Sequence record: MT813197 | Source: Escherichia phage vB_EcoP_Kapi1 | DNA length: 39,436 nt | Reading direction: 5' to 3' (one strand) | Shown: positions 1 to 39,436 of the stretch, one piece after another | Position numbering within the stretch: position 1 is the stretch's first letter | How the letters are laid out: every line of letters starts with the position of its first letter | Made by a program: the position numbers and the translations under genes | The notes under the pieces: generated by a model | Seen by the model: the letters and a program-made list of their open reading frames with translations, nothing else | The model's database searches: none | What the model was told of the DNA's origin: nothing

Positions 1-1
1 A

Positions 2-17
2 ATGGTGTCCCCTGCAG
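2..17 (-). other. att core (attL/attR copy): minus strand reads CTGCAGGGGACACCAT, which I recall as the 3' end (incl. CCA) of tRNA-Arg argW; tRNA body not present
   Basis: 16-nt string seen at window edge; upstream tRNA T-arm not present so this is a partial copy as expected for a prophage junction; tRNA identity from memory. Confidence 0.5.
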
Positions 18-74
18 ACATCTACTTGAAGCAGCAGGGGATTGATTGGAATGGTGTTTTTTAGATGTGAGAAA

Positions 75-96
75 TATTTTACCCGCTATTTTACCC
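75..96. repeat. Tandem direct repeat TATTTTACCC x2 (75-84, 87-96), candidate Int arm-type / RDF binding sites
   Basis: Exact 10-mer repeated with 12-bp period next to att core; same TTTTACCC motif recurs in both orientations at 39278-39322 upstream of int. Confidence 0.45.
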
Positions 97-291
97 ATTG
101 GCGCGGCTTAAGAGCTTATTTTTGAATTCACAATGGTCACGATATAACCATCTTGCTCGACCGTGGATAACTTTGGCTTTTGGCAGGTCGCCGGACTTAA
201 TCCGGTCATAGATGAAGGTTTTACCAAAGCCAGTATCAGCCATGATGAATTTCAAATCAACCAGTGAATCAGGCTGTAGTTCGTGTTGCAT
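91..291 (-). CDS. xis: Excisionase / recombination directionality factor, AlpA family (TorI-like)
   Basis: 66 aa, MQHELQPDSLVDLKFIMADTGFGKTFIYDRIKSGDLPKAKVIHGRARW; matches my recollection of KplE1 TorI; GGAG RBS 8 nt upstream of ATG; adjacent to att core. Confidence 0.8.
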   Translation of the reverse strand: MQHELQPDSLVDLKFIMADTGFGKTFIYDRIKSGDLPKAKVIHGRARWLYRDHCEFKNKLLSRANG

Positions 292-332
292 GAGTGCTAT
301 CTCCGAATAGGGAATCGAACCTGCAAATCAGG

Positions 333-357
333 CAATAAAAAACCGCCATCAGGCGGC
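333..357 (-). terminator. Rho-independent terminator (minus strand) between early-left ORFs and xis
   Basis: Hairpin CCGCC-ATCA-GGCGG followed on minus strand by TTTTTTATT. Confidence 0.55.
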
Positions 358-531
358 TTGGTGTTCTTTCAGTTCTTCAATTCGAATATTGGTTACGTCT
401 GCATGTGCTATCTGCGCCCACAGCATCCAGTGGTCATAGCAGTCGTTGATGTTCTCTGCTTCGATAACTCTGTTGAATGGTTCTCCATTCCATTCACCTG
501 TGACTCGGAAGTGCATCTGTGATTTCTCCAA
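349..531 (-). CDS. Hypothetical protein (60 aa)
   Basis: ORF in early-left operon orientation; no recognisable family. Confidence 0.4.
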   Translation of the reverse strand: MEKSQMHFRVTGEWNGEPFNRVIEAENINDCYDHWMLWAQIAHADVTNIRIEELKEHQAA

Positions 532-551
532 AAGATGCTTGAGTGCGCTTC

Positions 552-851
552 TTATTCGATTCGCACACCTGGTATTTCGCCTTTTGAAATGGCGAAGTCA
601 TAAATTTGCGCAGCACTATACCCATCTCGCATCCATGAATCTAAGGCGCGAATAGCCTCGCTACGCTTTTTATCTTCTCTTTCATTTTTGATATCAACGA
701 GGACATCAACGCAATTAAGGCATATGTGGATTTTGTCCTTACATTCGATCATGGCGGCTTTACCATGATTTCCGCCACACAGTGAGCATAAATCTTCAGG
801 GTCTGGCTGGTATTTCTGTAACGTTAAAGGGTTGAATGTTGAACAGGCCAT
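552..851 (-). CDS. Hypothetical zinc-ribbon protein (CxxC...CxxC)
   Basis: ORF 552..863; start moved to third in-frame ATG (849-851) which has a GGAG RBS; motif CSLCGG...CLNC. Confidence 0.5.
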   Translation of the reverse strand: MACSTFNPLTLQKYQPDPEDLCSLCGGNHGKAAMIECKDKIHICLNCVDVLVDIKNEREDKKRSEAIRALDSWMRDGYSAAQIYDFAISKGEIPGVRIE

Positions 852-861
852 AATCATCTCC

Positions 862-888
862 ATAAAACAAAACTCGCCGTAGCGAGTT
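862..888 (-). terminator. Rho-independent terminator (minus strand)
   Basis: Hairpin AACTCGC-CGTA-GCGAGTT followed on minus strand by TTGTTTTAT. Confidence 0.5.
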
Positions 889-1008
889 CAGATAAAAGAA
901 ATCCCCGCGAGTGCGAGGATTGTTATTGTCTTTGCTTCGTGCATTTGTCGCACTTTCGGCACCATCCAGATAGGCACATCCGTCCGCAATTAACACATAT
1001 AGGCCACA

Positions 1009-1290
1009 TCATTTTTCCTCTTTTGGTTTATGAATCTGAATGGTCATGCCGCTTTGAGTGGTGACTACAATGACAGAACCAGGCTGAAGGCTGTTAAGAT
1101 TGAATGCTTCGTAAAACGAATCCAATGCCAGTGCTTTTTTATTCTTTCGGTTCCACCAACGCCATCCCCTGCTACAGGCCATGTTGACAATCCACTGCCC
1201 ACTCCTGTAAGCCATATAAAACCAGATGAGCAAAACCTGAAGGAAGGCTATCCAGTCAATAATCGTATATTTCGCGAAGGAGTCCATCAC
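1009..1290 (-). CDS. Hypothetical membrane protein (N-terminal TM helix)
   Basis: 93 aa; hydrophobic segment YTIIDWIAFLQVLLIWFYMAY; stop overlaps start of upstream gene. Confidence 0.5.
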   Translation of the reverse strand: MMDSFAKYTIIDWIAFLQVLLIWFYMAYRSGQWIVNMACSRGWRWWNRKNKKALALDSFYEAFNLNSLQPGSVIVVTTQSGMTIQIHKPKEEK

Positions 1291-1934
1291 TTCACCTCCT
1301 GCGGCGGTTCCGGTAGCGGCATCCAGTGAGTTACACCGCCAATTGGCTCATCGTCGTCGTACTCCAATGCGGTTATATAGAACCCGTCACGACGAGAATA
1401 AGAAATCCCTGACATTACAATGCCATCAGAAACAACAATAATGTCACCCGTTTCTTCCGGCATTCGCTCACTACAGCTTATCCAACCATCCGGAATTACC
1501 GGAGAGTTGCCGGGTTCTTTAATGTGCAAGCGAGGCTCACCATCTTTTGGTTCAGGCCACTGGCGCTCCATGTTGATCTTCAATTTATTTTCCATAGCAG
1601 CGGTAATTTCAGCATCACTGATACCAGCACGGCGCTGTGCATCCCACAACAGGAACTGCATATCAGCCCACTCGCTGAGATCGTCAGGTTCGGCTGCGGC
1701 TTCCAGAGCCTCTTTTGAGAGGTGTTTCAGTGGACCAATGGGGCCAACGCAGCCAAATGTGGAGTCAGACCATTTGGCATGCTCGTGGCGAATCTGTTCG
1801 CGTTCCAGTGATGCCAGTGCAATTCGTGCCAGTTCTTCCGCTTCTTCTGCTGGCAGTACAACGTTGCTACCAGGTCCGTATGTTTCGCGCCACTGCTTGA
1901 TTGTCAGCAGTCGCTCTTTGGTAATAGTGGTCAT
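1287..1934 (-). CDS. DUF550/DUF551-type phage protein (putative dATP/dGTP pyrophosphohydrolase-like N-domain plus DUF551 C-domain)
   Basis: 215 aa; C-terminus VTHWMPLPEPP is the DUF551 signature as I recall it; common in lambdoid early-left regions. Confidence 0.6.
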   Translation of the reverse strand: MTTITKERLLTIKQWRETYGPGSNVVLPAEEAEELARIALASLEREQIRHEHAKWSDSTFGCVGPIGPLKHLSKEALEAAAEPDDLSEWADMQFLLWDAQRRAGISDAEITAAMENKLKINMERQWPEPKDGEPRLHIKEPGNSPVIPDGWISCSERMPEETGDIIVVSDGIVMSGISYSRRDGFYITALEYDDDEPIGGVTHWMPLPEPPQEVK

Positions 1935-1936
1935 AG

Positions 1937-2128
1937 CTATTTCACCTTAATTTCAACATTTCGCAGCTTTAGCTCCACTGGCAGTTCTGACTTTCCGGTT
2001 AAAGCTAATGCGAGATTTTCTGGAGTAATGAGAGCTGTTATTGTTTTCCCCGTCGCCAGACGAATAATCATTCGTATCTCGCGATCGTCACATGCTCCCG
2101 GCCGAACAATTGAGATTTGTCCGTTCAT
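1937..2128 (-). CDS. Hypothetical protein (63 aa)
   Basis: Tightly packed in operon (3-nt gap to the gene at 1287..1934). Confidence 0.45.
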   Translation of the reverse strand: MNGQISIVRPGACDDREIRMIIRLATGKTITALITPENLALALTGKSELPVELKLRNVEIKVK

Positions 2129-2129
2129 C

Positions 2130-2624
2130 TCACTCTCCTTTGATGCGAATGCCAGTGGTACTCATTCTCCTGATTTCCCAGAGCACACGAGGAATACCAC
2201 CGTTTCCGACCGGATCGCGTTTACTCCGCAGGGCGACGCTTGATTCCGCCCAGCTTTTTCTTGGAGGAAGCTCTTTCACACGAACAAAACCAGCTGCGCG
2301 AAGAGATGCTCCTGATTCATCTGCCTGGGTGTACGTAATACAACGTTGATAACCCATAGCTTTTGCTGCCCGCCAGATAGCACCATAAAGCGCGCTGTTA
2401 GCGTTGCGTTCTCCTGTGGTACATGTGCGATTTACTTCAAGCGTTAATCCATCGTCGAAATGTCGTGCAACAGGTCGACCAGCTGTCGCCACACCTATCA
2501 ATTCTCCGGCATTATTTCTCAGACCAATGCTGAATTTATGCCCCACTGGTGGTTTATTGTGTCGGTGGTGCTGTGCGATAAATTCCTGCGCCGCTTTCAG
2601 CGTTATAGGTGAAATGACCATCAC
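2130..2624 (-). CDS. Hypothetical protein (164 aa), weak GNAT-like C-terminal motif
   Basis: ORF packed 2 nt from downstream gene; motif YTQADESGASLRAAGF; family not recognised with confidence. Confidence 0.5.
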   Translation of the reverse strand: MMVISPITLKAAQEFIAQHHRHNKPPVGHKFSIGLRNNAGELIGVATAGRPVARHFDDGLTLEVNRTCTTGERNANSALYGAIWRAAKAMGYQRCITYTQADESGASLRAAGFVRVKELPPRKSWAESSVALRSKRDPVGNGGIPRVLWEIRRMSTTGIRIKGE

Positions 2625-2629
2625 TCAGA

Positions 2630-3013
2630 CTACTCCTTGATGCCAGCGGCGCGGGAATCATTCCATCGCTTTACTTCTTCACGAATTACGTCAATGCATT
2701 CTTTCGAATCCATTAGGTAATCTTCATCAAAAAGACGTTCCTGTTCGTTTTCTATCGCAACAATGATTGCTTCAACTAATTTTTGTGCCTGAGAATCACT
2801 TTCTAACTCTGCAATGCGCTTACTCCCATCCGAGATAACACCTTCGTAATACTCACGCTGCTCGTTGAGTTTTGATTCAAGTTCACCGAACTTACGGACA
2901 AGATATTCAGCGTTTGTTTCGTTAACCTTTAAATCTCGTGGGATGCATTTACCTTTCAGAAAACCATTCATCTCAATTAGTGTCATTTGTTTCATTTCTT
3001 CCCACCCCGCCAC
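2630..3013 (-). CDS. Hypothetical acidic protein (127 aa)
   Basis: ORF in operon orientation. Confidence 0.5.
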
Positions 3014-3172
3014 ATCGCATTCAGATATTTGTTTTGATTCACTGAAGGAAAAGAATTTCTCTTAAGCAATTCCTCTCTCGATGGCATTGGCTTTACGCGT
3101 TGGCGAATAATCATTTCTGCCGGAAGAATGCCGGGATTGTATGCAAGTCCTCTCATGGTAAATTCCTCTTTG

Positions 3173-3487
3173 TTAATTTATTCGTATGCCTGCTCTTTCT
3201 TCATCGAGTTTTTTTAGCTTGTATCGCATAGCTCTTACTGAATAAATTGAGCGGCAGGTTGCAATTGCTATTTCTTCTGCGGAGAACTTACCGAAAAGTG
3301 ATACTTCGGCTCTTGTCCAGCGTCTTCCACGAAGTCGGCTAACAATGTCAGCGCCAATCCTTGTTGCTTTCGCCATAACTGCTTTTTCAGTCCTTTCCAG
3401 TTTTTCAGCAATAACTTCAACTGGCATTGTCGCCGATACTTCGCGCAAGAAATCGACTTCCCATTTCTCCCATGGAGTCTTTTTCAT
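3173..3487 (-). CDS. Hypothetical protein (104 aa), internally duplicated W..E..L...EEIA motif, possible DNA-binding
   Basis: Two similar halves: [22 protein letters not shown] / [23 protein letters not shown]. Confidence 0.5.
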
Positions 3488-3498
3488 AGGCGATACCG

Positions 3499-3987
3499 TT
3501 ATTTGATAAGAAGTGAAGGTTTCCCAACCTTGAGTTGAGCACCGGGAATATTTATTCCTGCTTTTAGTTGGTGCTTGATTGCCAGTTTGTCGGCTTTAAT
3601 TGTCGTTTCAAACTCAACGTATTCAGGAGGAAGGGCGCTTGAGTCGATTATTTCTACAATTTCTGACGGTTTGCGGATTGTTACCTGGTGAATACCTGCT
3701 CGAATATTTTTCTTGCCAACCATTTCAAGAGATGACGCTATATATGATTTGATGCTGTCAATCTTATTTTGAATTACTGCGGCTCGCTCATTCAGTGACT
3801 TTGCCTCTTCCTTGAGGCGTTCGGCATAACCAGATTCATTTTTAATGACGGAAAGAAGTTGTTCTATTTTATCGGTAAATTCTCCTTCCATGCCTTCTAT
3901 TGTGTCAGCAATCATCTCTGGTTCTAAATCTGAATCCATCAATTTTGCGTATTCATTGGCAATTTCATATAGTTTGCTCACTGGCAA
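3499..3987 (-). CDS. Gp157-family protein (recombination-associated)
   Basis: 162 aa, coiled-coil rich, immediately downstream of recT as typical for Gp157-like genes. Confidence 0.5.
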   Translation of the reverse strand: MPVSKLYEIANEYAKLMDSDLEPEMIADTIEGMEGEFTDKIEQLLSVIKNESGYAERLKEEAKSLNERAAVIQNKIDSIKSYIASSLEMVGKKNIRAGIHQVTIRKPSEIVEIIDSSALPPEYVEFETTIKADKLAIKHQLKAGINIPGAQLKVGKPSLLIK

Positions 3988-4876
3988 CCTCCAGTTTCGC
4001 TTTGCATTCTATGTAAATGGCTTGTACGTTCTGCTGCAATTTCATTCCAGATGTCAGGCGATATGCTTCTGCAAAATATCTCTTCAAATCATCCATGTTT
4101 TCAGCCTGAGCCATTTCATCACAAAGAAGTTGTGCTTTATCCGTTATTTCCTGCTGGCGTTTCCGTTCATCTTCGCGGATATCTTCCTCTGATTTGTGCG
4201 GCATAACTGGTTCAGTCCATACACCTTCTTCTTCGTTTAGTACGTGAATAGCACTATCAAGACGTGATGCCTTAGGCCAATACTTGCTTGCACGCTTTAC
4301 GACCGTCTTTCGCGCCATCTCATTCCAGTGATTTACCCATGGTCCTTTATCGCTGAATGCCGCCTTGCTTGTTTTCCTTACAGCCTCAATTTCAGCCAGA
4401 CTCATCTCTTCCGTTAGATAATCACCTGCTGGCGTCTTAACTGTGCAGTAAACACCAACGATATCGCCACGATCACCGAAGGCGTTGTATTTATGGGTTG
4501 GTGCTTTATCAAGTCCGTTTGACTCATAAGTATCGTTAGCATGAACAAGCTTTGCCTGACCCCATGAGATAACACCAGACTCCATTGCAATATGTAGCAA
4601 TCCCATATAGCTGATATCAAGGCAAACCATGCCGTCGCGCGGAACCAGATAAGCCAGTTTGCTAGCCGGGTTTAAGGTGATACCGATCGCCGCAACATTG
4701 ATGATGGCGTTCTGTGCGCTGGTTGGATTTGCCAGTGCTGTTTTAGCCAGGTAATCATTTTTCTGGAAATACTGAATTGCAAACTGGCTTTCCTTAGCCC
4801 ATGTCACCGTCTGTTCAGTCAATGCTCCGCAGAATAACTGCTCCTGCTGTTTAACGAATTCAACGATATTGCTCAT
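3965..4876 (-). CDS. recT: RecT-family single-strand annealing recombinase
   Basis: 303 aa; motif GPWVNHWNEMARKTVVKRASKYWP parallels RecT GPWVTHWEEMAKKTAIRRLFKYLP. Confidence 0.85.
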   Translation of the reverse strand: MSNIVEFVKQQEQLFCGALTEQTVTWAKESQFAIQYFQKNDYLAKTALANPTSAQNAIINVAAIGITLNPASKLAYLVPRDGMVCLDISYMGLLHIAMESGVISWGQAKLVHANDTYESNGLDKAPTHKYNAFGDRGDIVGVYCTVKTPAGDYLTEEMSLAEIEAVRKTSKAAFSDKGPWVNHWNEMARKTVVKRASKYWPKASRLDSAIHVLNEEEGVWTEPVMPHKSEEDIREDERKRQQEITDKAQLLCDEMAQAENMDDLKRYFAEAYRLTSGMKLQQNVQAIYIECKAKLEVASEQTI

Positions 4877-5184
4877 GCAGCTTCTCCATAAATATGTCTG
4901 CGTTTGAATATTGCGAAGGCATATTCAGCCTTAACTCTTTCGGTTATTGCATCCCAGAACCATTCAGCGGCTTTTTCCTGATAGTTACAGTCATCATCTT
5001 CCAGCCAGTCGATAGCGTCCTTAGTGTGTTCATCTGGTTTATATGAGCGAAGCATTTCGCTTATTGGGTCGCAACGTTTGCAGAGGCGATCAACTTCACT
5101 GTTGATTCGTTCGTAATCTTCATCAGTAAAACTTGCGATTATTTGCGATATTTCACGCTTATCATTCAGAGTCAGAATCATCAT
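4873..5184 (-). CDS. Hypothetical protein (103 aa) upstream of recT
   Basis: Overlaps recT start by 4 nt (translational coupling). Confidence 0.5.
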   Translation of the reverse strand: MMILTLNDKREISQIIASFTDEDYERINSEVDRLCKRCDPISEMLRSYKPDEHTKDAIDWLEDDDCNYQEKAAEWFWDAITERVKAEYAFAIFKRRHIYGEAA

Positions 5185-5620
5185 CTTTCTCCTGTTCTTT
5201 GTGCTGATTGAGCATTTTGTTCATCTGACGAATGAATTCTTCGTCTGACCAGTTATCTGTAAAACTCATTTCCTGCGATACCATGGAAGGTTGATAGCTG
5301 ATTTCATCGCTTTATTTGCTTCAAGCCACATTTTTGAATCACCAATAAATCGGGCTATTACTGCTTTGTTTTGTGCAGCACGAAGCATCTGGTGATTAAT
5401 GGCTATTTCATTGCGCATAACGCCTCCAGTTGTTTCTTTGCTGCTCTGATTAATTGTTTAACTCGGCGTGATAATTCAGATTCGTGCGGGTAGAAAGCGG
5501 ACATGACGCCGCTACCCGCGAGCTGAAAGTGCATCATGGGTAACTCCTTATATTTGATTGCATAACGAAAATGCCTCTCGTGAAGCATTATTGGTATGCG
5601 GTAAAGCCGCGCTCAGGCGG

Positions 5621-5869
5621 CTACTCTATTTCTTCTTCGAATGATTTTATTAGTCGGTCAATAACATCATCCGTTTCAATATCATTTCCGTCTGATTGCT
5701 TTAATACATCTATTGATTCTGCAGCGGTAAATTCCATCGCTGTGAGAAACTCGACAATTGCACACTCAACGACATATCGTTCTTCATCTGTACGACATGA
5801 GATAAAAGAGCATTTAATTGCTGTTATTACTTTTTGTTTAAGCTCTGCAGGGTAATCAGTTTTTATCAT
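5621..5869 (-). CDS. Hypothetical small acidic protein (82 aa, about 20 D/E)
   Basis: Strongly acidic composition, C-terminus SFEEEIE. Confidence 0.5.
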   Translation of the reverse strand: MIKTDYPAELKQKVITAIKCSFISCRTDEERYVVECAIVEFLTAMEFTAAESIDVLKQSDGNDIETDDVIDRLIKSFEEEIE

Positions 5870-6043
5870 CGTTCACTCCGTCAAAAAAATTTCCCTCACA
5901 TTGGAGGGCAAAGAAGATTTCCAATAATCAGAACAAGTCGGCTCCTGTTTAGTTACGAGCGACATTGCTCCGTGTATTCACTCGTTGGAATGAATACACA
6001 GTGCAGTGTTTATTCTGTTGTTTATGCCAAAAATAAAGGACGA

Positions 6044-6667
6044 TTATGCGACCTCGGAAGGAAGTCCAATCATCTTATTCAAATCTTCTACCCGTAAAGC
6101 AGGAAGTGCTGTACTTGCTTTATCTGCTTCTTTTGGTAGCAACTCTTTGCTTTCAGGCCAAACTTCAATAAGTCGCTTAACTGTTGTGACTGAGTTCAAA
6201 GCAGCCCATACATTTGATTCGATATCCTTTTTCTTGGCTTCAAGTTTTTGTTGCAATGCGCAGATTTCATCAAACCTTTTTGTTATTTCGTGTTCTGCGC
6301 TAAACATGCATTTATCTTTGGTCGGAGTAGGGAGCAATATATCTTCGCCGTTGCCGTCTTTCCCATATGAATACCAGCCAACCCTTCTGCCAGATACAGT
6401 CAGATAAATTGAAGTTGAACGGGCATCGCATGAGTAAAATGAACATCCCAGCTTTTCAAGTTCTTCGCTTATAGCCATTAACTTGGATGATAACTGATCC
6501 ACTTCCTCAGTTTTCTTTTTACCGCCAAACACAACAACTCTGGCGTCAAGTGCAAGCTGGTTCTTTAACTTTGTTACTTCTTCAAGCTCAGTGAAAACCC
6601 CAGATTTAATTAAAGCGTTACGAGCGATTTTCTCTTTCATACTCGTTGTTAAGCGGATTGATGACAT
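6044..6667 (-). CDS. Hypothetical protein (207 aa)
   Basis: ORF 6044..6727; start moved to in-frame ATG at 6665-6667, which has a GAGAGG RBS. Confidence 0.5.
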   Translation of the reverse strand: MSSIRLTTSMKEKIARNALIKSGVFTELEEVTKLKNQLALDARVVVFGGKKKTEEVDQLSSKLMAISEELEKLGCSFYSCDARSTSIYLTVSGRRVGWYSYGKDGNGEDILLPTPTKDKCMFSAEHEITKRFDEICALQQKLEAKKKDIESNVWAALNSVTTVKRLIEVWPESKELLPKEADKASTALPALRVEDLNKMIGLPSEVA

Positions 6668-6780
6668 ATTAATTCCTCTCAAATAAGTGGTTTGCTGCCT
6701 AATTTCATTTTCTGGCGACCAACACAAGTCACGCCCATTTCACTGCGTGGTTTGCTGTAGTAAATTCGGTTAGTTCAGAC

Positions 6781-6804
6781 AATAAAAAACCCACCGAAGT
6801 GGGC
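6781..6804 (-). terminator. Rho-independent terminator (minus strand), tL-like
   Basis: Hairpin CCCAC-CGAA-GTGGG followed on minus strand by TTTTTTATT, directly after stop of the ORF at 6804..7148. Confidence 0.55.
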
Positions 6805-7148
6805 TATGACCATTTTTTATTTGGATTTCGTTGGTGAGCGTGGTTAACAACCCTGTGCATTACATCCTCATATTTTTCATCTTCAATTTTTTCAACATCG
6901 CGAGGAAATGGTGTTGCTAATGCTTTGTCAACTTTGTCCATTGGGTCTTCATTAATCTTATATTCAGGACCGTCATCTATAGCATTAAAGCCAGGTGTTA
7001 CACCGTTTTTTAATGCATATGCTATCCTCTTTTCCCATCTCGCTATTCTCCTCCTGTCTCGAGATGTAAGACCTCTATCAGATACTTTTCTATTTTGTCC
7101 GTGGTCGGGATTAACATAAATAGTCTTTTTCACCATAAGCATACTCAA
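6804..7148 (-). CDS. Hypothetical protein (114 aa) immediately downstream of N
   Basis: ORF overlaps N stop by 4 nt. Confidence 0.5.
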   Translation of the reverse strand: MSMLMVKKTIYVNPDHGQNRKVSDRGLTSRDRRRIARWEKRIAYALKNGVTPGFNAIDDGPEYKINEDPMDKVDKALATPFPRDVEKIEDEKYEDVMHRVVNHAHQRNPNKKWS

Positions 7149-7450
7149 TAAGCACCGTACGGTGGTTTACTGTACAATTTTATTTTTTGGACTGCATGTA
7201 TTTTGTTTCCTAATGGGTTTGAATCCTTGTAATAAATACTTCTATTTTTTCGAACGACTTCTTCTTTCTTCTTGCAGCAAAGGCTTCCTAGTGATGCTGC
7301 TTTGTCTGCTCTGACGCAACCAGAGAGCTTTAGCGCAATTTTTCGCGCCAGTGCTTCATTACTGCGTCGCTCGGCAATAAGTTCTGCTCTGCGAGCTTTG
7401 TAGCGGCTTTTTGCCGTACCTTTGGATTCTTTCCAGACAATGGTTACCAT
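7145..7450 (-). CDS. N: Antitermination protein N (phage 21-type arginine-rich motif)
   Basis: GTAKSRYKARRAELIAERR matches the phi21 N ARM peptide as I recall it; first gene after pL; start placed at MVTIVWK. Confidence 0.8.
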   Translation of the reverse strand: MVTIVWKESKGTAKSRYKARRAELIAERRSNEALARKIALKLSGCVRADKAASLGSLCCKKKEEVVRKNRSIYYKDSNPLGNKIHAVQKIKLYSKPPYGAY

Positions 7451-7560
7451 GATGGTCTCCTTTAAGTGGCTTTGGCGCATGACGCGTCGAGGTGCTTATC
7501 TTCTCGATCGCTGTCTTGCAGCTGCAATTCGCGCCATCCCCAAAACCACTCAAGTTCTGG

Positions 7561-7600
7561 TCTCAACGGTTAGGTTGAGAGTCCGTCGATGTTAAAGAGC
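7561..7600 (-). promoter_or_regulatory. nutL (boxA GCTCTTTAA at 7592-7600; boxB hairpin UCUCAACCUAACCGUUGAGA at 7561-7580)
   Basis: boxA-like and palindromic boxB between pL and N on the minus strand. Confidence 0.6.
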
Positions 7601-7647
7601 CTGCCAATCTGTTCCGTTTGGCTTCCAGCGTCCTGCTGATGGCTTAA

Positions 7648-7701
7648 ATTTAAGACTTCTTAATTTATTGGTCAAGTGCATTTTTGAAGAAAACTTAATT
7701 T
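7648..7701 (-). promoter_or_regulatory. OL/pL region with P22-type operator sites (AnTnAAGnnnnCTTnAnT)
   Basis: Two 18-bp sites matching the operator pattern, at 7648-7665 and 7684-7701. Confidence 0.5.
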
Positions 7702-7740
7702 TATGGGCGTGAATTTAGTTTGTCTTTGATTTTTAACGGG

Positions 7741-7764
7741 AAATAAAAAAGGGGCGAAAGCCCC
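7741..7764 (-). terminator. Rho-independent terminator after repressor gene
   Basis: Hairpin GGGGC-GAAA-GCCCC abutting c2 stop, followed on minus strand by TTTTTTATTT. Confidence 0.6.
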
Positions 7765-8415
7765 TTAAGGAAGGTTTGCTAGCTTGGCATCAACGACAAC
7801 GCCAATGATTTTACAGTTCCCATTGATTTCAATCATTGGGTATTGTGGATTGAGTGGTTTCAGGAATTTTCTACCGGCATCAATAACTAACTTTTTGAAT
7901 GTCGCCTCGTTTTCTCCTTCAAGTTTGGCGACTACCAGCTTTCCATTACGTGGTTCGACTTCTGGGTCGACGAGAATAATCATCCCCTCAGGAATACTCA
8001 GTCCTGCCGGGGCAGTCATTGAGTCGCCTTTAACATCGAGCCAAAAAGAGTCTTCAGAACAATCTACCGTTGTGTCGTACCAGTTATCTATTGCACGCCT
8101 ATGATATGGCTCTACAGCTTCCATCCAACATCCTGCGCTTACCCAACTAATTAGAGGATACGAACCTCTTGGATCATGCCTGCTGTGATAGGCAATGTTT
8201 GAAAGACTATCCTCTCCTTTCAACAGGTAATCAGGGGAGCACTGCAAAGCCTTGGCTAAGGCCAATAGGTTTTCGCCATTGGGCTCAGTTTCAGATCGCT
8301 CCCATTGGGAAATAGCAACATTAGACACGCCAACCATCTTGCCAAGGGCAGCCTGCCTAATCTTGAGTTCTTTTCTGCGAGCGCGAATACGCTCACCCAT
8401 CAGTTGTGTATTCAT
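7765..8415 (-). CDS. c2: CI-type repressor (P22 c2-like), HTH plus LexA-type autopeptidase domain
   Basis: 216 aa, MNTQLMGERIRARRKELKIRQAALGKMVGVSNVAISQWE...; near-identical to my recollection of P22 C2. Confidence 0.9.
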   Translation of the reverse strand: MNTQLMGERIRARRKELKIRQAALGKMVGVSNVAISQWERSETEPNGENLLALAKALQCSPDYLLKGEDSLSNIAYHSRHDPRGSYPLISWVSAGCWMEAVEPYHRRAIDNWYDTTVDCSEDSFWLDVKGDSMTAPAGLSIPEGMIILVDPEVEPRNGKLVVAKLEGENEATFKKLVIDAGRKFLKPLNPQYPMIEINGNCKIIGVVVDAKLANLP

Positions 8416-8495
8416 AGTTAAGACATCTTAAATAAACTTGACTTAAGATTCCTTTGGTGGATAATTTAAGTGTTCTTTAATTTCGGAGCGAGTCT
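8416..8495. promoter_or_regulatory. OR operator region with divergent PRM/PR promoters (three P22-type operator sites)
   Basis: Sites AGTTAAGACATCTTAAAT, ACTTAAGATTCCTTTGGT, ATTTAAGTGTTCTTTAAT; TTGACT -35 and GATAAT -10 for PR. Confidence 0.65.
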
Positions 8496-8681
8496 ATGTA
8501 CAAAAAAGATGTTATTGACCACTTCGGAACCCAGCGTGCTGTTGCTAAAGCACTAGGCATTAGCGATGCAGCAGTCTCTCAGTGGAAAGAAGTTATCCCA
8601 GAGAAAGACGCCTATCGATTGGAAATCGTTACAGCTGGCGCCCTGAAGTATCAAGAAAGTGCTTACCGCCAAGCGGCATAA
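8496..8681 (+). CDS. cro: Cro repressor (P22-type)
   Basis: 61 aa, MYKKDVIDHFGTQRAVAKALGISDAAVSQWKE. Confidence 0.9.
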   Translation: MYKKDVIDHFGTQRAVAKALGISDAAVSQWKEVIPEKDAYRLEIVTAGALKYQESAYRQAA

Positions 8682-8687
8682 GCAAAT

Positions 8688-8729
8688 TGCTCTTTAACAG
8701 TTCTGGCCTTTCACCTCTAACCGGGTGAG
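8688..8729 (+). promoter_or_regulatory. nutR (boxA TGCTCTTTAA at 8688-8697; boxB UUCACCUCUAACCGGGUGAG at 8710-8729)
   Basis: boxA/boxB just downstream of cro; boxB matches the phi21-type sequence as recalled. Confidence 0.6.
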
Positions 8730-8796
8730 CAAACATCAGCGGCAAATCCATTGGGTGTGCCGCTATAACTCAATATCAATATAGGAAAATTAACAA

Positions 8797-9093
8797 ATGG
8801 CACAAGCAAGCTACAGCAAGCCAACACAGCGAGAAATTGATCGCGCTGAAACTGATTTACTCATCAACCTGTCAACGCTTACCCAGCGCGGTCTGGCAAA
8901 GATGATTGGCTGTCATGAATCGAAGATAAGCAGAACGGACTGGAGATTTATTGCTTCGGTCTTGTGTGCTTTCGGAATGGCATCAGACATCAGTCCGATT
9001 AGCAGGGCTTTTAAGTATGCGCTTGATGGACTCACCAATAAAAAACGCCCGGCGGCAACCGAGCGTTCTGAACAAATCCAGATGGAATTTTAA
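8797..9093 (+). CDS. cII: CII-like transcriptional activator
   Basis: C-terminus TNKKRPAATERSEQIQMEF matches lambda CII tail as recalled. Confidence 0.75.
   Translation: MAQASYSKPTQREIDRAETDLLINLSTLTQRGLAKMIGCHESKISRTDWRFIASVLCAFGMASDISPISRAFKYALDGLTNKKRPAATERSEQIQMEF
8807..8820 (-). promoter_or_regulatory. Candidate pRE -35 with CII-binding TTGC-N6-TTGC repeat
   Basis: Minus strand reads TTGCTGTAGCTTGC inside the 5' end of the cII-like gene, oriented toward cro/c2. Confidence 0.45.
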
Positions 9094-9115
9094 CAACATC
9101 CAACGAGGTAATTAT

Positions 9116-9388
9116 ATGCGAAACAAAGGCTTTAATCCACCTGATACACACAAAGAAGCTAAGCGTTTGCGCTTCCTTCGTTCCATTGATGAAAGAACTC
9201 AAATCTCTTTTGTGAAAGTTGCCAGAACTGAGCTTCTGAAGGCTGAGGCGAGGGCGTTGCTCCCGTCTCTACCAAAAGAGGATGGATATACGTTCATTCC
9301 AAACGCATTTCTGGAAAAGCTGCTCAAAGAAGACATATCCGTAAGTCAGTTTAACGATGTTCTTAAGGTCTTTCGTCAAGGCAGGTAG
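9116..9388 (+). CDS. Hypothetical protein (90 aa) between cII and replication gene
   Basis: ATG at 9116 with GAGG RBS; the reported ORF 8951..9388 starts inside cII in another frame. Confidence 0.5.
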   Translation: MRNKGFNPPDTHKEAKRLRFLRSIDERTQISFVKVARTELLKAEARALLPSLPKEDGYTFIPNAFLEKLLKEDISVSQFNDVLKVFRQGR

Positions 9389-9390
9389 TT

Positions 9391-10338
9391 ATGAGCAACA
9401 CAGCAAAAATCTACGATTTCAGCGCCGCACACGAGCGCAGGAGCAACAGGATGGAGAACCAGAAAACTGGTTACATTCCGTTGTACCGGAGCATTCTGAA
9501 ACAGTCATGGGCGAAAGATGTTTATCTTCGCACCCTGTGGGAAAACCTTCTCCTGAATGCCGCCAGAAAGCCATACAAAGCGAATTTCAAAGGTCATGAA
9601 TGGCATCTGCAACCCGGTCAACTGGTTGTGACAGCAGCTGATTTAGGTCTTCAGTTATGCGACAGGCATGGCAAGCCAGCAAGCCGCGATCAGGTTGAGC
9701 GGATGCTTCAGGTTTTTGTGAAAGAGGGGATGATCACCATTGATGGAGAGAAGCAAAAAGGTCGTGTGATTACCATCACAAATTACCATGAATATGCTCA
9801 AAAAATGGACGATTCACCCGCACATGAAGCCGCACAAACAACCGCACATGATGCCGCACATGACGAAGCCAGTAATGGCGCGGCTTTCAGAGTACATGCC
9901 GCACAAACAACCGCACATGATGTCGCACAAACAACCGCACATCATGAACAAGAAGGTATTAACAAGAATATAAATAATACCCCCCTACCCCCCAATGGGG
10001 GCGGCGATGGGCAGGTTAAGCCTGAACGTCGCAAGGCAGAACGCATCGACTACGAATCCTTCCTGAACGCCTACAACACCGAAGTCGGTGACAGACTGCC
10101 ACACGCTGTTGCGGTCAACGAGAAACGCAAACGCCGCCTGAAGAAAATCATCCCGCAACTGAAAACGCCAAACGTGGACGGTTTCAGAGCGTATGTCAGG
10201 GCGTTTGTACATCAGGCCAAGCCGTTTTACTTCGGAGACAACGACACTGGCTGGACGGCAGATTTTGATTACCTGCTGAGGGAAGATTCGTTAACGGGAG
10301 TACGGGAAGGGAAGTTTGCAGACAGGGGGATTGCATGA
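9391..10338 (+). CDS. Replication initiation protein (O-like) with internal origin
   Basis: 315 aa; central repetitive linker AAQTTAHD encoded by iterons; conserved phage replication C-terminal region. Confidence 0.7.
9816..9985 (+). repeat. Origin of replication: direct iterons (CCGCACAAACAACCGCACATGATG x3 plus partial copies) followed by AT-rich stretch
   Basis: Three near-identical 24-bp repeats at 9830, 9899, 9923, then AACAAGAATATAAATAATAC. Confidence 0.6.
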
Positions 10339-11711
10339 GACAGGATATCGAAGCGAGTGTTATCGGTGGCCTGCTGATTGGTGGATTAACACCAACTGCC
10401 AGTGACGTTCTGGCAACGCTTGAGCCGGAAGCGTTTTCAATTCCGCTCTACCGGAAAGCCTTCGAGGTTATCCGCAAACAGGCGCGAAACAGAAACCTAA
10501 TCGACGCGCTGATGGTTGCCGAGGCGTGCGGAGAGGAGCATTTCACGTCAATCCTGATGACCAGCAAAAACTGCCCGAGTGCCGCAAACCTGAAGGGATA
10601 TGCCGGAATGGTCGCGGATAACTATCACCGCCGTCTGGTGCTGGAAATCATGGATGAAATGCGTGAACCAATTCAGAGCGGAACCATCGACGCATCAAGT
10701 CAGGCGATGGATGAACTTGTAAAGCGTCTTTCAGCCATCAGAAAGCCCCGTGACGAGGTTAAACCTGTACGGTTAGGGGAAATCATCACCGACTACACTG
10801 ACACGCTTGACAGGCGTCTGAGGAACGGAAAAGAGTCAGATACCCTGAAGACCGGAATCGAAGAACTTGATGCCATCACCGGAGGGATGAACGCGGAAGA
10901 CCTGGTGATAATCGCTGCTCGTCCTGGTATGGGGAAAACCGAACTGGCGCTGAAGATTGCCGAAGGCGTTGCAAGCCGCGTTATTCCTGGTTCTGACGTC
11001 CGGCGCGGGGTATTGATTTTCTCAATGGAAATGAGCGCATTGCAGATTGCAGAGCGAAGTATTGCCAACGCCGGGAGGATGTCGGTTAGCGTGCTGCGAA
11101 ATCCTGCATCGATGGATGACGAAGGCTGGGCGCGCGTTGCTAACGGCATGAGTCAGCTTGCAGATTTGGATGTATGGGTAGTCGATGCCTCGCGGTTATC
11201 GGTCGAAGAAATACGCTCAATCGCAGAACGGCACAAACAGGAAAATCCAAACCTGTCACTCATCATGGCGGATTATCTTGGCCTGATTGAGAAGCCGAAA
11301 GCAGATCGCAACGACCTCGCAATTGCTCACATCTCCGGAAGCCTTAAGGCGATGGCGAAAGACCTGAAAACGCCTGTGATCTCCCTAAGTCAGCTTTCGC
11401 GCGATGTTGAGAAGCGACCAAACAAACGCCCGACAAACGCAGATTTGCGTGATTCAGGAAGCATTGAGCAGGACGCAGACTCAATCATCATGCTCTATCG
11501 GGAAGCGGTATATGACGAGAACAGTAGCGCCGCGCCATTTGCTGAAATCATCGTGACGAAAAACCGTTTTGGCTCACTTGGTACGGTTTACCAGCGGTTC
11601 TGCAACGGACACTTTGTTGCATGTGATCAGGATGAAGCCAGACAGATTTGCACAGCATCAAATGCACCTGCTGCGCGTGGCAGACGATATGCACAAGGGG
11701 CTGACGTATGA
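10335..11711 (+). CDS. Replicative DNA helicase (DnaB-like, P22 gp12-type)
   Basis: 458 aa; Walker A GMGKT, DnaB C-terminal motifs; overlaps O-like stop. Confidence 0.85.
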
Positions 11712-11736
11712 CCATCTACATTACTGAGCTAATAAC

Positions 11737-11768
11737 AGGCCTGCTGGTAATCGCAGGCCTTTTTATTT
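11737..11768 (+). terminator. Rho-independent terminator after helicase gene
   Basis: Hairpin AGGCCTGC-loop-GCAGGCCT followed by TTTTATTT. Confidence 0.55.
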
Positions 11769-11783
11769 GGGGGAGGGTAAATC

Positions 11784-11990
11784 GTGGTTGAGTTGATTTT
11801 CTCTGCATTGAGGCTTCTCGGTGCTCTGTGGATGGTGGCGACGTTCATTGTGGTTGCTGGCTGTTTTGTCCGGTTGGTAGGCGAAGGTAAAGACCTGGTG
11901 CGTGTGCTTTTCGGTAGCATTCTCCTGTGGGTGATTATCGGTGTTGCGCCTGTTGCTGTAGCAAAAATGGCGTGGCGTTTTGTTAGTTGA
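11784..11990 (+). CDS. Small hydrophobic membrane protein (68 aa)
   Basis: GTG start with GGGAGGG RBS; two predicted TM segments. Confidence 0.5.
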   Translation: MVELIFSALRLLGALWMVATFIVVAGCFVRLVGEGKDLVRVLFGSILLWVIIGVAPVAVAKMAWRFVS

Positions 11991-11997
11991 GGTGACA

Positions 11998-12408
11998 ATG
12001 AAGCAAACAATCTTCCTCCGAACTAAGCAACAACAGCAAGCTGCAATAAATGCCATCCTCGCAACACCACTCGATAAAGACAAGCCAGTCACCATCCGCA
12101 TTACTGACTACAAGCGCAACCTTGACCAGAACGCAAAATTTCACGCGATGGTCGCAGATATCGCTAGGCAAGTTCAGTGGCGCGATAAATGGTTAAAACC
12201 AGAACAATGGAAGGTTTTGTTGATCAGCGGTCATGCAGTGGCAACAAAGCAGGAAGCTGATGTTTTGCCCGGCCTTGAAGGCGAATACGTCAACATTCGC
12301 GAAAGCAGCGCGCAGATGAGCGTGAAGCGTATGGCAAGTCTGATCGAGTACACAACAGCCTGGGCTATTGGTCAGGGTGTCAGATTTACCGACAGGAGGT
12401 ACGAATGA
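11998..12408 (+). CDS. ninB: NinB-like recombination protein
   Basis: Start at MKQTIF with GAGGTGA RBS; NinB-like size and position ahead of ninE. Confidence 0.6.
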
Positions 12409-12581
12409 GACGACAGCGACGAAGTATCACCGACATCATCTGTGAAAACTGCAAATACCTTCCAACGAAACACTCCAGAAATAAACGCAAGCCAATCCCA
12501 AAAGAATCTGACGTAAAAACCTTCAACTACACGGCTCACCTGTGGGATATCCGGTGGCTAAGACATCGTGCGAGGAAATGA
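12405..12581 (+). CDS. ninE: NinE
   Basis: 58 aa, [22 protein letters not shown]...[15 protein letters not shown]; below the ORF-track size cut-off, found by hand; matches lambda NinE as recalled. Confidence 0.8.
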
Positions 12582-12958
12582 CAATGGATTATTCACAGTT
12601 AAGTGATTTTGAAATTAACTTAAAAGTCGCGCATATCGTGCTAGGAAAAAACAATTACGACTGGGATCCAGAAAAGAAAGAAGTTTACTTGGCTGGAATT
12701 GATGGTGGTGAGTTTTTGCCTTGCGGATATTTCGACCCATGTAATATGGCCGCTGACGCATATCCGATCATCACTGAAAACAAAATTAGCACCATGTGGA
12801 TGACAGCGGAAAAAGAATGGTGCGCATGGTCAGGAGGTGATTTAGAGGAAGGTTGTTGGGAATGGGAAAATATTCCTGACTACTGCTTCTGCGGTGAATC
12901 GCCTCTCCGCGCCGCCATGATTGTATTTCTCATGATGCAGGTCGCCAATAATGCTTAG
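12578..12958 (+). CDS. Hypothetical nin-region protein (126 aa), Cys/Trp-rich C-terminus
   Basis: ATG overlapping ninE stop; motif [17 protein letters not shown]. Confidence 0.5.
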
Positions 12959-13127
12959 CCCATCCCAAACCCTTCAATACCAGAAAGAAAGCGTCGAGCG
13001 AGCTTTAACGTGCGCTAACTGCGGTCAGAAGCTGCATGTGCTGGAAGTTCACGTGTGCTCAGATTGCTGCGCAGAACTGATGAGCGATCCGAATAGCTCA
13101 ATGTACGAGGAAGAAGACGATGAATGA
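12951..13127 (+). CDS. ninF: NinF
   Basis: 58 aa, [36 protein letters not shown]; found by hand; matches lambda NinF as recalled. Confidence 0.8.
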   Translation: MLSPSQTLQYQKESVERALTCANCGQKLHVLEVHVCSDCCAELMSDPNSSMYEEEDDE

Positions 13128-13842
13128 GTTAATAAATGGCAATGCCATCAAAATGACAAGCATTGAAATCGCTGAGTTGGTGGGTAAGCGTCATGACAAT
13201 GTGAAACGTACCATCGAAACGCTGGCTAAAAATGGTGTTATCCGGCTTCCTCAAATTGAGGTTTCCGAAAGAATCAATAACTTAGGGTTCAATGTTCAGT
13301 ACGAGCATTACGTCTTCGAGGGCGAACAAGGTAAGCGAGACAGTATTGTCGTTGTTGCCCAGTTGTCGCCAGAATTCACGGCTCGCCTTGTTGACCGTTG
13401 GCGAGAGCTTGAAGAAGCTGCGGTTAATATCCCAAAAACGCTACCAGAAGCGTTGCGCCTTGCTGCTGACCTTGCTGAGCAGAAAATGCAACTGGAAAAC
13501 CAGCTCGCAATTGCCGCACCTAAAGTTGAGTTTGCCGATCGCGTTGGCGAGGCCAGCGGAATTTTGATTGGAAACTTTGCAAAGGTTGTTGGAATTGGTC
13601 CAAACAAACTGTTTGCGTGGATGCGAGATCACAAAATCCTTATTGCTTCAGGTTCCCGGCGAAATGTGCCAATGCAGGAATATATGGAGCGCGGCTATTT
13701 CACAGTGAAAGAAACAGCGGTCAACACAAATCACGGAATACAGATATCGTTCACCACAAAAATCACCGGGCGTGGTCAACAGTGGCTGACCAGAAAGCTG
13801 CTCGATAACGGAATGCTGAAAGTAACAGGGGAGGCTGCTTAA
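13120..13842 (+). CDS. Rha-family regulator / antirepressor with KilA-C (ANT) domain
   Basis: 240 aa; N-terminal Rha-like HTH region and C-terminal KilAC-like region. Confidence 0.7.
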   Translation: MNELINGNAIKMTSIEIAELVGKRHDNVKRTIETLAKNGVIRLPQIEVSERINNLGFNVQYEHYVFEGEQGKRDSIVVVAQLSPEFTARLVDRWRELEEAAVNIPKTLPEALRLAADLAEQKMQLENQLAIAAPKVEFADRVGEASGILIGNFAKVVGIGPNKLFAWMRDHKILIASGSRRNVPMQEYMERGYFTVKETAVNTNHGIQISFTTKITGRGQQWLTRKLLDNGMLKVTGEAA

Positions 13843-14132
13843 TGGCTAATCTACGCAAAGAAGCACGCGGCAGAGAATGCCAGGTACGTATTTACGGCGT
13901 ATGCAATGGCAACCCTGAAACTACAGTTCTGGCACATTACCGGATGGCTGGAATTTGCGGAACGGGAATGAAACCTGACGACCTGATCGGAGCATGGGCT
14001 TGTAGCGCGTGTCACGATGAAATCGACCGACGCACCCATAACCTCGACAACAAAGACGCCAGACTTTACCACCTCGAAGGCGTGATCAGGACGCAGGCGA
14101 TACTGCTGAAGGAGGGAAAGATTAAGCCATGA
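13842..14132 (+). CDS. DUF1364 protein (YbcO-like putative nuclease)
   Basis: 96 aa, MANLRKEARGRECQVRIYGVCNGNPETTVLAHYR...CSACHDEIDRRTH. Confidence 0.65.
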   Translation: MANLRKEARGRECQVRIYGVCNGNPETTVLAHYRMAGICGTGMKPDDLIGAWACSACHDEIDRRTHNLDNKDARLYHLEGVIRTQAILLKEGKIKP

Positions 14133-14491
14133 ACGAATATCAGTTTGTGCTTCCATACCCGCCGTCGGTGAATACCTACTGGCGAAGACGGGGAAGCCAA
14201 TACTACATCAGCGATAAAGGCCAGAAATACCGAAAAGACGTTCAGCAAATCATCCACCAACTCAAGTTAGATATTTTCACCAAATCACGACTCCGCATCA
14301 AAGTCATCGCAGACGTTCCAGACTCCCGCCGCCGCGACCTCGACAACATCCTGAAAGGTTTACTCGACTCCCTTATCCACGCCGGATTTGCGGAAGACGA
14401 CGAGCAATTCGATGACATTCGCGTAATTCGTGGTGTGAAAGTACCAGGCGGACGGCTTGGAATAAAAATCACCGAACTGGAGAACGTATGA
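14129..14491 (+). CDS. rusA: Holliday junction resolvase RusA
   Basis: 120 aa; motifs PPSVNTYW, DSRRRDLDN, GGRL typical of RusA. Confidence 0.85.
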   Translation: MNEYQFVLPYPPSVNTYWRRRGSQYYISDKGQKYRKDVQQIIHQLKLDIFTKSRLRIKVIADVPDSRRRDLDNILKGLLDSLIHAGFAEDDEQFDDIRVIRGVKVPGGRLGIKITELENV

Positions 14492-14676
14492 ACGCCACAA
14501 TTCAAACGATACCAGAGCTTCTTATCCAGACACGAGGCAATCAGACCGAAGTGGCGAGGATGCTTTCCTGCGCAAGAGGAACAGTGCTCAAGTACAACCG
14601 AGACAGCAAAGGCGAGCGTCACGTAATAGTTAACGGCGTCCTGATGGTCAAACAGGGCAAAAGGGGAAGGCCATGA
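14488..14676 (+). CDS. ninH: NinH
   Basis: 62 aa; GNQTEVARMLSCARGTVLKY matches lambda NinH core as recalled. Confidence 0.75.
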   Translation: MNATIQTIPELLIQTRGNQTEVARMLSCARGTVLKYNRDSKGERHVIVNGVLMVKQGKRGRP

Positions 14677-15296
14677 GACTCGAAAGCGTAGCTAAATTTC
14701 ATTCGCCAAAAAGCCCGATGATGAGTGACTCACCACGGGCCACGGCTTCTGACTCTCTTTCCGGTACTGATGTGATGGCTGCTATGGGGATGGCGCAATC
14801 ACAAGCCGGATTCGGAATGGCTGCATTCTGCGGTAAGCATGAACTCAGCCAGAACGACAAACAAAAGGCTATCAACTATCTGATGCAATTTGCACACAAG
14901 GTATCGGGGAAATACCGTGGTGTGGCAAAGCTTGAAGGAAATACTAAGGCAAAGGTACTGCAAGTGCTCGCAACATTCGCTTATGCGGATTATTGCCGTA
15001 GTGCCGCGACGCCGGGCGCAAGATGCAGAGATTGCCACGGTACAGGCCGTGCGGTTGATATAGCCAAAACAGAGCAGTGGGGGAGAGTTGTTGAGAAAGA
15101 GTGCGGAAGATGCAAAGGTGTCGGCTATTCAAGAATGCCAGCAAGCGCCGCATATCGCGCTGTAACGATGCTAATCCCAAACCTTACTCAACCCACCTGG
15201 TCACGCACTGTTAAGCCGCTGTATGACGCTCTGGTGGTGCAATGCCACAAAGAAGAGTCAATCGCAGACAACATTTTGAACGCGGTCACACGTTAG
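14673..15296 (+). CDS. Q: Late gene antiterminator Q (lambda-type)
   Basis: 207 aa, MRLESVAKFHSPKSPMMSDSPRATASDSLSG...; essentially lambda Q as recalled. Confidence 0.9.
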   Translation: MRLESVAKFHSPKSPMMSDSPRATASDSLSGTDVMAAMGMAQSQAGFGMAAFCGKHELSQNDKQKAINYLMQFAHKVSGKYRGVAKLEGNTKAKVLQVLATFAYADYCRSAATPGARCRDCHGTGRAVDIAKTEQWGRVVEKECGRCKGVGYSRMPASAAYRAVTMLIPNLTQPTWSRTVKPLYDALVVQCHKEESIADNILNAVTR

Positions 15297-15338
15297 CAGC
15301 ATGATTGCCACGGATGGCAACATATTAACGGCATGATA

Positions 15339-15568
15339 TTGACTTTTTGAATAAAGTTGGGTAAATTTGACCCAACGATGGGTTAATTCGCTCGTTGTGG
15401 TAGTGAGATAAAAAGAGGCGGCGCTTACTACCGATTCCGCCTAGTTGGTCACTTCGACGTATCGTCTGGAACTCCAACCATCGCAGGCTGAGAGGTCTGC
15501 AAAATGCAATCCCGAAACAGTTCGCAGGTAATAGTTAGAGCCTGCACAACGGTTTAGGGATTTTTTAT
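15339..15568 (+). promoter_or_regulatory. Late promoter pR' (TTGACT -35 at 15339-15344, TAAATT -10 at 15362-15367), qut, 6S leader and tR' terminator
   Basis: Near-identical to the lambda pR'-tR' segment as recalled; ends in GGGATTTTTTATTT. Confidence 0.65.
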
Positions 15569-15570
15569 TT

Positions 15571-15645
15571 GGGTCAGTCGTATAAAGGTCATTACGGAAG
15601 GCTGTTAACCTTCTTATCGTGGTTCGAGTCCACGCTGTCCCGCCA
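15571..15645 (+). tRNA. tRNA-Asn (anticodon GTT), one U-U mismatch in acceptor stem
   Basis: Hand fold: acceptor 6/7 bp, anticodon stem GAAGG/CCTTC with loop CTGTTAA, T-arm CGTGG-TTCGAGT-CCACG, 3' CCA encoded. Confidence 0.6.
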
Positions 15646-15650
15646 AATAT

Positions 15651-15726
15651 GCTGGTTTAGCTCCAATGGTAGAGCAGTCGCCTTGTAAGCGAATGGGTAG
15701 CGGTTCAAGTCCGTTAACCAGCACCA
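15651..15726 (+). tRNA. tRNA-Thr (anticodon TGT)
   Basis: Hand fold: perfect 7-bp acceptor GCTGGTT/AACCAGC, D-arm GCTC/GAGC, anticodon loop CTTGTAA, T-loop TTCAAGT, 3' CCA encoded. Confidence 0.7.
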
Positions 15727-15968
15727 TAACTGAGCCGTAGCCACTGGCTATCCTGAATTCATCAGTGATGGTTACGCTGCGGCATTCTACGCATGACCTT
15801 CGTGAAAGCGGGTGGCAAGAGGCTGCGCTAACAACCTCCTGCCGTTTTGCCCGTGCATATCGGTCACGAACAAATCTGATTACTAAACACAGTAGCCTGG
15901 ATTTGTTCTATCAGTAATCGACCTTATTCCTAATTAAATAGAGCAAATCCCCTTATTGGGGGTAAGAC

Positions 15969-16292
15969 ATGAAGATGCCAGAAAAACATGACCTGTTAGC
16001 CGCCATTCTCGCGGCAAAGGAACAAGGCATCGGGGCAATCCTTGCGTTTGCAATGGCGTACCTTCGCGGCAGATATAATGGCGGTGCGTTTACAAAAACA
16101 GTAATCGACGCAACGATGTGCGCCATTATCGCCTGGTTCATTCGTGACCTTCTCGACTTCGCCGGACTAAGTAGCAATCTCGCTTATATAACGAGCGTGT
16201 TCATCGGCTACATCGGTACTGACTCGATTGGTTCGCTTATCAAACGCTTCGCTGCTAAAAAAGCCGGAGTAGAAGATGGTGGAAATCAATAA
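15969..16292 (+). CDS. S: Holin S (lambda class I holin, dual-start MKM motif)
   Basis: 107 aa, [39 protein letters not shown]; essentially lambda S. Confidence 0.95.
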
Positions 16293-16752
16293 TCAACGTA
16301 AGGCGTTCCTCGATATGCTGGCGTGGTCAGAGGGAACTGATAACGGACGGCAGAAAACCAGAAATCATGGTTATGACGTCATTGTTGGCGGAGAGCTATT
16401 CACTGATTACTCCGATCACCCTCGCAAACTTGTCACGCTAAACCCCAAACTCAAATCAACAGCCGCCGGACGTTACCAGCTTCTTTCACGTTGGTGGGAT
16501 GCATACCGTAAGCAGCTTGGCCTGAAAGACTTCTCTCCGAAAAGCCAGGACGCTGTGGCATTGCAACAGATTAAAGAGCGTGGCGCTTTGCCGATGATTG
16601 ATCGCGGTGATATCCGTCAGGCAATCGACCGTTGCAGCAATATCTGGGCTTCGTTGCCCGGGGCTGGTTATGGCCAGTTCGAGCATAAGGCTGACAGCCT
16701 GATTGCAAAATTCAAAGAAGCAGGCGGAACGGTCAGAGAGATTGAGGTATGA
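16276..16752 (+). CDS. R: Endolysin R (lytic transglycosylase)
   Basis: 158 aa, [35 protein letters not shown]; lambda R-like. Confidence 0.95.
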
Positions 16753-17216
16753 GCAGAGTCACCGCGATTATCTCCGCTCTGGTTATCTGCATCATCGTCG
16801 GCCTGTCATGGGCTGTTAATCATTACCGTGATAACGCCATCGCCTACAAAGAACAGCGTGATAAAAAAGTCAGTGAGCTGAAGCAGGCGACCGCCACCAT
16901 TACTGACATGCAGCAACGCCAGCGTGCTGCTGATGCACTCGATGCTAAATACACGAAGGAGTTAGCTGATGCGAAAGCTGAAAATGATGCTCTTCGGCGC
17001 AAGCTTGATAATGGTGGCAGGGTGCTCGTCAAAGGAAAATGCCCTGTGCCATCCTCAGCCGAAACCTCCAGCGCCTCCGGCATGGGCAATGATGCCACCG
17101 TCGAACTCTCTCCAGTTGCTGGACGAAACGTTCTCGGTGTCCGGGACGGAATTATCCGCGACCAAACAGCACTGAGAACGCTTCAGGAATACATCAGGAC
17201 GCAATGCCTTCGATGA
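16749..17216 (+). CDS. Rz: i-spanin Rz
   Basis: 155 aa, N-terminal TM segment then coiled coil; lambda Rz-like N-terminal half. Confidence 0.85.
16969..17175 (+). CDS. Rz1: o-spanin Rz1 (lipoprotein) embedded in +1 frame of Rz
   Basis: Lipobox MVAGC followed by proline-rich [11 protein letters not shown]. Confidence 0.75.
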
Positions 17217-17390
17217 TAGCGATAATTTTACTCATCATCCTTCACATCTGGCCCTGTAGACAGGGTGGTGATCACTTCTGGAGTGAATCCAGATTAAACA
17301 TCTCATTGCTGATGCTTGAAGTTGAGCATATGGCACGCGGTAAGGGGCTGCGTTGAGATAAGAGCCAGTCATCACAAACACCAGGATTTA

Positions 17391-17416
17391 GCCTCGCATT
17401 CGCGGGGTTTTTTATT
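17391..17416 (+). terminator. Putative terminator downstream of lysis cassette
   Basis: Weak hairpin CTCGC-ATTC-GCGGG followed by GTTTTTTATT. Confidence 0.4.
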
Positions 17417-17437
17417 CCCAACTCCATAGGTAATTTT

Positions 17438-17959
17438 ATGACCCAGCATATTGGCGTAAAACTGATTAACGCCTTTCCGATGACGAGACAGGCATATAAC
17501 GATTTTCGTGGCTGGCAGCTTCCTGCCGGAGAAAACGGCGAGGACGAAGGCTATCTTGTTGAATATCTGGATGGCGGAAAACCTAACACCGATCGCTTTG
17601 ATGGCTACGTTAGCTGGAGTCCAAAAGAAGTATTCGAAAAGGCTTATCGTCCGGTATCAGGGCTAAGTTTCGGCCTTGCCATTGAAGCGCTCAAGCAGGG
17701 TAAGAAAGTTGCCCGCGTTGGCTGGAATGGTAAGGGTATGTGGCTGGCATACGTTAAACCGTACACTGAGGCTGTTCATACTGGCAGTACGCCTTGCTTT
17801 TGCAGTCGCGTCTTTGAGTTGCCTGAAGGTACGCATGGGGAATCGAAACGAGCTCCGAAACAACTTCCGTATATCGCCATGAAAACAGCGGACGATAAAT
17901 TAGTGCCGTGGCTGGCTAGTCAGACTGATGTTCTAGCAGAAGACTGGCAAATCATTTAA
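17438..17959 (+). CDS. DUF2829-like protein (candidate Tad2-like signalling-nucleotide sponge), 173 aa
   Basis: C-terminal half ALKQGKKVARVGWNGKGMWLAY ... VPWLASQTDVLAEDWQII resembles the DUF2829 pattern as I recall it; not verified. Confidence 0.45.
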   Translation: MTQHIGVKLINAFPMTRQAYNDFRGWQLPAGENGEDEGYLVEYLDGGKPNTDRFDGYVSWSPKEVFEKAYRPVSGLSFGLAIEALKQGKKVARVGWNGKGMWLAYVKPYTEAVHTGSTPCFCSRVFELPEGTHGESKRAPKQLPYIAMKTADDKLVPWLASQTDVLAEDWQII

Positions 17960-18262
17960 CCATGTAGGCATTACAAAGCCCATCTACGGGTGGGCTTGAT
18001 AATGAAACCGGAATTTATTCTGGGCAACCAATTAACGGCAGTACCACGAAGCAACCCAAGCCAGTAAGTGGGGAAATAACACTGGCAGCCACTGAAAGAT
18101 GAACCTCCTGCCTTATGGCAAAAAAGATTCTTTGTGGTGGCGGACTGATGGAAAGACATCGGTTATTGCAGAGGTCATTCAATGAGTGGTCTCGACAATG
18201 GCTTATACCCTACACGGGATAACTTAATTGATATCCCTTTTAACGGATAAACGGAGCCAACA

Positions 18263-18505
18263 ATGGCAGAGATTATTCCCATGACTGAAGAACAGAAATT
18301 CCAGTTAGAGATTTACAAACTGGTCATGAACCAGAACGCAGCCGCAGAGGAAGCATTTCAGTTCATTGGCACTGACGAACTGAAGCTTGAGCTATTCAAA
18401 ATTCACTTTCAGTCAGGCGGCGCTAATTCAGATATCACGACCCGAACTATCGAAGCGGTGCGTAAATCGAAGGAAGCGTTAGACCTGTTCACCACCGGAG
18501 CATGA
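18263..18505 (+). CDS. Hypothetical protein (80 aa)
   Basis: ORF with GGAG RBS, between lysis and terminase genes. Confidence 0.5.
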   Translation: MAEIIPMTEEQKFQLEIYKLVMNQNAAAEEAFQFIGTDELKLELFKIHFQSGGANSDITTRTIEAVRKSKEALDLFTTGA

Positions 18506-18506
18506 T

Positions 18507-18683
18507 GTGAGCCGCGTAATCAATTTGGGTAAGGAGAAGAAATTCCCAATTACTCAAGAGCTATACGAGCGGCTGGAAAGCGTCATCCATGATTACGATG
18601 GTGAAATCAGTTTATGCGAGGCGATTGGTACACTCGAATTGCTGAAGCAGTCACTGATTGAAGGCGCGAAAGAGTCCTCAGCC
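18507..18683 (+). CDS. Possible small ORF (58 aa, GTG start)
   Basis: GTG overlapping preceding stop, AAGGAGAAG motif nearby; below ORF-track cut-off. Confidence 0.3.
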
Positions 18684-18703
18684 TGAAATGACAATTAAGT
18701 GAG

Positions 18704-19132
18704 ATGAATATGGCGACTGAACCAAAAGCTGGTCGCCCCTCTGATTATATGCCGGAGGTGGCTGACGATATCTGCTCGTTGCTTTCTTCTGGCGAAAGTT
18801 TGCTGAAAGTATGTAAGCGTCCTGGTATGCCGGATAAGTCCACTGTTTTCCGCTGGTTGGCAAAGCATGAGGATTTTCGCGACAAGTACGCGAAGGCAAC
18901 TGAGGCACGAGCTGATTCTATTTTCGAAGAGATATTCGAAATTGCTGACAATGCGATTCCAGATGCTGCTGAGGTGGCAAAGGCAAGACTTCGCGTTGAT
19001 ACCCGCAAATGGGCGCTGGCCCGAATGAATCCCCGTAAGTATGGCGACAAGGTAACAAACGAGCTTGTCGGCAAAGACGGCGGCGCAATCCAGATTGAAA
19101 CATCACCGATGAGTACTCTATTCGGAAAATGA
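18704..19132 (+). CDS. Terminase small subunit (Sf6 gp1-like)
   Basis: (M)ATEPKAGRPSDYMPEVADDICSLLSSGESLLKVCKRPGMPDKSTVFRWL; matches Sf6 small terminase as recalled. Confidence 0.85.
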   Translation: MNMATEPKAGRPSDYMPEVADDICSLLSSGESLLKVCKRPGMPDKSTVFRWLAKHEDFRDKYAKATEARADSIFEEIFEIADNAIPDAAEVAKARLRVDTRKWALARMNPRKYGDKVTNELVGKDGGAIQIETSPMSTLFGK

Positions 19133-20544
19133 CCTCGATTAATCCTATCTTTGAACCGTTCATTGAGGCGCATCGCTACAAAGTCGCCAAAGGCGGTCGA
19201 GGTAGCGGTAAGTCATGGGCAATTGCGAGGCTGCTTGTTGAAGCGGCGCGTCGGCAGCCTGTGCGTATTCTCTGCGCTCGTGAACTGCAAAACAGTATCA
19301 GCGATTCGGTAATCCGGTTGCTTGAAGACACCATCGAGCGGGAAGGGTATTCGGCTGAGTTTGAAATTCAGCGTTCAATGATTCGTCATCTCGGAACGAA
19401 CGCTGAATTCATGTTCTACGGCATCAAAAACAACCCGACGAAGATTAAATCGCTCGAAGGCATTGATATCTGCTGGGTGGAAGAAGCGGAAGCGGTAACA
19501 AAGGAATCGTGGGATATCCTGATCCCAACCATCCGTAAGCCGTTCTCTGAAATATGGGTGAGCTTTAACCCGAAGAACATCCTCGACGATACCTATCAGC
19601 GATTCGTAGTAAATCCTCCCGATGATATTTGCCTGCTGACGGTGAACTACACCGACAACCCGCACTTTCCTGAAGTTCTCCGTCTGGAGATGGAAGAGTG
19701 CAAACGCAGAAATCCGACACTGTATCGTCACATCTGGCTTGGTGAGCCAGTAAGCGCAAGTGATATGGCAATCATCAAACGTGAATGGCTTGAAGCCGCA
19801 ACCGATGCGCACAAGAAACTCGGATGGAAGGCGAAAGGCGCTGTTGTCTCTGCGCATGACCCGTCAGATACAGGACCGGATGCTAAAGGTTATGCATCGC
19901 GTCACGGTTCGGTGGTTAAGCGCATTGCCGAAGGTCTGCTGATGGACATCAACGAGGGTGCTGACTGGGCTACTTCGCTGGCGATTGAAGACGGCGCTGA
20001 TCATTACCTGTGGGATGGCGATGGTGTCGGTGCAGGGCTACGCAGACAGACAACGGAAGCGTTCTCCGGCAAGAAAATCACCGCCACGATGTTCAAGGGC
20101 AGCGAATCGCCATTCGATGAAGACGCGCCGTATCAGGCCGGAGCATGGGCTGATGAAGTCGTACAGGGTGACAACGTTCGCACTATTGGCGATGTTTTCC
20201 GCAATAAGCGAGCGCAATTCTATTACGCACTGGCTGATAGGCTGTATCTGACATATCGGGCGGTTGTTCACGGTGAGTATGCAGACCCCGACGACATGCT
20301 GAGTTTCGACAAAGAAGCGATAGGCGAGAAGATGCTGGAGAAGCTGTTTGCAGAACTGACGCAGATTCAGCGCAAATTCAATAACAACGGGAAGCTTGAG
20401 CTAATGACTAAGGTCGAAATGAAGCAGAAGCTCGGTATTCCATCTCCTAACCTGGCTGATGCGCTGATGATGTGTATGCATTGCCCGGAGTCGGCTGCGC
20501 AACCCGACTATTCCAGTTACTCAATTCCTTGTGGTGTAGGTTGA
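19129..20544 (+). CDS. Terminase large subunit
   Basis: 471 aa; Walker A GGRGSGKS; nuclease domain in C-terminal half. Confidence 0.9.
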   Translation: MTSINPIFEPFIEAHRYKVAKGGRGSGKSWAIARLLVEAARRQPVRILCARELQNSISDSVIRLLEDTIEREGYSAEFEIQRSMIRHLGTNAEFMFYGIKNNPTKIKSLEGIDICWVEEAEAVTKESWDILIPTIRKPFSEIWVSFNPKNILDDTYQRFVVNPPDDICLLTVNYTDNPHFPEVLRLEMEECKRRNPTLYRHIWLGEPVSASDMAIIKREWLEAATDAHKKLGWKAKGAVVSAHDPSDTGPDAKGYASRHGSVVKRIAEGLLMDINEGADWATSLAIEDGADHYLWDGDGVGAGLRRQTTEAFSGKKITATMFKGSESPFDEDAPYQAGAWADEVVQGDNVRTIGDVFRNKRAQFYYALADRLYLTYRAVVHGEYADPDDMLSFDKEAIGEKMLEKLFAELTQIQRKFNNNGKLELMTKVEMKQKLGIPSPNLADALMMCMHCPESAAQPDYSSYSIPCGVG

Positions 20545-20545
20545 T

Positions 20546-22744
20546 ATGGCAGAAAAAAAGATGACTGACTGGCATCGCAAGGTGCTGTGCAACTTTGATA
20601 ATGCCTGGTCAGCAACGCAGGATATGCGTGAGCAGATTATTGAGGCTCAACGTTTCGTCCGGGTATCCGGCGCACAGTGGGAAGGCAGCACAAACGCTGG
20701 TTACTCATTTGATGAAGGCAGGTTTGAGCATTATCCGCGCTTTGAACTAAATAAGATTGCCCGTGAATGTGATCGCATCATTGGCGAGTATCGACAGAAT
20801 CGCATCAGCGTTAAATTCAGGCCGAAGGACGATAAGGCATCGGAAGCGTTAGCCGAAAAGATGAACGGCAAATTCCGCGCTGACTATCAGGAAACATCCG
20901 GTGGCGAAGCGTGTGATAACGCATTTGATGATGCTGTAACGGGCGGATTCGGTTGTTTCCGCATGTGTGCCGATTACGAGGATGAAATGGATCCGAGTAA
21001 CGAGCAACGCCGTATAAGCCTTCTTCCTGTTTACGACCCAGCGACATGCGTCTTCTTCGATCAGGACAGCAAGCAATATGACCGCTCTGATGCTATGTGG
21101 GCTATGGAAATGTTCTCCATGACACCTAAAGCGTTCGAAGCTGAATACCCTGACTCCATCGCGGCAAGCCTTTCTCGTGATGACACTGGTACTCAGTATG
21201 ACTGGTCAACGCCCGATGCCATCTATGTTGGACGCTACTACGAAGTTCGCATAGAGAAGGTGAAGCTCACGGCGTGGCGCAACCCTGTTAGCGGAGAAAC
21301 GGCAATCTATGATGAAGAGCAAATCAAAGATATTGTCGACGAGCTGACCGATGGTGCATTCGAACTGATTGGCGAGCGAACGGTGAAGAAGCGCCGCGTT
21401 TATTGCGGTCTTCTGTCTGGCGCTGAATGGCTGGAAGAACCGAAGCGTATTCCGGGCGAACATATTCCTCTCATCCCGGTATATGGGCGTCGCTCATTTG
21501 TTGATAATCAGGAGCGAATCGAAGGTCACGCAGCAAAAGCGATGGATGCACAGCGTCTTGAGAACCTGATGGTTTCCATGATTGCAGATAACGCTACTCA
21601 GGCTGGCGGTGATGGCATTCCTGTAGTTGATGTTGACATGATTCCTGGTCCTCTCGCCACTCATTGGGCGGAGCGCAACAAAAAGCGCCCGGCGTTCCTG
21701 CCGATGGTCAGTCTGAAAAACAAAAACGGAGATATTACTGCGCAGGCTCAGGTCAGCAGTTATACACCTCCGACACAAATGCCTCCTGCTCTTGCCGGGT
21801 TATTGCAGTACACCGGAACGGCTATTCAGCAAATTACCGGTGCTTCGCAGCTTGAGAACATGCCGAGCAACGTCGCTACCGATACCGTTGATAGTATCTT
21901 TAACCGGATGGATACGCAGTCCTATATCTACATGGACAACATGGCTAAATCCATGCGCCGCGCTGGCGTTGTGTGGCTTTCTATGGCACGTGAGGTCTAT
22001 GGCAGTGATACGCCGATGCGCATCGTTAATGAGGACGGCAGCGATGACGTGGCGCTGATGACTGGTGAAGTGGTTGACCGTCAGACAGGGCAGGTTATCG
22101 CGCTTAACGACCTTTCGCAGGGTAACTATGAAGTGACTGTCGATGTTGGTCAGTCGTTCGCTACTCGCCGTGATGCAACGGTTAAGTCGTTACTTTCCAT
22201 GCTGGCACTTATCCCACCAGGAACGCCGAAGCACGACCTTGTATCGTCGATGATTCTCGACAATATGGACGGCGAAGGGATGGACGACCTTAAAGAATAC
22301 AACCGCAATCAGTTGCTTCTGTCTGGAGTTATCAAGCCGAGAACACCAGAAGAACAGCAGATGGTTGAGCAGGCGAAACAACAACAGGCCAGTCAGCCAG
22401 ATCCGGCTATGGTTGCTGCGCAAGGTCAGCTTCTTGCTGGTCAGGCTGAATTGCAGAAAGCGCAGAACGAACAGGCAGCCATTCAGGTTAAAGCATTCCA
22501 GGCACAGACTGATGCTCAGGTTGCAGCGGCAAATGTTGTGAAAATCCTCGCATCTGCCGATAGCCAGCAGAAATCTGATATCCGCGAGGCTCTGAAACTG
22601 CTCGGACAGTTCCAGCAACAGCAAGGAGACAATGCCCGTGCTGATGCAGAGCTTGTCCTGAAAAGTCAGGCACAGGGCCATGCGCAGCGCATGGACATCA
22701 GCAGCATCCTGAAAAAATCAACTCAGCAACAACCACAGCAGTAA
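20546..22744 (+). CDS. Portal protein (P22 gp1-like)
   Basis: 732 aa; GEHIPLIPVYG, DPAMVAAQGQLLAGQAELQKAQNEQ, RADAELVLKSQAQGHAQRMDI parallel P22 portal. Confidence 0.9.
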   Translation: MAEKKMTDWHRKVLCNFDNAWSATQDMREQIIEAQRFVRVSGAQWEGSTNAGYSFDEGRFEHYPRFELNKIARECDRIIGEYRQNRISVKFRPKDDKASEALAEKMNGKFRADYQETSGGEACDNAFDDAVTGGFGCFRMCADYEDEMDPSNEQRRISLLPVYDPATCVFFDQDSKQYDRSDAMWAMEMFSMTPKAFEAEYPDSIAASLSRDDTGTQYDWSTPDAIYVGRYYEVRIEKVKLTAWRNPVSGETAIYDEEQIKDIVDELTDGAFELIGERTVKKRRVYCGLLSGAEWLEEPKRIPGEHIPLIPVYGRRSFVDNQERIEGHAAKAMDAQRLENLMVSMIADNATQAGGDGIPVVDVDMIPGPLATHWAERNKKRPAFLPMVSLKNKNGDITAQAQVSSYTPPTQMPPALAGLLQYTGTAIQQITGASQLENMPSNVATDTVDSIFNRMDTQSYIYMDNMAKSMRRAGVVWLSMAREVYGSDTPMRIVNEDGSDDVALMTGEVVDRQTGQVIALNDLSQGNYEVTVDVGQSFATRRDATVKSLLSMLALIPPGTPKHDLVSSMILDNMDGEGMDDLKEYNRNQLLLSGVIKPRTPEEQQMVEQAKQQQASQPDPAMVAAQGQLLAGQAELQKAQNEQAAIQVKAFQAQTDAQVAAANVVKILASADSQQKSDIREALKLLGQFQQQQGDNARADAELVLKSQAQGHAQRMDISSILKKSTQQQPQQ

Positions 22745-22834
22745 TTAACCCATAACGTGCAATGGCTGTCTTTATGAGGCCTGGCACCCTATTGCCTTCC
22801 GATGGGCTGAACATCGAGTAAACAGGGGTAACAA

Positions 22835-23728
22835 ATGGACCAGATGGCAGAAAACACACCAGAAGTTGAAATCGAAACCGACGCGTCAGAGCAGATTCCT
22901 GATGATGTCGAACTGGCTGAAGAAGTCGAAACAGAAGATGGCAGTGAGTCCTCCGGCAATGATGCAGAGGAAGCTACTGAAACTGATGACGACGAATCAG
23001 AACAGGAATTCTACTTTGGTGACGAAAAGCTGGATTCGCCAACCAGCGAAGATGGCGCAGAGCATGGACTGGTAAAACACCTGCGCAAGACGATTAAAGA
23101 GAAAGACCGTGAGCTGAAAGAGCTGATGCGTCAGTCTCAGAAACCCGTCGAGCATCAGCCGGTAATCACTCAACCACCGCGAATGCCAAAACTGGATGAT
23201 GAGGACATCGGTTTCGATGAAGAAATCTACCAGCAACGCATGGCTAAGTGGGCAGAGGATAACGGCAAGTACCAGCAACAGGAGATGGCTCGCAAGCAGA
23301 AGGAGCAGGAGCTTCAGGCTGCCTATCAAGAGCGATTATCCAAATATCAGCAACGTGTTAAGGCTCTCAAAGTTCCTGGCTATCAGGAAGCTGAGCAGGC
23401 CGTACTCGAGGAAATTCCCATCGAGACACAAAACGCGATCCTGTTTGAGTCAGAGAAGCCGGAAATCGTTGTTCTGGCACTCGGTCGCAACGCTGAACTG
23501 CGCAAGCAACTGGCAGAAGCTACCAACCCCGTAGCAATTGGTCGTCTGCTAGAACGTATCGAATCTAAGGCCAGAATCATGCCAAAAGCAAAAACCACGG
23601 CAGCCACAACCCCGACAGTTAAGGGGAGCAACGGCGCAGTAATCAACAACCTCGACAAACTGAAAGCCAGGGCGCTGGAAACTGGTGACTGGACGCCGTA
23701 TTTCGCCGCTAAAAAGGCAAAAAAATAA
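22835..23728 (+). CDS. Scaffolding protein (P22 gp8-like)
   Basis: 297 aa, acidic N-terminus, coiled-coil rich, between portal and coat. Confidence 0.8.
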   Translation: MDQMAENTPEVEIETDASEQIPDDVELAEEVETEDGSESSGNDAEEATETDDDESEQEFYFGDEKLDSPTSEDGAEHGLVKHLRKTIKEKDRELKELMRQSQKPVEHQPVITQPPRMPKLDDEDIGFDEEIYQQRMAKWAEDNGKYQQQEMARKQKEQELQAAYQERLSKYQQRVKALKVPGYQEAEQAVLEEIPIETQNAILFESEKPEIVVLALGRNAELRKQLAEATNPVAIGRLLERIESKARIMPKAKTTAATTPTVKGSNGAVINNLDKLKARALETGDWTPYFAAKKAKK

Positions 23729-23746
23729 CCTATCGGAGCATTAAGC

Positions 23747-25000
23747 ATGTCTAACCAATTAGCAAAAGACCTTGAAATCATGTTCGAAAACTACGTTGAA
23801 GGCTTTGAGGCCGCCTGCGTAGTTTCCCGTAACGCTAAAAAATTCCGTCCCGGTGATACAGCAATGCAGCGAGCAGGTGATGTTCTGTATCGTCCGCAGC
23901 ATTACCACATGAACATTGAGGAAGGCCTTGATCTCAGCAGCAAAACACCAACAGCACTGGTTCAGCGCCTTGTTCCTTCAGTGTTCAAGGAGCCGAAAAA
24001 CATTCTGTACACTCTGGATGCGCGTGAAATGCGTGACCCGGAACATAAAACTGAAGCTGGTCGCGCCGCAGGTATGCGCCTTGCTGCACAGATTGACTCT
24101 GACCTGATTTCCATGGTCACGCAGCGTGCTACTAACGTGATCACAATGGCTGACTCAACCACTGGTTCACAGGGCCGCGATTTGTGGAACTGTGCGGCAG
24201 GTATTGATGCCACCATGACGGCGATTGGCGTACCTCAGGGTATCAACCGCCGCTCTTTCTGGAACCCCTTCAACTATAAAGACCTTGCTGGCGAGCTTGG
24301 TCACCGTGCCTATGCTCAGGGCGCAACCCTGACAGCATACGAAAAAGCGCAGATCCCTCCGGTTGCGTCCTTCGATAGCTACAAGACCGATATTTCTGGT
24401 CGTGTTCCGAAGGGTACAGCAACTTCCATTACGCTGGCAGCAGCACCTGCGCACAAGGTTGAAGCGAAAGATGCTAACGATATGCCAGTGGATAACCGAC
24501 AGGGGACCATTACGGTATCTGCTGAAGGTTTGCAGGTTGGCGATGCGTTCACCATTGCAGGCGTGAATTCTGTACACCAGATCACCAAAGATACCACCGG
24601 GCAGCCGCAGGTATTCCGCGTTCTGGCAGTTAGCGGAACGACAGTAACTATCTCCCCGAAAATTCTGCCGCCTGACAACGCGGATGTCGCCAGCCGTCCA
24701 TATGCAAACGTTGATGCTAATGCGGCAAGTAGCGCAGCAATCACCATTCTCAACAAAAATGCCGCACCGGCTAACCTGTTCTGGGCTGATGGTTCTGTTG
24801 AACTGATGTACGGCAAACTGGCGTTCCCAACTGGTCAGGGTCCACAGGTAATGACGGCAACCACCGAGCAGGGCGCTACGCTGATCATGTCTTACGCCTT
24901 CGACCACATCAAAGGCGTAACCACTGCGCGTTTCACCACTCTGTACGGTTGCTCTGTACTGGTTCCTGAATATACGGGCATCGTTATTGCCGGGCAGTAA
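23747..25000 (+). CDS. Major capsid (coat) protein, P22-like
   Basis: 417 aa, position after scaffold; weak motif similarity (YANV, FWAD) to P22 coat. Confidence 0.85.
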   Translation: MSNQLAKDLEIMFENYVEGFEAACVVSRNAKKFRPGDTAMQRAGDVLYRPQHYHMNIEEGLDLSSKTPTALVQRLVPSVFKEPKNILYTLDAREMRDPEHKTEAGRAAGMRLAAQIDSDLISMVTQRATNVITMADSTTGSQGRDLWNCAAGIDATMTAIGVPQGINRRSFWNPFNYKDLAGELGHRAYAQGATLTAYEKAQIPPVASFDSYKTDISGRVPKGTATSITLAAAPAHKVEAKDANDMPVDNRQGTITVSAEGLQVGDAFTIAGVNSVHQITKDTTGQPQVFRVLAVSGTTVTISPKILPPDNADVASRPYANVDANAASSAAITILNKNAAPANLFWADGSVELMYGKLAFPTGQGPQVMTATTEQGATLIMSYAFDHIKGVTTARFTTLYGCSVLVPEYTGIVIAGQ

Positions 25001-25007
25001 TTTTGGT

Positions 25008-25030
25008 GGGGCTTCGGCCCCATTTTTATT
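25008..25030 (+). terminator. Hairpin terminator/attenuator after coat gene
   Basis: GGGGC-TTCG-GCCCC followed by ATTTTTATT. Confidence 0.5.
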
Positions 25031-25041
25031 GGGAGAAGACA

Positions 25042-25230
25042 ATGGCACGAACAATGCTCTATAAGCCTGGCAACATGATCACCTGTGGTCAGTTTGCTGT
25101 CGATTACATCATTGTTGATGACGAAGAAGTTAAATCTCACCTGAAAAAAGGTTGGGTAAAAACTCCTGAAGAAACCGCAACGAAGCAAAAAGTGGCTAAG
25201 GCGGAAGAAGATGGCGAAAACGAAGGGTGA
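25042..25230 (+). CDS. Hypothetical small protein (62 aa)
   Basis: ATG at 25042 with GGGAGAAG RBS downstream of hairpin; ORF-track start 25003 lies inside the hairpin. Confidence 0.5.
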   Translation: MARTMLYKPGNMITCGQFAVDYIIVDDEEVKSHLKKGWVKTPEETATKQKVAKAEEDGENEG

Positions 25231-25672
25231 TCTCGTTCTAAAGGCTTTACGAAAAGCCGGGCTGTATTCCAATGCCACGTTGACAGATGCTGACCCTCAG
25301 GCAATTGAAGATGCCATTAATGACCTCGAAGACATGATGGCAGCATGGCAGGCGAAAGGTATCGAGCTTGGGTATCAGTTTGCTGATACAGAACACGGCA
25401 TCATGCCGTTACCTGACGATGATTCAGGTATCCCTGCATGGGCAAATGATGGCGTCGCTTTGAAACTCGCTGTGCAAGTGTGCATGGATAACGTCATTCA
25501 GCCGTCAGACGCTCTCCTTACCGCTGCTGACAGTGCATACCAGACAATTTGCATCGCTTTAACCAAAATACCACCACTTGAGCGGCGAAATGACATGCCT
25601 CGCGGTAGTGGCAACAAAAGCGCGTTTACGTGGAATCGGTTTTACATCGAGAAAGATGATCCGAGTACGTGA
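25211..25672 (+). CDS. Tail accessory factor (P22 gp4-like)
   Basis: 153 aa; KTKGDLVLKALRKAGL...ATLTDADPQAIEDAINDLEDMMAAW parallels P22 gp4. Confidence 0.8.
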   Translation: MAKTKGDLVLKALRKAGLYSNATLTDADPQAIEDAINDLEDMMAAWQAKGIELGYQFADTEHGIMPLPDDDSGIPAWANDGVALKLAVQVCMDNVIQPSDALLTAADSAYQTICIALTKIPPLERRNDMPRGSGNKSAFTWNRFYIEKDDPST

Positions 25673-25681
25673 GGTGAATAA

Positions 25682-27100
25682 ATGCCGATTCAGCAACTTC
25701 CGCTTATGAAAGGTGTCGGCAAAGACTTCCGAAACGCCGACTATATCGACTATCTGCCAGTGAATATGTTGGCCACACCCAAAGAAATCCTGAACAGCAG
25801 CGGATATCTTCGCTCATTCCCGGGCATTGCCAAACGCTCTGATGTGAACGGTGTATCGCGCGGCGTCGAGTACAACATGGCGCAGAGTGCTGTTTATCGT
25901 GTGTGTGGTGGCAAGCTGTATAAGGGCGAAAGTGAAGTCGGCGATGTTGCCGGAAGTGGTCGCGTATCAATGGCACATGGTCGGACATCACAGGCGGTAG
26001 GCGTTAATGGTCAACTGGTCGAGTATCGCTATGATGGCACGGTTAAAACCGTCTCAAACTGGCCTACAGACAGCGGATTCACACAGTACGAGTTAGGTTC
26101 AGTCCGTGACATTACGCGCTTACGTGGGCGTTATGCGTGGTCAAAAGACGGCACTGATTCATGGTTTATCACTGACCTTGAAGATGAATCGCACCCTGAC
26201 CGATACAGCGCACAATATCGCGCAGAGTCGCAGCCTGACGGCATCATCGGCATAGGTACATGGCGAGACTTCATAGTCTGCTTTGGTTCGTCGACGATTG
26301 AATATTTCTCCCTGACAGGTGCAACCACCGTTGGTGCTGCTTTGTATGTCGCCCAGCCATCGCTGATGGTGCAGAAAGGCATTGCCGGGACTTACTGCAA
26401 AACGCCGTTTGCTGATTCGTATGCGTTCATCAGTAATCCGGCAACGGGTGCGCCGTCTGTATACATCATTGGCTCCGGGCAGGTGTCACCAATCGCCAGC
26501 GCGAGCATTGAGAAAATCCTCCGCTCCTACACTGCTGATGAACTGGCTGATGGCGTGATGGAGTCTCTGCGATTTGATGCGCATGAACTGCTGATTATCC
26601 ATCTTCCGCGCCATGTCCTCGTATACGACGCATCTTCAAGCGCTAATGGTCCGCAATGGTGTGTGCTGAAAACAGGCCTGTATGACGATGTGTACCGCGC
26701 TATCGACTTCATTTACGAAGGCAATCAGATAACGTGCGGCGATAAGCTGGAATCTGTTACCGGGAAACTGCAGTTCGATATCAGCAGCCAGTACGACAAG
26801 CAACAGGAACACCTGCTGTTTACTCCGTTGTTCAAAGCGGATAACGCCAGAGTGTTCGACCTTGAGGTTGAATCTTCAACTGGCGTTGCTCAGTATGCTG
26901 ACCGCCTGTTCCTCTCGGCAACCACTGATGGCATCAATTACGGCCGTGAGCAGATGATTGAGCAGAATGAACCGTTCGTTTACGACAAGCGCGTTTTGTG
27001 GAAACGAGTAGGGCGCATCAGGAAAAATGTCGGCTTCAAATTGCGCGTTATCACTAAGTCACCTGTCACTCTGTCAGGCTGCCAGATAAGGATCGAGTAA
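25682..27100 (+). CDS. Tail accessory factor (P22 gp10-like)
   Basis: 472 aa, same length and position as P22 gp10. Confidence 0.8.
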
Positions 27101-27948
27101 TGGCTGATTCGAATCTCAATGAGCCGGTAATCATTCAGGCTACACGACTCGACACATCAGTCCTTCCACGCAATATCTTCTCGCAGTCATATCTGCTGTA
27201 CGTTATCGCACAGGGTGCTGATGTTGGTAACGTGGCTAACAAGGCCAACGAGGCCGGACAGGGCGCTTATGATGCACAGGTCAGGAACGATGAGCAGGAT
27301 GTGATTCTCGCTGACCATGAGCAGCGAATTTCTGCTGCGGAAGCAACGCTTGTTAATCATGAGGAGCGAATCAGCCAGGCAGAATCAACTCTTCAGGAAC
27401 ATGAAACGCGAATCGCTCAGAATGAAAGCGATATTGCGTCGCTTGATACCAGAGTTCAGTCGCTGGAATCGCAGGTTTCAGACCATGAAACGCGCATCGA
27501 TGCTCTGGAGTATGCCACTACTCGCAAGAAGTCAGAGGTTGTTTACTCTGGCGTATCTGTAACCATCCCGACAGCGCCGACCAACCTTGTTAGCCTGCTG
27601 AAAACGCTCACGCCGTCATCCGGGACGTTGGCACTATTCTTTGACACTGTTAACAACAAGATGGTTGTGTTCAACGAGAACAAAACCTTGTTCTTCAAGC
27701 TGTCGATCGTCGGGACGTGGCCCAGCGGAACCGCCAACAGGTCAATGCAGCTAACCTTTTCCGGCTCTGTTCCTGACACGTTGGTCAGCAGTCGTAATGC
27801 GGCGACAACAACCGATAACATCTTGTTAGCTACGTTCTTCAGCGTGGATAAAGACGGCTTTCTTGCCACAAATGGCAGCACGTTAACCATTCAGTCAAAT
27901 GGTGCGGCGTTTACTGCCACAACCATCAAAATCATTGCGGAGCAGTGA
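27100..27948 (+). CDS. Tail needle (P22 gp26-like, Sf6-type with C-terminal knob)
   Basis: 282 aa; heptad coiled coil with repeated HE.RI motifs, then beta-rich C-terminal domain. Confidence 0.8.
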
Positions 27949-28427
27949 TGGAAATAAAGCTCATCGATAATCCGGTGAAGCTTGCAGAATTCCTCAACAA
28001 CCCGGCAAACACGGGAAATATCGTAGACAGTGGAGATAAATACTACATCAAGCCTGATGCGGTATATCTCGGCATCTACGAAGGATTAGTGCTGGCTGGC
28101 GTTCATGAAGTGCGTAACTTCTGGCATAGCGTTGTTGAATGCCATGCGGTGTATGACCCCGGATTCCGTGGCGAATATGCACTGCAAGGGCATCGATTAT
28201 TCTGTAAATGGCTTCTCGAAAACTCACCATTCCTTAACAGCATTACCATGGTTCCTGACACCACGAAATACGGACGGTCAATTATCCGTTTGCTTGGCGC
28301 TACCCGTGTTGGTCACCTTGATGATGCTTATACCAGCAATGGAAAGCCTGTAGGCATCACGATTTATCAGTTACCGCGCTCAAAATATGAGGAGCTAAAG
28401 AATGTTAATTTTCCAGATTGCCAATAA
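27945..28427 (+). CDS. P22 gp14-like protein
   Basis: 160 aa, position between needle and ejection protein genes. Confidence 0.55.
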
Positions 28428-29076
28428 GCACCTCAGCAAAGCTGTTTACTGCAAAGGTGGCAGTGATGGCGGTTCAAAAGCCCAGGCACGCGCAACTGAA
28501 AAGGGTATCGAATTGCAGCGTGAAATGTGGCAGACGAACATGCAAAACCTTGCACCGTTCACTCCACTCGCTCAGCAGTATGTATCAGAGTTGCAGAATC
28601 TTTCCTCTCTTCAGGGGCAAGGTCAGGCGCTTAACCAGTATTACAACTCCCAGCAGTATAAAGACCTTGCAGGGCAGGCGCGTTACCAGAGTCTGGCAGC
28701 AGCAGAGGCAACGGGTGGATTAGGGGCTACAGCAACAGGAAACCAGTTAGCAGCAATCGCACCTACACTCGGTCAAAACTGGCTGTCAGGTCAGATGAAC
28801 AACTACAACAATCTGGCAAATATCGGCCTTGGTGCTCTTACAGGTCAGGCAAATGCCGGACAGAACTACGCTAACAACGTCAGCCAATTGTATCAACAGC
28901 AGGCGGCAGCATCTGCGGCTAATGCTAACCGACCATCAGGACTGCAATCAGCCTTGGGTGGTGCCATGAGCGGTGCTGCATCAGGGGCGATGATTGGCTC
29001 TGTGGTGCCAGGAATAGGTACGGCTGTTGGCGCTATTGGTGGCGGCATTATCGGTGGTCTTGGATCATTGTTTTAA
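28402..29076 (+). CDS. Ejection protein (P22 gp7-like)
   Basis: 224 aa, Q/N/A/G-rich, Gly-rich C-terminus; position. Confidence 0.7.
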   Translation: MLIFQIANKHLSKAVYCKGGSDGGSKAQARATEKGIELQREMWQTNMQNLAPFTPLAQQYVSELQNLSSLQGQGQALNQYYNSQQYKDLAGQARYQSLAAAEATGGLGATATGNQLAAIAPTLGQNWLSGQMNNYNNLANIGLGALTGQANAGQNYANNVSQLYQQQAAASAANANRPSGLQSALGGAMSGAASGAMIGSVVPGIGTAVGAIGGGIIGGLGSLF

Positions 29077-29085
29077 GGTGGGAAT

Positions 29086-30429
29086 ATGGCTACTTGGCAA
29101 CAAGGAATCAACTCAGGCGGTTTTCTTGCTGGCATTGGTGCGCAAAACGAGAATGCGCCAAAGGCAAGCGACGTTAACGCAACGCTTGGTCTGATCCGCG
29201 AAAACAATGAACTGGCTCGCTCAGGTGCAAATAACGTTGGTCTGACCGCGTTACGTGGTCTGGCTGGAGTTGCTGATATTTATAAGCAGGAACAGCAACA
29301 GAAAGCGATTAATGCGTTCAATAAGGTTCATGCTGATGCATGGGCTTCTGGTGATCCATCGGGACTATTTAAGTTTGCCCAGGAAAATCCAGCGTTTGTT
29401 GCACAGGCACAACAGGCATTTTCCGGTCTTAATGAGCAGCAACGCAACGATATGGGCGATTTAGCCATGAGGGCTAACGTCGCTCTTTCTCAGGGACCGG
29501 AAGCCTACAGTAAATTCATTACTGACAACAAGGACAGGTTAAATCGCGTGGGAGCGAATGCTGACTGGATGATTCAGACAGGTATTCAGAATCCAGAGCA
29601 GCTATCACACATGCTGACCACTATGACGCTAGGGGCTGTTGGCCCGGATAAAATGCTGGATTATCAGGATAAGATGGTTGGTCGCCAACTTGAGAAAGGG
29701 CGATTGGATGAAAGCATCCGTCAGGCTGACATGGAGAACGCGAGAGGATGGGCAAATATCCAAAACGCTCAACTAGACAGGGCTCAGCGGGCACAAATGC
29801 ACTCAGATGAGATGGGATTGAAGCTAATGGAGCTGGGGCAAAAAGGTAAGCCGTCAGCAGACTTAATTAAGGGATTAAATTCTGATATTACCAATTTTGG
29901 CAAAAATTATAACTCTGTCAGAGCGGCGGCAAACTCTCTGCAAGCCCTTAGCAAGGTAAATACTGGCGCTGCCCAACTTGGGATTATCTTTAATTACATG
30001 AAGTCTCTCGACCCTCAGTCAGTTGTTCGCGAAGGTGAACAGGTTCAGGTCATGCGCTCTGATGGCATATGGGGGCAGATAAAAGGATATGTAGACCAGC
30101 TTAATGCAGGGAATGGCTTGTCACAGGAAGCGAGGGATAACATTGTTAACGCAGCCAAAATTAACGCCAACGCTATGGGGCAGCAGTTTAACCAGCAGGT
30201 AGACGAATATCTGGATACGTATGGAGATACTATTCCTCAAGGGCTGAAAAAAAGCTTAGGGAGAAGGAAGGCCAAGCTATTTGACGATGTCCCAGCGCAG
30301 CCTACACCACAAGGTGGTAATGGGCAGACAAAAGCTGCGCCAAGTGGGATATCAGAAGGCGCGACGGCAACGAACCCTAAAACTGGTCAGAAACTCATTT
30401 ATAGGAACGGACAATGGCAACCGATGTAG
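29086..30429 (+). CDS. Ejection protein (P22 gp20-like)
   Basis: 447 aa; position and composition. Confidence 0.7.
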
Positions 30430-32582
30430 GTTTACCCGAAGGATTTGTTCTCGATAATCAGCCTGATAACTCACAGCTTCCTGATGGTTTTGTGCTTGAT
30501 TCCCAACCAGAACAGCAGCAATCTCCTTTGGTTTCACCAGAGGAAAATTCCCGACAGGAAAATGTTGTTAATAATGCTAACGGTTTCGACCGTTTTATGT
30601 ATGGCGTTCTCAGTGGATTGATGGATGTTGGTAAAGGTGTTGGCCTGTTTCAGGATATGACACCAGAAGAGCAAGCCGCAATTCAGTCTCTACAGCAGAA
30701 GTTAGCGGCAAAACCATCAACCGCACAAGATGTTGGTGAGTTCGTTGGACAAGCAGCGCCATTTGTTAGTGGCGGTGGGATTATTTCTCAGGTTCCCAAA
30801 GGGGCGGCAAGGCTGGCTGCCGCCGCAGGGCTTGGTGCGGTTGAAGGTGGTGTTGTTGCTAACGGAACCGGTGGCAATGTAACTACAGGGGCGACTATAG
30901 GTGCTGCCGCTGGTCCAATTGCTGAATTGGCATCTCCAGTGATTAGTAAAGCAGTCAGTGCGGTTACGAAGAGGTTTAGGCCTCCATCGGCAGAAATGTC
31001 TCAGGCATCTGAACTTAGTGGAATGGCGAAGGTTGCAACGAAAGCTACAGATGTGAATCCAATAACAGGAAACAGATCTGGTTTGAATGCTCTCGCGGAA
31101 GCTGTTTCACCAGATGATTCTGTGCTACAGGCCGCCCGCAATCTTGGGATGGAGGATGCCTTAACTCCCGGCATGTACTCCAGCAACCCTTCTTACCGCG
31201 CGTTTGAAAATGCTTTAGCTGCAACCCCAGGTAATAAACTGTTCCACGCACAGAGAGAGGCCATTAGTAGGCTTGGAGAGCAGGCAGATAAATTTATTAA
31301 TGATTTTGGTGGGAGCGTTGATAAGGACTTTATCAATCAAAAGGTAAAAAGCTCTTATGAGGAGTTAAGATCAAAACTGAAGCGCCAAGAAGACACTCTA
31401 TACAATCAAATTAGAGCAAAAATTCCAACCAGAGCTACCGTAGATACCTCCCATACCACTAACGCCATTGAGGATATTGCAGATGATGTCGGTGGGCTAG
31501 AAAAACTAAAATCTCTATATCCTCAACTGTCAAAGACCTTGGAACAAATAGACCCAAACACCGCCCCGACTTATGGTCTTCTTGATGCAGTTCGACGGCA
31601 GGTTGGAAGGGCTCTTGGCAAAGAGATGGATAAAGGGCCATATAGCGGCATCGACGCTCGGCACCTTGGAATTCTTGAAAGCGCACTGATACAAGATCAA
31701 GGAGCCGCTGCTGCCAAATATGGTGCAGAGGATACATGGAATTTAGCTAGAGAGATCGGGAGAAAGAGATTCGCAGTACAGGCAGCCGCCATTCAAAATC
31801 TTGGCAGAGACCTGGATAAAGGAATAGTGCCGCAATTGCAGCAAGCTATCGTCGACATGTCTCAAGGAAAGGGCGGTGACTTCCGTCGCCTAGTTTCAAA
31901 TCTTCCTGATGACATGGTGCAACCAGCTGTTGCCACCGCAATGAATAGGGCTTTCACTACGTTCGCTAAATCTCCCGGGCAGTCACTCGGTGTTCCTGGA
32001 TTTGTTAAGTGGTATGGAGGTCTATCAAGAAACAAATCAAATATGCAGGCATTGAGCCGGGCAATTGGCTATCCGGCTACGCGTAGGTTGAGAAACATCT
32101 ATGAGGTGGCTTCTGGCATGCAAAGGGTGGGCAGCGAGAAGGTGTATTCCTCCTCTCAAATTGACCGGATGATGAATCAGTTCGCAGGAGAGAAGGGAAT
32201 GCTTGGGCGTATATATGGAATAGGAAAAGACGTGGCTAAAGCAGAGGGGCTAACCACTGCCATCGGAGCGCCGGGAGCCGGTACGGCAGGAGTACTCTTT
32301 AGCCTACTCCGTTCTGGTAAAAACTCAAGAATGGCTGCCGCTGATGAATTAATAGCATCTCCGGCTTTTAAAAATCTCTCAAAAAGGATTGCCGCAGGTC
32401 ACGCCAGCACTCCAGCCTCTAGGAAATCGGTGGATGCTTCAATGAAGAAAGTGAAACCATATAGGGATTGGGTAAATACGCTATCAGCGGACGAGAAGAA
32501 AAATCTAGCCCGCGTTGGTATTGTCGCTTTTCTCAGTAGTAACGATTCTTTGCCCACAGAGCAACAAGCAGGGCAACAATAA
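30414..32582 (+). CDS. Ejection protein (P22 gp16-like)
   Basis: 722 aa; last gene of ejection-protein triad. Confidence 0.7.
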
Positions 32583-32627
32583 TCGAACCGACTGTTACCA
32601 TATTAACCTCCCGATAGCCATGGATGG

Positions 32628-32939
32628 CTATTCTGACATCCTTTTTAATTTATTGTATGACTCTATAGAATCTGTGCACAACTTCATGAACTCTTGAAGT
32701 GACATTCCTAGGCGAGAAATTTCCGTATTCAAAAAACGTTCAATAAATTCATCTCCGCCTGGCATCTGGGTTGCTTCTTGAAAAGCAAACATTTGTTTAA
32801 ATGTTCCACACATACCAGCAACTTTAGCTGTAACTAACATGTCGTTAGCAAATTTCAGATCCTTATCTTGCGATTGTGCAAGACCACTAATTAGAAAACA
32901 GAATGCACCTATAACCCATCGCTTCACACCAACCACCAA
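32628..32939 (-). CDS. Small secreted (signal-peptide) protein of unknown function
   Basis: 103 aa; N-terminus MVVGVKRWVIGAFCFLISGLAQSQ looks like a Sec signal peptide; opposite strand to late operon at the P22 sieA position. Confidence 0.55.
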   Translation of the reverse strand: MVVGVKRWVIGAFCFLISGLAQSQDKDLKFANDMLVTAKVAGMCGTFKQMFAFQEATQMPGGDEFIERFLNTEISRLGMSLQEFMKLCTDSIESYNKLKRMSE

Positions 32940-32987
32940 CCTCCTTAGTTTTGTGCATGACGAAATTAACCAGCCATCAGGATGGTA

Positions 32988-33170
32988 TTAGTCACATTCT
33001 ATTTCTTTTGTCGACGTCCATACATAAGGGTCTGAGCAAACAACCTCTCCATTTATCATGACGTCATAGCCCATTAGATATGAGTTACCACCAACAATCT
33101 GAGCGGCGATGACGCTAATGCTGGCGGCGCAGGTTGCACCAAAAACGAAACCAATTAATATATTTTTCAT
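32988..33170 (-). CDS. Small membrane-anchored protein of unknown function
   Basis: 60 aa; N-terminal 25-residue hydrophobic segment, two Cys in the C-terminal tail. Confidence 0.5.
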
Positions 33171-33201
33171 TTTGATTCCAAATAGTTACAGGATGAAAGT
33201 T

Positions 33202-33387
33202 ATGACCATAGAAGAACGCCTGAACAACATTGAGTTGAACCAAACCTTGCTTGACCAGCGACTTTCAGATCTTGAGCTTAAAGATCTTGATGCGCAAATA
33301 TCAGAAGCAGAAGCCAAGCTCTCCAGCTTAAACCACCGCAAGAAGCAAATCCGCAACAGAATTACTCAGGGACGCGGAAGCTGTTGA
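33202..33387 (+). CDS. Hypothetical coiled-coil protein (61 aa)
   Basis: ATG at 33202 with AGGA RBS; ORF-track start 33109 overlaps the minus-strand gene. Confidence 0.45.
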   Translation: MTIEERLNNIELNQTLLDQRLSDLELKDLDAQISEAEAKLSSLNHRKKQIRNRITQGRGSC

Positions 33388-33571
33388 GGTGGGATGCAAG
33401 GTCTCTATCGTTAAAATCAAGGCTGCTAATCATTTCATTGTAAATAGCGTTTTTATCTTCCATTGGCAGTCTTGAGTAAACCAGACACAGAGCATATTTC
33501 AGGGAGTTTAGCTCTTTCTCTAGCTCTTCCTTGCTTGACGTTTTTGACTTAATAAACTGTTTTTTATTCAT
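33362..33571 (-). CDS. Hypothetical protein (69 aa) downstream of mnt-like gene
   Basis: Start overlaps mnt stop by 4 nt. Confidence 0.5.
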   Translation of the reverse strand: MNKKQFIKSKTSSKEELEKELNSLKYALCLVYSRLPMEDKNAIYNEMISSLDFNDRDLASHLNSFRVPE

Positions 33572-33804
33572 TTTGCATCCTTACCATACATGGTTTTCAG
33601 TGTTTCAAGCAGCGCATCCCTGAATTTGTCAGCCTCTTTCTGAGCAAATTCATTGCTATTAAGCGATCTACCACAAACAGCATCTTCGATAATCTGTATT
33701 ATTTCAGCATTCATGGAACGCTTGTTATGTTGCGCCCTGGCTTTAACCTTTTCCTTTAACTCTTTGGAAATCCTGATATTTATTTGCGGCTCTTCGCGTG
33801 ACAT
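33568..33804 (-). CDS. mnt: Mnt-like repressor (ribbon-helix-helix)
   Basis: [42 protein letters not shown] parallels P22 Mnt; GGAGG RBS before ATG at 33804. Confidence 0.8.
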   Translation of the reverse strand: MSREEPQINIRISKELKEKVKARAQHNKRSMNAEIIQIIEDAVCGRSLNSNEFAQKEADKFRDALLETLKTMYGKDAK

Positions 33805-34001
33805 ACCACCTCCATAGCATTTTGGTGATATTACTATTGTCAGATGCACCAAAGTACCCTTTGCGCATCCCATTAGAGGTTAAGTTAGCAATCGAGAAGT
33901 CAGCGAAAGAAAATGGTCGCTCAATAAATACCGAGATGGTAATGCGATTGGTGGATAGTTTAAGGCGGGATAGTTCTAAAGGTAATCTAGCAAAAAGTTG
34001 A
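33798..34001 (+). CDS. arc: Arc-like repressor (ribbon-helix-helix); start uncertain
   Basis: [38 protein letters not shown] parallels P22 Arc; candidate starts GTG 33798, GTG 33825, TTG 33837. Confidence 0.65.
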
Positions 34002-34063
34002 AGCCCCAACTGCGGGAACAGTCAGGGCTTCGGTATCAACAAATCGGCTTAGGAAATATTGAC

Positions 34064-34942
34064 ATGAAAAGTATAGCAAAGGCACAAAACGATTTCACCA
34101 TCTTCAAATTTGGCGACAGTGAAATTCGCGTCATTAACAAGTGCGGCGAGCCGTGGTTTGTAGCTAAAGATGTTTGTGATGCTTTAGCTTTGACTAACTC
34201 ACGCAAGGCACTTACTGCACTTGATGACGATGAAAAGGGAGTAACTTTAAGTTACACCCTTGGTGGTGAGCAGAATCTAAGCATTGTAAGCGAATCAGGT
34301 ATGTATACATTGGTTCTGCGCTGCCGCGATGCAGTCAATAAAGGTTCAGTCCCGCACAAATTCCGCAAGTGGGTAACAGCAGAAGTTCTGCCTTCAATTC
34401 GCAAACATGGCGAGTATGTGAAAGGCAAGAAAACCACTGTTGAGGAAAGAACACCGCTACGCGATGCAGTAAACATGCTGGTAGGAAAGAAAGGACTTCG
34501 CTATGACGATGCATACAATATGGTTCATCAGCGTTTTGGTATTGACAGCATTGATGAACTTTCAATTGAACAAATCCCGCTGGCCGTAGAGTACATCCAC
34601 AGGGTAGTGCTTGAAGGTGAGTTCATTGGCAAACAAGAGAAGAAAACCAACGAGCTTTCTGCAAAAGAAGCAAACAGCCTTGTATGGTTATGGGATTATG
34701 CCAACCGCTCACAGGCATTATTCCGCGAACTGTATCCGGCATTAAAACAAATTCAATCGAACTATTCCGGCAGATGCTACGACTACGGTCATGAGTTCTC
34801 GTATGTTATCGGAATGGCGAGAGACGTTTTAATCAATCACACACGAGATGTTGATATCAATGAGCCAGACGGACCAACGAATCTTTCCGCATGGATGAGA
34901 CTTAAGAATAAAGAATTACCTCCTTCAGTACATAACTACTGA
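34064..34942 (+). CDS. ant: Antirepressor Ant (BRO-N / KilA-N type)
   Basis: Start at MKSIAKAQ; motifs [32 protein letters not shown] parallel P22 Ant. Confidence 0.85.
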
Positions 34943-34960
34943 CAGATAACCAACGCAACG

Positions 34961-34985
34961 ACCCAGCTTCGGCTGGGTTTTTTTA
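34961..34985 (+). terminator. Rho-independent terminator after ant
   Basis: ACCCAGC-TTCG-GCTGGGT followed by TTTTTTTAT. Confidence 0.7.
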
Positions 34986-35042
34986 TGCCCAAAATTCACC
35001 GTAGCCATGCTGCGGCGATTCCTTGTATCTGGAGCAAATTAA

Positions 35043-35105
35043 ATGACAGACATTACCTACTCAACAGATGGTCAGCAACCATGTTTGCTGCCTTATAAGC
35101 TATAG
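35043..35105 (+). pseudogene. Displaced ancestral 5' end of tailspike gene (MTDIT...), truncated after 20 codons
   Basis: ATGACAGACATTACC encodes MTDIT, which I recall as the canonical P22-family tailspike start; frame runs into the endonuclease gene and stops. Confidence 0.5.
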
Positions 35106-35553
35106 CCGCTTCATCAATGGTGTTGAATCTCCCAAGGGTTATGTTTTTACCTGAGACATTTATCTGAGCTTGCCATTGATTTCTGGCTTGACAGAAAGTT
35201 ACCCCCTTGATTCCAGCATTGCTATTTCGAGGTCCGACATTTAATGCATTTACGACTCTGCTGACATCCCTAAGGTTTGAGATTGCGTTATTTCTTCTGT
35301 TTCTATCAATGTGGTCAATCTCTTGTTTGGGCCATTCGCCATATACATACAGCCAGGCAAGTCTATGTGCAAAATATCTTACGCCATCAATATTAATTGC
35401 GTTATATCCATAAGAAATTGTGCCAGCAACTTTCCCAACAGCACCTCTGGCGCTTAATTTCTTTTTCCAAGTGAAAATTCCTGTTTCTTTATTGTAATCG
35501 AGAACCTCCATAAGGCGCTCCCGAGTTACTACCTCGTGACGTCTCTTACTCAT
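35053..35553 (-). CDS. HNH homing endonuclease with AP2 DNA-binding domain
   Basis: 166 aa from MSKRRHEV (GGAG RBS); HNH_3-like core [30 protein letters not shown]2-like C-terminus [15 protein letters not shown]. Confidence 0.8.
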
Positions 35554-35566
35554 TATTTTCTCCGGA

Positions 35567-37951
35567 ATGTTTATTATGCCAGAACAATTATACAACGTAG
35601 TTGTTTCACAACCAAGTCAGTTATTTACTTTAGCTCGCTCGTTTAAAGCAAATGCCAATGGCAAAATTTATATCGGTAAAATTGACACTGACCCGGTAAA
35701 TCCAGAAAACCAGATTCAGGTTTATGTAGAGAACGAAGACGGCTCTCACGTTCCTGTTTCGCAACCAATCATCATTAACGCTGCCGGATATCCGGTATAT
35801 AACGGACAGATTGCCAAATTCGTTACCGTGCAAGGCCATTCTATGGCTGTTTATGATGCGTATGGTGCGCAGCAGTTTTATTTTCCCAATGTGCTAAAAT
35901 ATGATCCAGATCAGCTGGACGTAAGACTTTCATCTCCATATGGAACATCGTATATTCATCATAATGGTGAGAACGCTGTAGATGTTCCACTTAATAAGTA
36001 TCTGGCATGGCGTAATGGAGATATCTCCGCCTTCGGAGGTAAATATAACGACTCAGCTTCTGGAGATCTGAATAAATCTGCATTTGCAGAAATGGAATCA
36101 ACCTTCGGAGGAGTGCGCTTGAACCTGATGGGTAAGTCTGTTTATATTCCAGATGAAATGAATCTACAGGTATCAAATATAGAAATATGGGGTGGTGGGA
36201 ATATTATGGCAGGCGCAGGCTACGCCTTCTTCCTAAAAGAAGGTGGAAGTGTAACTGCAAAGAACTTCCATATTGAAGGAGTGTCTTCAGATTATCCTAG
36301 GCTAGTTGGAAGTATTCAAGGTGTTGCTTACAAAATCAAAGATATCTCTTACAGTCACTTCACTACCAAAGGACGCGTTATTCTTTTTGCTGGGCTTGGT
36401 AACACTATCTATCCAGCGGTTAATCCAGAAGTTACAGGATATGGATGTAATTCTGTAAAGATTTCACACTTTCACTCTGAGTCACCTGTAGATTATATTG
36501 TTTCTTTACAGGATTTCCCGTTCAGTACGCTTGAGGTAGCAAACTTCACTGTACACAACATGGCGGGGACATTCATAAATGCAGGGATAACCAACGAGAA
36601 CCCTTACGAACGCCAATTGCAAAGAGCGATGGAGTTGGTATCAATCCACGACTACACCGTTGAAAATGAAGACAGTTTTTGGGCTGATGGTAACTACGCT
36701 TACACCACAATAGGTGTTTGCGAGTGCTGGAATCTCAATCACTATAACGGAACTCAAAGAGGGGTAAAGGTCAGGAACTCAGGAAATTCCTATTACGATC
36801 TGTACAATGGCTCTCATCTTGTCGCTGAGCGAGATATAACAGTAGTAGACGGTTATGTGTGGAATGATTGGCATCTGTCCCCTCATAAGATAAAAAACGC
36901 TTATCAGTACACTAGCCAAAATAAGCGCTGGTACTATACTCGAGACTATATAGCCAGAATTAAGGCTCTGTTTCCTGGTGTCGATGAAACAAAATCAACT
37001 GGTTCATTCTTCTATCCAGAAACTCAGGACTGGCACAACGAAACTACCGGGCCTTTGGAATATGGCAACCGTTTCATTCACATCGACAATTGCGACATTG
37101 AACTTATCAGACTTGGTTTGGTGCATGGTAATGCCGTTAATACAAATATAAGGATAACTAACAATCACTTTAGTTCACTATCTACACTGCGTACAAACTT
37201 CATGCAGGTAGCCAATTACCCATACAACATATATCAGCAGATCACATTCAAAGACAATAGACTTGATTTGCCAAAAGCTACCGTAAGCGGAATACTTAAA
37301 ATGCTTAACGGTGGTGAAGCAGGAGGAGGAGGATTTACTGGTGTCGTGGATATTTCTGGCAATGTTGGTAGATTTGATAATCTTATCGTATTTGACGATT
37401 TCACCACCGTGTCAAGTCTGTATGCAAACATGATGCTCTCACTGAGAAACAATGATTTTGTCTCTACGACCAACTGCTATCTGACAGGTGATGGCGTGCA
37501 AACAAGTCAGTTCGACGCCTCTGTATGCGACAAAAATTTCCTCAGTGGGGCGTCAGTCAAGATCGGTGCTCTGTGGAATACCCAGGGAAGAATCGAAGTA
37601 GGTGCGGTTATTAACTCATTTTCACCAGTGATATTGTTTGATGTTGGCATCCCGACAACAATGAATGTTGCTACAGGTGATAGGTATATTAACATTGATA
37701 ATGGGTCATCCGGGGTGCGAGTTATCAAGTTCACCATTTCGAAGGATGCTAATTCTACAAGCATTACCTTTACAGATGGAGCAGGAACGCAAGTAACTAA
37801 AAAAACAGGCACAGATAATGGAACCTTTTCAGTTAATGTAGGGGCATCAGCTGGATTTGCTGTAAATTGCATTGTTTCCTCCACAGGAGTTTCAATACAG
37901 ACAGCTTCTTCACTTAGACAGCGCTTTATCATCTCTGGATATACTGTATGA
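35567..37951 (+). CDS. Tailspike protein (P22-like N-terminal head-binding domain, distinct receptor-binding domain)
   Basis: 794 aa; residues 9-110 ([40 protein letters not shown]...) parallel P22 gp9 N-domain; first 8 residues replaced by insertion-derived sequence. Confidence 0.85.
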
Positions 37952-37956
37952 GAATC

Positions 37957-37993
37957 TCCCGCCATATTGGGCGGGGATTAATTAATTTTTTTT
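37957..37993 (+). terminator. Rho-independent terminator after tailspike
   Basis: CCCGCC-ATATTG-GGCGGG followed by T-run ATTTTTTTTT. Confidence 0.6.
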
Positions 37994-38122
37994 GAAAGCA
38001 TATTCTACAACTACTTTTGATGAAGCTTTTGTAAGATGCTTATTATCTGTATATGCTGGTATTCCATCCCTGATAATATCGCACATCACATCATATCATT
38101 ATGGGGTCTTCTGCATTTATCA

Positions 38123-39277
38123 TTACTCTTTCCCATCAAGCCAGTCCGCCCACCATTGCATCATTTCTCTGCGTTTGTCGAGATACTGAGCATGGTTGTA
38201 AATTCCACGCACGGATCCGCCGTTGGCATGTGCCAGTTGCACTTCAATAGCATCAGCGGGCCATTCGTGCTCGTTCATAATCGTGCTGAATTCATGCCTG
38301 AATCCGTGACCGCTTTCCAGACCCTCATAGCCGATTTGTTTGATCACAAGCAATACCGCGTTCTCGCAGATTGGCTTCTTCTTATCGTTGCGCCCGGCAA
38401 AAACAAACTCTGATACTGGTTTGGTGATTGAGCTTAGCGTAGTGAGAAGTTCAACCACCTGGTCCGACATCGGGACCACATGAGTTTTGCGGCCCTTCAT
38501 CACACTGGCGTCGATGGTGATAATCCTGTTTTCAAAATCGACGTTCTTCCATAGCATGGAACGAAGCTCTTTCGTTCTTAGGGCAGTGTAGCGTAAAACT
38601 TTGGTCGCAATGAGCGATACGATACTTCCTGAAAATGTTGCCAGTGCTTTGTTGAATGCAGGGATCTGGTCTGCAGGAAGAAACGGGAAGTTCTTCTTGC
38701 GGTATCCCTTCATGGCGTCTGCAAGGTCAGGTGCCGGGTTATATTTAGCCCTTCCGGTGACAATAGCGTAACGAAAAACCTCGCCGCATCTTCTGCGGGC
38801 TTTGTTGGCTCGCTCCATTGCACCGCGATCTTCAAATCTGCGGATTACTTCCAGCAGTTGCATCGGCTCAATATCCTGAATCTCAAGGCCGCCGATGATG
38901 GGTAAAATGTCGTCATCAAACATTTTGGCAAGTTCAGTTGCATAGCCTACTGACCAGACTTGCTTCTTGTGCTCGTACCATTCCTTGTAAATCGCACTAA
39001 AGGAATTGTTGTTAGACGAAGCCTTTTTCGCCTTTACCGGATCGATGCCAACCGAGATGTCTTTCCTCGCAGTCCATGCTTTATCCCTTGCCTCTTGCAA
39101 AGTCATAAGCGGATATTTTCCGACAGTCAGGATTTTCTCCTTACCGTCAATCTTGTAGCGAAGCTGCCATACCTTTTTCCCTGATACAGGGACATAAAGG
39201 TACAGGCCATTACCATCGAGTAGGCGGTATGGTTTTTCTTTCGGCTTTGCTGCTTCAATCTGCTTAACGGTGAGCAT
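38123..39277 (-). CDS. int: Tyrosine integrase, P4-type (KplE1 IntS-like)
   Basis: Start placed at MLTVKQIEAAKPKEKPYRLLDGNGLYLYV; C-terminal catalytic region HGFRHEF...RGIYNHAQY; the ORF-track start at 39313 is a GTG. Confidence 0.85.
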   Translation of the reverse strand: MLTVKQIEAAKPKEKPYRLLDGNGLYLYVPVSGKKVWQLRYKIDGKEKILTVGKYPLMTLQEARDKAWTARKDISVGIDPVKAKKASSNNNSFSAIYKEWYEHKKQVWSVGYATELAKMFDDDILPIIGGLEIQDIEPMQLLEVIRRFEDRGAMERANKARRRCGEVFRYAIVTGRAKYNPAPDLADAMKGYRKKNFPFLPADQIPAFNKALATFSGSIVSLIATKVLRYTALRTKELRSMLWKNVDFENRIITIDASVMKGRKTHVVPMSDQVVELLTTLSSITKPVSEFVFAGRNDKKKPICENAVLLVIKQIGYEGLESGHGFRHEFSTIMNEHEWPADAIEVQLAHANGGSVRGIYNHAQYLDKRREMMQWWADWLDGKE

Positions 39278-39322
39278 GGGTAAAAATCCGGTGGGTAAAA
39301 TTATTTTATCCACTTTTTACCC
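39278..39322. repeat. TTTTACCC-type motifs (GGGTAAAAA, GGGTAAAA, TTTTTACCC) immediately upstream of int start; candidate Int/RDF binding sites
   Basis: Same octamer as the tandem repeat at 75-96, here in both orientations. Confidence 0.45.
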
Positions 39323-39436
39323 GTCATGGAGTGCGGCTGTCAACGATCTGACGCGAACCATGACGAACCGTGAATATACGGAAGGCTTGATATTCAGGGG
39401 ATTTTGCGGACTTGTACGGATGGGAGCGAACTGATA

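What the first reader, a model, noticed from the sequence alone, without database searches (positions are those of the whole stretch)
2..96. Prophage junction at window edge: 16-bp tRNA-Arg 3'-end core with int and xis at opposite prophage ends (KplE1-like)
Minus strand 17-2 reads CTGCAGGGGACACCAT, which I recall as the 3' end of argW tRNA-Arg including CCA, but no tRNA body follows, as expected for the partial att copy. The excisionase gene lies directly beside it, whereas the integrase is 39 kb away at the other end, transcribed away from the expected second att. This splits the recombination module across attP, as described for E. coli KplE1 (IntS/TorI), rather than the lambda xis-int-attP order.
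Basis: partly seen in the sequence, partly recalled or inferred. Interest (0 to 1): 0.5.

Follow-up and report, generated by a model that had tools for sequence, protein, structure and literature searches.

The report
Kapi1 prophage attachment site at argW
The window is the complete, already published temperate phage Kapi1 of E. coli MP1, written in prophage order. Its left edge is the 17-bp copy of the argW tRNA-Arg 3' end where the phage recombines with the chromosome, so the finding is correct but already known.

Summary
CTGCAGGGGACACCAT sits at window 17..2 on the minus strand, once and exactly. It is the 3' end of tRNA-Arg(CCU) argW.

The window is 100% identical to E. coli MP1 chromosome 1404950-1444385. 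In MP1 an intact argW ends in the same sequence 3 bp beyond the window's right end. The direct repeat there is 17 bp (window 1..17).

Deleting the window in silico gives a yfdC-argW-dsdC junction that occurs at 100% identity in other E. coli genomes. In the free phages Sf6 and HK620 the window's two ends are contiguous, and the 16-mer is their annotated attP core.

The adjacent gene is TorI, 66/66 identical to K-12. The far-end gene is IntS, 381/383 identical, transcribed away from attL. Its KplE1-defined promoter, TorI sites and arm-type sites are conserved.

The element is phage Kapi1 (39,436 bp; Pick et al. 2022, mBio). That paper reports the 17-bp att, the int/xis split, junction PCR and an attB deletion. 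Novelty: already known. Interest is low.

The only unexplained item is a conserved T-loop-like box (GGTTCGATTCC) just upstream of torI. It is identical over 16 nt to argW nt 46-61.

The parts
1..17 (-). attR copy of the 17-bp att repeat CTGCAGGGGACACCATT. The published KplE1/Sf6/HK620 16-bp core is 17..2. It equals argW nt 61-75 plus 2 nt.
   Evidence: Sf6 and HK620 'attP core' annotations map onto window 2..17. PMC8787464 gives 5'-AATGGTGTCCCCTGCAG-3' as the Kapi1 att.
18..96 (-). P arm of attP/attR. It is 100% identical to K-12 KplE1 attR and holds two direct GGGTAAAAT repeats (96..88 and 84..76), which are candidate IntS arm-type sites. The first overlaps the torI stop codon.
   Evidence: Alignment; motif positions. 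The TAAA-containing arm-type motif is described for the P' sites in PMC2951348. Assigning these two P-arm repeats as arm-type sites is my inference.
91..291 (-). torI (xis), the recombination directionality factor, 66 aa.
   Evidence: 66/66 identical to K-12 TorI. Matches the full length of PDB 1Z4H 'Tor inhibition protein' at E=6.6e-43. PGAP names it torI.
311..326 (-). T-arm-like box TTGCAGGTTCGATTCC, identical to argW nt 46-61, lying 20-35 nt upstream of the torI ATG. Function unknown; candidate operator.
   Evidence: exact match. GGTTCGATT is invariant in 10 diverged modules. HK620 annotates a cII site and a 'phage integration' promoter overlapping it.
340..359 (-). Terminator-like hairpin (AAGCCGCC-TGAT-GGCGGTTT followed by a T run) just upstream of the torI region.
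38123..39277 (-). intS, a tyrosine integrase of 384 aa with an N-terminal arm-binding domain.
   Evidence: 381/383 identical to K-12 IntS. Pfam hits Arm-DNA-bind_3, Phage_int_M and Phage_integrase. R234, K261, H324, R327, H350 and Y360 are invariant among 5 homologues.
39278..39436 (-). P' arm (the attL arm) overlapping the intS promoter. It holds the -35 TTGACA (39343..39338) and the -10 TAAAAA (39319..39314). It holds five TorI-type pentamers (39431..39427, 39411..39407, 39368..39364, 39358..39354, 39348..39344). It holds four TAAA/TTTA arm-type motifs (39319..39316, 39308..39305, 39299..39296, 39284..39281).
   Evidence: Motif positions; alignment to K-12 attL, Sf6 and HK620. The sites and promoter were defined experimentally for KplE1 (PMC2951348). 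The attL repeat and argW lie just outside the window at 39437-39513.

Best explanation
The window is one genome length (39,436 bp) of the temperate P22-like phage Kapi1, as it lies integrated in the argW tRNA-Arg(CCU) gene of E. coli MP1. It runs from the attR repeat to the base before the attL repeat. Bases 1-17 are the phage-borne copy of the argW 3' end, which is the crossover core of attP.

Integration (inferred from the family): IntS is a tyrosine recombinase with an arm-binding N-terminal domain. It binds arm-type sites in the P arm (window 18-96) and P' arm (39278-39436) and exchanges strands within the 16/17-bp identity with attB. argW stays intact because the phage supplies an identical 3' end.

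Consequence of the gene order: attP lies between torI (xis) and intS, so integration places the two genes at opposite prophage ends.

Regulation (shown in KplE1, inferred here from conserved sites): intS is read from its own promoter inside attL and is repressed by IntS and TorI.

Excision (shown in KplE1, inferred here): it is triggered by TorI production. TorI binds five sites in attL and directs IntS to recombine attL with attR.
For: The window is identical to MP1 1404950-1444385 (checked base for base). argW with the same core lies 3 bp past the right edge, and dsdC lies on the left. The in-silico excised junction (817 nt) occurs at 100% identity as a single aligned piece in five E. coli genomes, and 911 of 5426 genomes cover at least 80% of it. 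The joined window ends are gap-free collinear with Sf6 and HK620 attP, and the annotated attP cores coincide with window 2..17. TorI is 100% and IntS 99% identical to K-12, with integrase domains and catalytic-type residues present. The -35, the -10, the TorI pentamers and the P' motifs sit where the K-12 sites sit (against PMC2951348). The literature describes KplE1's 16-nt core CTGCAGGGGACACCAT and a module conserved in HK620, Sf6 and CUS-3. For Kapi1 it reports 39,436 bp, 47.1% GC, the 17-bp att AATGGTGTCCCCTGCAG, sequenced junction PCR products, and junction bands in 19/20 wild-type versus 0/24 attB-deleted colonies. The window's GC is 47.14%.
Against: Nothing contradicts it. The limits are as follows. 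The window itself contains no host DNA, so the prophage state is shown only through the MP1 record. IntS and TorI binding and promoter activity were measured on KplE1, not on this sequence, and the P' arm differs from K-12 at a few bases between sites. The simple promoter scan did not flag PintS. The probable reason, which is my reading, is that its -10 TAAAAA lacks the T the scan requires at hexamer position 6. Pfam gave no hit for TorI.
Confidence: 0.97

Rival explanations
1. The edge is not a physical junction. It is only where a circularly permuted phage genome record was opened. On this reading the window would be the GenBank Kapi1 record linearised at attP, and 'int and xis at opposite ends' would be a consequence of how the record was cut.
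For: The window starts exactly at the repeat and ends exactly before the other copy, and it holds no host base. Its length equals the published genome length, and the paper describes the genome 'beginning from xis'. In Sf6 and HK620 the two window ends are contiguous.
Against: This is compatible with the main explanation rather than opposed to it. The same 39,436 bases lie in this order in the MP1 chromosome between dsdC and argW. The junctions were confirmed by PCR in the paper.
Confidence: 0.5
2. The 16-mer is a chance resemblance to a tRNA end and has no role in recombination.
For: None beyond its short length.
Against: The expected number of exact chance matches is about 2e-5 (my arithmetic; single exact hit). 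A second copy lies at the 3' end of argW, bounding the element. An exact empty site exists in other genomes. The 16-mer is the annotated attP core of Sf6 and HK620. Deleting attB abolishes integration at this locus.
Confidence: 0.01
3. It is a defective, KplE1-type cryptic remnant that keeps only the recombination module.
For: The recombination module is nearly identical to that of the defective KplE1. One annotated gene fragment is present ('regulator', incomplete).
Against: The PGAP table shows a full P22-like gene set: repressor, cro, cII, replication, nin region, antiterminator, lysis, terminase, portal, scaffold, coat, DNA-stabilisation and ejection proteins, immI and tailspike. The paper isolates infectious Kapi1 that forms zones of clearing and lysogenises a naive host.
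Confidence: 0.02

Closest known systems
Phage Kapi1 (vB_EcoP_Kapi1, GenBank MT813197) of E. coli MP1; Pick et al. 2022, mBio (PMC8787464)
   Same: Same length (39,436 bp), GC (47.1%), host strain, flanking genes (dsdC and yfdC), 17-bp att sequence, two tRNAs before the lysis genes, and int/xis split. This is the same element.
   Different: Nothing detectable. The GenBank record itself was not in the searchable phage collection, so identity rests on the MP1 chromosome match and the paper's description.
KplE1 / CPS-53 cryptic prophage of E. coli K-12 (IntS/TorI module; Panis et al. 2010, 2012)
   Same: Same target (argW), same 16-nt core, identical TorI, 99% identical IntS and an identical attR P arm. 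The attL arm has the same promoter and binding-site layout.
   Different: KplE1 is a 10.2-kb remnant without a repressor or morphogenesis genes, and it carries gtr-like yfdGHI next to intS. The window is a complete 39.4-kb phage with no gene of that kind between tailspike and int. The repeat is 16 bp in K-12 and 17 bp in MP1, because the host base after attB differs.
Phages HK620, Sf6 and CUS-3 (P22-like phages integrating at argW; HK620 and Sf6 are classified as Lederbergvirus)
   Same: The xis-attP-int order, core and arms are collinear, and the int region is 96-97% identical at the DNA level. Overall genome architecture is P22-like.
   Different: The genome is mosaic elsewhere; the best single record, CUS-3, covers only 61% and 39% of the two halves. 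The tailspike is different. Sf6 has oac between tailspike and int.
Phage lambda int-xis-attP
   Same: A tyrosine integrase with arm-type and core-type binding, a small RDF, and integration and excision through attP x attB and attL x attR (PMC2951348 introduction).
   Different: In lambda, xis and int lie on the same side of attP and are co-transcribed from PL, with sib retroregulation. Here attP separates the two genes, int has its own promoter inside attL and is autoregulated, and the RDF sites lie in attL.

Membership tests
IntS/TorI (KplE1-HK620-Sf6) argW recombination module | Integration into the 3' end of tRNA-Arg(CCU) argW, with the duplicated core CTGCAGGGGACACCAT at both prophage ends. 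| tested here: met
   The core is at window 17..2 and again at the 3' end of argW, 1 bp beyond the window, in MP1. The core sequence is as published.
IntS/TorI (KplE1-HK620-Sf6) argW recombination module | An IntS-type tyrosine integrase with an N-terminal arm-binding domain. | tested here: met
   381/383 identical to K-12 IntS. Pfam Arm-DNA-bind_3, Phage_int_M and Phage_integrase. Catalytic-type residues are invariant.
IntS/TorI (KplE1-HK620-Sf6) argW recombination module | A TorI-type RDF; the literature reports 100% identity with the HK620 and Sf6 RDF proteins (HkaC and P18). | tested here: met
   66/66 identical to K-12 TorI and matches the full length of PDB 1Z4H at E=6.6e-43. The statement on HkaC and P18 identity is in PMC3509656.
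IntS/TorI (KplE1-HK620-Sf6) argW recombination module | attP lies between the RDF gene and int, so the two genes end up at opposite prophage ends, with int transcribed away from attL. | tested here: met
   Gene positions and strands. Collinearity of the joined window ends with Sf6 and HK620.
IntS/TorI (KplE1-HK620-Sf6) argW recombination module | The intS promoter overlaps attL, together with P' arm-type sites and five TorI sites. | tested here: met
   The -35 TTGACA, the -10 TAAAAA, five G(T/A)(T/C)CG pentamers and four TAAA motifs are present at positions homologous to K-12. This is sequence conservation only; their function was shown for KplE1.
IntS/TorI (KplE1-HK620-Sf6) argW recombination module | Site-specific integration and excision that depend on the att site, IntS and TorI. 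| not testable with these tools
   Published for Kapi1: junction PCR, and 19/20 versus 0/24 integration with and without attB. The dependence on IntS and TorI was shown for KplE1 and HK620 substrates, not for Kapi1.
Intact P22-like temperate phage (Lederbergvirus-like) | A complete set of P22-type morphogenesis genes, an immI region and a lambdoid early region. | tested here: met
   PGAP feature table. sar RNA hit at 72 bits. Mosaic matches to CUS-3, Sf6 and HK620. The paper reports clustering with P22-like phages.
Lambda-type recombination module (int and xis adjacent on one side of attP, co-transcribed) | int and xis adjacent on the same side of attP. | tested here: not met
   torI and intS lie on opposite sides of the core.

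The most novel reading that the evidence does not exclude
The 16-nt stretch just upstream of torI (window 326..311) is identical to argW nt 46-61. Its core, GGTTCGATT, is invariant in 10 modules from at least six genera. I propose that it is an uncharacterised cis-regulatory element, such as a TorI or IntS operator on the still undefined torI promoter. It would set the level of the RDF and so control excision. A related possibility is that it is a relic of a longer tRNA-derived attP that was kept for that role.
Probability: 0.3. Interest if true: 0.35.

Novelty: already known. Interest (0 to 1): 0.07.

Why it matters
It shows that a sequence-only reader can correctly recognise an att core and a split int/xis module. 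Biologically it adds nothing. The IntS/TorI module has been studied in KplE1 in the 2010 and 2012 papers read here and in the earlier work they cite. This exact phage's att site, orientation and attB dependence were published in 2022. The argW-dsdC locus is a common prophage hot spot: only 911 of 5426 complete E. coli genomes show the unoccupied junction. The one loose end is the conserved T-loop-like box upstream of torI. It could bear on how RDF expression is controlled, which Panis et al. (2010) propose as the main control point of excision.

Tried and rejected
1. A chance match was rejected (plus my arithmetic).

2. I looked for the window as a phage record. No full-length match exists in the phage collection; the best record, CUS-3, covers 61% and 39% of the two halves. 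The E. coli genome collection gave the exact source.

3. The consensus promoter scan did not flag the experimentally defined PintS, and it found no promoter near torI. This is uninformative. For PintS the probable reason, which is my reading, is that the -10 is TAAAAA.

4. Pfam gave no family for TorI. Identity to K-12 TorI and to PDB 1Z4H settled the assignment.

5. I tested the idea that the phage carries argW nt 46-77 split by an inserted 293-bp torI-plus-P-arm cassette. I searched 5426 E. coli genomes for a second unsplit copy of at least 28 nt and found essentially none: 5368 places in 5367 genomes. In other genera a T-loop-like TTCGAT also sits directly left of the core, and the box upstream of torI is conserved. 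A simple 'split relic' reading is therefore not favoured over a conserved functional box.

6. A T-arm-like RNA hairpin for that box was considered by eye on alignment A2 only. The 3' stem is not consistently complementary across genera, so I did not pursue it.

7. The 2007 JBC paper that defines the att sites could not be read. No paper in the library contains the box sequence.

Full report
**1. Observation.**

Window 1-17 reads aatggtgtcccctgcag. The minus strand 17..2 is therefore CTGCAGGGGACACCAT, exactly as reported. It occurs once in the window with no mismatch. By my arithmetic, an exact 16-mer on two strands of 39,436 bases is expected about 2e-5 times by chance.

The K-12 argW gene (L001 510-584) ends ...GGTTCGATTCCTGCAGGGGACACCA and is followed by T. 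The MP1 argW is identical to it. ARAGORN and Rfam call no tRNA at this edge. The only tRNAs in the window are an Asn(GTT) and Thr(TGT) pair at 15571-15726.

**2. Where the window comes from.**

The window is 100% identical to E. coli MP1 chromosome NZ_CP139039.1 1404950-1444385. A base-for-base check gave window = L004 2001..41436.

- To the left lies dsdC.
- To the right, 3 bp beyond the window, lies an intact tRNA-Arg(CCU), followed by yfdC.
- These are the same neighbours as the K-12 cryptic prophage CPS-53/KplE1.

In MP1 the two copies of the repeat are 17 bp, CTGCAGGGGACACCATT. The attR copy is window 17..1. The attL copy is the 3' end of argW at window-equivalent 39453..39437. The window therefore runs from one repeat copy to the base before the other, which is exactly one phage genome length.

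**3. Boundary tests.**

*Empty site.* I joined the MP1 DNA left of attL, including one repeat, to the DNA right of attR and searched 5426 complete E. coli genomes.

- Five genomes carry this 817-nt junction at 100% identity as a single aligned piece.
- 911 genomes cover at least 80% of it.

The element is thus a precise insertion of 39,436 bp.

*Free-phage form.* In Sf6, HK620, IME10, HF4s, N7 and others, the sequence matching the window's right end stops at the base immediately before the sequence matching the window's left end. The joined window ends align without a gap to Sf6 and HK620. The features annotated 'attP core' in Sf6 (18099-18114) and HK620 (1368-1383) fall on window 2..17.

**4. 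The genes.**

- Window 291..91 (-) encodes a 66-aa protein identical to K-12 TorI. It also matches the full length of the NMR-solved chain 1Z4H at E=6.6e-43.
- Window 39277..38123 (-) encodes a 384-aa protein 381/383 identical to K-12 IntS.
- IntS carries Arm-DNA-bind_3, Phage_int_M and Phage_integrase domains.
- The arginine, lysine, histidine and tyrosine positions expected of a tyrosine recombinase are invariant among five homologues.
- intS starts 159 bp from the right edge and is read away from it.

**5. The att arms.**

The attR P arm (window 18-96) is base-for-base identical to K-12. It holds two GGGTAAAAT repeats.

The attL P' arm (window 39278-39436) carries the elements that Panis et al. 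(2010) defined experimentally for KplE1, at positions homologous to K-12:

| Element | Window coordinates |
|---|---|
| -35 TTGACA | 39343..39338 |
| -10 TAAAAA | 39319..39314 |
| TorI-type pentamers (five) | 39431..39427, 39411..39407, 39368..39364, 39358..39354, 39348..39344 |
| TAAA/TTTA arm-type motifs (four) | 39319..39316, 39308..39305, 39299..39296, 39284..39281 |

The conservation of these sites is shown here. Their function in this phage is inferred.

**6. Mechanism.**

*Shown here.* The repeat bounds the element. The tRNA stays intact because the phage supplies an identical 3' end. attP lies between torI and intS.

*Shown in the literature for KplE1 and HK620 substrates*.
- IntS catalyses recombination.
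- TorI directs it towards excision by binding attL.
- intS is transcribed from a promoter inside attL and is repressed by IntS and TorI.
- The RDF and integrase genes do not share an induced promoter, so excision is proposed to be controlled mainly through the RDF gene.

*Inferred for this phage.* The same scheme applies. After induction, torI would be reached by early-left transcription through the terminator-like hairpin at 340-359.

**7. Comparison with what is known.**

The literature search showed that this element is phage Kapi1 (Pick et al. 2022, mBio, PMC8787464). The paper reports the following:

- a genome of 39,436 bp with 47.1% GC (the window's GC is 47.14%);
- host strain MP1, with the phage integrated between yfdC and dsdC;
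- a 17-bp duplication, 5'-AATGGTGTCCCCTGCAG-3', which equals window 1-17, at the 3' end of tRNA-Arg;
- an att 'identical to Sf6, HK620 and KplE1 except for the 5' A';
- attP between int and xis, so that the two genes lie at opposite prophage ends;
- sequenced junction PCR products;
- loss of integration at this locus when the 17-bp attB is deleted (0/24 versus 19/20 colonies).

RefSeq also annotates the K-12 attR copy of the argW end as a pseudogene named pawZ.

**8. A side observation.**

The window holds a second exact piece of argW on the same strand. This is nt 46-61, TTGCAGGTTCGATTCC, at window 326..311, which is 20-35 nt upstream of the torI ATG. In tRNA coordinates it abuts the core. 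At first this suggested a longer tRNA-derived attP split by a 293-bp torI-plus-P-arm cassette.

Three results speak against a mere relic:

- The same box is present in K-12 and HK620.
- Among TorI-homologue loci from 24 enterobacterial genomes, ten diverged modules keep an invariant GGTTCGATT at a fixed distance from the ATG. They come from Escherichia, Enterobacter, Serratia, Citrobacter, Pantoea, Edwardsiella and two MAGs. The surrounding DNA is only about 64% identical.
- No unsplit second copy of the 32-mer exists in 5367 E. coli genomes.

The box contains the TorI-binding pentamer GTTCG and equals the tRNA T-loop. HK620's depositors annotated a cII site and an integration promoter overlapping it. 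The torI promoter was called non-characterised in 2010. I found no paper containing the box sequence. Other modules lack the box (Klebsiella phage Chronis). Its role is untested. A TorI or IntS operator upstream of torI is my best guess, at about 0.3.

**9. Verdict.**

The feature is already known, both as a family (the KplE1/HK620/Sf6 IntS-TorI module) and for this very phage (Kapi1). Interest is low.

Noticed in passing
window 311-326 (-): TTGCAGGTTCGATTCC, identical to argW nt 46-61, lies 20-35 nt upstream of the torI ATG and abuts the att core in tRNA coordinates. GGTTCGATT is invariant in 10 diverged TorI modules from at least six genera, while the flanks vary (alignment A2). It contains the TorI-site pentamer GTTCG and overlaps HK620's annotated cII site and integration promoter. 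Its function is unknown.
   Followed up: partly
window 98..1 joined to 39436..39394 (-): A 46-codon ORF (MGKIAGKIFLTSKKHH...), homologous to HK620 hkaB and Sf6 gene 17, runs across the attP core. Integration changes its C-terminus, giving a 50-aa form at attR. It may be the small ORF the Kapi1 paper calls 'hyp25' (the correspondence was not checked); hyp25 overexpression did not change LPS. Its conservation may simply reflect the att sites it overlaps.
   Followed up: partly
window 15571-15645 and 15651-15726 (+): Two phage-borne tRNA genes, Asn(GTT) and Thr(TGT), lie between the antiterminator gene and the holin gene. They are called by ARAGORN, Rfam and PGAP.
   Followed up: no
window 33996-34062 (-): An Rfam sar RNA hit (72 bits), the antisense RNA of the P22 immI region. 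It lies beside the Arc-family and antirepressor genes.
   Followed up: no
window 37952-38122: Only about 170 bp separate the tailspike gene from intS. Sf6 has the O-acetylase gene oac and KplE1 has gtr-like yfdGHI at the corresponding position. The Kapi1 paper reports O-antigen modification but could not assign it to any of four candidate genes, so the responsible gene remains unidentified.
   Followed up: no
window 35053-35511 (-): A gene annotated as HNH-endonuclease-motif protein lies on the opposite strand immediately upstream of the tailspike gene (35576-37951). It also occurs next to other tailspike types in other argW prophages.
   Followed up: no
window 340-359 (-): A terminator-like hairpin with a T run lies just upstream of the torI region. 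torI expression from early-left transcripts would need read-through or a local promoter.
   Followed up: no
L004 (MP1) argW-dsdC locus; E. coli genome collection: The unoccupied yfdC-argW-dsdC junction is found in only 911 of 5426 complete E. coli genomes. A query spanning the end of the HNH gene, the tailspike gene, intS and the attL arm (window 35500-39436) matches 2320 genomes, for most of them over only about 40% of its length. argW is a heavily used integration hot spot.
   Followed up: partly
L005 2790-2860 (Klebsiella phage vB_Kpn_Chronis) and L010-L027: In diverged IntS/TorI-type modules the attP core reads (G/A)TTCGATGT-N-TGCAGGGGAC. T-loop-like similarity to the tRNA therefore continues left of the E. 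coli 16-bp core. The core can be read as an inverted repeat, ATGTC-TGCAGGG-GACAC, which would fit a 7-bp overlap region. This is my reading and is untested.
   Followed up: no

What the first reader, a model, noticed from the sequence alone, without database searches (positions are those of the whole stretch)
1287..1934. DUF550/DUF551 protein: possible nucleotide pyrophosphohydrolase in the early-left operon
The C-terminal VTHWMPLPEPP matches the DUF551 signature as I recall it, and the central region resembles the DUF550 domain now linked to dATP/dGTP pyrophosphohydrolases. An early-expressed enzyme of that kind could deplete or remodel nucleotide pools or degrade nucleotide-derived defence signals.
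Basis: inference. Interest (0 to 1): 0.4.

Follow-up and report, generated by a model that had tools for sequence, protein, structure and literature searches.

The report
Phage Kapi1 EaA-type nucleotide pyrophosphohydrolase
The ORF is a real, already annotated early gene of the temperate E. coli phage Kapi1 that joins a well conserved, probably active MazG-like nucleotide pyrophosphohydrolase core to a swappable small beta domain; what it does for the phage has never been tested.

Summary
ORF 1287-1934 (minus strand, 215 aa) matches Pfam PF04447 (former DUF550) at residues 48-143 (E 3e-42) and PF04448 (DUF551) at residues 150-212 (E 4e-15).

The window is the complete 39,436-bp genome of phage vB_EcoP_Kapi1. 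The ORF is Kapi1_005, already named 'dATP/dGTP pyrophosphohydrolase' in RefSeq and in a 2026 paper. It belongs to the P22 EaA family and lies in the pL (early-left) operon.

The enzyme reading holds at the sequence level. The crystallised (d)GTP pyrophosphohydrolase MazZ of cyanophage S-2L (7ODY) belongs to the same Pfam family. Its four conserved metal ligands, catalytic arginine and about 10 of 17 pocket residues are present here, and the catalytic residues are invariant in 149 diverse relatives.

There is no PurZ or DatZ, so this is not a 2-aminoadenine (Z-genome) pathway. No neighbouring gene is consistently linked to the core.

DUF551 is a small beta domain with conserved ends and a hypervariable middle. 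It is exchanged by recombination and occurs in only about 15% of the relatives.

Whether the protein manipulates nucleotide pools or counters defence is untested. The finding is ordinary and already annotated: low interest.

The parts
1287..1934 (-). Complete CDS (215 aa plus stop): Kapi1_005, an EaA-family DUF550/DUF551 protein
   Evidence: ORF list; Pfam; identical RefSeq CDS WP_032286604.1; named Kapi1_005 in PMC12922286
1943..1948 (-). Shine-Dalgarno-like AAGGTG, 8 nt upstream of the ATG. The TAG stop of the upstream 63-aa ORF (1937-1939) lies 2 nt before the ATG, so the two ORFs are tightly coupled.
   Evidence: Read directly from the sequence
1794..1934 (-). Residues 1-47: variable N-terminal leader (MTTITKE...), ending in the conserved junction ELARIALASLE that runs into helix 1 of the enzyme domain
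   Evidence: PHROG 3323/660 hits to residues 1-54; alignment A1 shows at least 6 alternative leaders; DNA for residues 1-34 is shared by only 17-19 of 80 loci; helices 6-19 and 29-60 in the model
1506..1793 (-). Residues 48-143: PF04447 (DUF550) domain, an all-alpha MazG/HisE-type NTP pyrophosphohydrolase core
   Evidence: Pfam E 3.4e-42; hhalign against S-2L MazZ, probability 84%, E 7e-6; best Foldseek PDB hit 7ODY, probability 0.97
1662..1712 (-). Residues 75-91: E75-x-x-E78 ... E88-x-x-D91, the predicted Mg2+/Mn2+ ligands (MazZ E35, E38, E50, D53)
   Evidence: Alignments; invariant in 149 relatives; MazZ residue roles from PMC8342488
1524..1586 (-). Residues 117-137: K117, N121, R124, W126, R135, H137. 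These correspond to the MazZ residues K76, N80, R83 (transition state), W85, R94 and H95, which complete the pocket from the partner chain.
   Evidence: K117, R124 and W126 are invariant, and N121, R135 and H137 at least 90% conserved, in 149 relatives
1299..1487 (-). Residues 150-212: PF04448 (DUF551), a small all-beta domain with conserved ends (GWISCSERMP and VTHWMPLPEPP) and a hypervariable middle
1285..1290 (-). GTGATG: the TGA stop of this ORF overlaps the start (GTG or ATG) of the downstream DUF4752 gene (1009-1290), suggesting translational coupling
   Evidence: Sequence; Pfam DUF4752

Best explanation
Kapi1_005 is a mosaic EaA-family protein whose constant part (residues ~36-149) is an active, metal-dependent all-alpha NTP pyrophosphohydrolase of the MazG/HisE fold, in the same Pfam family as MazZ. 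By homology, two or three Mg2+/Mn2+ ions are held by E75, E78, E88 and D91, and R124 stabilises the transition state. The nucleotide is buried at a dimer interface completed by K117, N121, W126, R135 and H137 of the partner chain. The alpha-beta phosphoanhydride bond of a purine (deoxy)nucleoside triphosphate is cut, giving (d)NMP and pyrophosphate. The substrate is most likely (d)GTP, because D98 matches the Asp that reads guanine N2 in MazZ. The gene is transcribed from pL with the other early-left genes under N-type antitermination, so the enzyme acts early in lytic growth or on induction. The C-terminal DUF551 is a separable accessory small beta-barrel, exchanged by recombination at its conserved ends, and is not needed for catalysis. 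What is shown: domain membership, residue conservation, operon position and mosaicism. What is inferred: activity, substrate, oligomeric state, timing of expression and biological role. My best guess for the role is transient lowering or re-routing of guanine-nucleotide pools to the phage's benefit.
For: Pfam PF04447 scores 143 bits over the whole profile. S-2L MazZ, a crystallised (d)GTP-specific enzyme (7ODY), is itself a PF04447 member at 44 bits. It aligns to this protein by phmmer, MAFFT and hhalign (probability 84%, E 7e-6, 93 columns). The equivalents of MazZ E35, E38, E50, D53, R83, K76, N80, W85, D60, L57, W15, H95 (and R94) are identical here; their roles are taken from PMC8342488. 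E75, E78, E88, D91, K117, R124 and W126 are invariant, and D98 and N121 at least 90% conserved, across 149 relatives that otherwise have completely different flanking sequences. The AF2 model places four helices at 29-60, 66-81, 86-102 and 107-123, and its top PDB match is 7ODY (probability 0.97, TM 0.60 normalised to the target). Operon context: cI-like repressor, N-like, Nun-like, anti-restriction, RecT, Mu-Gam-like ... DUF550 ... xis, all on the minus strand. Only 23 of 149 relatives carry DUF551, and DUF551 with 99% identity to this one exists as stand-alone proteins of 108-132 aa. In other phages DUF550 sits beside nucleotide-metabolism genes: DUF4406 (N-deoxyribosyltransferase-like) in Barbarian and H66, and PurZ/DatZ in S-2L and SH-Ab 15497.
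Against: No enzyme assay exists for any EaA-type (lambdoid or P22) member. The full-length AF2 model is weak (mean pLDDT 56.6; ~70 in the helical domain), and the Foldseek E-value is not significant on its own (0.17). Identity to MazZ is only ~30%. Seven of 17 pocket residues differ (H52, S56, F60, H71, F94, E133 and P134, aligned to MazZ I12, I16, N20, K31, I56, A92 and M93), and the helix 3-4 loop is 3 residues longer, so the substrate could be another nucleotide. The experimentally characterised 'DUF550' of SH-Ab 15497 is a fusion in which DUF550 scores only 33 bits. Its partner domain DUF5664 alone hydrolyses dATP, dGTP and dUTP (PMC12884076), so that activity cannot be cleanly assigned to DUF550.
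Confidence: 0.75

Rival explanations
1. Anti-defence enzyme. The MazG-like core hydrolyses a guanine-derived alarmone or immune nucleotide, for example (p)ppGpp as reported for phage Atd1. Alternatively it starves a GTP-dependent defence. DUF551 would act as a variable targeting or decoy domain shaped by an arms race.
For: A preprint reports a phage MazG-like protein (Atd1) that hydrolyses ppGpp and relieves TIR-STING and retron-TIR toxicity (bioRxiv 2022.06.09.495361). The same pL operon carries an anti-restriction homologue (phrog_14587) and other accessory genes. The DUF551 middle is hypervariable (median 24% identity) while the enzyme core stays at 98%. D98 suggests a guanine ligand.
Against: Atd1 is a canonical MazG, and this protein gives no hit to the Pfam MazG families. 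There is no PADLOC match and no anti-defence annotation. Most relatives lack DUF551. The MazZ pocket buries the nucleotide, and room for a 3'-diphosphate is unknown. No phenotype data exist.
Confidence: 0.2
2. House-cleaning enzyme. It removes non-canonical or damaged dNTPs (8-oxo-dGTP, dITP, dUTP and the like) so that they are not built into phage DNA during rapid replication.
For: This is the classical role proposed for the all-alpha NTP pyrophosphohydrolase superfamily (Moroz et al. 2005, as cited in PMC8342488). The core is extremely conserved and autonomous, as expected for a generic metabolic function. The gene lies next to recombination and replication functions.
Against: E. coli already has MutT, RdgB, Dut and MazG (general knowledge). 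The gene sits in the dispensable, highly mosaic ea region, which is typical of accessory or conflict genes rather than replication genes. The characterised family members act on canonical dGTP, GTP and dATP.
Confidence: 0.15
3. First step of a DNA or nucleotide modification pathway. It would supply a dNMP to a modifying enzyme, as MazZ does for PurZ, here perhaps together with the neighbouring XF1762/Mom-like protein or the Nmad5-family protein.
For: In Z-genome phages the family has exactly this role. Kapi1 encodes an XF1762/Mom-like protein two genes upstream (phrog_1384 E 7e-43; NCBIfam XF1762, 206 bits) and an Nmad5-family protein in the same operon.
Against: There is no PurZ or DatZ homologue in the window. 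Among 80 viral loci with a 95-100% identical DUF550 core, XF1762 is present in 0 and Nmad5 in 1. No phage record shares 80% or more of the 1.7-kb region. The match to Pfam Mom is below the cut-off (24 bits against 27.1).
Confidence: 0.05
4. Catalytically irrelevant developmental regulator. Like other exo-xis/ea proteins (Ea22, Orf63), it would influence the lysis-lysogeny decision through protein-protein contacts, with the MazG fold serving only as an oligomerisation scaffold.
For: The gene lies in the exo-xis/ea region, whose products affect the lysis-lysogeny choice (PMC10834534). DUF551 also occurs on Ea22 variant V2 and on YfdS.
Against: All metal ligands, the catalytic Arg and the pocket residues are invariant across 149 relatives despite unrestricted shuffling of everything around them. 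That pattern is not expected for a mere scaffold.
Confidence: 0.05

Closest known systems
MazZ of cyanophage S-2L (PDB 7ODY), a (d)GTP-specific MazG-like pyrophosphohydrolase
   Same: Same Pfam family PF04447. About 30% identity over 93 aligned columns (hhalign probability 84%). Identical metal ligands, catalytic Arg, the K/N/W/R/H residues of the second-chain pocket, and the guanine-N2 Asp. It is the best structural match of the model.
   Different: MazZ is a stand-alone 105-aa protein encoded between datZ and purZ, and it feeds dGMP into 2-aminoadenine synthesis. Kapi1 has no PurZ or DatZ. This protein carries an N-terminal leader and a DUF551 domain, and seven pocket residues and one loop differ.
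Acinetobacter phage SH-Ab 15497 gp40 (DUF5664-DUF550 fusion), the dATP/dGTP pyrophosphohydrolase that gave PF04447 its present name
   Same: Shares the PF04447 domain. BLASTP gives 36% identity over 67 residues, including the ExxD motif and the K..N..R.W segment.
   Different: gp40 is 385 aa with an N-terminal PF18909 (DUF5664) domain that is itself a dNTP pyrophosphohydrolase in a related phage (PMC12884076). Its DUF550 scores only 33 bits against 143 here. It lies beside PurZ and an HD dATPase.
EaA of Salmonella phage P22 and phage L (ea region, function unknown)
   Same: The DUF550 core is 75-76% identical. The genomic position is the same, between the recombination genes and xis in the early-left operon. 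It shows the same mosaic behaviour.
   Different: P22 EaA is longer, and in phage L it is split into eaA-1 and eaA-2, with different N- and C-terminal extensions. It has no assigned activity either.
E. coli MazG and phage Atd1 (canonical MazG nucleotide pyrophosphatases; Atd1 hydrolyses ppGpp and counters TIR effectors)
   Same: Same all-alpha NTP pyrophosphohydrolase superfamily with paired acidic motifs. Bacillus MazG-like structures (2GTA, 5IE9) appear among the weak structural hits. Atd1 is also phage-encoded.
   Different: No sequence-level match to the Pfam MazG models. Atd1's activity is reported only in a preprint and for a different family. (p)ppGpp hydrolysis has not been tested for any DUF550 protein.
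DUF551-bearing proteins: Ea22 variant V2 of Stx phages, YfdS of prophage CPS-53, and stand-alone DUF551 proteins
   Same: Same C-terminal PF04448 domain with GW..SE.MP and THWMPLP motifs.
   Different: Their N-terminal parts are unrelated (a coiled coil in Ea22; none in the stand-alone forms). The only phenotypes reported concern YfdS: H2O2 sensitivity of a yfdS deletion, and yfdS (interchangeably with yfdT) being needed alongside yfdQR for multicopy inhibition of replication initiation. Neither is tied to the domain.

Membership tests
Pfam PF04447 dATP/dGTP pyrophosphohydrolase (DUF550) | Profile HMM score above the gathering threshold over the whole domain | tested here: met
   143.1 bits against a cut-off of 23; profile positions 1-96 of 97; E 3.4e-42
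Pfam PF04447 / MazZ-type all-alpha NTP pyrophosphohydrolase | Four conserved acidic metal ligands (ExxE ... ExxD) and the transition-state Arg | tested here: met
   E75, E78, E88, D91 and R124 align to MazZ E35, E38, E50, D53 and R83. They are invariant in 149 relatives.
Pfam PF04447 / MazZ-type all-alpha NTP pyrophosphohydrolase | Four-helix MazG/HisE fold | tested here: inconclusive
   The AF2 model has four helices in the expected places, but pLDDT is only ~70 there (56.6 overall). The top Foldseek PDB hit is 7ODY, probability 0.97 and TM 0.60 normalised to the target, but its E-value is 0.17. This is consistent with the fold but is not strong on its own.
Pfam PF04447 / MazZ-type all-alpha NTP pyrophosphohydrolase | Metal-dependent hydrolysis of (d)NTP to (d)NMP + PPi; homodimer or tetramer with the active site at the interface | not testable with these tools
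   Needs purified protein. It is inferred only from MazZ (PMC8342488).
Z-genome (2-aminoadenine) cluster: MazZ + PurZ + DatZ | Co-encoded PurZ (adenylosuccinate-synthetase homologue) and DatZ (HD dATPase) | tested here: not met
   tblastn of SH-Ab 15497 PurZ and DatZ against the whole window gives no hit better than E 0.15. The window is a complete phage genome.
Pfam PF04448 DUF551 | Profile HMM score above threshold; the GW..SE.MP and THWMPLP motifs | tested here: met
   56.7 bits against a cut-off of 22, full profile. W151, P159, W204 and P208 are invariant in A7, and also in A8, where S155 and P211 are invariant too.
P22 EaA family (ea region of P22-like and lambdoid phages) | Homology to P22 or phage L EaA, and a location between the recombination genes and xis on the pL transcript | tested here: met
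   75-76% identity to P22 and phage L EaA over the core. The gene order matches.
Canonical MazG / Atd1-type (p)ppGpp pyrophosphatase | Match to the MazG family models; (p)ppGpp hydrolysis | tested here: not met
   No Pfam MazG or MazG-like hit at E <= 1. The activity itself cannot be tested here.
Known anti-phage defence system components (PADLOC-DB) | Match to any defence-system protein model | tested here: not met
   0 families at E <= 0.01

The most novel reading that the evidence does not exclude
The near-invariant (d)GTP-type pyrophosphohydrolase core, carried by prophages in a large share of E. coli genomes, could be a counter-defence or host-takeover enzyme. It would destroy a guanine-derived alarmone or immune nucleotide, or collapse the GTP/dGTP pools needed by a defence system. 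The hypervariable DUF551 beta-barrel would be an interchangeable module that targets or regulates it, diversifying under an arms race.
Probability: 0.12. Interest if true: 0.6.

Novelty: already known. Interest (0 to 1): 0.22.

Why it matters
DNA similar to this 1.7-kb region occurs in 2,831 of 5,426 complete E. coli genomes, and the gene itself matches 322 phage records. The enzyme core has 3,451 cluster representatives in public protein data. Even so, no EaA-type member has been assayed. Knowing its substrate and role would annotate thousands of prophage genes. It would also show whether temperate enterobacterial phages routinely manipulate guanine-nucleotide pools or alarmones early in infection. 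For this window, however, the finding only re-derives an existing database annotation.

Tried and rejected
1. A profile search with six divergent DUF550 sequences, meant to collect diverse homologues for modelling, returned only near-identical E. coli proteins. The full-length AF2 model therefore stayed at low confidence.

I reran it without them.

3. The afdb50 fold library was unavailable, so I used BFVD instead. It returned only DUF551 proteins with no functional annotation.

5. I tested the idea that the gene works with the adjacent XF1762/Mom-like gene or the Nmad5 gene, and rejected it. XF1762 was linked in 0 of 80 loci and Nmad5 in 1 of 80, and no phage record shares the arrangement.

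6. I rejected the Z-genome pathway: there is no PurZ or DatZ.

7. I rejected a defence-system component: there is no PADLOC hit.

8. NCBIfam has no model for this protein.

9. A literature search for EaA and P22 gave nothing on function. The exo-xis modelling review does not mention these domains.
Full report
**Observation**

The ORF list gives a 215-aa ORF at 1287..1934 on the minus strand. Its ATG (1934-1932) is preceded by AAGGTG 8 nt upstream. It lies 2 nt after the TAG stop of the upstream 63-aa ORF, and its TGA stop overlaps the start of the downstream gene (GTGATG).

Pfam matches are strong:
- PF04447, 'dATP/dGTP pyrophosphohydrolase' (the former DUF550), at residues 48-143: 143 bits against a cut-off of 23, E 3.4e-42, covering the whole profile.
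- PF04448 (DUF551) at residues 150-212: 56.7 bits against a cut-off of 22, E 4.4e-15.

**What the window is**

The 1.7 kb around the gene is 100% identical to the chromosome of E. coli MP1, directly next to dsdC. MP1 carries the temperate podovirus vB_EcoP_Kapi1. Its published genome (MT813197) is 39,436 bp with 47.1% GC, starts at xis, and has attP between int and xis (PMC8787464). All of this fits the window: length 39,436, GC 0.471, xis at 91-291 and int at 38123-39313.

Counting from xis, the ORF is the fifth gene. A 2026 transcriptome paper refers to 'Kapi1_005 dATP/dGTP pyrophosphohydrolase' (PMC12922286). RefSeq names the same CDS 'dATP/dGTP pyrophosphohydrolase domain-containing protein'. 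A 100% identical protein is on 58 public contigs.

**Operon**

All of the following lie on the minus strand:
- cI-like repressor, 7765-8415
- N-like antiterminator, 7145-7480
- Nun-like factor, 6804-7148
- Nmad5-family protein, 6044-6727
- anti-restriction homologue, 5621-5869
- RecT, 3965-4876
- Mu-Gam-like protein, 3499-3987
- Ead/Ea22-like protein, 2630-3013
- XF1762/Mom-like protein, 2130-2624
- a 63-aa ORF, 1937-2128
- the DUF550/551 gene, 1287-1934
- DUF4752, 1009-1290
- two small ORFs
- xis, 91-291

This is the classical pL (early-left) operon and its 'ea' (lambda 'exo-xis') segment. The DUF550 core is 75-76% identical to EaA of P22 and phage L, which sits at the equivalent position. 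'Early-left operon' is therefore supported by gene order. I did not measure the timing of expression. The lysogen RNA-seq paper does not list Kapi1_005 among the undetected genes.

**Is the enzyme domain likely to be active?**

Two members of PF04447 have been studied experimentally.

The first is MazZ of cyanophage S-2L, 105 aa. It has a crystal structure (7ODY) with dGDP and three Mn2+ ions, and it converts (d)GTP to (d)GMP. Its residues have assigned roles (PMC8342488):
- E34/E35/E38 hold ion A, E50/D53 hold ion B, and E38/E50 hold ion C.
- R83 is at the beta-phosphate.
- D60 reads the guanine 2-amino group.
- K76, N80, W85 and A92-H95 come from the second chain.

I fetched MazZ from the S-2L record and confirmed that it scores 44 bits on PF04447. 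Three independent alignments (phmmer; MAFFT; hhalign of a 149-sequence EaA-type profile, probability 84%, E 7e-6, 93 columns) agree on these correspondences:

| Kapi1_005 | S-2L MazZ |
|---|---|
| E75 | E35 |
| E78 | E38 |
| E88 | E50 |
| D91 | D53 |
| R124 | R83 |
| D98 | D60 |
| L95 | L57 |
| W55 | W15 |
| K117 | K76 |
| N121 | N80 |
| W126 | W85 |
| H137 | H95 |
| R135 | R94 (in the two HMM-based alignments) |

About 10 of the 17 MazZ pocket residues are identical. The one metal ligand that differs (K74 aligned to E34) is the one the MazZ authors report as not conserved in their own subfamily.

In a six-way alignment that adds homologues from a mycobacteriophage, a Pseudomonas phage, a Klebsiella phage and SH-Ab 15497, thirteen columns are invariant: E75, E78, D85, E88, D91, L95, D98, G104, A113, K117, N121, R124 and W126.

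A search of 1.84 billion representative proteins found 3,451 with E <= 1e-3. Among the best 148 of these plus this protein, E75, E78, E88, D91, K117, R124 and W126 are invariant, and D98 and N121 are at least 90% conserved. Everything outside the core differs.

The full-length AlphaFold model is weak because the alignment was shallow (mean pLDDT 56.6, about 70 in the helical part). It nevertheless places four helices at 29-60, 66-81, 86-102 and 107-123. Its best PDB match is 7ODY (probability 0.97, TM 0.60 normalised to the target, E 0.17), followed by the MazG-like proteins 2GTA and 5IE9.

I conclude with about 0.75 confidence that the core is a functional metal-dependent NTP pyrophosphohydrolase. 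I put about 0.5 on a guanine nucleotide as the preferred substrate.

**Caveat on the family name**

The second studied member gave the family its present name. It is gp40 of Acinetobacter phage SH-Ab 15497, which I located next to PurZ. It is a 385-aa fusion of PF18909 (DUF5664) with a marginal DUF550 (33 bits). A 2026 NAR paper shows that a stand-alone DUF5664 hydrolyses dATP, dUTP and dGTP by itself (PMC12884076). The 'dATP' part of the name therefore cannot be safely attributed to the DUF550 domain or transferred to Kapi1_005.

**Not a Z-genome system, and no fixed partner**

PurZ and DatZ queries find nothing in the window (best E 0.15).

I considered whether the XF1762/Mom-like gene two genes upstream (phrog_1384, E 7e-43; NCBIfam XF1762, 206 bits; Pfam Mom only 24 bits against a 27.1 cut-off) or the Nmad5-family gene could form a modification pathway with it. 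I then examined 80 viral contigs whose DUF550 core is 95-100% identical. The counts of neighbours were:
- XF1762: 0
- Nmad5: 1
- the 63-aa ORF: 12
- DUF4752: 6

No phage record shares 80% or more of the 1.7-kb region. The core is an autonomous module.

In distant phages the family does keep company with nucleotide-metabolism genes. DUF4406 (N-deoxyribosyltransferase-like) is immediately adjacent in both Mycobacterium phage Barbarian and Pseudomonas phage H66. PurZ and DatZ are adjacent in S-2L and SH-Ab 15497.

**Mosaic anatomy**

I ran blastn of the gene against the 80 loci and counted those sharing at least 85% DNA identity with each segment:

| Segment | Loci sharing it (of 80) |
|---|---|
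| Residues ~35-158 | 80 |
| N-terminal leader (residues 1-34) | 17-19 |
| DUF551 middle (residues ~160-197) | 11 |
| C-terminal motif (residues ~198-215) | 36 |
| Downstream DNA | 4 |

The joints fall in ELARIALASLE, in GWISCSERMP and in VTHWMPLPEPP. The same boundaries show up as the common 173/198-549 match limits in the phage megablast. Alignment A1 shows at least six alternative leaders and two kinds of inserted modules.

Among 135 unique DUF550+DUF551 combinations, the median pairwise identity is 97.9% for the core, 45.5% for DUF551 and 24% for its middle.

Only 23 of 149 relatives carry DUF551. Other fused Pfam domains are rare: Lar in 2, and Ead_Ea22, Exc and DUF5490 in 1 each.

**DUF551**

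A profile of 22 divergent copies retrieved 6,239 proteins. Most of the best hits are short stand-alone proteins (67-133 aa) from Escherichia, Salmonella, Klebsiella, Citrobacter and Enterobacter. Some carry a domain 99% identical to this one.

With a 132-sequence alignment AlphaFold gives a small all-beta domain (pLDDT 75, pTM 0.60; strands at model residues 26-30, 33-41, 45-48 and 62-67).

The literature treats DUF551 as a 'portable' domain of unknown function. It is also found on Ea22 variant V2 of Stx phages and on YfdS of prophage CPS-53 (PMC10834534, PMC4776307). I can say only that it is a separable accessory beta domain, plausibly a binding module. Its function remains open.

**Biological role**

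Nothing tested here discriminates between pool manipulation, house-cleaning and counter-defence. A preprint reports that a canonical phage MazG (Atd1) hydrolyses ppGpp and relieves TIR-effector toxicity (bioRxiv 2022.06.09.495361). Kapi1_005 has no match to the MazG models or to PADLOC.

The strict conservation of the active site argues against a purely structural or regulatory protein.

**Verdict**

The physiological speculation is untested. The gene is an ordinary, already annotated member of a very common prophage gene family (EaA/DUF550). DNA similar to the region occurs in 2,831 of 5,426 complete E. coli genomes, and the gene matches 322 phage records. Interest is low. The one open and testable question is what this ubiquitous, never-assayed enzyme does for temperate enterobacterial phages.

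Noticed in passing
window 1-39436: The window is the complete genome of phage vB_EcoP_Kapi1 (MT813197; 39,436 bp; GC 47.1%), the P22-like prophage of mouse commensal E. coli MP1. It starts at xis next to dsdC and has int at the far end, because attP lies between int and xis. This arrangement is already described in PMC8787464.
   Followed up: yes
window 2130-2624 (-): A 164-aa XF1762-family protein (NCBIfam, 206 bits) that PHROGs calls 'Mom-like DNA modification protein' (E 7e-43). It scores below the cut-off on Pfam Mom (24 bits against 27.1). It is a possible GNAT-type DNA or nucleotide modifier in the pL operon. It is not linked to DUF550 in other phages (0 of 80 loci).
   Followed up: partly
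window 6044-6727 (-): RefSeq calls this pL-operon gene an 'Nmad5 family putative nucleotide modification protein' (phrog_1965, unknown function). In Dhillonvirus a single nmad5 mutation stops the Tmn defence system from sensing infection (PMC11846954). This gene might therefore make Kapi1 visible to Tmn.
   Followed up: no
L002:1106-1797 (Mycobacterium phage Barbarian) and L003:1321-2303 (Pseudomonas phage H66): In two unrelated phages the DUF550 gene is directly adjacent to a DUF4406 (N-deoxyribosyltransferase-like, PF14359) gene. This suggests a conserved two-step route, dNTP to dNMP followed by base removal or exchange, which Kapi1 lacks.
   Followed up: partly
window 1299-1487 (-) and proteins P0379-P0498: DUF551 has invariant ends (W151, P159, W204, P208) but a middle of variable length with only ~24% median identity. 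The DNA of the two end motifs is conserved in many more loci than the middle, so the ends may act as homology arms for cassette exchange. Stand-alone DUF551 genes with a 99% identical domain exist.
   Followed up: partly
window 1009-1290 (-): This DUF4752 protein has a hydrophobic N-terminal segment that looks like a transmembrane helix. Its start overlaps the stop of the DUF550 gene (GTGATG). It gives a very weak PADLOC hit to KwaA (E 0.007), which is probably chance.
   Followed up: no
window 552-863 (-): A 103-aa protein (phrog_3680) with CxxC...CxxC motifs and faint similarity to the ClpX N-terminal zinc-binding region (E ~0.002-0.004). It may be a small zinc-ribbon protein. It is shared by only 4 of the 80 related loci.
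   Followed up: no
window ~1287-1400 (+): The Kapi1 lysogen RNA-seq paper reports a short, very weak antisense signal near the 3' end of Kapi1_005, which is the DUF551-coding part (PMC12922286). I did not look for a promoter or an sRNA there.
   Followed up: no
window 5621-5869 (-) and 6804-7148 (-): An anti-restriction protein homologue (phrog_14587, E 2e-48) and a Nun-like transcription termination factor (phrog_5632, E 2e-70) sit in the same pL operon, next to an N-like antiterminator.
   Followed up: no

Follow-up and report, generated by a model that had tools for sequence, protein, structure and literature searches.

An XF1762-family protein with a Mom-like GNAT fold among the early-left accessory cassettes of a P22-like lambdoid prophage

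Results

A block of five small genes between the recombination module and the DUF550/551 gene

We analysed a 39,436-nucleotide stretch of Escherichia phage vB_EcoP_Kapi1 (record MT813197; termed the window) and concentrated on positions 1937-3487, where a preliminary description had seen four consecutive, tightly packed genes for products of 63, 164, 127 and 104 aa. An ORF check recovers all four on the minus strand, at 1937-2128, 2130-2624, 2630-3013 and 3173-3487. They are not consecutive, however, since a fifth gene, encoding a DUF2737 protein (2992-3156), lies between the 127-aa and the 104-aa ORFs. The tight packing is borne out, the Shine-Dalgarno sequences of the block genes being located within the 3' end of the preceding gene, and the flanks are the ones given before, a recombination module on one side and the DUF550/551 gene on the other. 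The block and its flanks contain the following features:

1287-1934: dATP/dGTP pyrophosphohydrolase (formerly DUF550) and DUF551 gene; flank of the block
1937..2128, minus strand: 63-aa basic protein (pI 9.5); independent cassette
2130..2624, minus strand: XF1762-family, Mom-clade GNAT-fold transferase; predicted nucleic-acid (DNA) base acyl/aminoacyl-transferase
2630..2995, minus strand: 121-aa acidic coiled-coil protein, distant Ead/Ea22-like relative; the 127-aa ORF reaches 3013 from an upstream GTG
2992..3156, minus strand: 54-aa DUF2737 family protein (Pfam PF10930)
3173..3487, minus strand: 104-aa basic protein (pI 10.0) with two predicted tri-helical HTH-like repeats; probable DNA-binding protein
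3499-4876: Gp157/Mu-Gam-like gene and RecT; flank of the block

Neither promoter-like nor terminator-like sites were found on the minus strand within the block. The best explanation is a series of five small accessory cassettes, transcribed together and coupled in translation, within the leftward early (pL) operon of a P22-like lambdoid prophage. The block has the RecT/Gam-like recombination genes on one side and the xis/att end on the other, in agreement with the early-left accessory setting that had been proposed for it.

Across 80 related prophage loci, all from close enterobacterial relatives, the 63-aa gene adjoins the gene for the 164-aa GNAT-fold protein in nine only, and the 127-aa gene in five only. 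Because the neighbours vary between prophages, we regard the genes as separate cassettes rather than as one system. A single functional module of four or five genes was thus rejected, and with it any unit that the preliminary description might have implied. None of the five block proteins matches a PADLOC defence model, and the RefSeq name for the 63-aa, 121-aa and 104-aa products is 'hypothetical protein'.

Four routine cassettes

The four genes other than the GNAT gene are routine accessory cassettes. The 63-aa protein matches PHROG 1222 over its full length (E=2e-40), a group of unknown function in PHROG, and has no match in Pfam, NCBIfam or PADLOC. Its gene has an AAGGAG Shine-Dalgarno sequence inside the end of the upstream gene and is present, in the absence of a GNAT gene, in more than 100 records of Stx or lambdoid phages. 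A role as Com-like regulator was rejected: the protein has one Cys only and no recognisable domain, and its gene lies downstream of the GNAT gene and accompanies it in just the nine loci mentioned above. We also discarded a 'ubiquitin' match (polyubiquitin, E=1e-8), which derives from a 21-residue patch (TGKTIT...P) summed over the repeats and drops to an E-value of about 0.3-0.5 for di-ubiquitin.

The 127-aa ORF is present at 2630-3013 as previously described, but its start is most likely M7, the ATG of which overlaps the DUF2737 stop as ATGA, resulting in a product of 121 aa; in E. coli MP1, RefSeq annotates this product as a 366-nt CDS. It matches PHROG 614 (E=2e-28), and its score against Pfam Ead_Ea22 (PF13935) is 22.8 bits, below the gathering score of 27 and confined to the last 27 model positions. 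In 57 of 78 loci the same position is occupied by a longer ead/Ea22-like gene. The 121-aa product is much shorter than typical Ea22-like proteins (about 260 aa) and falls below the Pfam cutoff. Within the 'ea' region, it and the 54-aa product take the place of the Lambda/P22 Ead/Ea22-like proteins and of DUF2737. The 54-aa product matches DUF2737 (PF10930; E=3e-31, 107.4 bits against a gathering score of 25) with residues 1-51, the model having 53 positions, as well as PHROG 1117 (E=9e-38), and RefSeq names it 'DUF2737 family protein'.

For the 104-aa product, an internal duplication suggestive of tandem DNA-binding helices had been claimed, and our results agree with this. Raw pairwise self-alignment does not reveal a significant repeat (z=0.6), a result that is superseded by profile tests. 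In profile-profile comparisons unit 1 matches unit 2 with E=3.8e-4, and unit 2 matches a third unit, found in longer relatives, with E=1.8e-10. We therefore consider the tandem HTH-like repeat to be genuine. The AF2 model (pLDDT 82) shows helices at residues 8-17/23-30/34-44 and 59-66/70-77/81-102, which correspond to two predicted tri-helical units, an arrangement also seen in bipartite HTH domains such as those of LuxR/sigma-70 region 4, AraC, Pax paired and the N-termini of the Tc3/Mos1 transposases. Foldseek searches with the model list bipartite HTH domains as top matches, none of them significant (best E 0.1, TM about 0.35). On the sequence side, the protein matches PHROG 11492 (E=1e-22) and PHROG 323 'transcriptional regulator, D5-like' (E=3e-19) and scores 21.5 bits against Pfam HTH_12 (gathering 21.4), its family profile weakly matches the LuxR-type HTH of NarL (E=0.014), and Pfam Sigma70_r4_2 is present in longer relatives. 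This is a narrow family of 52 clusters, every one of them from Enterobacteriaceae, and no specific HTH family is matched significantly. We take the product to be a tandem HTH-like, probably DNA-binding protein.

The 164-aa product is an XF1762-family protein with a complete GNAT fold

The remaining gene encodes a protein of 164 aa if translation starts at the GTG at 2624, or of 163 aa from the ATG at 2621, one codon further in, which is the annotated start. It had been placed among products without clear identity. We find that it belongs to NCBIfam NF045478 'XF1762 family protein', with 205.8 bits against a cutoff of 50 and residues 4-137 aligned to positions 2-130 of the 143-position model. 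It also matches PHROG 1384 'Mom-like DNA modification protein' (E=7e-43), and the identical RefSeq protein WP_021560749.1 is named 'XF1762 family protein'. NF045478, which is named after Xylella fastidiosa XF1762, includes gp66 of the Burkholderia phage phi1026b, gp36 of the Pectobacterium phage ZF40 and gp31 of the Microbacterium phage Min1. The family comprises 3,294 clusters at 50% identity, 2,174 of them with E<=1e-10, and is found in about 2.7% of complete E. coli genomes. The gene itself is 95-100% conserved across 144 E. coli genomes.

All motifs of the family (hHRH, GRP..R, E-x-N-R, N-x-x-S, T-Y-T, E-S-G-x-S-L and two W) are found in the window protein. The near-invariant residues are H20, R21, H22, R50, P51, R54, E63, R66, N74, S77, T97, Y98, E103, G105, S107, L108, W125 and W149, and they are conserved from Proteobacteria to Actinobacteria and cyanophages. 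The protein is strongly basic (pI 10.5, net charge about +12), and its AF2 model (pLDDT 88.6) has a complete GNAT fold. The motif ADESGASLRAAGF, in which a weak GNAT-like signature had been noticed, is real and forms the beta5-alpha4 region of this fold, so that the resemblance extends much further than was claimed for it: the whole protein adopts the GNAT fold, and the nearest solved structure is Mom of phage Mu. Compared to canonical GNAT N-acetyltransferases (RimI 5ISV, B. cereus 1Y9K and phosphinothricin acetyltransferases), to which it is 10-17% identical, the window protein appears to lack the canonical glycine-rich CoA loop and has Leu at the position of the alpha4 tyrosine, but has the arginine of the Mom-type E-x-N-R and a DNA-modification genomic context. 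At the site of the R/Q-x-x-G-x-G/A pyrophosphate loop it has R73-N-A-N-S-A, with similar spacing and no glycines.

The window protein and Mu Mom share part of their essential residues

Mu Mom (Pfam PF25680; PDB 8BV8), an adenine methylcarbamoylation enzyme, carries out the Gly-tRNAGly-dependent modification of N6 of adenine in dsDNA to ncm6A, with protection from restriction (PMC13219725). Two of its four essential residues are R111, which is Mom-specific within the GNAT superfamily, and S124 (PMC7261163, PMC13219725); the other two, D149 and R151, are on beta5 (PMC13219725). The HTH-like insertion between beta6 and beta7 (about 175-209) abolishes activity when deleted (PMC13219725). Moreover, mutation of H58-Y59 or Y159, which have been proposed as cofactor or metal ligands, lowers activity, and Mom dimerises through W48.

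A PDB sequence search with the 164-aa protein returned nothing significant (best E=1), and pairwise BLAST against Mom is not significant either (E=0.33). The link to Mom appears at the profile and structure level only. Mom 8BV8 is the top PDB match of the 164-aa model in Foldseek (E=8.4e-8, TMq 0.71-0.72, compared to at most 0.67 for other GNATs), and two methods agree on Mom as the nearest structure. At the profile level, hhalign to Mom yields an E-value of about 1e-3 with a probability of 22% only, and the score against PF25680 is 24.0 bits, below the gathering score of 27.1. Many close homologues and 26 of 57 long representatives also match PF25680, a few of them above the gathering score (27.3-28.1 bits), and many XF1762-family members carry a precomputed PF25680.2 match. 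The register of the profile-profile alignment to Mom is stable in the local, global and relaxed hhalign modes, and it is on this alignment that the residue equivalences given below rest.

Near-invariant residues shared by the two proteins (window/Mom) are H20/H58, E63/E108, R66/R111, N74/N121, S77/S124, G105/G156 and W125/W181. R66, in the E-x-N-R of beta4, is found in all 50 family members compared, S77, at the start of alpha3, in 46 and W125 in 48. The other two essential residues of Mom are replaced. In the profile alignment D149, present in 37/37 sequences of the Mom family, corresponds to Y98 (Y in 46/50), and R151, likewise present in 37/37, to Q100 (Q21/L15/R12 of 50). Mom Y59 corresponds to R21 (R in 49/50), Y159 to L108 (L in 45/50) and the dimerisation residue W48 to K10 (R22/K14/A7 in the family). 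The insertion, at residues 120-145, has only about 25 aa with one short helix and is poorly modelled (pLDDT 57-65).

Each of the two is a basic protein encoded on a phage by a stand-alone gene that has no fixed partner, both have GNAT folds, and PHROGs lists both under 'Mom-like DNA modification protein'. The window protein, however, has 164 aa compared to the 231-241 aa of Mom, and lacks about 38 N-terminal residues including W48, part of the insertion and the C-terminal tail. The two genes also differ in their control. Mom is a late, tightly regulated, toxic gene under the control of Dam, C and Com, whereas the window gene lies in an early-left operon and has no Com-like translational activator. 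Since two of the four essential residues are kept, D149, R151, Y59 and Y159 are replaced, and the insertion is shorter, we regard the XF1762 family as a sister family of Mom and not as Mom itself. The four replacements and the reduced insertion further suggest that the protein probably differs from Mom and its ncm6A in donor, target base or product.

XF1762 relatives are fused to or adjoin DNA-modification genes

To describe the genomic context of distant family members we relied on six annotated phages and on fusion proteins. XF1762 domains are fused to C5 DNA methylase, D12 N6-adenine methylase and PAPS-reductase domains (2), and also to the polyvalent-protein domains LPD28/YodL/DUF4316; the fusion proteins are mostly singleton metagenomic clusters, some of which could be gene-calling artefacts. 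In phi1026b, gp66 overlaps a DNA methyltransferase by 4 nt, and a ParB-like gene then follows. A copy in a Mycobacterium prophage is near a methyltransferase and an HNH endonuclease, and at locus L080 a 641-aa C5-methylase-like ORF lies immediately downstream. In HTVC034P, Min1 and ZF40 the XF1762 copy adjoins the terminase, which matches the 'ParB-terminase' DNA-modification loci described previously (PMC4738411).

While distant members adjoin DNA methyltransferase/ParB or terminase genes, the window copy, which shows no structural difference from other XF1762 members, follows an Ea22-like gene in the 'ea' region of a lambdoid prophage. In enterobacterial prophages the XF1762 gene has no DNA-modification neighbour, and among the 80 loci there is no conserved partner gene, as is the case for Mom.

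Discussion

For decades Mom, a phage enzyme that on its own hypermodifies adenine in DNA, had no counterpart, and its use of charged tRNA-Gly was shown only in 2023-2026. The window gene comes from a much larger sister family that databases label 'Mom-like', and our literature search found no experimental work on any XF1762-family protein and no characterisation of short Mom-like proteins.

In our best reading the 164-aa protein is a predicted DNA-base acyl- or aminoacyl-transferase that would act against restriction. What we observe is the gene structure, the family membership, the GNAT fold with Mom as its nearest structure, the pattern of kept and replaced residues, the variable neighbours, and the DNA-modification fusions and neighbours of relatives; that the substrate is DNA, that the protein counters restriction and which donor it uses are inferred from these. 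A single phage enzyme would bind double-stranded DNA in a Mom-like manner, and the invariant R66 of beta4 (Mom R111) together with S77 of alpha3 (Mom S124) would position the nucleobase and the activated acyl donor. The latter could be an aminoacyl-tRNA, which Mom has recently been shown to use, or the acyl-CoA of ordinary GNATs, and the transferred group would make the phage DNA refractory to host restriction enzymes. Regarding the full picture, in which independently shuffled accessory cassettes include an enzyme of Mom's sister group that works like Mom and serves anti-restriction, our judgement is evenly balanced. The earlier suggestion that anti-restriction functions concentrate in the early-left region fits the Mom-like assignment. 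More tentatively, and with some doubt on our part, XF1762 may represent a second, far more widespread Mom-like clade that decorates a DNA base with an acyl or aminoacyl group in a way not described so far. The remodelled site of these enzymes, with Y98, E103 and R21/H22 for D149/R151/Y59/Y159 of Mom, could use a different target base or a different donor, the latter being perhaps another aminoacyl-tRNA or acyl-CoA. If true, ordinary lambdoid prophages would have a hidden capability for DNA hypermodification and anti-restriction.

Two other readings accept an active transferase with a different substrate. The protein could be an ordinary GNAT that depends on acetyl-CoA and has as its substrate a protein of host or phage, or else a small molecule (e.g. 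a polyamine or an antibiotic-like compound); it would then serve host takeover or lysogenic conversion unrelated to DNA. We consider this unlikely, since the protein shares with Mom two features that GNATs in general lack, the essential arginine of the E-x-N-R motif and the W after beta6. In addition, a near-invariant leucine takes the place of the canonical alpha4 tyrosine, the great majority of fusions and neighbours are proteins of DNA modification or DNA metabolism, and the high positive charge suits a nucleic-acid substrate. The same basic character would also be expected of an enzyme that modifies tRNA, rRNA or mRNA, e.g. by acylating a base or the aminoacyl moiety of a charged tRNA, and that thereby reprograms or blocks host translation. 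GNATs acting on tRNA exist (TacT, TmcA and FemX-type enzymes, which use aminoacyl-tRNA), Mom itself binds tRNA (PMC13219725), the DNA-binding HTH-like insertion of Mom is largely missing from the window protein, and expression of the gene falls in the early phase, in which functions for host takeover operate; even so, we rate a modifier of RNA as rather improbable.

The remaining alternatives concern whether the protein acts on its own, or at all. The stop of the 164-aa GNAT gene is 1 nt away from the start of its downstream neighbour, the 63-aa gene, the two are coupled in translation, and GNAT toxins are similar in size, which might indicate a GNAT-type toxin-antitoxin or abortive-infection pair of the TacAT/AtaRT type. 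The co-occurrence data largely refute this: the 63-aa gene is downstream in so few of the 80 related loci and so frequent in phages that lack the GNAT. Moreover, the gene order is wrong, since in pairs of this type the antitoxin gene lies upstream of that for the GNAT, no RHH or other antitoxin domain is recognised in the 63-aa protein, PADLOC returns no match, and toxin structures of TacAT, AtaRT or KacAT are not among the top fold matches of the 164-aa protein. Such a pair is thus highly improbable. Finally, the short length, the missing N-terminal, insertion and C-terminal parts and the replacement of several catalytic residues would also be expected of a decayed, truncated and inactive remnant of Mom. 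A remnant would, however, not be expected to belong to a family of more than three thousand clusters with near-invariant residues of its own, to have a complete and confidently predicted fold, or to be as well conserved across E. coli genomes as this gene is, and we regard decay as extremely unlikely.

The gene is small and stand-alone, is present in tractable E. coli prophages (e.g. strain MP1) and differs from Mom at catalytic positions. Whether Mom-type chemistry is widespread and has diversified could therefore be tested on it directly and at low cost. Should the protein be inactive on DNA, this would call for caution with the current label 'Mom-like DNA modification protein'. Activity on DNA, on the other hand, would mean that a modification so far overlooked is present in many 'ordinary' lambdoid prophages, which would bear on restriction evasion, on host range in phage therapy and on how sequencing signals are interpreted.

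Gene content of the block

The window is a P22-like lambdoid prophage, an identity supported by a match to the sar RNA of P22. A repressor-sized ORF (7765-8415, minus strand) is followed by rightward replication, lysis and virion genes. This layout, together with the integrase and the TorI/Xis gene, places the block in the leftward early 'ea' accessory region. The block itself is an ordinary mosaic of lambdoid accessory cassettes.

Features of the block and its prophage setting
91-291, minus strand: TorI/Xis gene, 66 aa, Xis-like (RefSeq 'response regulator inhibitor TorI' in E. coli MP1)
1287-1934: dATP/dGTP pyrophosphohydrolase (old DUF550) plus DUF551 protein, flanking the block
1937-2128, minus strand: 63-aa ORF (ORF listing)
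2130-2624, minus strand: 164-aa ORF (ORF listing), the XF1762 gene
2630-3013, minus strand: 127-aa ORF (ORF listing)
2992-3156, minus strand: DUF2737 gene, 54 aa (Pfam E=3e-31)
3173-3487, minus strand: 104-aa ORF (ORF listing)
3499-3987: Gp157/Mu-Gam-like protein, flanking the block on the other side
3965-4876: RecT, on the same side as the Gp157/Mu-Gam-like gene
33996-34062, minus strand: sar RNA, the P22 immI antisense RNA (Rfam 72 bits, gathering score 43)
38123-39313: integrase

The preliminary description listed four ORFs here (63, 164, 127 and 104 aa), and the ORF listing recovers all of them on the minus strand with exactly those coordinates and lengths. The flanking genes are also as it described, pyrophosphohydrolase/DUF551 on one side and Gp157/Mu-Gam-like and RecT on the other. 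However, the set was incomplete, as the DUF2737 gene fills the apparent gap between the 127- and 104-aa ORFs. The observation was therefore real but partial, and the accompanying interpretation, unannotatable genes in a region where anti-restriction and host-takeover functions concentrate, was right in part.

In the nucleotide sequence, codon 7 of the 127-aa ORF (ATG) and the DUF2737 stop codon overlap as ATGA, and M7 is the probable true start. RefSeq gives the resulting 121-aa form in E. coli MP1, where the prophage genes are ordered as in the window and the XF1762 gene is annotated as a 163-aa form with an ATG start. The block genes overlap or are spaced by 1-16 nt, each is preceded by a Shine-Dalgarno sequence within the preceding gene, and no promoter-like or terminator-like sites were found on the minus strand inside the block. 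Many unrelated 'ea'-region genes end in a similar C-terminal tail, ...(A)AGI(K/R/N)(I/V)(K/E/N)GE, whose coding DNA includes the Shine-Dalgarno site of the gene that follows. It occurs in the window at 2130-2160, 2630-2650 and 3173-3195 (minus strand; TTGIRIKGE, RAAGIKE and RAGIRIN) and in upstream ORFs of related loci carrying XF1762 homologues (L009-L088). These tails look like conserved module junctions, which could mediate translational coupling and recombinational shuffling of neighbours. Elsewhere in the window, a 103-aa product (552-863, minus strand) has a CxxC...CxxC pattern with weak likeness to the ClpX C4 zinc finger (E=0.015).

The smaller products

The 63-aa product matches PHROG 1222, which has no function attached, and nothing else. 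Its residues 19-39 (gene at 1937-2128, minus strand), MIIRLATGKTITALITPEN, resemble the ubiquitin N-terminus MQIFVKTLTGKTITLEV, a likeness that is probably due to chance. The polyubiquitin match (spurious E=1e-8) was rejected as a repeat-summing artefact of this 21-residue patch, and comparison with di-ubiquitin chains gave E of about 0.3-0.5. The 121-aa product is acidic and coiled-coil, with a match to PHROG 614 and a sub-threshold one to the tail of the Pfam Ead_Ea22 model. DUF2737 is a named Pfam domain without assigned function.

The 104-aa product, whose family comprises 52 clusters in Enterobacteriaceae only, matches PHROG 11492 (E=1e-22) and PHROG 323 ('transcriptional regulator, D5-like', central part; E=3e-19) and lies barely above the threshold of Pfam HTH_12. 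The internal duplication proposed for it gains no support from a simple shuffle test (z=0.6) but is supported by profile comparison of the repeat units. In the family alignment, relatives of about 152 aa carry a third copy of the W-x2-E-x2-L...E-(E/V)-I-A...R-(S/T)-I unit. In hhalign, units 1 and 2 match each other at E=3.8e-4, and units 2 and 3 at E=1.8e-10 (97% probability). The AF2 model consists of two tri-helical units (pLDDT 82), and the family profile shows weak likeness to the LuxR-type HTH of NarL (E=0.014). Foldseek returned no significant match to the model (best E=0.1); its best matches are bipartite HTH domains, among them those of AraC, Mu activator C, Tc3/Mos1 transposases and a CRISPR-repeat-binding protein, and the Pax paired domain. 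From profiles and model, it is reasonable to predict a tandem-HTH DNA-binding protein.

The 164-aa protein and phage Mu Mom

The 164-aa product matches NCBIfam NF045478 ('XF1762 family protein'; 205.8 bits, cutoff 50) and PHROG 1384 ('Mom-like DNA modification protein'; E=7e-43), and the identical RefSeq protein is named 'XF1762 family protein'. Pfam Mom (PF25680) scores 24 bits, slightly below its gathering score of 27.1, and no PADLOC model matches. We consider the assignment to the XF1762 family and the GNAT fold nearly certain. Clustering the family at 90% identity gives 4,439 clusters, and at 50% identity 3,294 representatives, 2,174 of the latter with E<=1e-10; a literature search found no paper mentioning XF1762. 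The gene is present in 144 of 5,426 complete E. coli genomes, with 20 of the 151 matching places on plasmids. Such plasmid copies, for example on NZ_CP138414.1 (99.6 kb), again adjoin an ead/Ea22-like gene, and the plasmids may be phage-plasmids. Only 31 of 50,697 phage records contain relatives, their hosts being Escherichia, Pectobacterium, Burkholderia, Pseudomonas, Mycobacterium, Microbacterium, Streptomyces, Synechococcus, Pelagibacter and Vibrio.

BLAST of the 164-aa protein against Mu Mom gives no significant pairwise match. Profile-profile comparison of the two family alignments, however, gives E of about 1e-3 over 120-160 columns, with an identical register in local, global and relaxed modes. 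Mom residues H48, Y49, R101, S114, D139 and Y149 (231-aa numbering) have been mutated in an earlier study, which also points out a Mom-specific arginine that homologues of Mom retain and GNATs at large do not (Karambelkar et al., 2020; PMC7261163). A later study solved the structure of Mom (8BV8) and found that Gly-tRNAGly donates the glycine that the enzyme attaches to adenine N6 in dsDNA, where it then rearranges on the base; Mom cannot do without R111, S124, D149, R151 and an HTH-like insertion (~175-209), and H58, Y59, W48 (dimerisation), Y159 and W181 are important (Silva et al., 2026; PMC13219725).

We counted alignment columns in 50 XF1762 and 37 Mom sequences. R66/R111 (164-aa residue/Mom residue) is common to both families (50/50 and 37/37), and H20/H58, E63/E108, N74/N121, S77/S124, G105/G156 and W125/W181 are near-invariant in both. 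In contrast, Mom Y59 is replaced by R21 (49/50), D149 by Y98 (46/50), Y159 by L108 (45/50), W48 by K/R/A and R151 by variable Q/L/R, whereas H22, R50, P51, R54, T97, E103 and S107 are invariants of XF1762 alone. The beta6-beta7 insertion, poorly modelled in the 164-aa protein, has about 25 aa, compared to about 40 in Mom. Thus, by its pattern of shared and replaced residues, the 164-aa protein is a sequence-defined member of the Mom clade of GNATs that keeps the Mom-specific arginine. Because it lacks several defining features of Mom proper, we keep it apart from the Mom enzymes.

Fusions and gene neighbourhoods

The 164-aa protein is strongly basic (pI 10.5; 25 K+R, 13 D+E). Pfam Mom is matched by 26 of the 57 XF1762 representatives of at least 200 aa. 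Extra domains in these longer proteins include C5 DNA methylase, D12 N6-adenine methylase, PAPS-reductase (2), LPD28/YodL/DUF4316 polyvalent-protein domains, RepA_N, phage SSB and resolvase/recombinase; the fusions are mostly singleton clusters, several being present on 2-6 contigs. The homologue of Burkholderia phage phi1026b, gp66, shares 4 nt with a DNA methyltransferase gene, after which comes a ParB-like gene, and in Mycobacterium abscessus prophages the homologue lies near a methyltransferase and directly upstream of an HNH endonuclease. Homologues in ZF40, Min1 and HTVC034P adjoin late or terminase genes, a placement reminiscent both of the late position of Mu mom and of the 'ParB-terminase' loci for DNA modification reported by Iyer and Aravind (PMC4738411). 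Pelagibacter phage HTVC034P gp61 (809-1276 of its locus, L008) abuts the large terminase subunit gene immediately upstream, in the usual slot of the small subunit.

Among 80 IMG/VR loci from enterobacterial prophages (>=83% identity to the XF1762 gene), one of which (L010) is identical to the window, no constant partner was found. The 63-aa gene lies downstream in only 9/80 loci and the 127-aa gene immediately upstream in only 5/80; the usual upstream neighbour is an Ead/Ea22-like gene (57/78 loci), and the downstream neighbour varies. By analogy with Mom, a single-enzyme system would fit. One locus, L080, has a 641-aa C5-cytosine-methylase-like ORF with ENV and PC motifs (4168-6093) less than 200 nt downstream of its XF1762 gene, and is the sole close relative seen with a DNA-modification neighbour.

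Proposed function and alternatives

Most likely, the 164-aa protein is a nucleobase acyl- or aminoacyl-transferase that would act on DNA, with an aminoacyl-tRNA (as in Mom) or acyl-CoA as donor, and modification would protect phage DNA from restriction. For DNA modification and anti-restriction as such, we hold belief and doubt in even balance. The product is probably not ncm6A, because the active site is remodelled. The phage carries tRNA-Asn(GTT) and tRNA-Thr(TGT) genes upstream of the lysis genes (15571-15726, plus strand), with no tRNA-Gly among them; the pair is of possible interest only because the donor of Mom is a charged tRNA.

A conventional acetyltransferase acting on a protein or small molecule is an unlikely alternative, and an enzyme directed at RNA or tRNA somewhat more so. 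It is highly improbable that the 164- and 63-aa genes form a GNAT toxin-antitoxin pair, a reading refuted by how rarely they co-occur, by gene order and by a 63-aa product without antitoxin features. That the 164-aa gene is a decayed remnant is hardly credible given its family-wide conservation. XF1762 represents a catalogued sister family of Mom that has become newly testable now that the mechanism and structure of Mom are published.

What the first reader, a model, noticed from the sequence alone, without database searches (positions are those of the whole stretch)
6044..7148. Two unknown genes directly downstream of N, where ral, sieB and kil-type functions usually sit
The first two genes after N (6804-7148, 114 aa, and 6044-6667, 207 aa) have no recognisable similarity to Ral, SieB, Kil, Gam or Abc proteins. 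An intrinsic terminator (6781-6804) sits between them, implying N-dependent read-through into the second gene. The position suggests host-interference or exclusion roles.
Basis: inference. Interest (0 to 1): 0.45.

Follow-up and report, generated by a model that had tools for sequence, protein, structure and literature searches.

The report
Known nun gene plus Nmad5 gene
The two "unknown" genes after N are the well-studied HK022 Nun protein, which lets a prophage block infection by lambda-like phages, and a member of the widespread Nmad5 phage family, whose job nobody has yet shown; the locus is ordinary and already in the databases.

Summary
Both ORFs and the terminator between them are real. 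They are not unknown.

**ORF 6804-7148 is nun.** It matches the HK022 transcription-arrest and exclusion factor Nun at 108 of 109 residues (PDB 6ALG). The boxB-binding arginine-rich motif and the RNA-polymerase-arresting C-terminus are both identical.

**nun arrived as an inserted cassette.** It lies in a roughly 501-bp, low-GC cassette (7263-6763) that carries its own terminator. The cassette is inserted in the 3' end of a phage-21-type N gene. An 84-nt relic of the original N end remains at 6762-6679.

**The phage does not target itself.** Its own N motif and nut sites are phage-21 type, and the window has no lambda-type boxB.

**ORF 6044-6667 is a full-length Pfam Nmad5 protein (PF18757).**
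- It is the commonest first gene after N in related E. coli prophages.
- The predicted fold is mostly helical, with no solved relative and no catalytic signature.
- Its function is unknown. My best guess is a non-enzymatic early accessory factor of phage DNA metabolism or host-defence interplay.

**The arrangement is already sequenced.** The same N-nun-Nmad5 order is annotated in phage mEp235, and the window is 100% identical to a prophage of E. coli MP1.

Interest is low.

The parts
7647..7675 (-). pL promoter-like site (TTGACC-17-TAAATT), context for the operon
   Evidence: Promoter scan. It is collinear with the annotated pL/OL1 region of phage 21.
7561..7601 (-). nutL: boxA (GGCTCTTTAAC, 7601-7591) and phage-21-type boxB hairpin (TCTCAACCTAACCGTTGAGA, 7580-7561)
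   Evidence: The sequence is identical to the annotated boxA-L and nutL stem-loop of phage 21. No lambda-type boxB occurs in the window at up to 2 mismatches.
7145..7450 (-). N antiterminator, 101 aa, chimeric: 7450-7264 is phage-21 type, 7263-7145 is the N-like 5' part of the nun cassette
   Evidence: phrog_271 at E = 3.7e-32. The arginine-rich motif is 22/22 identical to the phage 21 N peptide in PDB 1NYB. The 5' part is 98.4% identical to phage 21 N, and the 3' part is 96.9% identical to the HK022 DNA upstream of nun.
6763..7263 (-). nun cassette (moron), about 501 bp: N-like leader, nun, terminator
   Evidence: Alignments with HK022, phage 21 and phiv205-1. Phage 21 and phiv205-1 have an uninterrupted N, the empty site. 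GC content is 36.7%, against 47.1% for the window and 48.7% for the N 5' part.
7134..7263 (-). Block upstream of nun that in HK022 carries the constitutive prophage promoters of nun; here it also encodes the last 39 residues of N
   Evidence: 125/129 nt identical to HK022. The promoter assignment rests on my memory of King, Madsen and Weisberg 2000; that paper is not held. The consensus scan found no site here, so this is inferred.
6804..7133 (-). nun, transcription-arrest / lambda-exclusion factor, 109 aa from the GTG start (alternative starts at 7136, 7142 and 7148)
   Evidence: 108/109 identical to PDB 6ALG chain N, with S11H the only change. Residues 19-44 are 26/26 identical to the boxB-binding peptide in 1HJI. 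phrog_5632. 95.7% nucleotide identity to HK022 nun.
6779..6805 (-). Intrinsic terminator of the nun cassette; the stem overlaps the nun stop codon
   Evidence: Terminator scan, RNA fold, and conservation with a compensatory change against HK022.
6679..6762 (-). Relic of the original 3' end of the phage-21-type N gene (YYSKPRSEMGVTCVGRQKMKLGSKPLI*)
   Evidence: Translation. 78/81 nt identical to the phage 21 N 3' end. A reconstructed N is 92.9% identical over 100% of phage 21 N. RefSeq annotates it as a pseudogene, 'regulator, missing N-terminus', in E. coli MP1.
6044..6667 (-). Nmad5-family protein (PF18757), 207 aa, function unknown; Shine-Dalgarno GAGG at 6678-6675
   Evidence: Pfam E = 1.3e-70. 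phrog_1965 at E = 2.9e-81. 2265 representative clusters in the family. AlphaFold model pLDDT 84. No solved structural relative.

Best explanation
The region holds two independent accessory modules in the leftward early (pL) operon of a P22-like E. coli prophage that uses phage-21-type N/nut antitermination.

(1) nun. A roughly 501-bp low-GC cassette carrying nun is inserted in the 3' end of N.
- In the lysogen, nun is probably transcribed from its own promoters just upstream. This is inferred from HK022.
- Those transcripts stop at the cassette's terminator, so the lytic genes downstream (Nmad5, kil and others) stay silent.
- Nun binds the lambda-type boxB hairpin in the nascent early transcripts of a superinfecting lambda-like phage through its arginine-rich motif. 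Its C-terminal segment then wedges into RNA polymerase and blocks translocation, aborting that phage's early transcription.
- The resident phage is spared because its own boxB hairpins and its N arginine-rich motif are phage-21 type.

(2) Nmad5. After induction or infection, polymerase modified by N at nutL reads through the nun terminator into Nmad5.
- Nmad5 is an early, probably dispensable protein of about 200 aa with a helical fold that has no solved relative.
- I commit, at about one chance in three, to this role: a non-enzymatic accessory factor that docks through its conserved C-terminal module (T-x-K-[KR]-L-x3-W-P-E ... L-N-x2-I-G-L-P) onto a DNA-transaction or host-defence component, and so favours phage DNA replication. 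I do not think it is a base-modifying enzyme.

Shown: the identity of both genes, the insertion anatomy, the nut and N specificity type, and the terminator.
Inferred: promoter use, read-through, self-immunity, and every functional statement about Nmad5.
For: **nun identity.** 108/109 identical to PDB 6ALG_N, and the boxB-binding peptide of 1HJI is matched 26/26. All C-terminal residues named as determinants in the cryo-EM paper (H93, R94, N97, H98, H100, R102, K106, K107, W108; PMC5386594) are present.

**Cassette and insertion.** Alignments and identities are. Phage 21 and phiv205-1 provide the empty site. The N relic is shown. GC is 36.7%.

**Self-sparing.** The N arginine-rich motif is 22/22 identical to the phage 21 N peptide 1NYB. 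nutL and nutR are phage-21 type. No lambda boxB occurs. In 80 related loci, nun and lambda boxB never co-occur: 7 have nun, 22 have lambda boxB, 0 have both.

**Same gene order elsewhere.** It is annotated in the viable phage mEp235. The window is 100% identical to a prophage of E. coli MP1.

**Nmad5.**
- Full-length PF18757.
- Always found as a stand-alone protein of about 200 aa.
- In close relatives it most often starts 11 nt after the stop of N genes of several specificities.
- In lytic phages it lies in replication or nucleotide-metabolism modules: next to family-A DNA polymerase, in the thymidine-hypermodification cluster of YuA/SN1, and beside 2-aminoadenine-pathway genes.
- In Aeromonas-type prophages it sits before DNA methyltransferases in the early-left operon.
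- In a Dhillonvirus, nmad5 can be deleted, is toxic to clone, and a Lys-to-Glu change gives escape from the Tmn defence (PMC11846954). If SMA8's protein aligns like the equal-length (254-aa) homologue of phage Bas85, which is the sequence actually aligned, that residue corresponds to R165 in the conserved T-x-K-[KR]-L motif.
Against: No expression or phenotype data exist for this prophage. The nun promoters were not detected by the consensus scan, and here they lie inside the N coding sequence, so prophage expression of nun is not certain.

Whether Nun fails to act on phage-21 nut sites rests on my recollection of the older genetic literature (Robert et al. 1987), not on a test here.

For Nmad5 the contexts are heterogeneous. 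Some copies lie in head or portal modules, which does not fit a simple DNA-metabolism role. The recurring link to base-modification clusters could mean a catalytic or substrate-channelling role that sequence and fold analysis cannot see. The Tmn data come from a distant homologue (34% identity over half the protein) and are themselves ambiguous, because deletion does not give escape.
Confidence: 0.75

Rival explanations
1. One reading: both genes are new, uncharacterised host-interference or exclusion genes occupying the ral/sieB/kil slot.
For: Neither protein resembles Ral, SieB, Kil, Gam or Abc. The slot after N is variable: ral in phage 21, a 147-aa unknown in phiv205-1, and Nmad5 in HK542.
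Against: Gene 1 is Nun at 108/109 identity, a characterised protein. Gene 2 belongs to a named Pfam family. The same order is annotated in mEp235.
Confidence: 0.05
2. Nmad5 is what its name suggests: an enzyme or obligatory subunit of a DNA base-modification pathway, here modifying phage DNA to evade restriction.
For: It is embedded in the thymidine-hypermodification cassette of YuA/M6/SN1-type phages. It lies beside 2-aminoadenine-pathway genes and next to DNA methyltransferases in Aeromonas-type prophages.
Against: There is no catalytic-looking conserved residue set. The fold is helical with no enzyme relative. It is always stand-alone. In this window and in HK542 and mEp235 it sits with no modification enzyme beside it. 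It is dispensable in a Dhillonvirus.
Confidence: 0.12
3. Nmad5 is a dedicated anti-defence protein, an inhibitor of a host immune system, analogous in role though not in sequence to Ral in the same slot.
For: It takes the first position after N, where lambda and phage 21 carry ral. It is non-essential and toxic on cloning, and a point mutation in its conserved motif gives a gain-of-function escape from Tmn while deletion does not (residue mapping inferred). It co-occurs with anti-restriction-type functions such as methylases and base modification.
Against: There is no PADLOC or anti-defence family hit. It is not acidic like DNA mimics, with pI about 7.6. Tight, sometimes overlapping linkage to DNA polymerase in lytic phages points to replication. 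No target is known.
Confidence: 0.25
4. nun in this arrangement is only a lytic-cycle passenger, transcribed from pL with N and silent in the lysogen, so it gives no exclusion.
For: No consensus promoter was found in the 130 nt upstream. That block is now coding sequence for N. A strong terminator follows cI (7766-7749), so read-through from the repressor transcript is unlikely.
Against: The upstream block is 96.9% identical to HK022's, where constitutive prophage promoters were mapped (King et al. 2000, from memory). nun keeps its own terminator. The protein is under strong conservation in 29 phage records.
Confidence: 0.1

Closest known systems
Nun of coliphage HK022 (transcription arrest / lambda exclusion factor; PDB 6ALG, 1HJI)
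   Same: The protein is 108/109 identical, including the boxB-binding arginine-rich motif and the C-terminal arrest segment. The 130-nt upstream block and a homologous terminator are shared. It sits just downstream of the repressor and pL region.
   Different: HK022 has no N gene and uses put RNA; nun is there the first gene after pL. Here nun follows a complete phage-21-type N, and its leader supplies the N C-terminus. One substitution, S11H, lies outside the known functional segments.
Phage mEp235 (JQ182731 / NC_019708) early-left region; also mEpX1
   Same: 97.7% nucleotide identity over 5900-7750, with the same annotated order: N, Nun-like factor, 207-aa hypothetical protein.
   Different: The genes further downstream differ: the Erf/Abc2 module in mEp235 against the RecT module here. 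mEpX1 has N-nun but no Nmad5.
Pfam PF18757 Nmad5 / PHROG 1965 (for example HK542 gp33, YuA gp15, Dhillonvirus Nmad5)
   Same: Full-length match to the family profile. 93.7% identical to HK542 gp33, which also directly follows N.
   Different: The only member with genetic data is the Dhillonvirus one. It is longer, lies in the head module, and shares only 34% identity over the C-terminal half. No member has a demonstrated biochemical function.
Morons of lambdoid phages (promoter-gene-terminator insertions, as defined for HK97/HK022 by Juhala et al. 2000; from my own knowledge)
   Same: The nun cassette is absent from otherwise near-identical N genes. It has its own terminator and lower GC, and it is a lysogen-benefit gene.
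   Different: It is not inserted between genes. It lies inside the 3' end of N and replaces the N C-terminus with a diverged homologous one.

Membership tests
HK022 Nun transcription-arrest factor | N-terminal arginine-rich motif that binds lambda boxB RNA (residues about 19-44) | tested here: met
   26/26 identical to the Nun peptide of PDB 1HJI.
HK022 Nun transcription-arrest factor | C-terminal segment 87-109 with H93, H98, H100, R102, K106, K107 and W108, which enters RNA polymerase | tested here: met
   Identical to 6ALG chain N over this segment. The residue list comes from PMC5386594.
HK022 Nun transcription-arrest factor | Own promoter upstream and terminator downstream, allowing expression from the repressed prophage | tested here: inconclusive
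   The terminator is present and conserved. The upstream block is 96.9% identical to HK022, but no promoter was detected by the scan and the mapping paper is not held.
HK022 Nun transcription-arrest factor | Excludes phages with lambda-type nut sites but not the carrier phage | not testable with these tools
   Indirect only: the carrier has phage-21-type nut and N, and no lambda boxB.
Pfam Nmad5 (PF18757) | Score above the curated threshold over the whole domain | tested here: met
   238.1 bits against a cut-off of 27; profile positions 1-206 of 206.
Pfam Nmad5 (PF18757) | Conserved C-terminal signature shared by family members (T-x-K-x-L-x3-W-P-E-x2-E-L-L-P ... L-N-x2-I-G-L-P) | tested here: met
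   T162, L166, W170, P171, E172, L176, P178, L196, N197, G201 and L202 are at least 90% conserved in 142 diverse members and are present here.
Pfam Nmad5 (PF18757) | Genomic association with nucleotide or DNA modification genes (the origin of the name) | tested here: not met
   No modification gene adjoins it in the window, mEp235 or HK542. The association is seen in other members. This is a contextual feature, not a sequence criterion.
Ral / SieB / Kil / Gam / Abc (usual occupants of the post-N region) | Sequence or profile similarity to any of these families | tested here: not met
   No hits in Pfam, PHROGs, NCBIfam or PADLOC. hhalign of the Nmad5 profile against phage 21 Ral gave probability 0.1%. 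kil and cIII lie further downstream.
Lambdoid moron (inserted promoter-gene-terminator cassette) | Absent from an otherwise collinear relative (empty site), own terminator, deviant base composition | tested here: met
   Uninterrupted N in phage 21 and phiv205-1. Terminator. GC of 36.7% against 47.1%.

The most novel reading that the evidence does not exclude
Nmad5 is not a nucleotide-modifying enzyme. It is a new class of early phage effector with a previously unseen fold. It is the default first gene after N in E. coli lambdoid prophages, whatever the N specificity. Through its conserved C-terminal module it engages a host DNA-transaction or immune component; for example, Tmn-type KAP NTPases may sense it or be antagonised by it.
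Probability: 0.3. Interest if true: 0.5.

Novelty: already known. Interest (0 to 1): 0.2.

Why it matters
The practical value is a corrected annotation. RefSeq labels this nun copy 'hypothetical protein'. In fact it predicts that E. coli MP1-type lysogens resist lambda-type phages.

The anatomy also says something about history:
- nun travels as a small cassette that can sit inside the end of an N gene.
- The DNA upstream of nun in HK022 looks like a relic of such an N gene. This hints that the N-less HK022 descends from a phage that carried both N and nun.

The one open question is what Nmad5 does. The family is large (2265 representative clusters at 50% identity), early-expressed, and has no solved structural relative. 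Lambdoid phages such as HK542 or mEp235 would be convenient genetic systems for studying it.

Tried and rejected
**For Nmad5:**
- NCBIfam and PADLOC gave no family hit.
- phmmer and a 142-sequence profile against all PDB sequences found only low-complexity, coiled-coil noise.
- Foldseek against viral models found only other Nmad5 proteins.
- The AlphaFold-database library was unavailable.
- A search for domain fusions found none; all hits are stand-alone.
- hhalign tested whether other occupants of the post-N slot are remote homologues: phage 21 Ral, the phiv205-1 147-aa protein and the PA28 156-aa protein. All were negative.
- The DNA-mimic idea is rejected, since pI is about 7.6.

**For the region as a whole:**
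- The Rfam scan of 5500-9200 found nothing relevant.
- The paper that maps the nun promoters is not held, so promoter coordinates could not be transferred.
- The viral-contig scan returned only close relatives (at least 92% identity). It served as a survey of the upstream neighbour, not as a broad context survey.
- A DefensePredictor paper mentions an 'NMAD' domain in a validated defence system but does not say which Nmad family. I did not use it.

Full report
**What is in the sequence.**
On the minus strand the window carries a lambdoid immunity and early-left region:
- a P22 c2-like repressor gene at 7765-8415, with a terminator right after it
- a pL-like promoter at 7675-7647
- a nut site
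- an N gene at 7450-7145
- a hairpin plus U-run terminator at 6805-6779
- an ORF whose ATG at 6667 gives a 207-aa protein ending at 6044

The terminator is a 7-bp stem with a UUCG loop followed by UUUUUUAUU, at -11 kcal/mol.

**Gene 1 is nun.**
Pfam has no model for it. PHROGs places it in phrog_5632, 'Nun-like transcription termination factor', at E = 2.4e-70. Against the PDB it matches chain N of 6ALG, HK022 Nun in an arrested E. coli elongation complex, at 108 of 109 positions. It matches the boxB-binding peptide of 1HJI at 26 of 26.

The only change is S11H, upstream of the arginine-rich motif. The C-terminal residues that the cryo-EM paper lists as contacts or as sites of known loss-of-function mutations (H93, R94, N97, H98, H100, R102, K106, K107, W108; PMC5386594) are all present.

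By homology the start is the GTG at 7133, not the TTG at 7148. Nun is known only for excluding lambda. nun mutants of HK022 grow and lysogenise normally (PMC4124055).

**How nun sits here.**
HK022 has no N gene; nun is there the first gene after pL. Here nun follows N. Alignments with HK022, phage 21 and phiv205-1 and the identities show a clean mosaic:

| Window segment | What it matches | Identity |
|---|---|---|
| 7450-7264 | Phage 21 N, 5' part | 98.4% |
| 7263-7134 | HK022 DNA just upstream of nun | 96.9% |
| nun coding sequence (7133-6804) | HK022 nun | 95.7% |
| 6762-6682 (after the terminator) | Phage 21 N, 3' end | 96.3% |

- The last segment translates as YYSKPRSEMGVTCVGRQKMKLGSKPLI*.
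- An N protein rebuilt by joining the two phage-21-like parts is 92.9% identical over its whole length to N of phage 21 and of phiv205-1, where the gene is uninterrupted.
- RefSeq independently calls the relic a pseudogene, 'regulator, missing N-terminus', in E. coli MP1.
- So a cassette of about 501 bp (7263-6763) is inserted in the 3' end of a phage-21-type N. Its GC is 36.7%, against 47.1% for the window.
- The first 120 nt or so of the cassette are themselves a diverged N 3' end, and they now supply the C-terminal 39 residues of N.
- The viable phages mEp235 and mEpX1 have the same chimeric N, so it presumably works.

**Why the phage is not hurt by its own Nun.**
The N arginine-rich motif is 22/22 identical to the phage 21 N peptide of PDB 1NYB. 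nutL is identical to the annotated nutL of phage 21, and nutR has the phage 21 boxB. No lambda-type boxB exists in the window even with two mismatches.

That Nun acts on lambda nut sites and not on those of phage 21 is established genetics as I recall it (Robert et al. 1987). I did not test it.

In 80 related IMG/VR loci, 22 carry a lambda boxB and 7 carry nun, and none carries both. This is consistent but weak: the chance of zero overlap is about 0.09, and the loci are related to one another.

**Role of the terminator.**
From memory of King, Madsen and Weisberg (2000; not held), HK022 nun is transcribed in the repressed prophage from promoters just upstream of the coding sequence, and those transcripts end at the terminator after nun.

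The homologous block and terminator are conserved here. The terminator carries a compensatory G:C to A:U change relative to HK022.

The likely logic has two parts:
- In the lysogen, nun transcripts stop at 6779-6805, and Nmad5, kil and the genes beyond stay off.
- After induction, polymerase modified by N at nutL reads through.

It is also a side-effect of the cassette. In most relatives Nmad5 starts 11 nt after the N stop codon with no terminator.

**Gene 2 is an Nmad5-family protein.**

*Family membership.*
- Pfam PF18757 matches end to end: E = 1.3e-70, 238 bits against a cut-off of 27.
- PHROG 1965 matches at E = 2.9e-81, 'unknown function'.
- NCBI names the homologues 'Nmad5 family putative nucleotide modification protein'.
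- The family is large, with 2265 representative clusters at E <= 0.001.
- Its members are always stand-alone proteins of about 200 aa.

*Position in close relatives.*
Among 80 close relatives in viral contigs, the gene most often directly follows N genes of several specificities (lambda, P22-type, phage-21-like and others). Only 7 have nun in between.

*Predicted structure.*
- The AlphaFold model has pLDDT 84. It shows three long N-terminal helices, a beta-hairpin, a long helix and a small C-terminal helical module.
- A 142-sequence profile finds no solved relative.
- Viral model hits are only other Nmad5 proteins.

*Conserved residues.*
- Conservation is concentrated in T162-x-K-[KR]-L-x3-W-P-E-x2-E-L-L-P ... 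L-N-x2-I-G-L-P.
- There is no conserved His, Cys or Asp set of the kind expected for an enzyme.
- The pI is about 7.6, so it is not a DNA mimic.

**What the contexts say.**
- In lytic phages Nmad5 lies in replication or nucleotide-metabolism modules:
  - overlapping the start of a family-A DNA polymerase gene in Acinetobacter phage Scuro
  - near the polymerase and ThyX in Salmonella phage SP-058
  - next to the polymerase in metagenomic phages
  - inside the thymidine-hypermodification cluster of YuA/SN1
  - beside PurZ-type 2-aminoadenine genes
- In Aeromonas-type prophages it sits in the early-left operon, before DNA methyltransferases.
- It also occurs as an oppositely oriented insert in the Dhillonvirus head module and next to portal genes.

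The only genetics is from a Dhillonvirus (PMC11846954):
- The gene can be deleted and is toxic to clone.
- A Lys-to-Glu change (K216E / K296E) lets the phage escape the Tmn defence, whereas deletion does not.
- I aligned the 254-aa homologue from phage Bas85, not SMA8's own protein. On that alignment, position 216 falls on the basic residue of the conserved T-x-K-[KR]-L motif, which is R165 here.
- That paper calls Nmad5 'a DNA modification enzyme', but this comes from the family name and not from an assay.

**Best reading and rivals for Nmad5.**
I favour a non-enzymatic early accessory factor that docks on a DNA-transaction or defence component, at about one chance in three. The rivals are a dedicated anti-defence inhibitor (about one in four) and a true modification enzyme or subunit (about one in eight). 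The rest is unknown. None of the other post-N slot occupants is a remote homologue.

**Comparison with what is known, and novelty.**
- The whole stretch 5900-7750 is 97.7% identical to phage mEp235, where N, 'transcription termination factor Nun' and a hypothetical protein are annotated in this order.
- Region 6044-7460 is 100% identical to prophages of E. coli MP1 and LI60C3. Fourteen of 5426 complete E. coli genomes carry the whole arrangement.
- Both genes and their arrangement are therefore already in the databases.
- The only points I have not seen described are the insertion anatomy and the inference that the nun leader in HK022 is an N relic. They are modest.

**Verdict.**
The finding is real as anatomy but ordinary: a known gene that went unrecognised, plus a member of a known family of unknown function.

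Noticed in passing
window 7145-7450 and 6679-6762: The N gene is a chimera: a phage 21-type 5' part joined to an HK022-type 3' part. An 84-nt relic of the original phage-21-type N 3' end survives between the nun terminator and Nmad5. RefSeq calls it a pseudogene in E. coli MP1.
   Followed up: yes
L004 (HK022) about 2372-2510: The DNA upstream of nun in HK022 keeps an open N-like reading frame (EVVRKNRSIYCKDSNPLGNKIHAVQKIKLYSKLPYGAYWVCLW*). This suggests the N-less, put-dependent HK022 descends from a phage that had both N and nun.
   Followed up: partly
window 5890-6035: The DNA just downstream of Nmad5 is collinear with HK022 DNA downstream of nun, where HK022 is interrupted by IS903. It contains an inverted repeat and a terminator-like site at 5908-5893. 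Relative to HK022, the N relic plus Nmad5 is an extra module.
   Followed up: partly
window 5621-5869 (-): An 82-aa ORF matches phrog_14587, annotated 'anti-restriction protein', at E = 2.2e-48. kil (5266-5418) and a cIII-like ORF follow it.
   Followed up: no
L003 (Stx1 phage PA28) 3560-3860; Stx1a-converting phages: These phages carry N plus a nun copy that is 91.7% identical. The nun terminator stem is degenerate, and nun is annotated only as a 45-aa fragment. nun may be decaying or mis-annotated there.
   Followed up: no
whole window: The window is a P22-like (Lederbergvirus-type) prophage. It is 96-97% identical in blocks to CUS-3 and phiv205-1. Over the tested 6044-7460 it is 100% identical to a prophage of the mouse commensal E. 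coli MP1.
   Followed up: partly
L015 6663-7609 and L016 6660-7615: In Aeromonas-type prophages, Nmad5 overlaps the end of a DUF4406 gene by 4 nt and is followed by DNA methyltransferases (MT-A70, Dam, C5). This may be a conserved DUF4406-Nmad5 pair.
   Followed up: no

What the first reader, a model, noticed from the sequence alone, without database searches (positions are those of the whole stretch)
15571..15726. Two tRNA genes (Asn-GTT, Thr-TGT) inserted between tR' and holin S in an otherwise lambda-like Q-S region
The Q gene, pR'/qut/tR' and S-R-Rz are near-identical to lambda as I recall it, but the segment just after tR' is replaced by two closely spaced tRNA-like sequences that fold into cloverleaves by hand. 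The Asn candidate has one acceptor-stem mismatch. Phage-borne tRNAs at this spot would be co-transcribed with late genes and could compensate codon usage or counter tRNA-targeting host defences.
Basis: seen in the sequence. Interest (0 to 1): 0.5.

Follow-up and report, generated by a model that had tools for sequence, protein, structure and literature searches.

The report
Known lambdoid late-operon tRNA-Asn/tRNA-Thr pair
The two tRNA genes are real, but they are the long-annotated Asn/Thr pair of phage 21 and Sf6, whose Thr member was shown in 2025 to let phages survive a tRNA-cutting defence enzyme, so this is an ordinary copy of a known element.

Summary
ARAGORN and the Rfam tRNA model both call tRNA-Asn(GTT) at 15571-15645 and tRNA-Thr(TGT) at 15651-15726, and nothing else in the window. 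They lie between a lambda-type Q/pR'/tR' and a lambda-type S-R-Rz. They replace about 160 bp of unrelated lambda DNA rather than being a pure insertion.

The element is not new. The window is 100% identical to a P22-like prophage of E. coli MP1. Both tRNAs are base-for-base identical to the annotated genes of phage 21 and Sf6. The pair occurs in 369 of 5,426 complete E. coli genomes. Papers on P22-like phages already describe tRNA genes at this position.

Function is partly solved. Govande et al. 2025 showed that phage 21's tRNA-Thr(UGU), the same sequence, resists the P2 Old nuclease and rescues cells from it. Old and PARIS AriB both also cleave host tRNA-Asn(GUU). Both tRNAs here lack the host features these nucleases recognise: the paired CNG motif, U16 and U39.

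Codon supplementation is partly supported. ACA is twice as frequent and Asn 1.5 times as frequent in the phage genes as in host genes. The resistant-replacement role of the Asn gene is my inference and has not been tested.

Verdict: already known, low interest.

The parts
14673..15296 (+). Late antiterminator gene Q, lambda type.
   Evidence: The ORF is listed. It is 206/207 aa identical to lambda Q and is annotated as an antitermination protein in the identical MP1 prophage.
15339..15367 (+). Late promoter pR' (TTGACT, 17-bp spacer, TAAATT).
   Evidence: It is the only promoter-like site found in 15250-16000. It lies in the block that is 97.5% identical to lambda.
15510..15569 (+). tR' terminator: a long hairpin followed by a U-tract that ends 1-2 nt before the tRNA-Asn 5' end. 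It carries a C-to-A change at 15557 relative to lambda.
   Evidence: It aligns with lambda and mEp506 tR'. Over the same span it folds at -18.9 kcal/mol, against -24.9 for lambda and mEp506.
15571..15645 (+). tRNA-Asn(GTT), 75 nt with encoded CCA, discriminator G73 and a conserved U4.U69 mismatch.
   Evidence: It is called by ARAGORN and by Rfam at 55.3 bits. It is 100% identical to the phage 21, Sf6 and phage L genes. Three base pairs show compensatory changes in the Klebsiella-phage versions.
15646..15650 (+). Five-nucleotide spacer (AATAT) between the two tRNAs.
   Evidence: Read directly from the sequence. It holds the only difference from phage 21 and Sf6 within the pair: T here, C there.
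15651..15726 (+). tRNA-Thr(TGT), 76 nt with encoded CCA. Its anticodon stem has four pairs because of a G27xA43 mismatch, and pair 28-42 is U-A.
   Evidence: It is called by ARAGORN and by Rfam at 61.5 bits. It is 100% identical to the phage 21 gene, named tRNA-Thr21 in PMC12445682. Eight base pairs show compensatory changes, a count reached by 0 of 500 shuffles.
15727..15968 (+). Conserved untranslated leader between the tRNAs and S. It is shared with lambda and Sf6, and its first 62 bp are also shared with phage 21.
   Evidence: Shown by the alignment and the blastn segments.
15969..17216 (+). Lysis genes: S (15969-16292), R (16276-16752) and Rz (16749-17216).
   Evidence: The ORFs are listed. 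S is 106/107 aa and R 156/158 aa identical to lambda. The genes are annotated in the MP1 record.

Best explanation
These are two functional elongator tRNA genes that form the known late-leader tRNA cassette of lambdoid and P22-like phages, of the phage 21/Sf6 type.

Proposed mechanism, with each step marked as shown or inferred:
1. RNA polymerase starting at the constitutive pR' is modified by Q, reads through tR' and transcribes Asn, Thr and then S-R-Rz and the virion genes. This is inferred from the anatomy, because there is no other promoter.
2. Host RNase P and 3' processing enzymes excise the tRNAs. This is inferred. Both genes encode CCA.
3. Host AsnRS and ThrRS charge them. The identity elements are present, namely the GUU anticodon with G73, and G1-C72, C2-G71 with the UGU anticodon. 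Decoding is shown in the literature only for the Thr gene.
4. [quoted passage not shown] The host tRNA-Thr(UGU) comes from a single gene, thrU, and is the only reader of ACA. Toprim tRNA nucleases carried by rival P2/P4-type elements, P2 Old and PARIS AriB, destroy these host tRNAs when a phage is sensed. The replacements keep late-protein synthesis going. This is shown for the identical Thr sequence against P2 Old. It is inferred for the Asn gene and for AriB.
5. A secondary benefit is extra decoding capacity for phage genes rich in ACA and Asn codons.
For: Both genes are real tRNAs by two methods.

Purifying selection on structure:
- The Thr alignment has 8 pairs with changes on both sides, a count reached by 0 of 500 shuffles. 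It includes the recent changes G5-C68 to U5-A68 and G10-C25 to U10-A25 among E. coli prophages.
- The Asn alignment has 3 compensatory pairs.

Identity to studied genes:
- Both sequences are exactly those of phage 21 and Sf6.
- The same paper reports that phage 21 tRNA-Thr protects against P2 Old and resists cleavage, through a shorter anticodon stem plus C28U/G42A.
- The window gene has exactly those features: G27xA43, U28-A42, and no CNG on either strand.

The Asn half:
- Host tRNA-Asn(GUU) is a slower substrate of Old.
- It is a 'secondary, yet biologically relevant' AriB target alongside tRNA-Thr(UGU) (PMC12409363).
- The window's Asn gene has A28-U42 where the host has C28-G42, so it has no CNG motif.

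AriB determinants: both window tRNAs have A16 instead of the host's U16, and lack U39. They read UAAG and UAAC where the hosts read UAAU.

Recurrence: the Asn-then-Thr arrangement recurs in the unrelated coliphages P1, N4 and CMS-2020a.

Expression: no second promoter was found. In BTP1, whose module is 99.4% identical, the two tRNA genes are mentioned with the highly expressed prophage loci.

Codon demand: ACA is 13.8/1000 in late genes and 15.1/1000 in early genes against 6.6/1000 in host genes. Asn is 51/1000 in late genes against 35/1000 in host genes.
Against: - Nothing here measures expression or cleavage for this prophage.
- The Asn gene has never been tested against Old or AriB. Its anticodon stem is a full 5 bp, whereas in tRNA-ThrU both a CNG change and stem shortening were needed for resistance.
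- The Klebsiella-phage versions of the Asn gene keep a paired CNG motif.
- No tRNA-Lys(UUU) is encoded. Host tRNA-Lys(UUU) is a prime AriB target, and in most of the rescue assays reported the T5 Lys variant had to be supplied. The pair therefore cannot be a complete anti-PARIS set.
- The P2 old allele itself is rare: 17 of 5,426 E. coli genomes at megablast sensitivity, against 369 for the tRNA pair. P2 Old alone can hardly explain the pair's frequency.
- No Gam-like RecBCD inhibitor, which is the known Old trigger, was recognised in this prophage.
- Tests of the phage 21 tRNA used plasmid expression or in vitro transcripts, not the native late-operon context.
- A late-operon position delivers the tRNAs after early triggers have already fired.
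Confidence: 0.6

Rival explanations
1. Codon supplementation only. The tRNAs exist to raise decoding capacity for ACA and AAC/AAU during the burst of late-protein synthesis, and nuclease resistance is incidental.
For: ACA makes up 24% of Thr codons in late genes and 33% in early genes, against 12% in 39 host genes of the same strain (p about 1e-6 and 2e-11). Asn codons are 1.47 times as frequent in late genes as in host genes (p = 3e-7). ACA is read only by the single-copy thrU tRNA. The phage L paper makes the same argument from AAC use in the capsid gene.
Against: - AGA, AGG, AAG and TCA are more enriched than ACA, yet no matching tRNAs are carried.
- Host tRNA-Asn has four gene copies, and the AAC share in late genes equals the host's (53% against 56%, p = 0.42).
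- ACA enrichment is strongest in early genes, which are translated before late-operon tRNAs would accumulate.
- Supplementation does not explain why both tRNAs differ from the host's at exactly the nuclease-recognition positions.
- It also does not explain why extra host tRNA-ThrU does not rescue Old toxicity while the phage version does.
Confidence: 0.25
2. Lysogenic-conversion role. Leaky readthrough of tR' from the constitutive pR' expresses the tRNAs in the lysogen. This would protect the host cell, and so the prophage, from tRNase toxins or from self-damage by its own defence systems.
For: pR' is constitutive in lambda (established knowledge). The tRNAs start 1-2 nt after the tR' U-tract. 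In this window tR' is predicted to be 6 kcal/mol weaker than in lambda. The BTP1 transcriptome paper groups the two tRNA genes with the highly expressed loci of the lysogen.
Against: BTP1 induces spontaneously at a high rate, so the RNA-seq signal may come from induced cells. Standard RNA-seq quantifies tRNAs poorly. The weakened tR' is specific to the MP1-type sequence and is not found in HK446 or mEp506. No phenotype has been reported.
Confidence: 0.08
3. RNA-processing element. The tRNAs mainly serve as RNase P and RNase E cleavage signals that detach the 5' leader (qut plus tR') from the lysis and morphogenesis mRNA and so set its stability.
For: The position is exact: the pair sits between the terminator and the conserved S leader. 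[quoted passage not shown]
Against: Lambda and P22 express the same late operon without any tRNA at this position. The anticodons and synthetase identity elements are conserved, which a pure processing signal would not require. The Thr gene is functional in decoding.
Confidence: 0.05
4. Non-functional mosaic passenger or decaying tRNA relics.
For: Some relatives have clearly decayed copies. The phage L 'Leu-TAA' gene is a 72-nt derivative of the Thr gene that ARAGORN does not call. Klebsiella phage 2b has lost the second gene and the encoded CCA.
Against: The pair in this window scores well above the tRNA threshold. Its stems evolve by compensatory changes. It is at least 99% identical in 262 E. 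coli records. The identical Thr sequence is active in cells.
Confidence: 0.02

Closest known systems
Phage 21 tRNA-Asn and tRNA-Thr (OL657228, CPT_21_64 and CPT_21_65). The Thr gene is 'tRNA-Thr21' of Govande et al. 2025.
   Same: Both tRNA sequences are 100% identical to the window's. The order, the 5-nt spacing and the position directly after tR' are the same. Homology runs over window 15561-15788.
   Different: Phage 21 has a different Q, qut and tR', and a different lysis cassette (S21 pinholin and SAR endolysin). One base differs in the spacer.
Shigella phage Sf6 tRNA genes Sf6t01 and Sf6t02, and their equivalents in P22-like phages (BTP1, SfI, SPN9CC, SEN22, HK446, mEp506).
   Same: The tRNAs are identical. 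The virus type is the same (P22-like). The lambda-type S-R-Rz downstream is the same, at 96.9% identity over window 15558-16865. HK446, mEp506 and phiv205-1 also share the lambda-type Q, at 98.6% over the whole Q-to-S intergenic region.
   Different: Sf6 has a phage 21-type Q, pR' and tR' upstream, so the cassette is joined to a different antitermination module.
[quoted passage not shown]
   Same: The logic is the same: phage isoacceptors with substitutions around the nuclease cut site replace the cleaved host tRNAs. The same two anticodons, Thr UGU and Asn GUU, are involved.
   Different: T5 is a virulent phage with a large tRNA set that includes the essential Lys(UUU) variant. This window has no tRNA-Lys. 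Sequence relatedness to the T5 genes was not examined.
Other occupants of the same slot between Q/tR' and the holin: phage L (Asn plus a degenerate 'Leu-TAA'), Klebsiella phage Mulock (Asn-Phe-Thr-Arg), Tbat2_3 (Asn-Phe-Thr), and, from my own knowledge, ileZ-argN-argO of Stx phage 933W.
   Same: The genomic position and the presumed late co-transcription are the same. The Asn and Thr genes are homologous, at 87-96% identity.
   Different: The tRNA complement differs. The Klebsiella-phage Asn versions retain the paired CNG motif. The 933W comparison rests on memory and was not tested here.
Phage P1 trnA-trnT, the phage N4 Asn-Ser-Thr cluster and the CMS-2020a Asn-Tyr-Thr cluster.
   Same: The order is again Asn followed by Thr, with the same anticodons. 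The Thr genes are 80-86% identical to the window's by blastn. All have G39 in place of the host's U39.
   Different: The phage types and genomic contexts are unrelated. The N4 Asn gene is only 48/78 identical to the window's, and the P1 and CMS-2020a Asn genes did not match the window's Asn in the blastn search. P1 Thr keeps a full 5-bp stem with a paired CNG motif.

Membership tests
Bacterial elongator tRNA (Rfam RF00005) | Cloverleaf sequence and structure scoring above the curated threshold. | tested here: met
   The genes score 55.3 and 61.5 bits against a gathering score of 29. ARAGORN calls both.
Bacterial elongator tRNA (Rfam RF00005) | Seven-nucleotide anticodon loop with U33 and a purine at 37, a T-loop of the GTTCRA type, and (in E. 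coli genes) an encoded CCA. | tested here: met
   The anticodon loops are CTGTTAA and CTTGTAA. The T-arms are GGTTCGAGTCC and GGTTCAAGTCC. Both genes end in CCA.
Bacterial elongator tRNA (Rfam RF00005) | Stems maintained by compensatory substitutions among homologues. | tested here: met
   The Thr alignment has 8 pairs changed on both sides and 96.6% of cells paired, reached by 0 of 500 shuffles. The Asn alignment has 3 such pairs, but only 4 distinct sequences.
Bacterial elongator tRNA (Rfam RF00005) | Mature, aminoacylated tRNA is produced in cells. | not testable with these tools
   The literature shows that the identical Thr sequence rescues ACA decoding when expressed from a plasmid. BTP1 RNA-seq mentions the two tRNA genes among expressed loci. 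No data exist for the Asn gene.
Lambdoid/P22-like late-leader tRNA cassette (phage 21/Sf6 type) | Located between the late terminator tR' and the holin gene, on the late strand. | tested here: met
   The tR' U-tract ends at 15569, the tRNAs occupy 15571-15726, and S starts at 15969. The layout is the same in Sf6, phage 21, mEp506 and phage L.
Lambdoid/P22-like late-leader tRNA cassette (phage 21/Sf6 type) | Sequence homology to the reference genes. | tested here: met
   Both tRNAs are found as exact matches in the phage 21, Sf6, mEp506 and MP1 loci.
Nuclease-resistant rescue tRNA against P2 Old (Govande 2025) | UGU anticodon, so that it decodes ACA in place of host tRNA-ThrU. | tested here: met
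   The anticodon is TGT. The host has a single thrU-type gene, found in 5,421 of 5,426 genomes with a median of one copy.
Nuclease-resistant rescue tRNA against P2 Old (Govande 2025) | Paired CNG motif (nt 28-30 and 40-42) altered AND anticodon stem shortened. | tested here: met
   This row concerns the Thr gene. It reads UCG and CGA (no CNG) with a G27xA43 mismatch, whereas host thrU reads CUG and CAG with a full 5-bp stem. This matches the paper's description of tRNA-Thr21.
Nuclease-resistant rescue tRNA against P2 Old (Govande 2025) | The same two features, examined in the Asn gene. | tested here: inconclusive
   The CNG motif is lost on both strands (AAG and CUU, against host CGG and CCG), but the stem is a full 5 bp. 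The paper found both changes necessary in the tRNA-ThrU context. The phage Asn gene has never been assayed.
Nuclease-resistant rescue tRNA against P2 Old (Govande 2025) | Measured resistance to cleavage and rescue of viability. | not testable with these tools
   Both are reported for the identical phage 21 Thr sequence. Nothing has been reported for the Asn gene.
Complete anti-PARIS tRNA set (Belukhina 2025) | Supplies resistant Lys(UUU), Thr(UGU) and Asn(GUU) together. | tested here: not met
   The window holds only the Asn and Thr genes and no tRNA-Lys. Host tRNA-Lys(UUU) is a prime AriB target, and in most of the rescue assays reported the T5 Lys variant had to be supplied. Both window tRNAs do lack the AriB determinants U16 and U39.

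The most novel reading that the evidence does not exclude
The Asn gene is not a passenger. It would be a second dedicated nuclease-resistant replacement, and Asn-Thr would be a portable two-gene cassette directed against Toprim tRNases. On this reading, lambdoid, P1-like and N4-like coliphages acquired or retained the cassette independently, because the OLD/PARIS-family nucleases of P2/P4-type elements share the target set Lys/Thr/Asn. Placing the cassette immediately after a leaky tR' would also give the lysogen a low constitutive supply of resistant tRNAs.
Probability: 0.35. Interest if true: 0.45.

Novelty: already known. Interest (0 to 1): 0.18.

Why it matters
The finding itself adds little. 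The pair is annotated in hundreds of genomes, and the role of its Thr member was published in 2025. Its value is as a clean natural example of prophage-against-prophage conflict. A lambdoid or P22-like phage carries, at the head of its late operon, replacements for two of the tRNAs that nucleases from P2/P4-type elements destroy. The one open and cheaply testable point is whether the Asn gene is also nuclease-resistant. A second open point is whether the pair, in its native position, protects the phage on hosts carrying Old or PARIS.

Tried and rejected
- I asked whether the roughly 160 bp that lambda has in place of the tRNAs is a decayed tRNA pair. ARAGORN finds nothing in the lambda locus, and the alignment shows no similarity beyond the shared flanks. 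Rejected.
- I looked for an independent promoter for the tRNAs. Only pR' is found in 15250-16000. The simple terminator scan did not pick up tR', so tR' was confirmed by alignment and folding instead.
- I looked for a Gam-like RecBCD inhibitor, the trigger of P2 Old, in the early-left operon. The 103-aa ORF at the gam position has no Pfam hit and belongs only to an unannotated PHROG family. This remains unresolved.
- The first PARIS paper (PMC11464382) does not mention Asn or Thr targets. The follow-up paper (PMC12409363) does.
- Supplementary tables of the Old paper, which would list cleaved tRNAs and the tRNA-Thr21 sequence, are not held as text. Identity was therefore established against the phage 21 genome record and the paper's verbal description.
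- I checked whether P2 old is common enough to explain the cassette's frequency. Only 17 of 5,426 genomes carry it at megablast sensitivity. Any selective pressure must therefore come from a wider nuclease family or from codon demand.
- A genome-wide co-occurrence test between the cassette and OLD or PARIS could not be done, because the search tool lists at most 60 records.

Full report
**Observation**

ARAGORN finds exactly two tRNA genes in the 39,436-bp window. They are tRNA-Asn(gtt) at 15571-15645 and tRNA-Thr(tgt) at 15651-15726, both on the + strand. The Rfam tRNA covariance model scores them 55.3 and 61.5 bits against a gathering score of 29, with E-values of 2e-9 and 4e-11. Both genes encode a 3' CCA.

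**Context**

- The window is 100% identical over 35,960 nt to a P22-like prophage next to dsdC/torI in E. coli MP1.
- Upstream of the tRNAs lie a lambda-type Q (206/207 aa identical to lambda Q), pR' (TTGACT, 17-bp spacer, TAAATT, at 15339-15367) and tR'.
- Downstream lie lambda-type S (106/107 aa), R (156/158 aa) and Rz.
- Homology to lambda runs over window 14662-15568 (97.5%) and 15724-16960 (94.9%).
- The tRNA segment therefore replaces about 160 bp of unrelated lambda DNA (lambda 44782-44941). That lambda DNA contains no tRNA and shows no similarity to the cassette.
- The left junction is the tR' U-tract, 1-2 nt before G1 of tRNA-Asn. The right junction falls at the CCA end of tRNA-Thr.
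- No promoter-like site other than pR' lies between Q and S.

**The element is already known**

- Both tRNAs are base-for-base identical to the annotated tRNA genes of phage 21 and Shigella phage Sf6. The Sf6 record of 2004 labels them 'similar to phage 21'.
- The whole Q-to-S intergenic region is 98.6% identical in phages HK446, mEp506 and phiv205-1.
- The 156-bp pair is found in 369 of 5,426 complete E. coli genomes, where PGAP annotates it as tRNA-Asn and tRNA-Thr.
- It is also found in BTP1, SfI, SPN9CC, SEN22 and other phages.
- The epsilon34 and phage L genome papers state that some P22-like phages carry tRNA genes at exactly this place, and they name the Sf6 Asn/Thr pair (PMC2629481, PMC8022706).

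**Evidence that the genes are functional**

- Among seven distinct Thr sequences, eight stem pairs change on both sides and 96.6% of cells stay paired. Both values are reached by 0 of 500 shuffles and fall sharply when the pairing is slid by 1 to 3 columns.
- Two of these changes are recent events among E. coli prophages: G5-C68 to U5-A68, and G10-C25 to U10-A25.
- The Asn alignment has only four distinct sequences. It shows three compensatory pairs (6-66, 7-65 and 28-42 in gene positions) between the E. coli/Salmonella versions and the Klebsiella-phage versions. The U4.U69 mismatch is conserved in all of them.
- The synthetase identity elements I know from the literature are present. These are the GUU anticodon with G73 for AsnRS, and G1-C72, C2-G71 with the UGU anticodon for ThrRS. 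This comparison rests on my own knowledge.

**What the cassette does**

Two 2025 papers bear directly on function.

Govande et al. (PMC12445682) show the following:
- Phage tRNA-Thr(UGU) genes rescue cells from Old.
[quoted passage not shown] Belukhina et al. (PMC12409363) show the following:
- PARIS AriB is a related Toprim nuclease.
- It cleaves tRNA-Asn(GUU) as a secondary but biologically relevant target. Its recognition involves U16 and the sequence U36-A-A-U39-C40|A41.

I verified the host gene sequences in the E. coli collection and compared the anticodon arms:

| tRNA | Pairs 27:43 to 31:39 | nt 28-30 / 40-42 | Paired CNG | nt 16 | nt 36-39 |
|---|---|---|---|---|---|
| Host thrU | A-U C-G U-A G-C A-U | CUG / CAG | yes | U | UAAU |
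| Window Thr | GxA U-A C-G G-C C-G | UCG / CGA | no | A | UAAG |
| Host Asn | GoU C-G G-C G-C A-U | CGG / CCG | yes | U | UAAU |
| Window Asn | G-C A-U A-U G-C G-C | AAG / CUU | no | A | UAAC |

The Thr gene here is thus the very sequence shown experimentally to counter P2 Old. The Asn gene carries the kinds of substitution expected of a resistant replacement, but this is inference.

The Asn-then-Thr arrangement also recurs in unrelated coliphages: P1 trnA-trnT, N4 Asn-Ser-Thr and CMS-2020a Asn-Tyr-Thr. This fits a shared selective pressure.

**Caveats**

- The phage Asn stem is a full 5 bp, whereas in tRNA-ThrU both a CNG change and stem shortening were needed for resistance.
- The Klebsiella-phage Asn versions keep a paired CNG motif.
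- No tRNA-Lys is encoded, so the pair is not a full anti-PARIS set.
- P2 old itself is rare, in 17 of 5,426 genomes at megablast sensitivity.
- No Gam-like trigger was recognised in this prophage.
- The published tests of the phage 21 tRNA used plasmid expression or in vitro transcripts, not the native locus.

**Codon usage**

Gene coordinates came from the identical MP1 annotation, and 39 host genes of the same strain served as the reference.

| Measure | Late genes | Early genes | Host genes |
|---|---|---|---|
| ACA per 1000 codons | 13.8 | 15.1 | 6.6 |
| Asn codons per 1000 | 51 | 42 | 35 |
| AAC share of Asn codons | 53% | 53% | 56% |

- The ACA excess over host is significant at about p = 1e-6 for late genes.
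- The AAC share in late genes does not differ from the host's (p = 0.42).
- AGA, AGG, AAG and TCA are more enriched in late genes than ACA is.
- Host tRNA-Asn has four gene copies.

Supplementation is therefore a plausible secondary benefit, especially for ACA, which only the single-copy thrU tRNA reads. It does not explain the choice of Asn plus Thr, nor the nuclease-site substitutions.

**Expression**

Direct evidence for this prophage is lacking. For BTP1, whose module is 99.4% identical, Owen et al. list the two central tRNA genes alongside the highly expressed prophage loci. They place the start of the lytic operon directly after those tRNA genes (PMC7067206). The phage L paper notes that it is unknown whether the tRNAs are excised from late mRNA or have their own promoter.

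**Verdict**

The element is an already known and widely annotated cassette, and its Thr member has a published mechanism. The only modestly new idea is that the Asn gene is a second nuclease-resistant replacement. That idea is testable with one in vitro cleavage assay and simple phage deletions.

Noticed in passing
window 15510-15569 (C-to-A change at 15557): The tR' hairpin differs from lambda, HK446 and mEp506 by a C-to-A change that creates a G.A mismatch in the lower stem. Folded over the same span it gives -18.9 kcal/mol, against -24.9 for lambda and mEp506. The terminator directly in front of the tRNAs may therefore be leakier in this MP1-type prophage.
   Followed up: partly
L005 781-852 (phage L): The annotated 'tRNA-Leu(TAA)' of phage L is a 72-nt derivative of the Thr gene. 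It has a 4-nt deletion and C in place of U33. ARAGORN does not call it, and its minimum-energy fold is not a cloverleaf. It is probably a decayed copy rather than a Leu tRNA.
   Followed up: partly
L015 225-378 (P1); L010 237-486 (N4); L016 261-507 (CMS-2020a); L006 701-1020 (Mulock): The order Asn followed by Thr recurs in unrelated phages: P1 Asn-Thr, N4 Asn-Ser-Thr, CMS-2020a Asn-Tyr-Thr and Klebsiella phage Mulock Asn-Phe-Thr-Arg. Every phage Thr(UGU) examined has G39 where host thrU has U39.
   Followed up: partly
window 33996-34062 (- strand): There is a sar antisense RNA (Rfam RF00262, 72.4 bits) in a P22-type immI region. Arc-family and antirepressor genes are annotated nearby in the MP1 record.
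   Followed up: no
window 1287-1934, 2130-2624 and 6044-6727 (all - strand): The early-left operon encodes a dATP/dGTP pyrophosphohydrolase-domain protein, an XF1762-family protein with a weak sub-threshold Mom match, and an Nmad5 'nucleotide modification' protein. Together they may form a DNA-modification or anti-restriction set.
   Followed up: no
window 4873-5184 (-) and 5621-5869 (-): The 103-aa ORF sits where lambda has gam (order recT, this ORF, kil, cIII). It has no Pfam hit and matches only the unannotated family phrog_3486. The 82-aa ORF matches phrog_14587, described as an 'anti-restriction protein'. Either could be a trigger for RecBCD-sensing or anti-restriction-sensing defence systems.
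   Followed up: partly
E. coli genome collection: The P2 old allele is found in only 17 of 5,426 complete E. coli genomes at megablast sensitivity. That is far rarer than the tRNA pair, which is in 369 genomes.
   Followed up: partly

What the first reader, a model, noticed from the sequence alone, without database searches (positions are those of the whole stretch)
17438..17959. DUF2829-like (Tad2-like) protein between lysis cassette and terminase: candidate anti-defence sponge
The 173-aa product has a C-terminal half whose pattern (GKKVARVGWNGKG...WLAY ... LAEDWQII) resembles the DUF2829 family as I recall it. Members of that family (Tad2) sequester cyclic-nucleotide immune signals of Thoeris/CBASS-type defences. 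The extra roughly 75-residue N-terminal region is not explained. The gene sits in a known accessory slot of P22-like genomes, just after a terminator.
Basis: inference. Interest (0 to 1): 0.55.

Follow-up and report, generated by a model that had tools for sequence, protein, structure and literature searches.

The report
Tad2-like sponge gene of prophage Kapi1
This prophage gene is a genuine member of the Tad2 family, phage proteins that soak up bacterial immune alarm molecules; that was already suspected for this exact gene, and its unexplained front end is a small module that phages attach to six different families of such sponge proteins.

Summary
The ORF at 17438..17959 (+), 173 aa, is real. 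Its C-terminal half is a Tad2/DUF2829 domain: Pfam PF11195 E 3.9e-26, solved Tad2 structures E ~1e-17, Foldseek probability 1.0. All 3'cADPR-pocket residues that make polar or Trp contacts in SPO1 Tad2 and HgmTad2 are conserved; the cyclic-dinucleotide pocket of HgmTad2 is not.

The window is prophage Kapi1 of E. coli MP1. A 2026 paper already flagged this gene (Kapi1_043) as Tad2-like and as the most highly expressed Kapi1 gene, and RefSeq labels it DUF2829.

Three points are added here.
- The N-terminal 75 aa are an independent module with no Pfam model and 1,587 cluster representatives. It is homologous to the uncharacterised N-domain of RyR Tad.
- That module is found fused to six validated sponge families: Tad2, Sequestin, Acb4, Tad1, Lockin and RyR Tad.
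- The Tad2 insertion is exchanged like a cassette, with about 27 types on a near-identical module. The slot also holds an Acb4 gene in relatives.

Best reading: a two-domain 3'cADPR sponge with a dimerising accessory module.

The parts
17438..17959 (+). Complete gene (173 aa plus stop); equals WP_032286577.1 of E. coli MP1 and Kapi1_043
   Evidence: ORF list. 100% DNA identity to the MP1 chromosome, where it is annotated as a DUF2829 domain-containing protein. It is the 43rd annotated feature of the prophage and the only Tad2-like ORF in the window. Paper: PMC12922286.
17438..17662 (+). N-terminal module, residues 1-75: a small beta-beta-alpha-beta-beta-alpha-beta domain with no Pfam or NCBIfam model
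   Evidence: No Pfam or NCBIfam hit; PHROG 9467 and 32732, function unknown. 1,587 cluster representatives at E<=1e-3. AF2 pLDDT 92.8. Homologous to the RyR Tad gp68 N-domain (hhalign 96.5%, E 7.5e-10). dN/dS 0.057.
17663..17956 (+). Tad2 (DUF2829) domain, residues 76-173, with 3'cADPR-pocket residues W96, N97, G98, M148, V156, W158, L159, S161, T163 and D164
   Evidence: Pfam PF11195 E 3.9e-26. PDB sequence hits to MoTad2, SptTad2, HgmTad2 and SPO1 Tad2 at E 1e-18 to 1e-14. Foldseek probability 1.0. Residue mapping against published contact residues.
17747..17878 (+). Variable insertion of the Tad2 domain, residues 104-147, between beta2 and the 'MKTAD' strand. This is the region that forms the second (cyclic-dinucleotide) pocket in HgmTad2.
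   Evidence: About 27 unrelated insertion types among 113 close two-domain homologs. DNA identity to the Huey and 55989 alleles falls from 97-100% to 13-57% here. The window's type is conserved in 15 homologs and has dN/dS 0.121. AF2 pLDDT is below 50 for residues 122-134. No similarity to the insertion of any tested or solved Tad2.
17390..17409 (+). Upstream stem-loop followed by a U-run (intrinsic-terminator-like), 29 nt before the start codon
   Evidence: Terminator scan. RNA fold -14 kcal/mol, z -3.4.
17969..18004 (+). Downstream stable stem-loop without a U-run, 10 nt after the stop codon
   Evidence: RNA fold -20.4 kcal/mol, z -4.3. It was not flagged as a terminator.
18160..18162 (.). 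Empty site where related prophages and phages (E. coli 55989, phage Huey) carry a roughly 413-bp cassette with an Acb4 (PF13876) sponge gene
   Evidence: blastn shows the window aligning to 55989 and Huey up to about 18160 and again from about 18162, skipping about 413 bp that hold the 126-aa Gp49-family ORF. That ORF matches PF13876 at E 1.8e-34. Annotation.
15339..15367 (+). Context: the only strong sigma-70-like promoter upstream on the + strand (TTGACT-17-TAAATT), just after the Q antiterminator gene. It is the likely late promoter from which the gene is read.
   Evidence: Consensus scan. PWM score 13.3 against a best of 5.98 in the 340 nt before the gene. The antitermination protein is annotated at 14673-15296.

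Best explanation
The gene encodes a two-domain phage 'sponge' for bacterial immune signalling molecules. The C-terminal Tad2 domain is expected to form the family's homotetramer and bury the TIR-made Thoeris signal 3'cADPR (1''-3' gcADPR) in pockets built from the GWNG loop and the W-L-A-S-Q-T-D segment, so the Thoeris effector is never switched on. The long insertion in the Tad2 domain is a swappable specificity element that may form a second pocket for an unknown ligand. The N-terminal 75-aa module is an accessory domain that phages attach to many unrelated sponges. Its most likely role is dimerisation or cross-bracing of the oligomer, as seen in the RyR Tad crystal structure. The gene sits in an anti-signalling slot between the lysis and packaging genes and is read with the late operon. 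Shown here: family membership, fold, pocket conservation, module homology and fusion pattern, cassette exchange, and purifying selection. Inferred: oligomer state, ligand, the module's role, and timing of expression.
For: Tad2 membership: Pfam PF11195 E 3.9e-26; phmmer to solved Tad2 chains E 6e-18 to 1e-14; Foldseek top 24 hits all Tad2, probability 1.0, target TM 0.65-0.89. Pocket: SPO1 Tad2 W25/N26/W73/S76/T78/D79 and HgmTad2 W21/N22/G23/M76/V84/W87/L88/S90/T92/D93 map onto W96/N97/G98/M148/V156/W158/L159/S161/T163/D164. W96, N97, W158, S161 and D164 are invariant in 53 homologs. Li et al. report that the gcADPR site is predicted non-functional in only about 1% of the short Tad2 proteins they analysed. 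Module: homologous to the RyR Tad gp68 N-domain, which forms a domain-swapped dimer and contributes to dimerisation in the crystal. It is fused to Tad2 (53), Sequestin (38) and Acb4 (20) among the 150 representatives scanned, to Tad1, to Lockin and to RyR Tad. Slot: relatives carry other Tad2 alleles with or without Acb4 at the same place, and phage N4 has the same Acb4 plus module-Tad2 pair. Selection: dN/dS 0.06-0.12 in every part. Expression: reported as the most highly expressed Kapi1 gene.
Against: No binding or phage-challenge data exist for this protein or for any module-Tad2 protein. None of the 18 Tad2 homologs listed in Table S2 of the 2025 diversity study carries the module's SWSPK motif. 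Tad2 homologs differ widely in ligand (3'cADPR, His-ADPR, N7-cADPR, cCMP/cUMP, cyclic dinucleotides), so the ligand cannot be read from family membership alone. Two adenine-side contacts differ from HgmTad2: A78 is T150 and T82 is K154. The insertion is modelled with low confidence. The host MP1 has no Thoeris system according to PMC12922286. That is compatible with a phage counter-defence used in other hosts, but it gives no local target. High expression in lysogen cultures is unusual for a counter-defence gene, and no promoter was found directly upstream. The dimerisation role of the module rests on one crystal structure of a homolog that is about 33% identical.
Confidence: 0.7

Rival explanations
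1. The protein is a dual sponge. The N-terminal module is itself a ligand-binding sponge domain for a different immune signal, so the protein resembles the known Acb4-Tad2, Tad2-Sequestin and Acb4-Sequestin fusions that neutralise two systems at once.
For: The module is fused to six validated sponge families. Fusion to known sponges is the criterion by which Sequestin was discovered. [quoted passage not shown] It is under the strongest purifying selection in the gene (dN/dS 0.057). Its conserved positions are rich in aromatic and basic residues (K8, R17, Y20, R24, W26, Y43, Y57, W60, F66, Y70).
Confidence: 0.22
2. It is a Tad2 sponge, but its relevant target is a signal other than 3'cADPR, such as His-ADPR (type II Thoeris), N7-cADPR (type IV), Pycsar cCMP/cUMP or a CBASS nucleotide bound through the insertion-built second pocket.
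For: Tad2 homologs collectively inhibit CBASS, Pycsar and Thoeris types I, II and IV, often more than one system each. The closest tested homolog, Tad2_70 (48% identity), inhibits Pycsar. The insertion region that builds the second pocket is long (44 aa), conserved within its type and under purifying selection.
Against: The 3'cADPR pocket is intact. The HgmTad2 cyclic-dinucleotide contacts are not conserved: R31 is K107, S47 is E127, F70 is Q142 and N85 is deleted, although the alignment inside the insertion is uncertain. The insertion has no similarity to that of Tad2_70, MoTad2, HgmTad2 or SptTad2.
Confidence: 0.2
3. It acts in the lysogen rather than during infection. A highly expressed prophage sponge would alter host nucleotide signalling, or protect the lysogen's own prophage and block abortive responses, so it would be a lysogenic-conversion function.
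For: It is reported as the most highly expressed Kapi1 gene under all lysogen conditions. Stable hairpins flank the gene on both sides, as in morons. HgmTad2 co-purifies with c-di-GMP from E. coli.
Against: No sigma-70-like promoter lies upstream. Scaffold and capsid genes are also among the top-expressed genes, which suggests that much of the signal comes from spontaneously induced cells reading the late operon. The c-di-GMP pocket residues of HgmTad2 are not conserved.
Confidence: 0.08
4. It is an anti-CRISPR of the AcrIIA7 type, as annotated for the homologous genes in phages Huey and Louie.
For: Sequence similarity to AcrIIA7 chains 8kbi and 9kzr (E about 1e-15). 'Anti-CRISPR protein' labels appear in phage records.
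Against: AcrIIA7 is HgmTad2, shown structurally and biochemically to be a gcADPR and cyclic-dinucleotide sponge. Binding to Cas9 was never shown, and the Tad2 discoverers argue that the family is anti-Thoeris rather than anti-CRISPR. From my own knowledge, E. coli does not carry type II-A CRISPR-Cas. The phage labels are transferred annotation.
Confidence: 0.02

Closest known systems
SPO1 Tad2 (gp34.65; PDB 8SME/8SMF) and HgmTad2 = AcrIIA7 (PDB 8KBI-8KBM)
   Same: Same Pfam family and fold. Same 3'cADPR pocket motifs, GWNG and W-x-x-S-x-T-D. About 40% identity over the domain.
   Different: Those proteins are single-domain (89-104 aa), whereas this one has an extra 75-aa N-terminal module. Its 44-aa insertion is as long as HgmTad2's but unrelated in sequence and lacks the HgmTad2 cyclic-dinucleotide contacts. 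No experiments exist for this protein.
Tad2_70 and MoTad2 (Myroides prophage Tad2, PDB 9EIB/8V3E)
   Same: These are the closest experimentally tested Tad2 domains, at 48% and 44% identity. Foldseek target TM to MoTad2 is 0.89.
   Different: Both lack the N-terminal module. MoTad2 binds His-ADPR and cUMP in two pockets and has 'W-T-P-S-V-S-D' where this protein has 'W-L-A-S-Q-T-D'. The insertions are unrelated.
RyR Tad (Pectobacterium phage vB_PatP_CB1 gp68; bioRxiv 10.64898/2026.06.04.730250)
   Same: It shares the N-terminal module (hhalign 96.5%, E 7.5e-10). It is also a two-domain protein with the module in front of a 3'cADPR sponge domain, and it also lies in a phage anti-signalling hotspot.
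   Different: Its sponge domain is an all-helical RyR repeat (PF02026), unrelated to Tad2. It forms a dimer rather than the tetramer expected for Tad2.
Phage N4 RefSeq gp49 (YP_950527, 160 aa) and the G7C/N4-like homologs
   Same: Same module-Tad2 architecture, 43% identity over the full length (E 3e-46). It lies next to an Acb4 gene, as in the P22-like slot of E. coli 55989 and phage Huey.
   Different: It has a different insertion type and 'W-V-P-S-Q-S-D' in the pocket segment. It belongs to a lytic phage and sits in the hotspot next to the virion RNA polymerase gene. I found no functional data on it.
Sponge-sponge fusions (Acb4-Tad2 of Pasteurella phage Pm86, Tad2-Sequestin, Acb4-Sequestin of Ab09 gp59)
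   Same: Each is a single polypeptide combining a Tad2 or other sponge domain with a second small phage domain. Fusion partners of sponges have themselves turned out to be sponges.
   Different: In those fusions both halves are proven sponges. Here the second half has no demonstrated ligand, and its one tested homolog was inactive against type I Thoeris.

Membership tests
Tad2 / DUF2829 (Pfam PF11195) | Significant match to the family profile above the curated threshold | tested here: met
   E 3.9e-26, 91.8 bits against a cutoff of 25, profile positions 2-73 of 73.
Tad2 / DUF2829 (Pfam PF11195) | [quoted passage not shown] | tested here: met
   AF2 model of residues 76-173 shows a helix at 78-86, then strands, then a helix at 162-166. 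The top 24 Foldseek PDB hits are all Tad2, with probability 1.0 and target TM 0.65-0.89.
Tad2 / DUF2829 (Pfam PF11195) | Conserved 3'cADPR (gcADPR) pocket residues: SPO1 W25, N26, W73, S76, T78, D79; HgmTad2 W21, N22, G23, W87, L88, S90, T92, D93 | tested here: met
   These map to W96, N97, G98, W158, L159, S161, T163 and D164 by phmmer alignment against the published contacts. W96, N97, W158, S161 and D164 are invariant in 53 homologs. Two adenine-side contacts differ: HgmTad2 A78 is T150 and T82 is K154.
Tad2 / DUF2829 (Pfam PF11195) | Homotetramer (dimer of dimers) with pockets at protomer interfaces | not testable with these tools
   Only monomer prediction was available.
Tad2 / DUF2829 (Pfam PF11195) | Binds and sequesters a Thoeris signal and rescues phage from Thoeris | not testable with these tools
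   This needs a wet experiment. The searches made here found no data for this protein or for any module-Tad2 protein.
Cyclic-dinucleotide-binding Tad2 subgroup (HgmTad2/SptTad2 type) | Second-pocket residues R31, S47, F70 and N85 of HgmTad2 within a long insertion | tested here: not met
   The insertion is long (44 aa), but the aligned residues are K107, E127 and Q142, and N85 is deleted. The insertion has no similarity to the HgmTad2 or SptTad2 insertions. The alignment inside the insertion is uncertain.
AcrIIA7-type anti-CRISPR | Inhibits a type II-A CRISPR-Cas9 system present in the host range | not tested
   Only sequence similarity to AcrIIA7, which is HgmTad2, was seen. The literature reassigns the family to signal sponges.
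RyR Tad N-terminal-domain-like module (no Pfam family) | Sequence or profile homology to the N-domain of CB1 gp68 | tested here: met
RyR Tad N-terminal-domain-like module (no Pfam family) | Domain-swapped dimer with beta1 exchanged between protomers | not testable with these tools
   This is known only from the gp68 crystal description. The monomer AF2 model has beta1 at residues 2-5.
Moron (autonomously expressed prophage accessory gene) | Own promoter upstream and terminator downstream of the gene | tested here: not met
   No sigma-70-like promoter lies between Rz and the gene (best PWM score 5.98 against 13.3 for the late promoter). The U-run terminator is upstream, not downstream, and the downstream hairpin lacks a U-run. 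Consensus scans can miss atypical promoters.

The most novel reading that the evidence does not exclude
The N-terminal 75-aa module (residues 1-75) is an unrecognised, widespread sponge-associated domain. It could be a new signal-binding sponge in its own right or a universal oligomerisation partner of sponges. Its remaining unannotated fusion partners (for example the WDGH domain, DUF7307 and some 35 orphan regions among the top 150 representatives) would then be a ready-made list of undiscovered anti-signalling proteins. The module is invisible to Pfam-based fusion screens because it has no Pfam model.
Probability: 0.3. Interest if true: 0.75.

Novelty: new member of a known kind. Interest (0 to 1): 0.42.

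Why it matters
The Tad2 call itself adds little, because the family is large and this gene has already been flagged in print.

The value lies in the N-terminal module. The same 75-aa domain sits in front of six structurally unrelated, experimentally validated sponges for immune nucleotides, yet the literature mentions it only in passing as a 'fold with unknown function'.

If it binds a signal, it is a new sponge family present in model phages such as N4. If it is an assembly domain, it says something general about how sponges are built. In either case it can serve as a search handle for new anti-defence domains.

Kapi1 in E. coli MP1 is a tractable system with an existing transcriptome in which to test this. 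The cassette-like exchange of the Tad2 insertion on a constant module also gives a natural series of alleles for mapping ligand specificity.

Tried and rejected
- NCBIfam gave no hit for the protein, although RefSeq labels a frameshifted allele 'Thoeris anti-defense Tad2 family protein'.
- For the module, sequence and profile searches against PDB chains found nothing.
- Foldseek against the PDB found nothing for the module.
- The afdb50 fold library was unavailable.
- A search for a promoter directly upstream, by consensus scan and by my own PWM, found none.
- Single-linkage clustering of partner regions and of insertions at lenient thresholds merged unrelated sequences and was redone more strictly.
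- The header of Table S2 of the 2025 sponge-diversity preprint could not be retrieved. Per-system results for individual tested Tad2 homologs are therefore taken only from the main text.
- The anti-CRISPR reading was considered and rejected.
- The idea that the fusions are gene-calling artefacts was rejected. The same in-frame architecture is present in complete isolate genomes (Kapi1/MP1, N4, CB1, Klebsiella phage ST512-KPC3phi13.3) and is under purifying selection across the domain junction.

Full report
OBSERVATION. The window holds an ATG-to-TAA ORF at 17438..17959 on the + strand. It follows holin (15969), endolysin (16276), Rz (16749) and a 50-aa ORF (17204-17356). It precedes a DUF2560 gene (18263), the small and large terminase genes (18704, 19129) and portal (20546). 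A stem-loop with a U-run lies at 17390-17409 (-14 kcal/mol, z -3.4). A second stable stem-loop without a U-run follows the stop codon at 17969-18004 (-20.4 kcal/mol, z -4.3).

IDENTITY OF THE WINDOW. The region is 100% identical to the chromosome of E. coli MP1. There the prophage lies next to dsdC and the gene is WP_032286577.1, annotated 'DUF2829 domain-containing protein'. This is phage Kapi1.

A 2026 transcriptome paper (PMC12922286) describes 'Kapi1_043' as the most highly expressed Kapi1 gene under all conditions and notes homology to Tad2. It proposes the gene as a Tad2-like anti-defence gene and reports that MP1 has no Thoeris system. The ORF studied here is the 43rd annotated feature of the prophage. 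Feature 5 matches the paper's Kapi1_005. The ORF is the only Tad2-like sequence in the window, so it is Kapi1_043.

TAD2 DOMAIN. Residues 77-173 match Pfam PF11195 (Tad2-like) at E 3.9e-26, 91.8 bits against a cutoff of 25. phmmer finds the solved chains of MoTad2, SptTad2, HgmTad2/AcrIIA7 and SPO1 Tad2 at E 6e-18 to 1e-14. An AlphaFold2 model (mean pLDDT 83.6) hits only Tad2 structures in its top 24 Foldseek matches, with probability 1.0 and target-normalised TM 0.65-0.89.

The published 3'cADPR contacts are W25, N26, W73, S76, T78 and D79 in SPO1 Tad2. In HgmTad2 they are W21, N22, G23, M76, V84, W87, L88, S90, T92 and D93. These align with W96, N97, G98, M148, V156, W158, L159, S161, T163 and D164. 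Two adenine-side contacts differ: A78 becomes T150 and T82 becomes K154.

The cyclic-dinucleotide pocket of HgmTad2 (R31, S47, F70, N85) is not conserved. The aligned residues are K107, E127 and Q142, and N85 is deleted, although alignment inside the insertion is uncertain. The closest tested homolog is Tad2_70 at 48% identity. The 44-aa insertion resembles that of no tested or solved Tad2.

N-TERMINAL MODULE. Residues 1-75 have no Pfam or NCBIfam model and match only PHROGs of unknown function. Used alone as a query, they find 1,587 cluster representatives at E<=1e-3, of which 846 are at E<=1e-10. In the best 150 representatives the module occupies these positions:
- N-terminal with a partner of at least 40 aa in 104;
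- essentially alone in 18;
- C-terminal in 10;
- internal in 18;
- duplicated in about 6.

The module's partners are the informative part. By Pfam they are Tad2 (53 of 150), PF21825 (38) and PF13876 (20). PF13876 is the Acb4 sponge family. PF21825 is Sequestin, a 3'cADPR sponge that was itself discovered because it is fused to Tad2 and Acb4. Further partners were found:
- P0242 joins the module to a Tad1 domain (E 9e-11 to PDB 8KBB).
- Many listed Sequestin homologs carry it too: the motif 'SWSPK' occurs 94 times in the stored part of Table S1.
- A Foldseek search of viral models found the module in a RyR-domain protein of Yersinia phage TG1.

A June 2026 preprint describes RyR Tad, gp68 of Pectobacterium phage CB1. 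[quoted passage not shown] That domain had no anti-type I Thoeris activity on its own, and it forms a domain-swapped dimer in the crystal. Profile comparison shows this domain is the same module (hhalign 96.5%, E 7.5e-10; RyR domain PF02026 in the C-terminal half).

The module is thus attached to six structurally unrelated, validated sponge families. In the papers I could search and read I found no statement of this pattern. The Sequestin study searched for fusion partners in Pfam only, where this module does not exist.

CASSETTE EXCHANGE AND THE SLOT. Among 113 close two-domain homologs, mean identity to the window protein is 79% in the module, 83% and 74% in the Tad2 core flanks, and 34% in the insertion. 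Insertions fall into about 27 types at 45% identity or more; the 99th percentile of shuffled controls is 31%. At least nine types sit behind a module 95% or more identical to the window's. Of 28 homologs with a module 90% or more identical, 27 have an unrelated insertion.

At the DNA level the first 240 nt are 97-100% identical to the alleles of phage Huey and of E. coli 55989 and no107. Identity then drops to 13-57%, and in Huey it recovers at the 3' end. The window's own insertion type recurs in 15 homologs whose modules are 46-100% identical, and it has dN/dS 0.121, so it is functional rather than junk.

In 55989 and Huey a 126-aa Acb4 gene (PF13876, E 1.8e-34) follows the Tad2 gene. It lies in a cassette of about 413 bp that is cleanly absent at window position about 18161. 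Phage N4 has the same pair next to its virion RNA polymerase gene. That position is the N4-like 'anti-signalling hotspot' of the 2026 preprint. The lysis-to-terminase slot of these P22-like phages therefore behaves as a small anti-signalling locus.

EXPRESSION. The only strong sigma-70-like promoter upstream on the + strand is at 15339-15367, just after the Q antiterminator gene. Nothing comparable lies in front of the gene (best PWM score 5.98 against 13.3). I infer that the gene is read from the late operon by Q-modified polymerase through the 17390 hairpin. The reported top expression in lysogen cultures, together with scaffold and capsid genes, may therefore reflect spontaneously induced cells. 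Transcript stabilisation by the two flanking hairpins may also contribute. This is unresolved.

MECHANISM AND RIVALS. Best explanation (confidence 0.7): a two-domain sponge whose Tad2 domain sequesters 3'cADPR, whose insertion is a swappable specificity element, and whose module aids dimerisation or assembly. The rivals are:
- the module is itself a sponge for another signal (0.22);
- the relevant ligand is not 3'cADPR (0.20);
- the gene has a lysogen-side function (0.08);
- the protein is an anti-CRISPR (0.02).

These rivals overlap with the main explanation in part. All but the last keep the protein a nucleotide sponge.

VERDICT. It is a new, uncharacterised member of a known family. The pan-sponge N-terminal module is the one aspect that deserves follow-up.

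Noticed in passing
window 18160-18162; L003:2318-2732; L001:3340-3754: Presence/absence polymorphism of an Acb4 (PF13876) sponge gene immediately downstream of the Tad2 gene. The cassette of about 413 bp is present in E. coli 55989 and phage Huey and cleanly absent in the window.
   Followed up: yes
window 17747-17878 and homologs P0001-P0120: The Tad2 insertion occurs in about 27 unrelated versions on a nearly constant N-terminal module and Tad2 core, with sharp DNA-level breakpoints. This suggests recombinational cassette exchange of the specificity region.
   Followed up: yes
P0245, P0136, P0169, P0127, P0139 and about 35 other partner regions: The module is also fused to domains with no known function, including the WDGH domain (PF25311), DUF7307 and many orphan sequences. 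By the same fusion logic these are candidate new anti-signalling domains.
   Followed up: no
L007:2133-2986 (phage N4, NC_008720 33632-34485): In RefSeq N4, 'gp48' is the Acb4/PF13876 protein and 'gp49' is a module-Tad2 protein, whereas Pfam names PF13876 'N4 Gp49'. Gene numbering differs between sources and could mislead.
   Followed up: partly
L004:1640-2118 (E. coli no107): The allele in this strain is frameshifted within the Tad2 domain. RefSeq annotates it as two separate 'Thoeris anti-defense Tad2 family' proteins, the first of which is mostly the N-terminal module.
   Followed up: partly
window 15571-15645 and 15651-15726 (+): tRNA-Asn(GTT) and tRNA-Thr(TGT) lie between the Q antiterminator gene and the holin gene. 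The Kapi1 transcriptome paper reports an antisense signal opposite these tRNAs.
   Followed up: partly
window 17217-17437: There is no recognisable sigma-70 promoter in front of a gene reported as the most highly expressed in lysogen cultures. A U-run terminator sits upstream rather than downstream of the gene. The source of the high RNA level is unexplained.
   Followed up: partly
window 6044-6667 (-), 1287-1934 (-), 2130-2621 (-): The early-left region encodes an Nmad5-family putative nucleotide-modification protein, a dATP/dGTP pyrophosphohydrolase-domain protein and an XF1762-family protein (RefSeq labels). These may be further counter-defence or nucleotide-metabolism accessory genes.
   Followed up: no
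P0004: A 215-aa protein seen on 14 contigs is 97% identical to the window protein for its first ~136 residues and then continues into a sequence with a Pfam PF16510 hit. It looks like a deletion or chimeric variant that fuses the Tad2 gene to another phage gene.
   Followed up: no
L002:4001-4522 (Klebsiella phage ST512-KPC3phi13.3): A 92.5%-identical copy of the whole gene, including the same insertion type, sits in an unrelated 63-kb Klebsiella phage. It is next to a tRNA-Arg and convergent with the terminase genes, which indicates horizontal transfer of the intact two-domain gene between phage lineages.
   Followed up: partly
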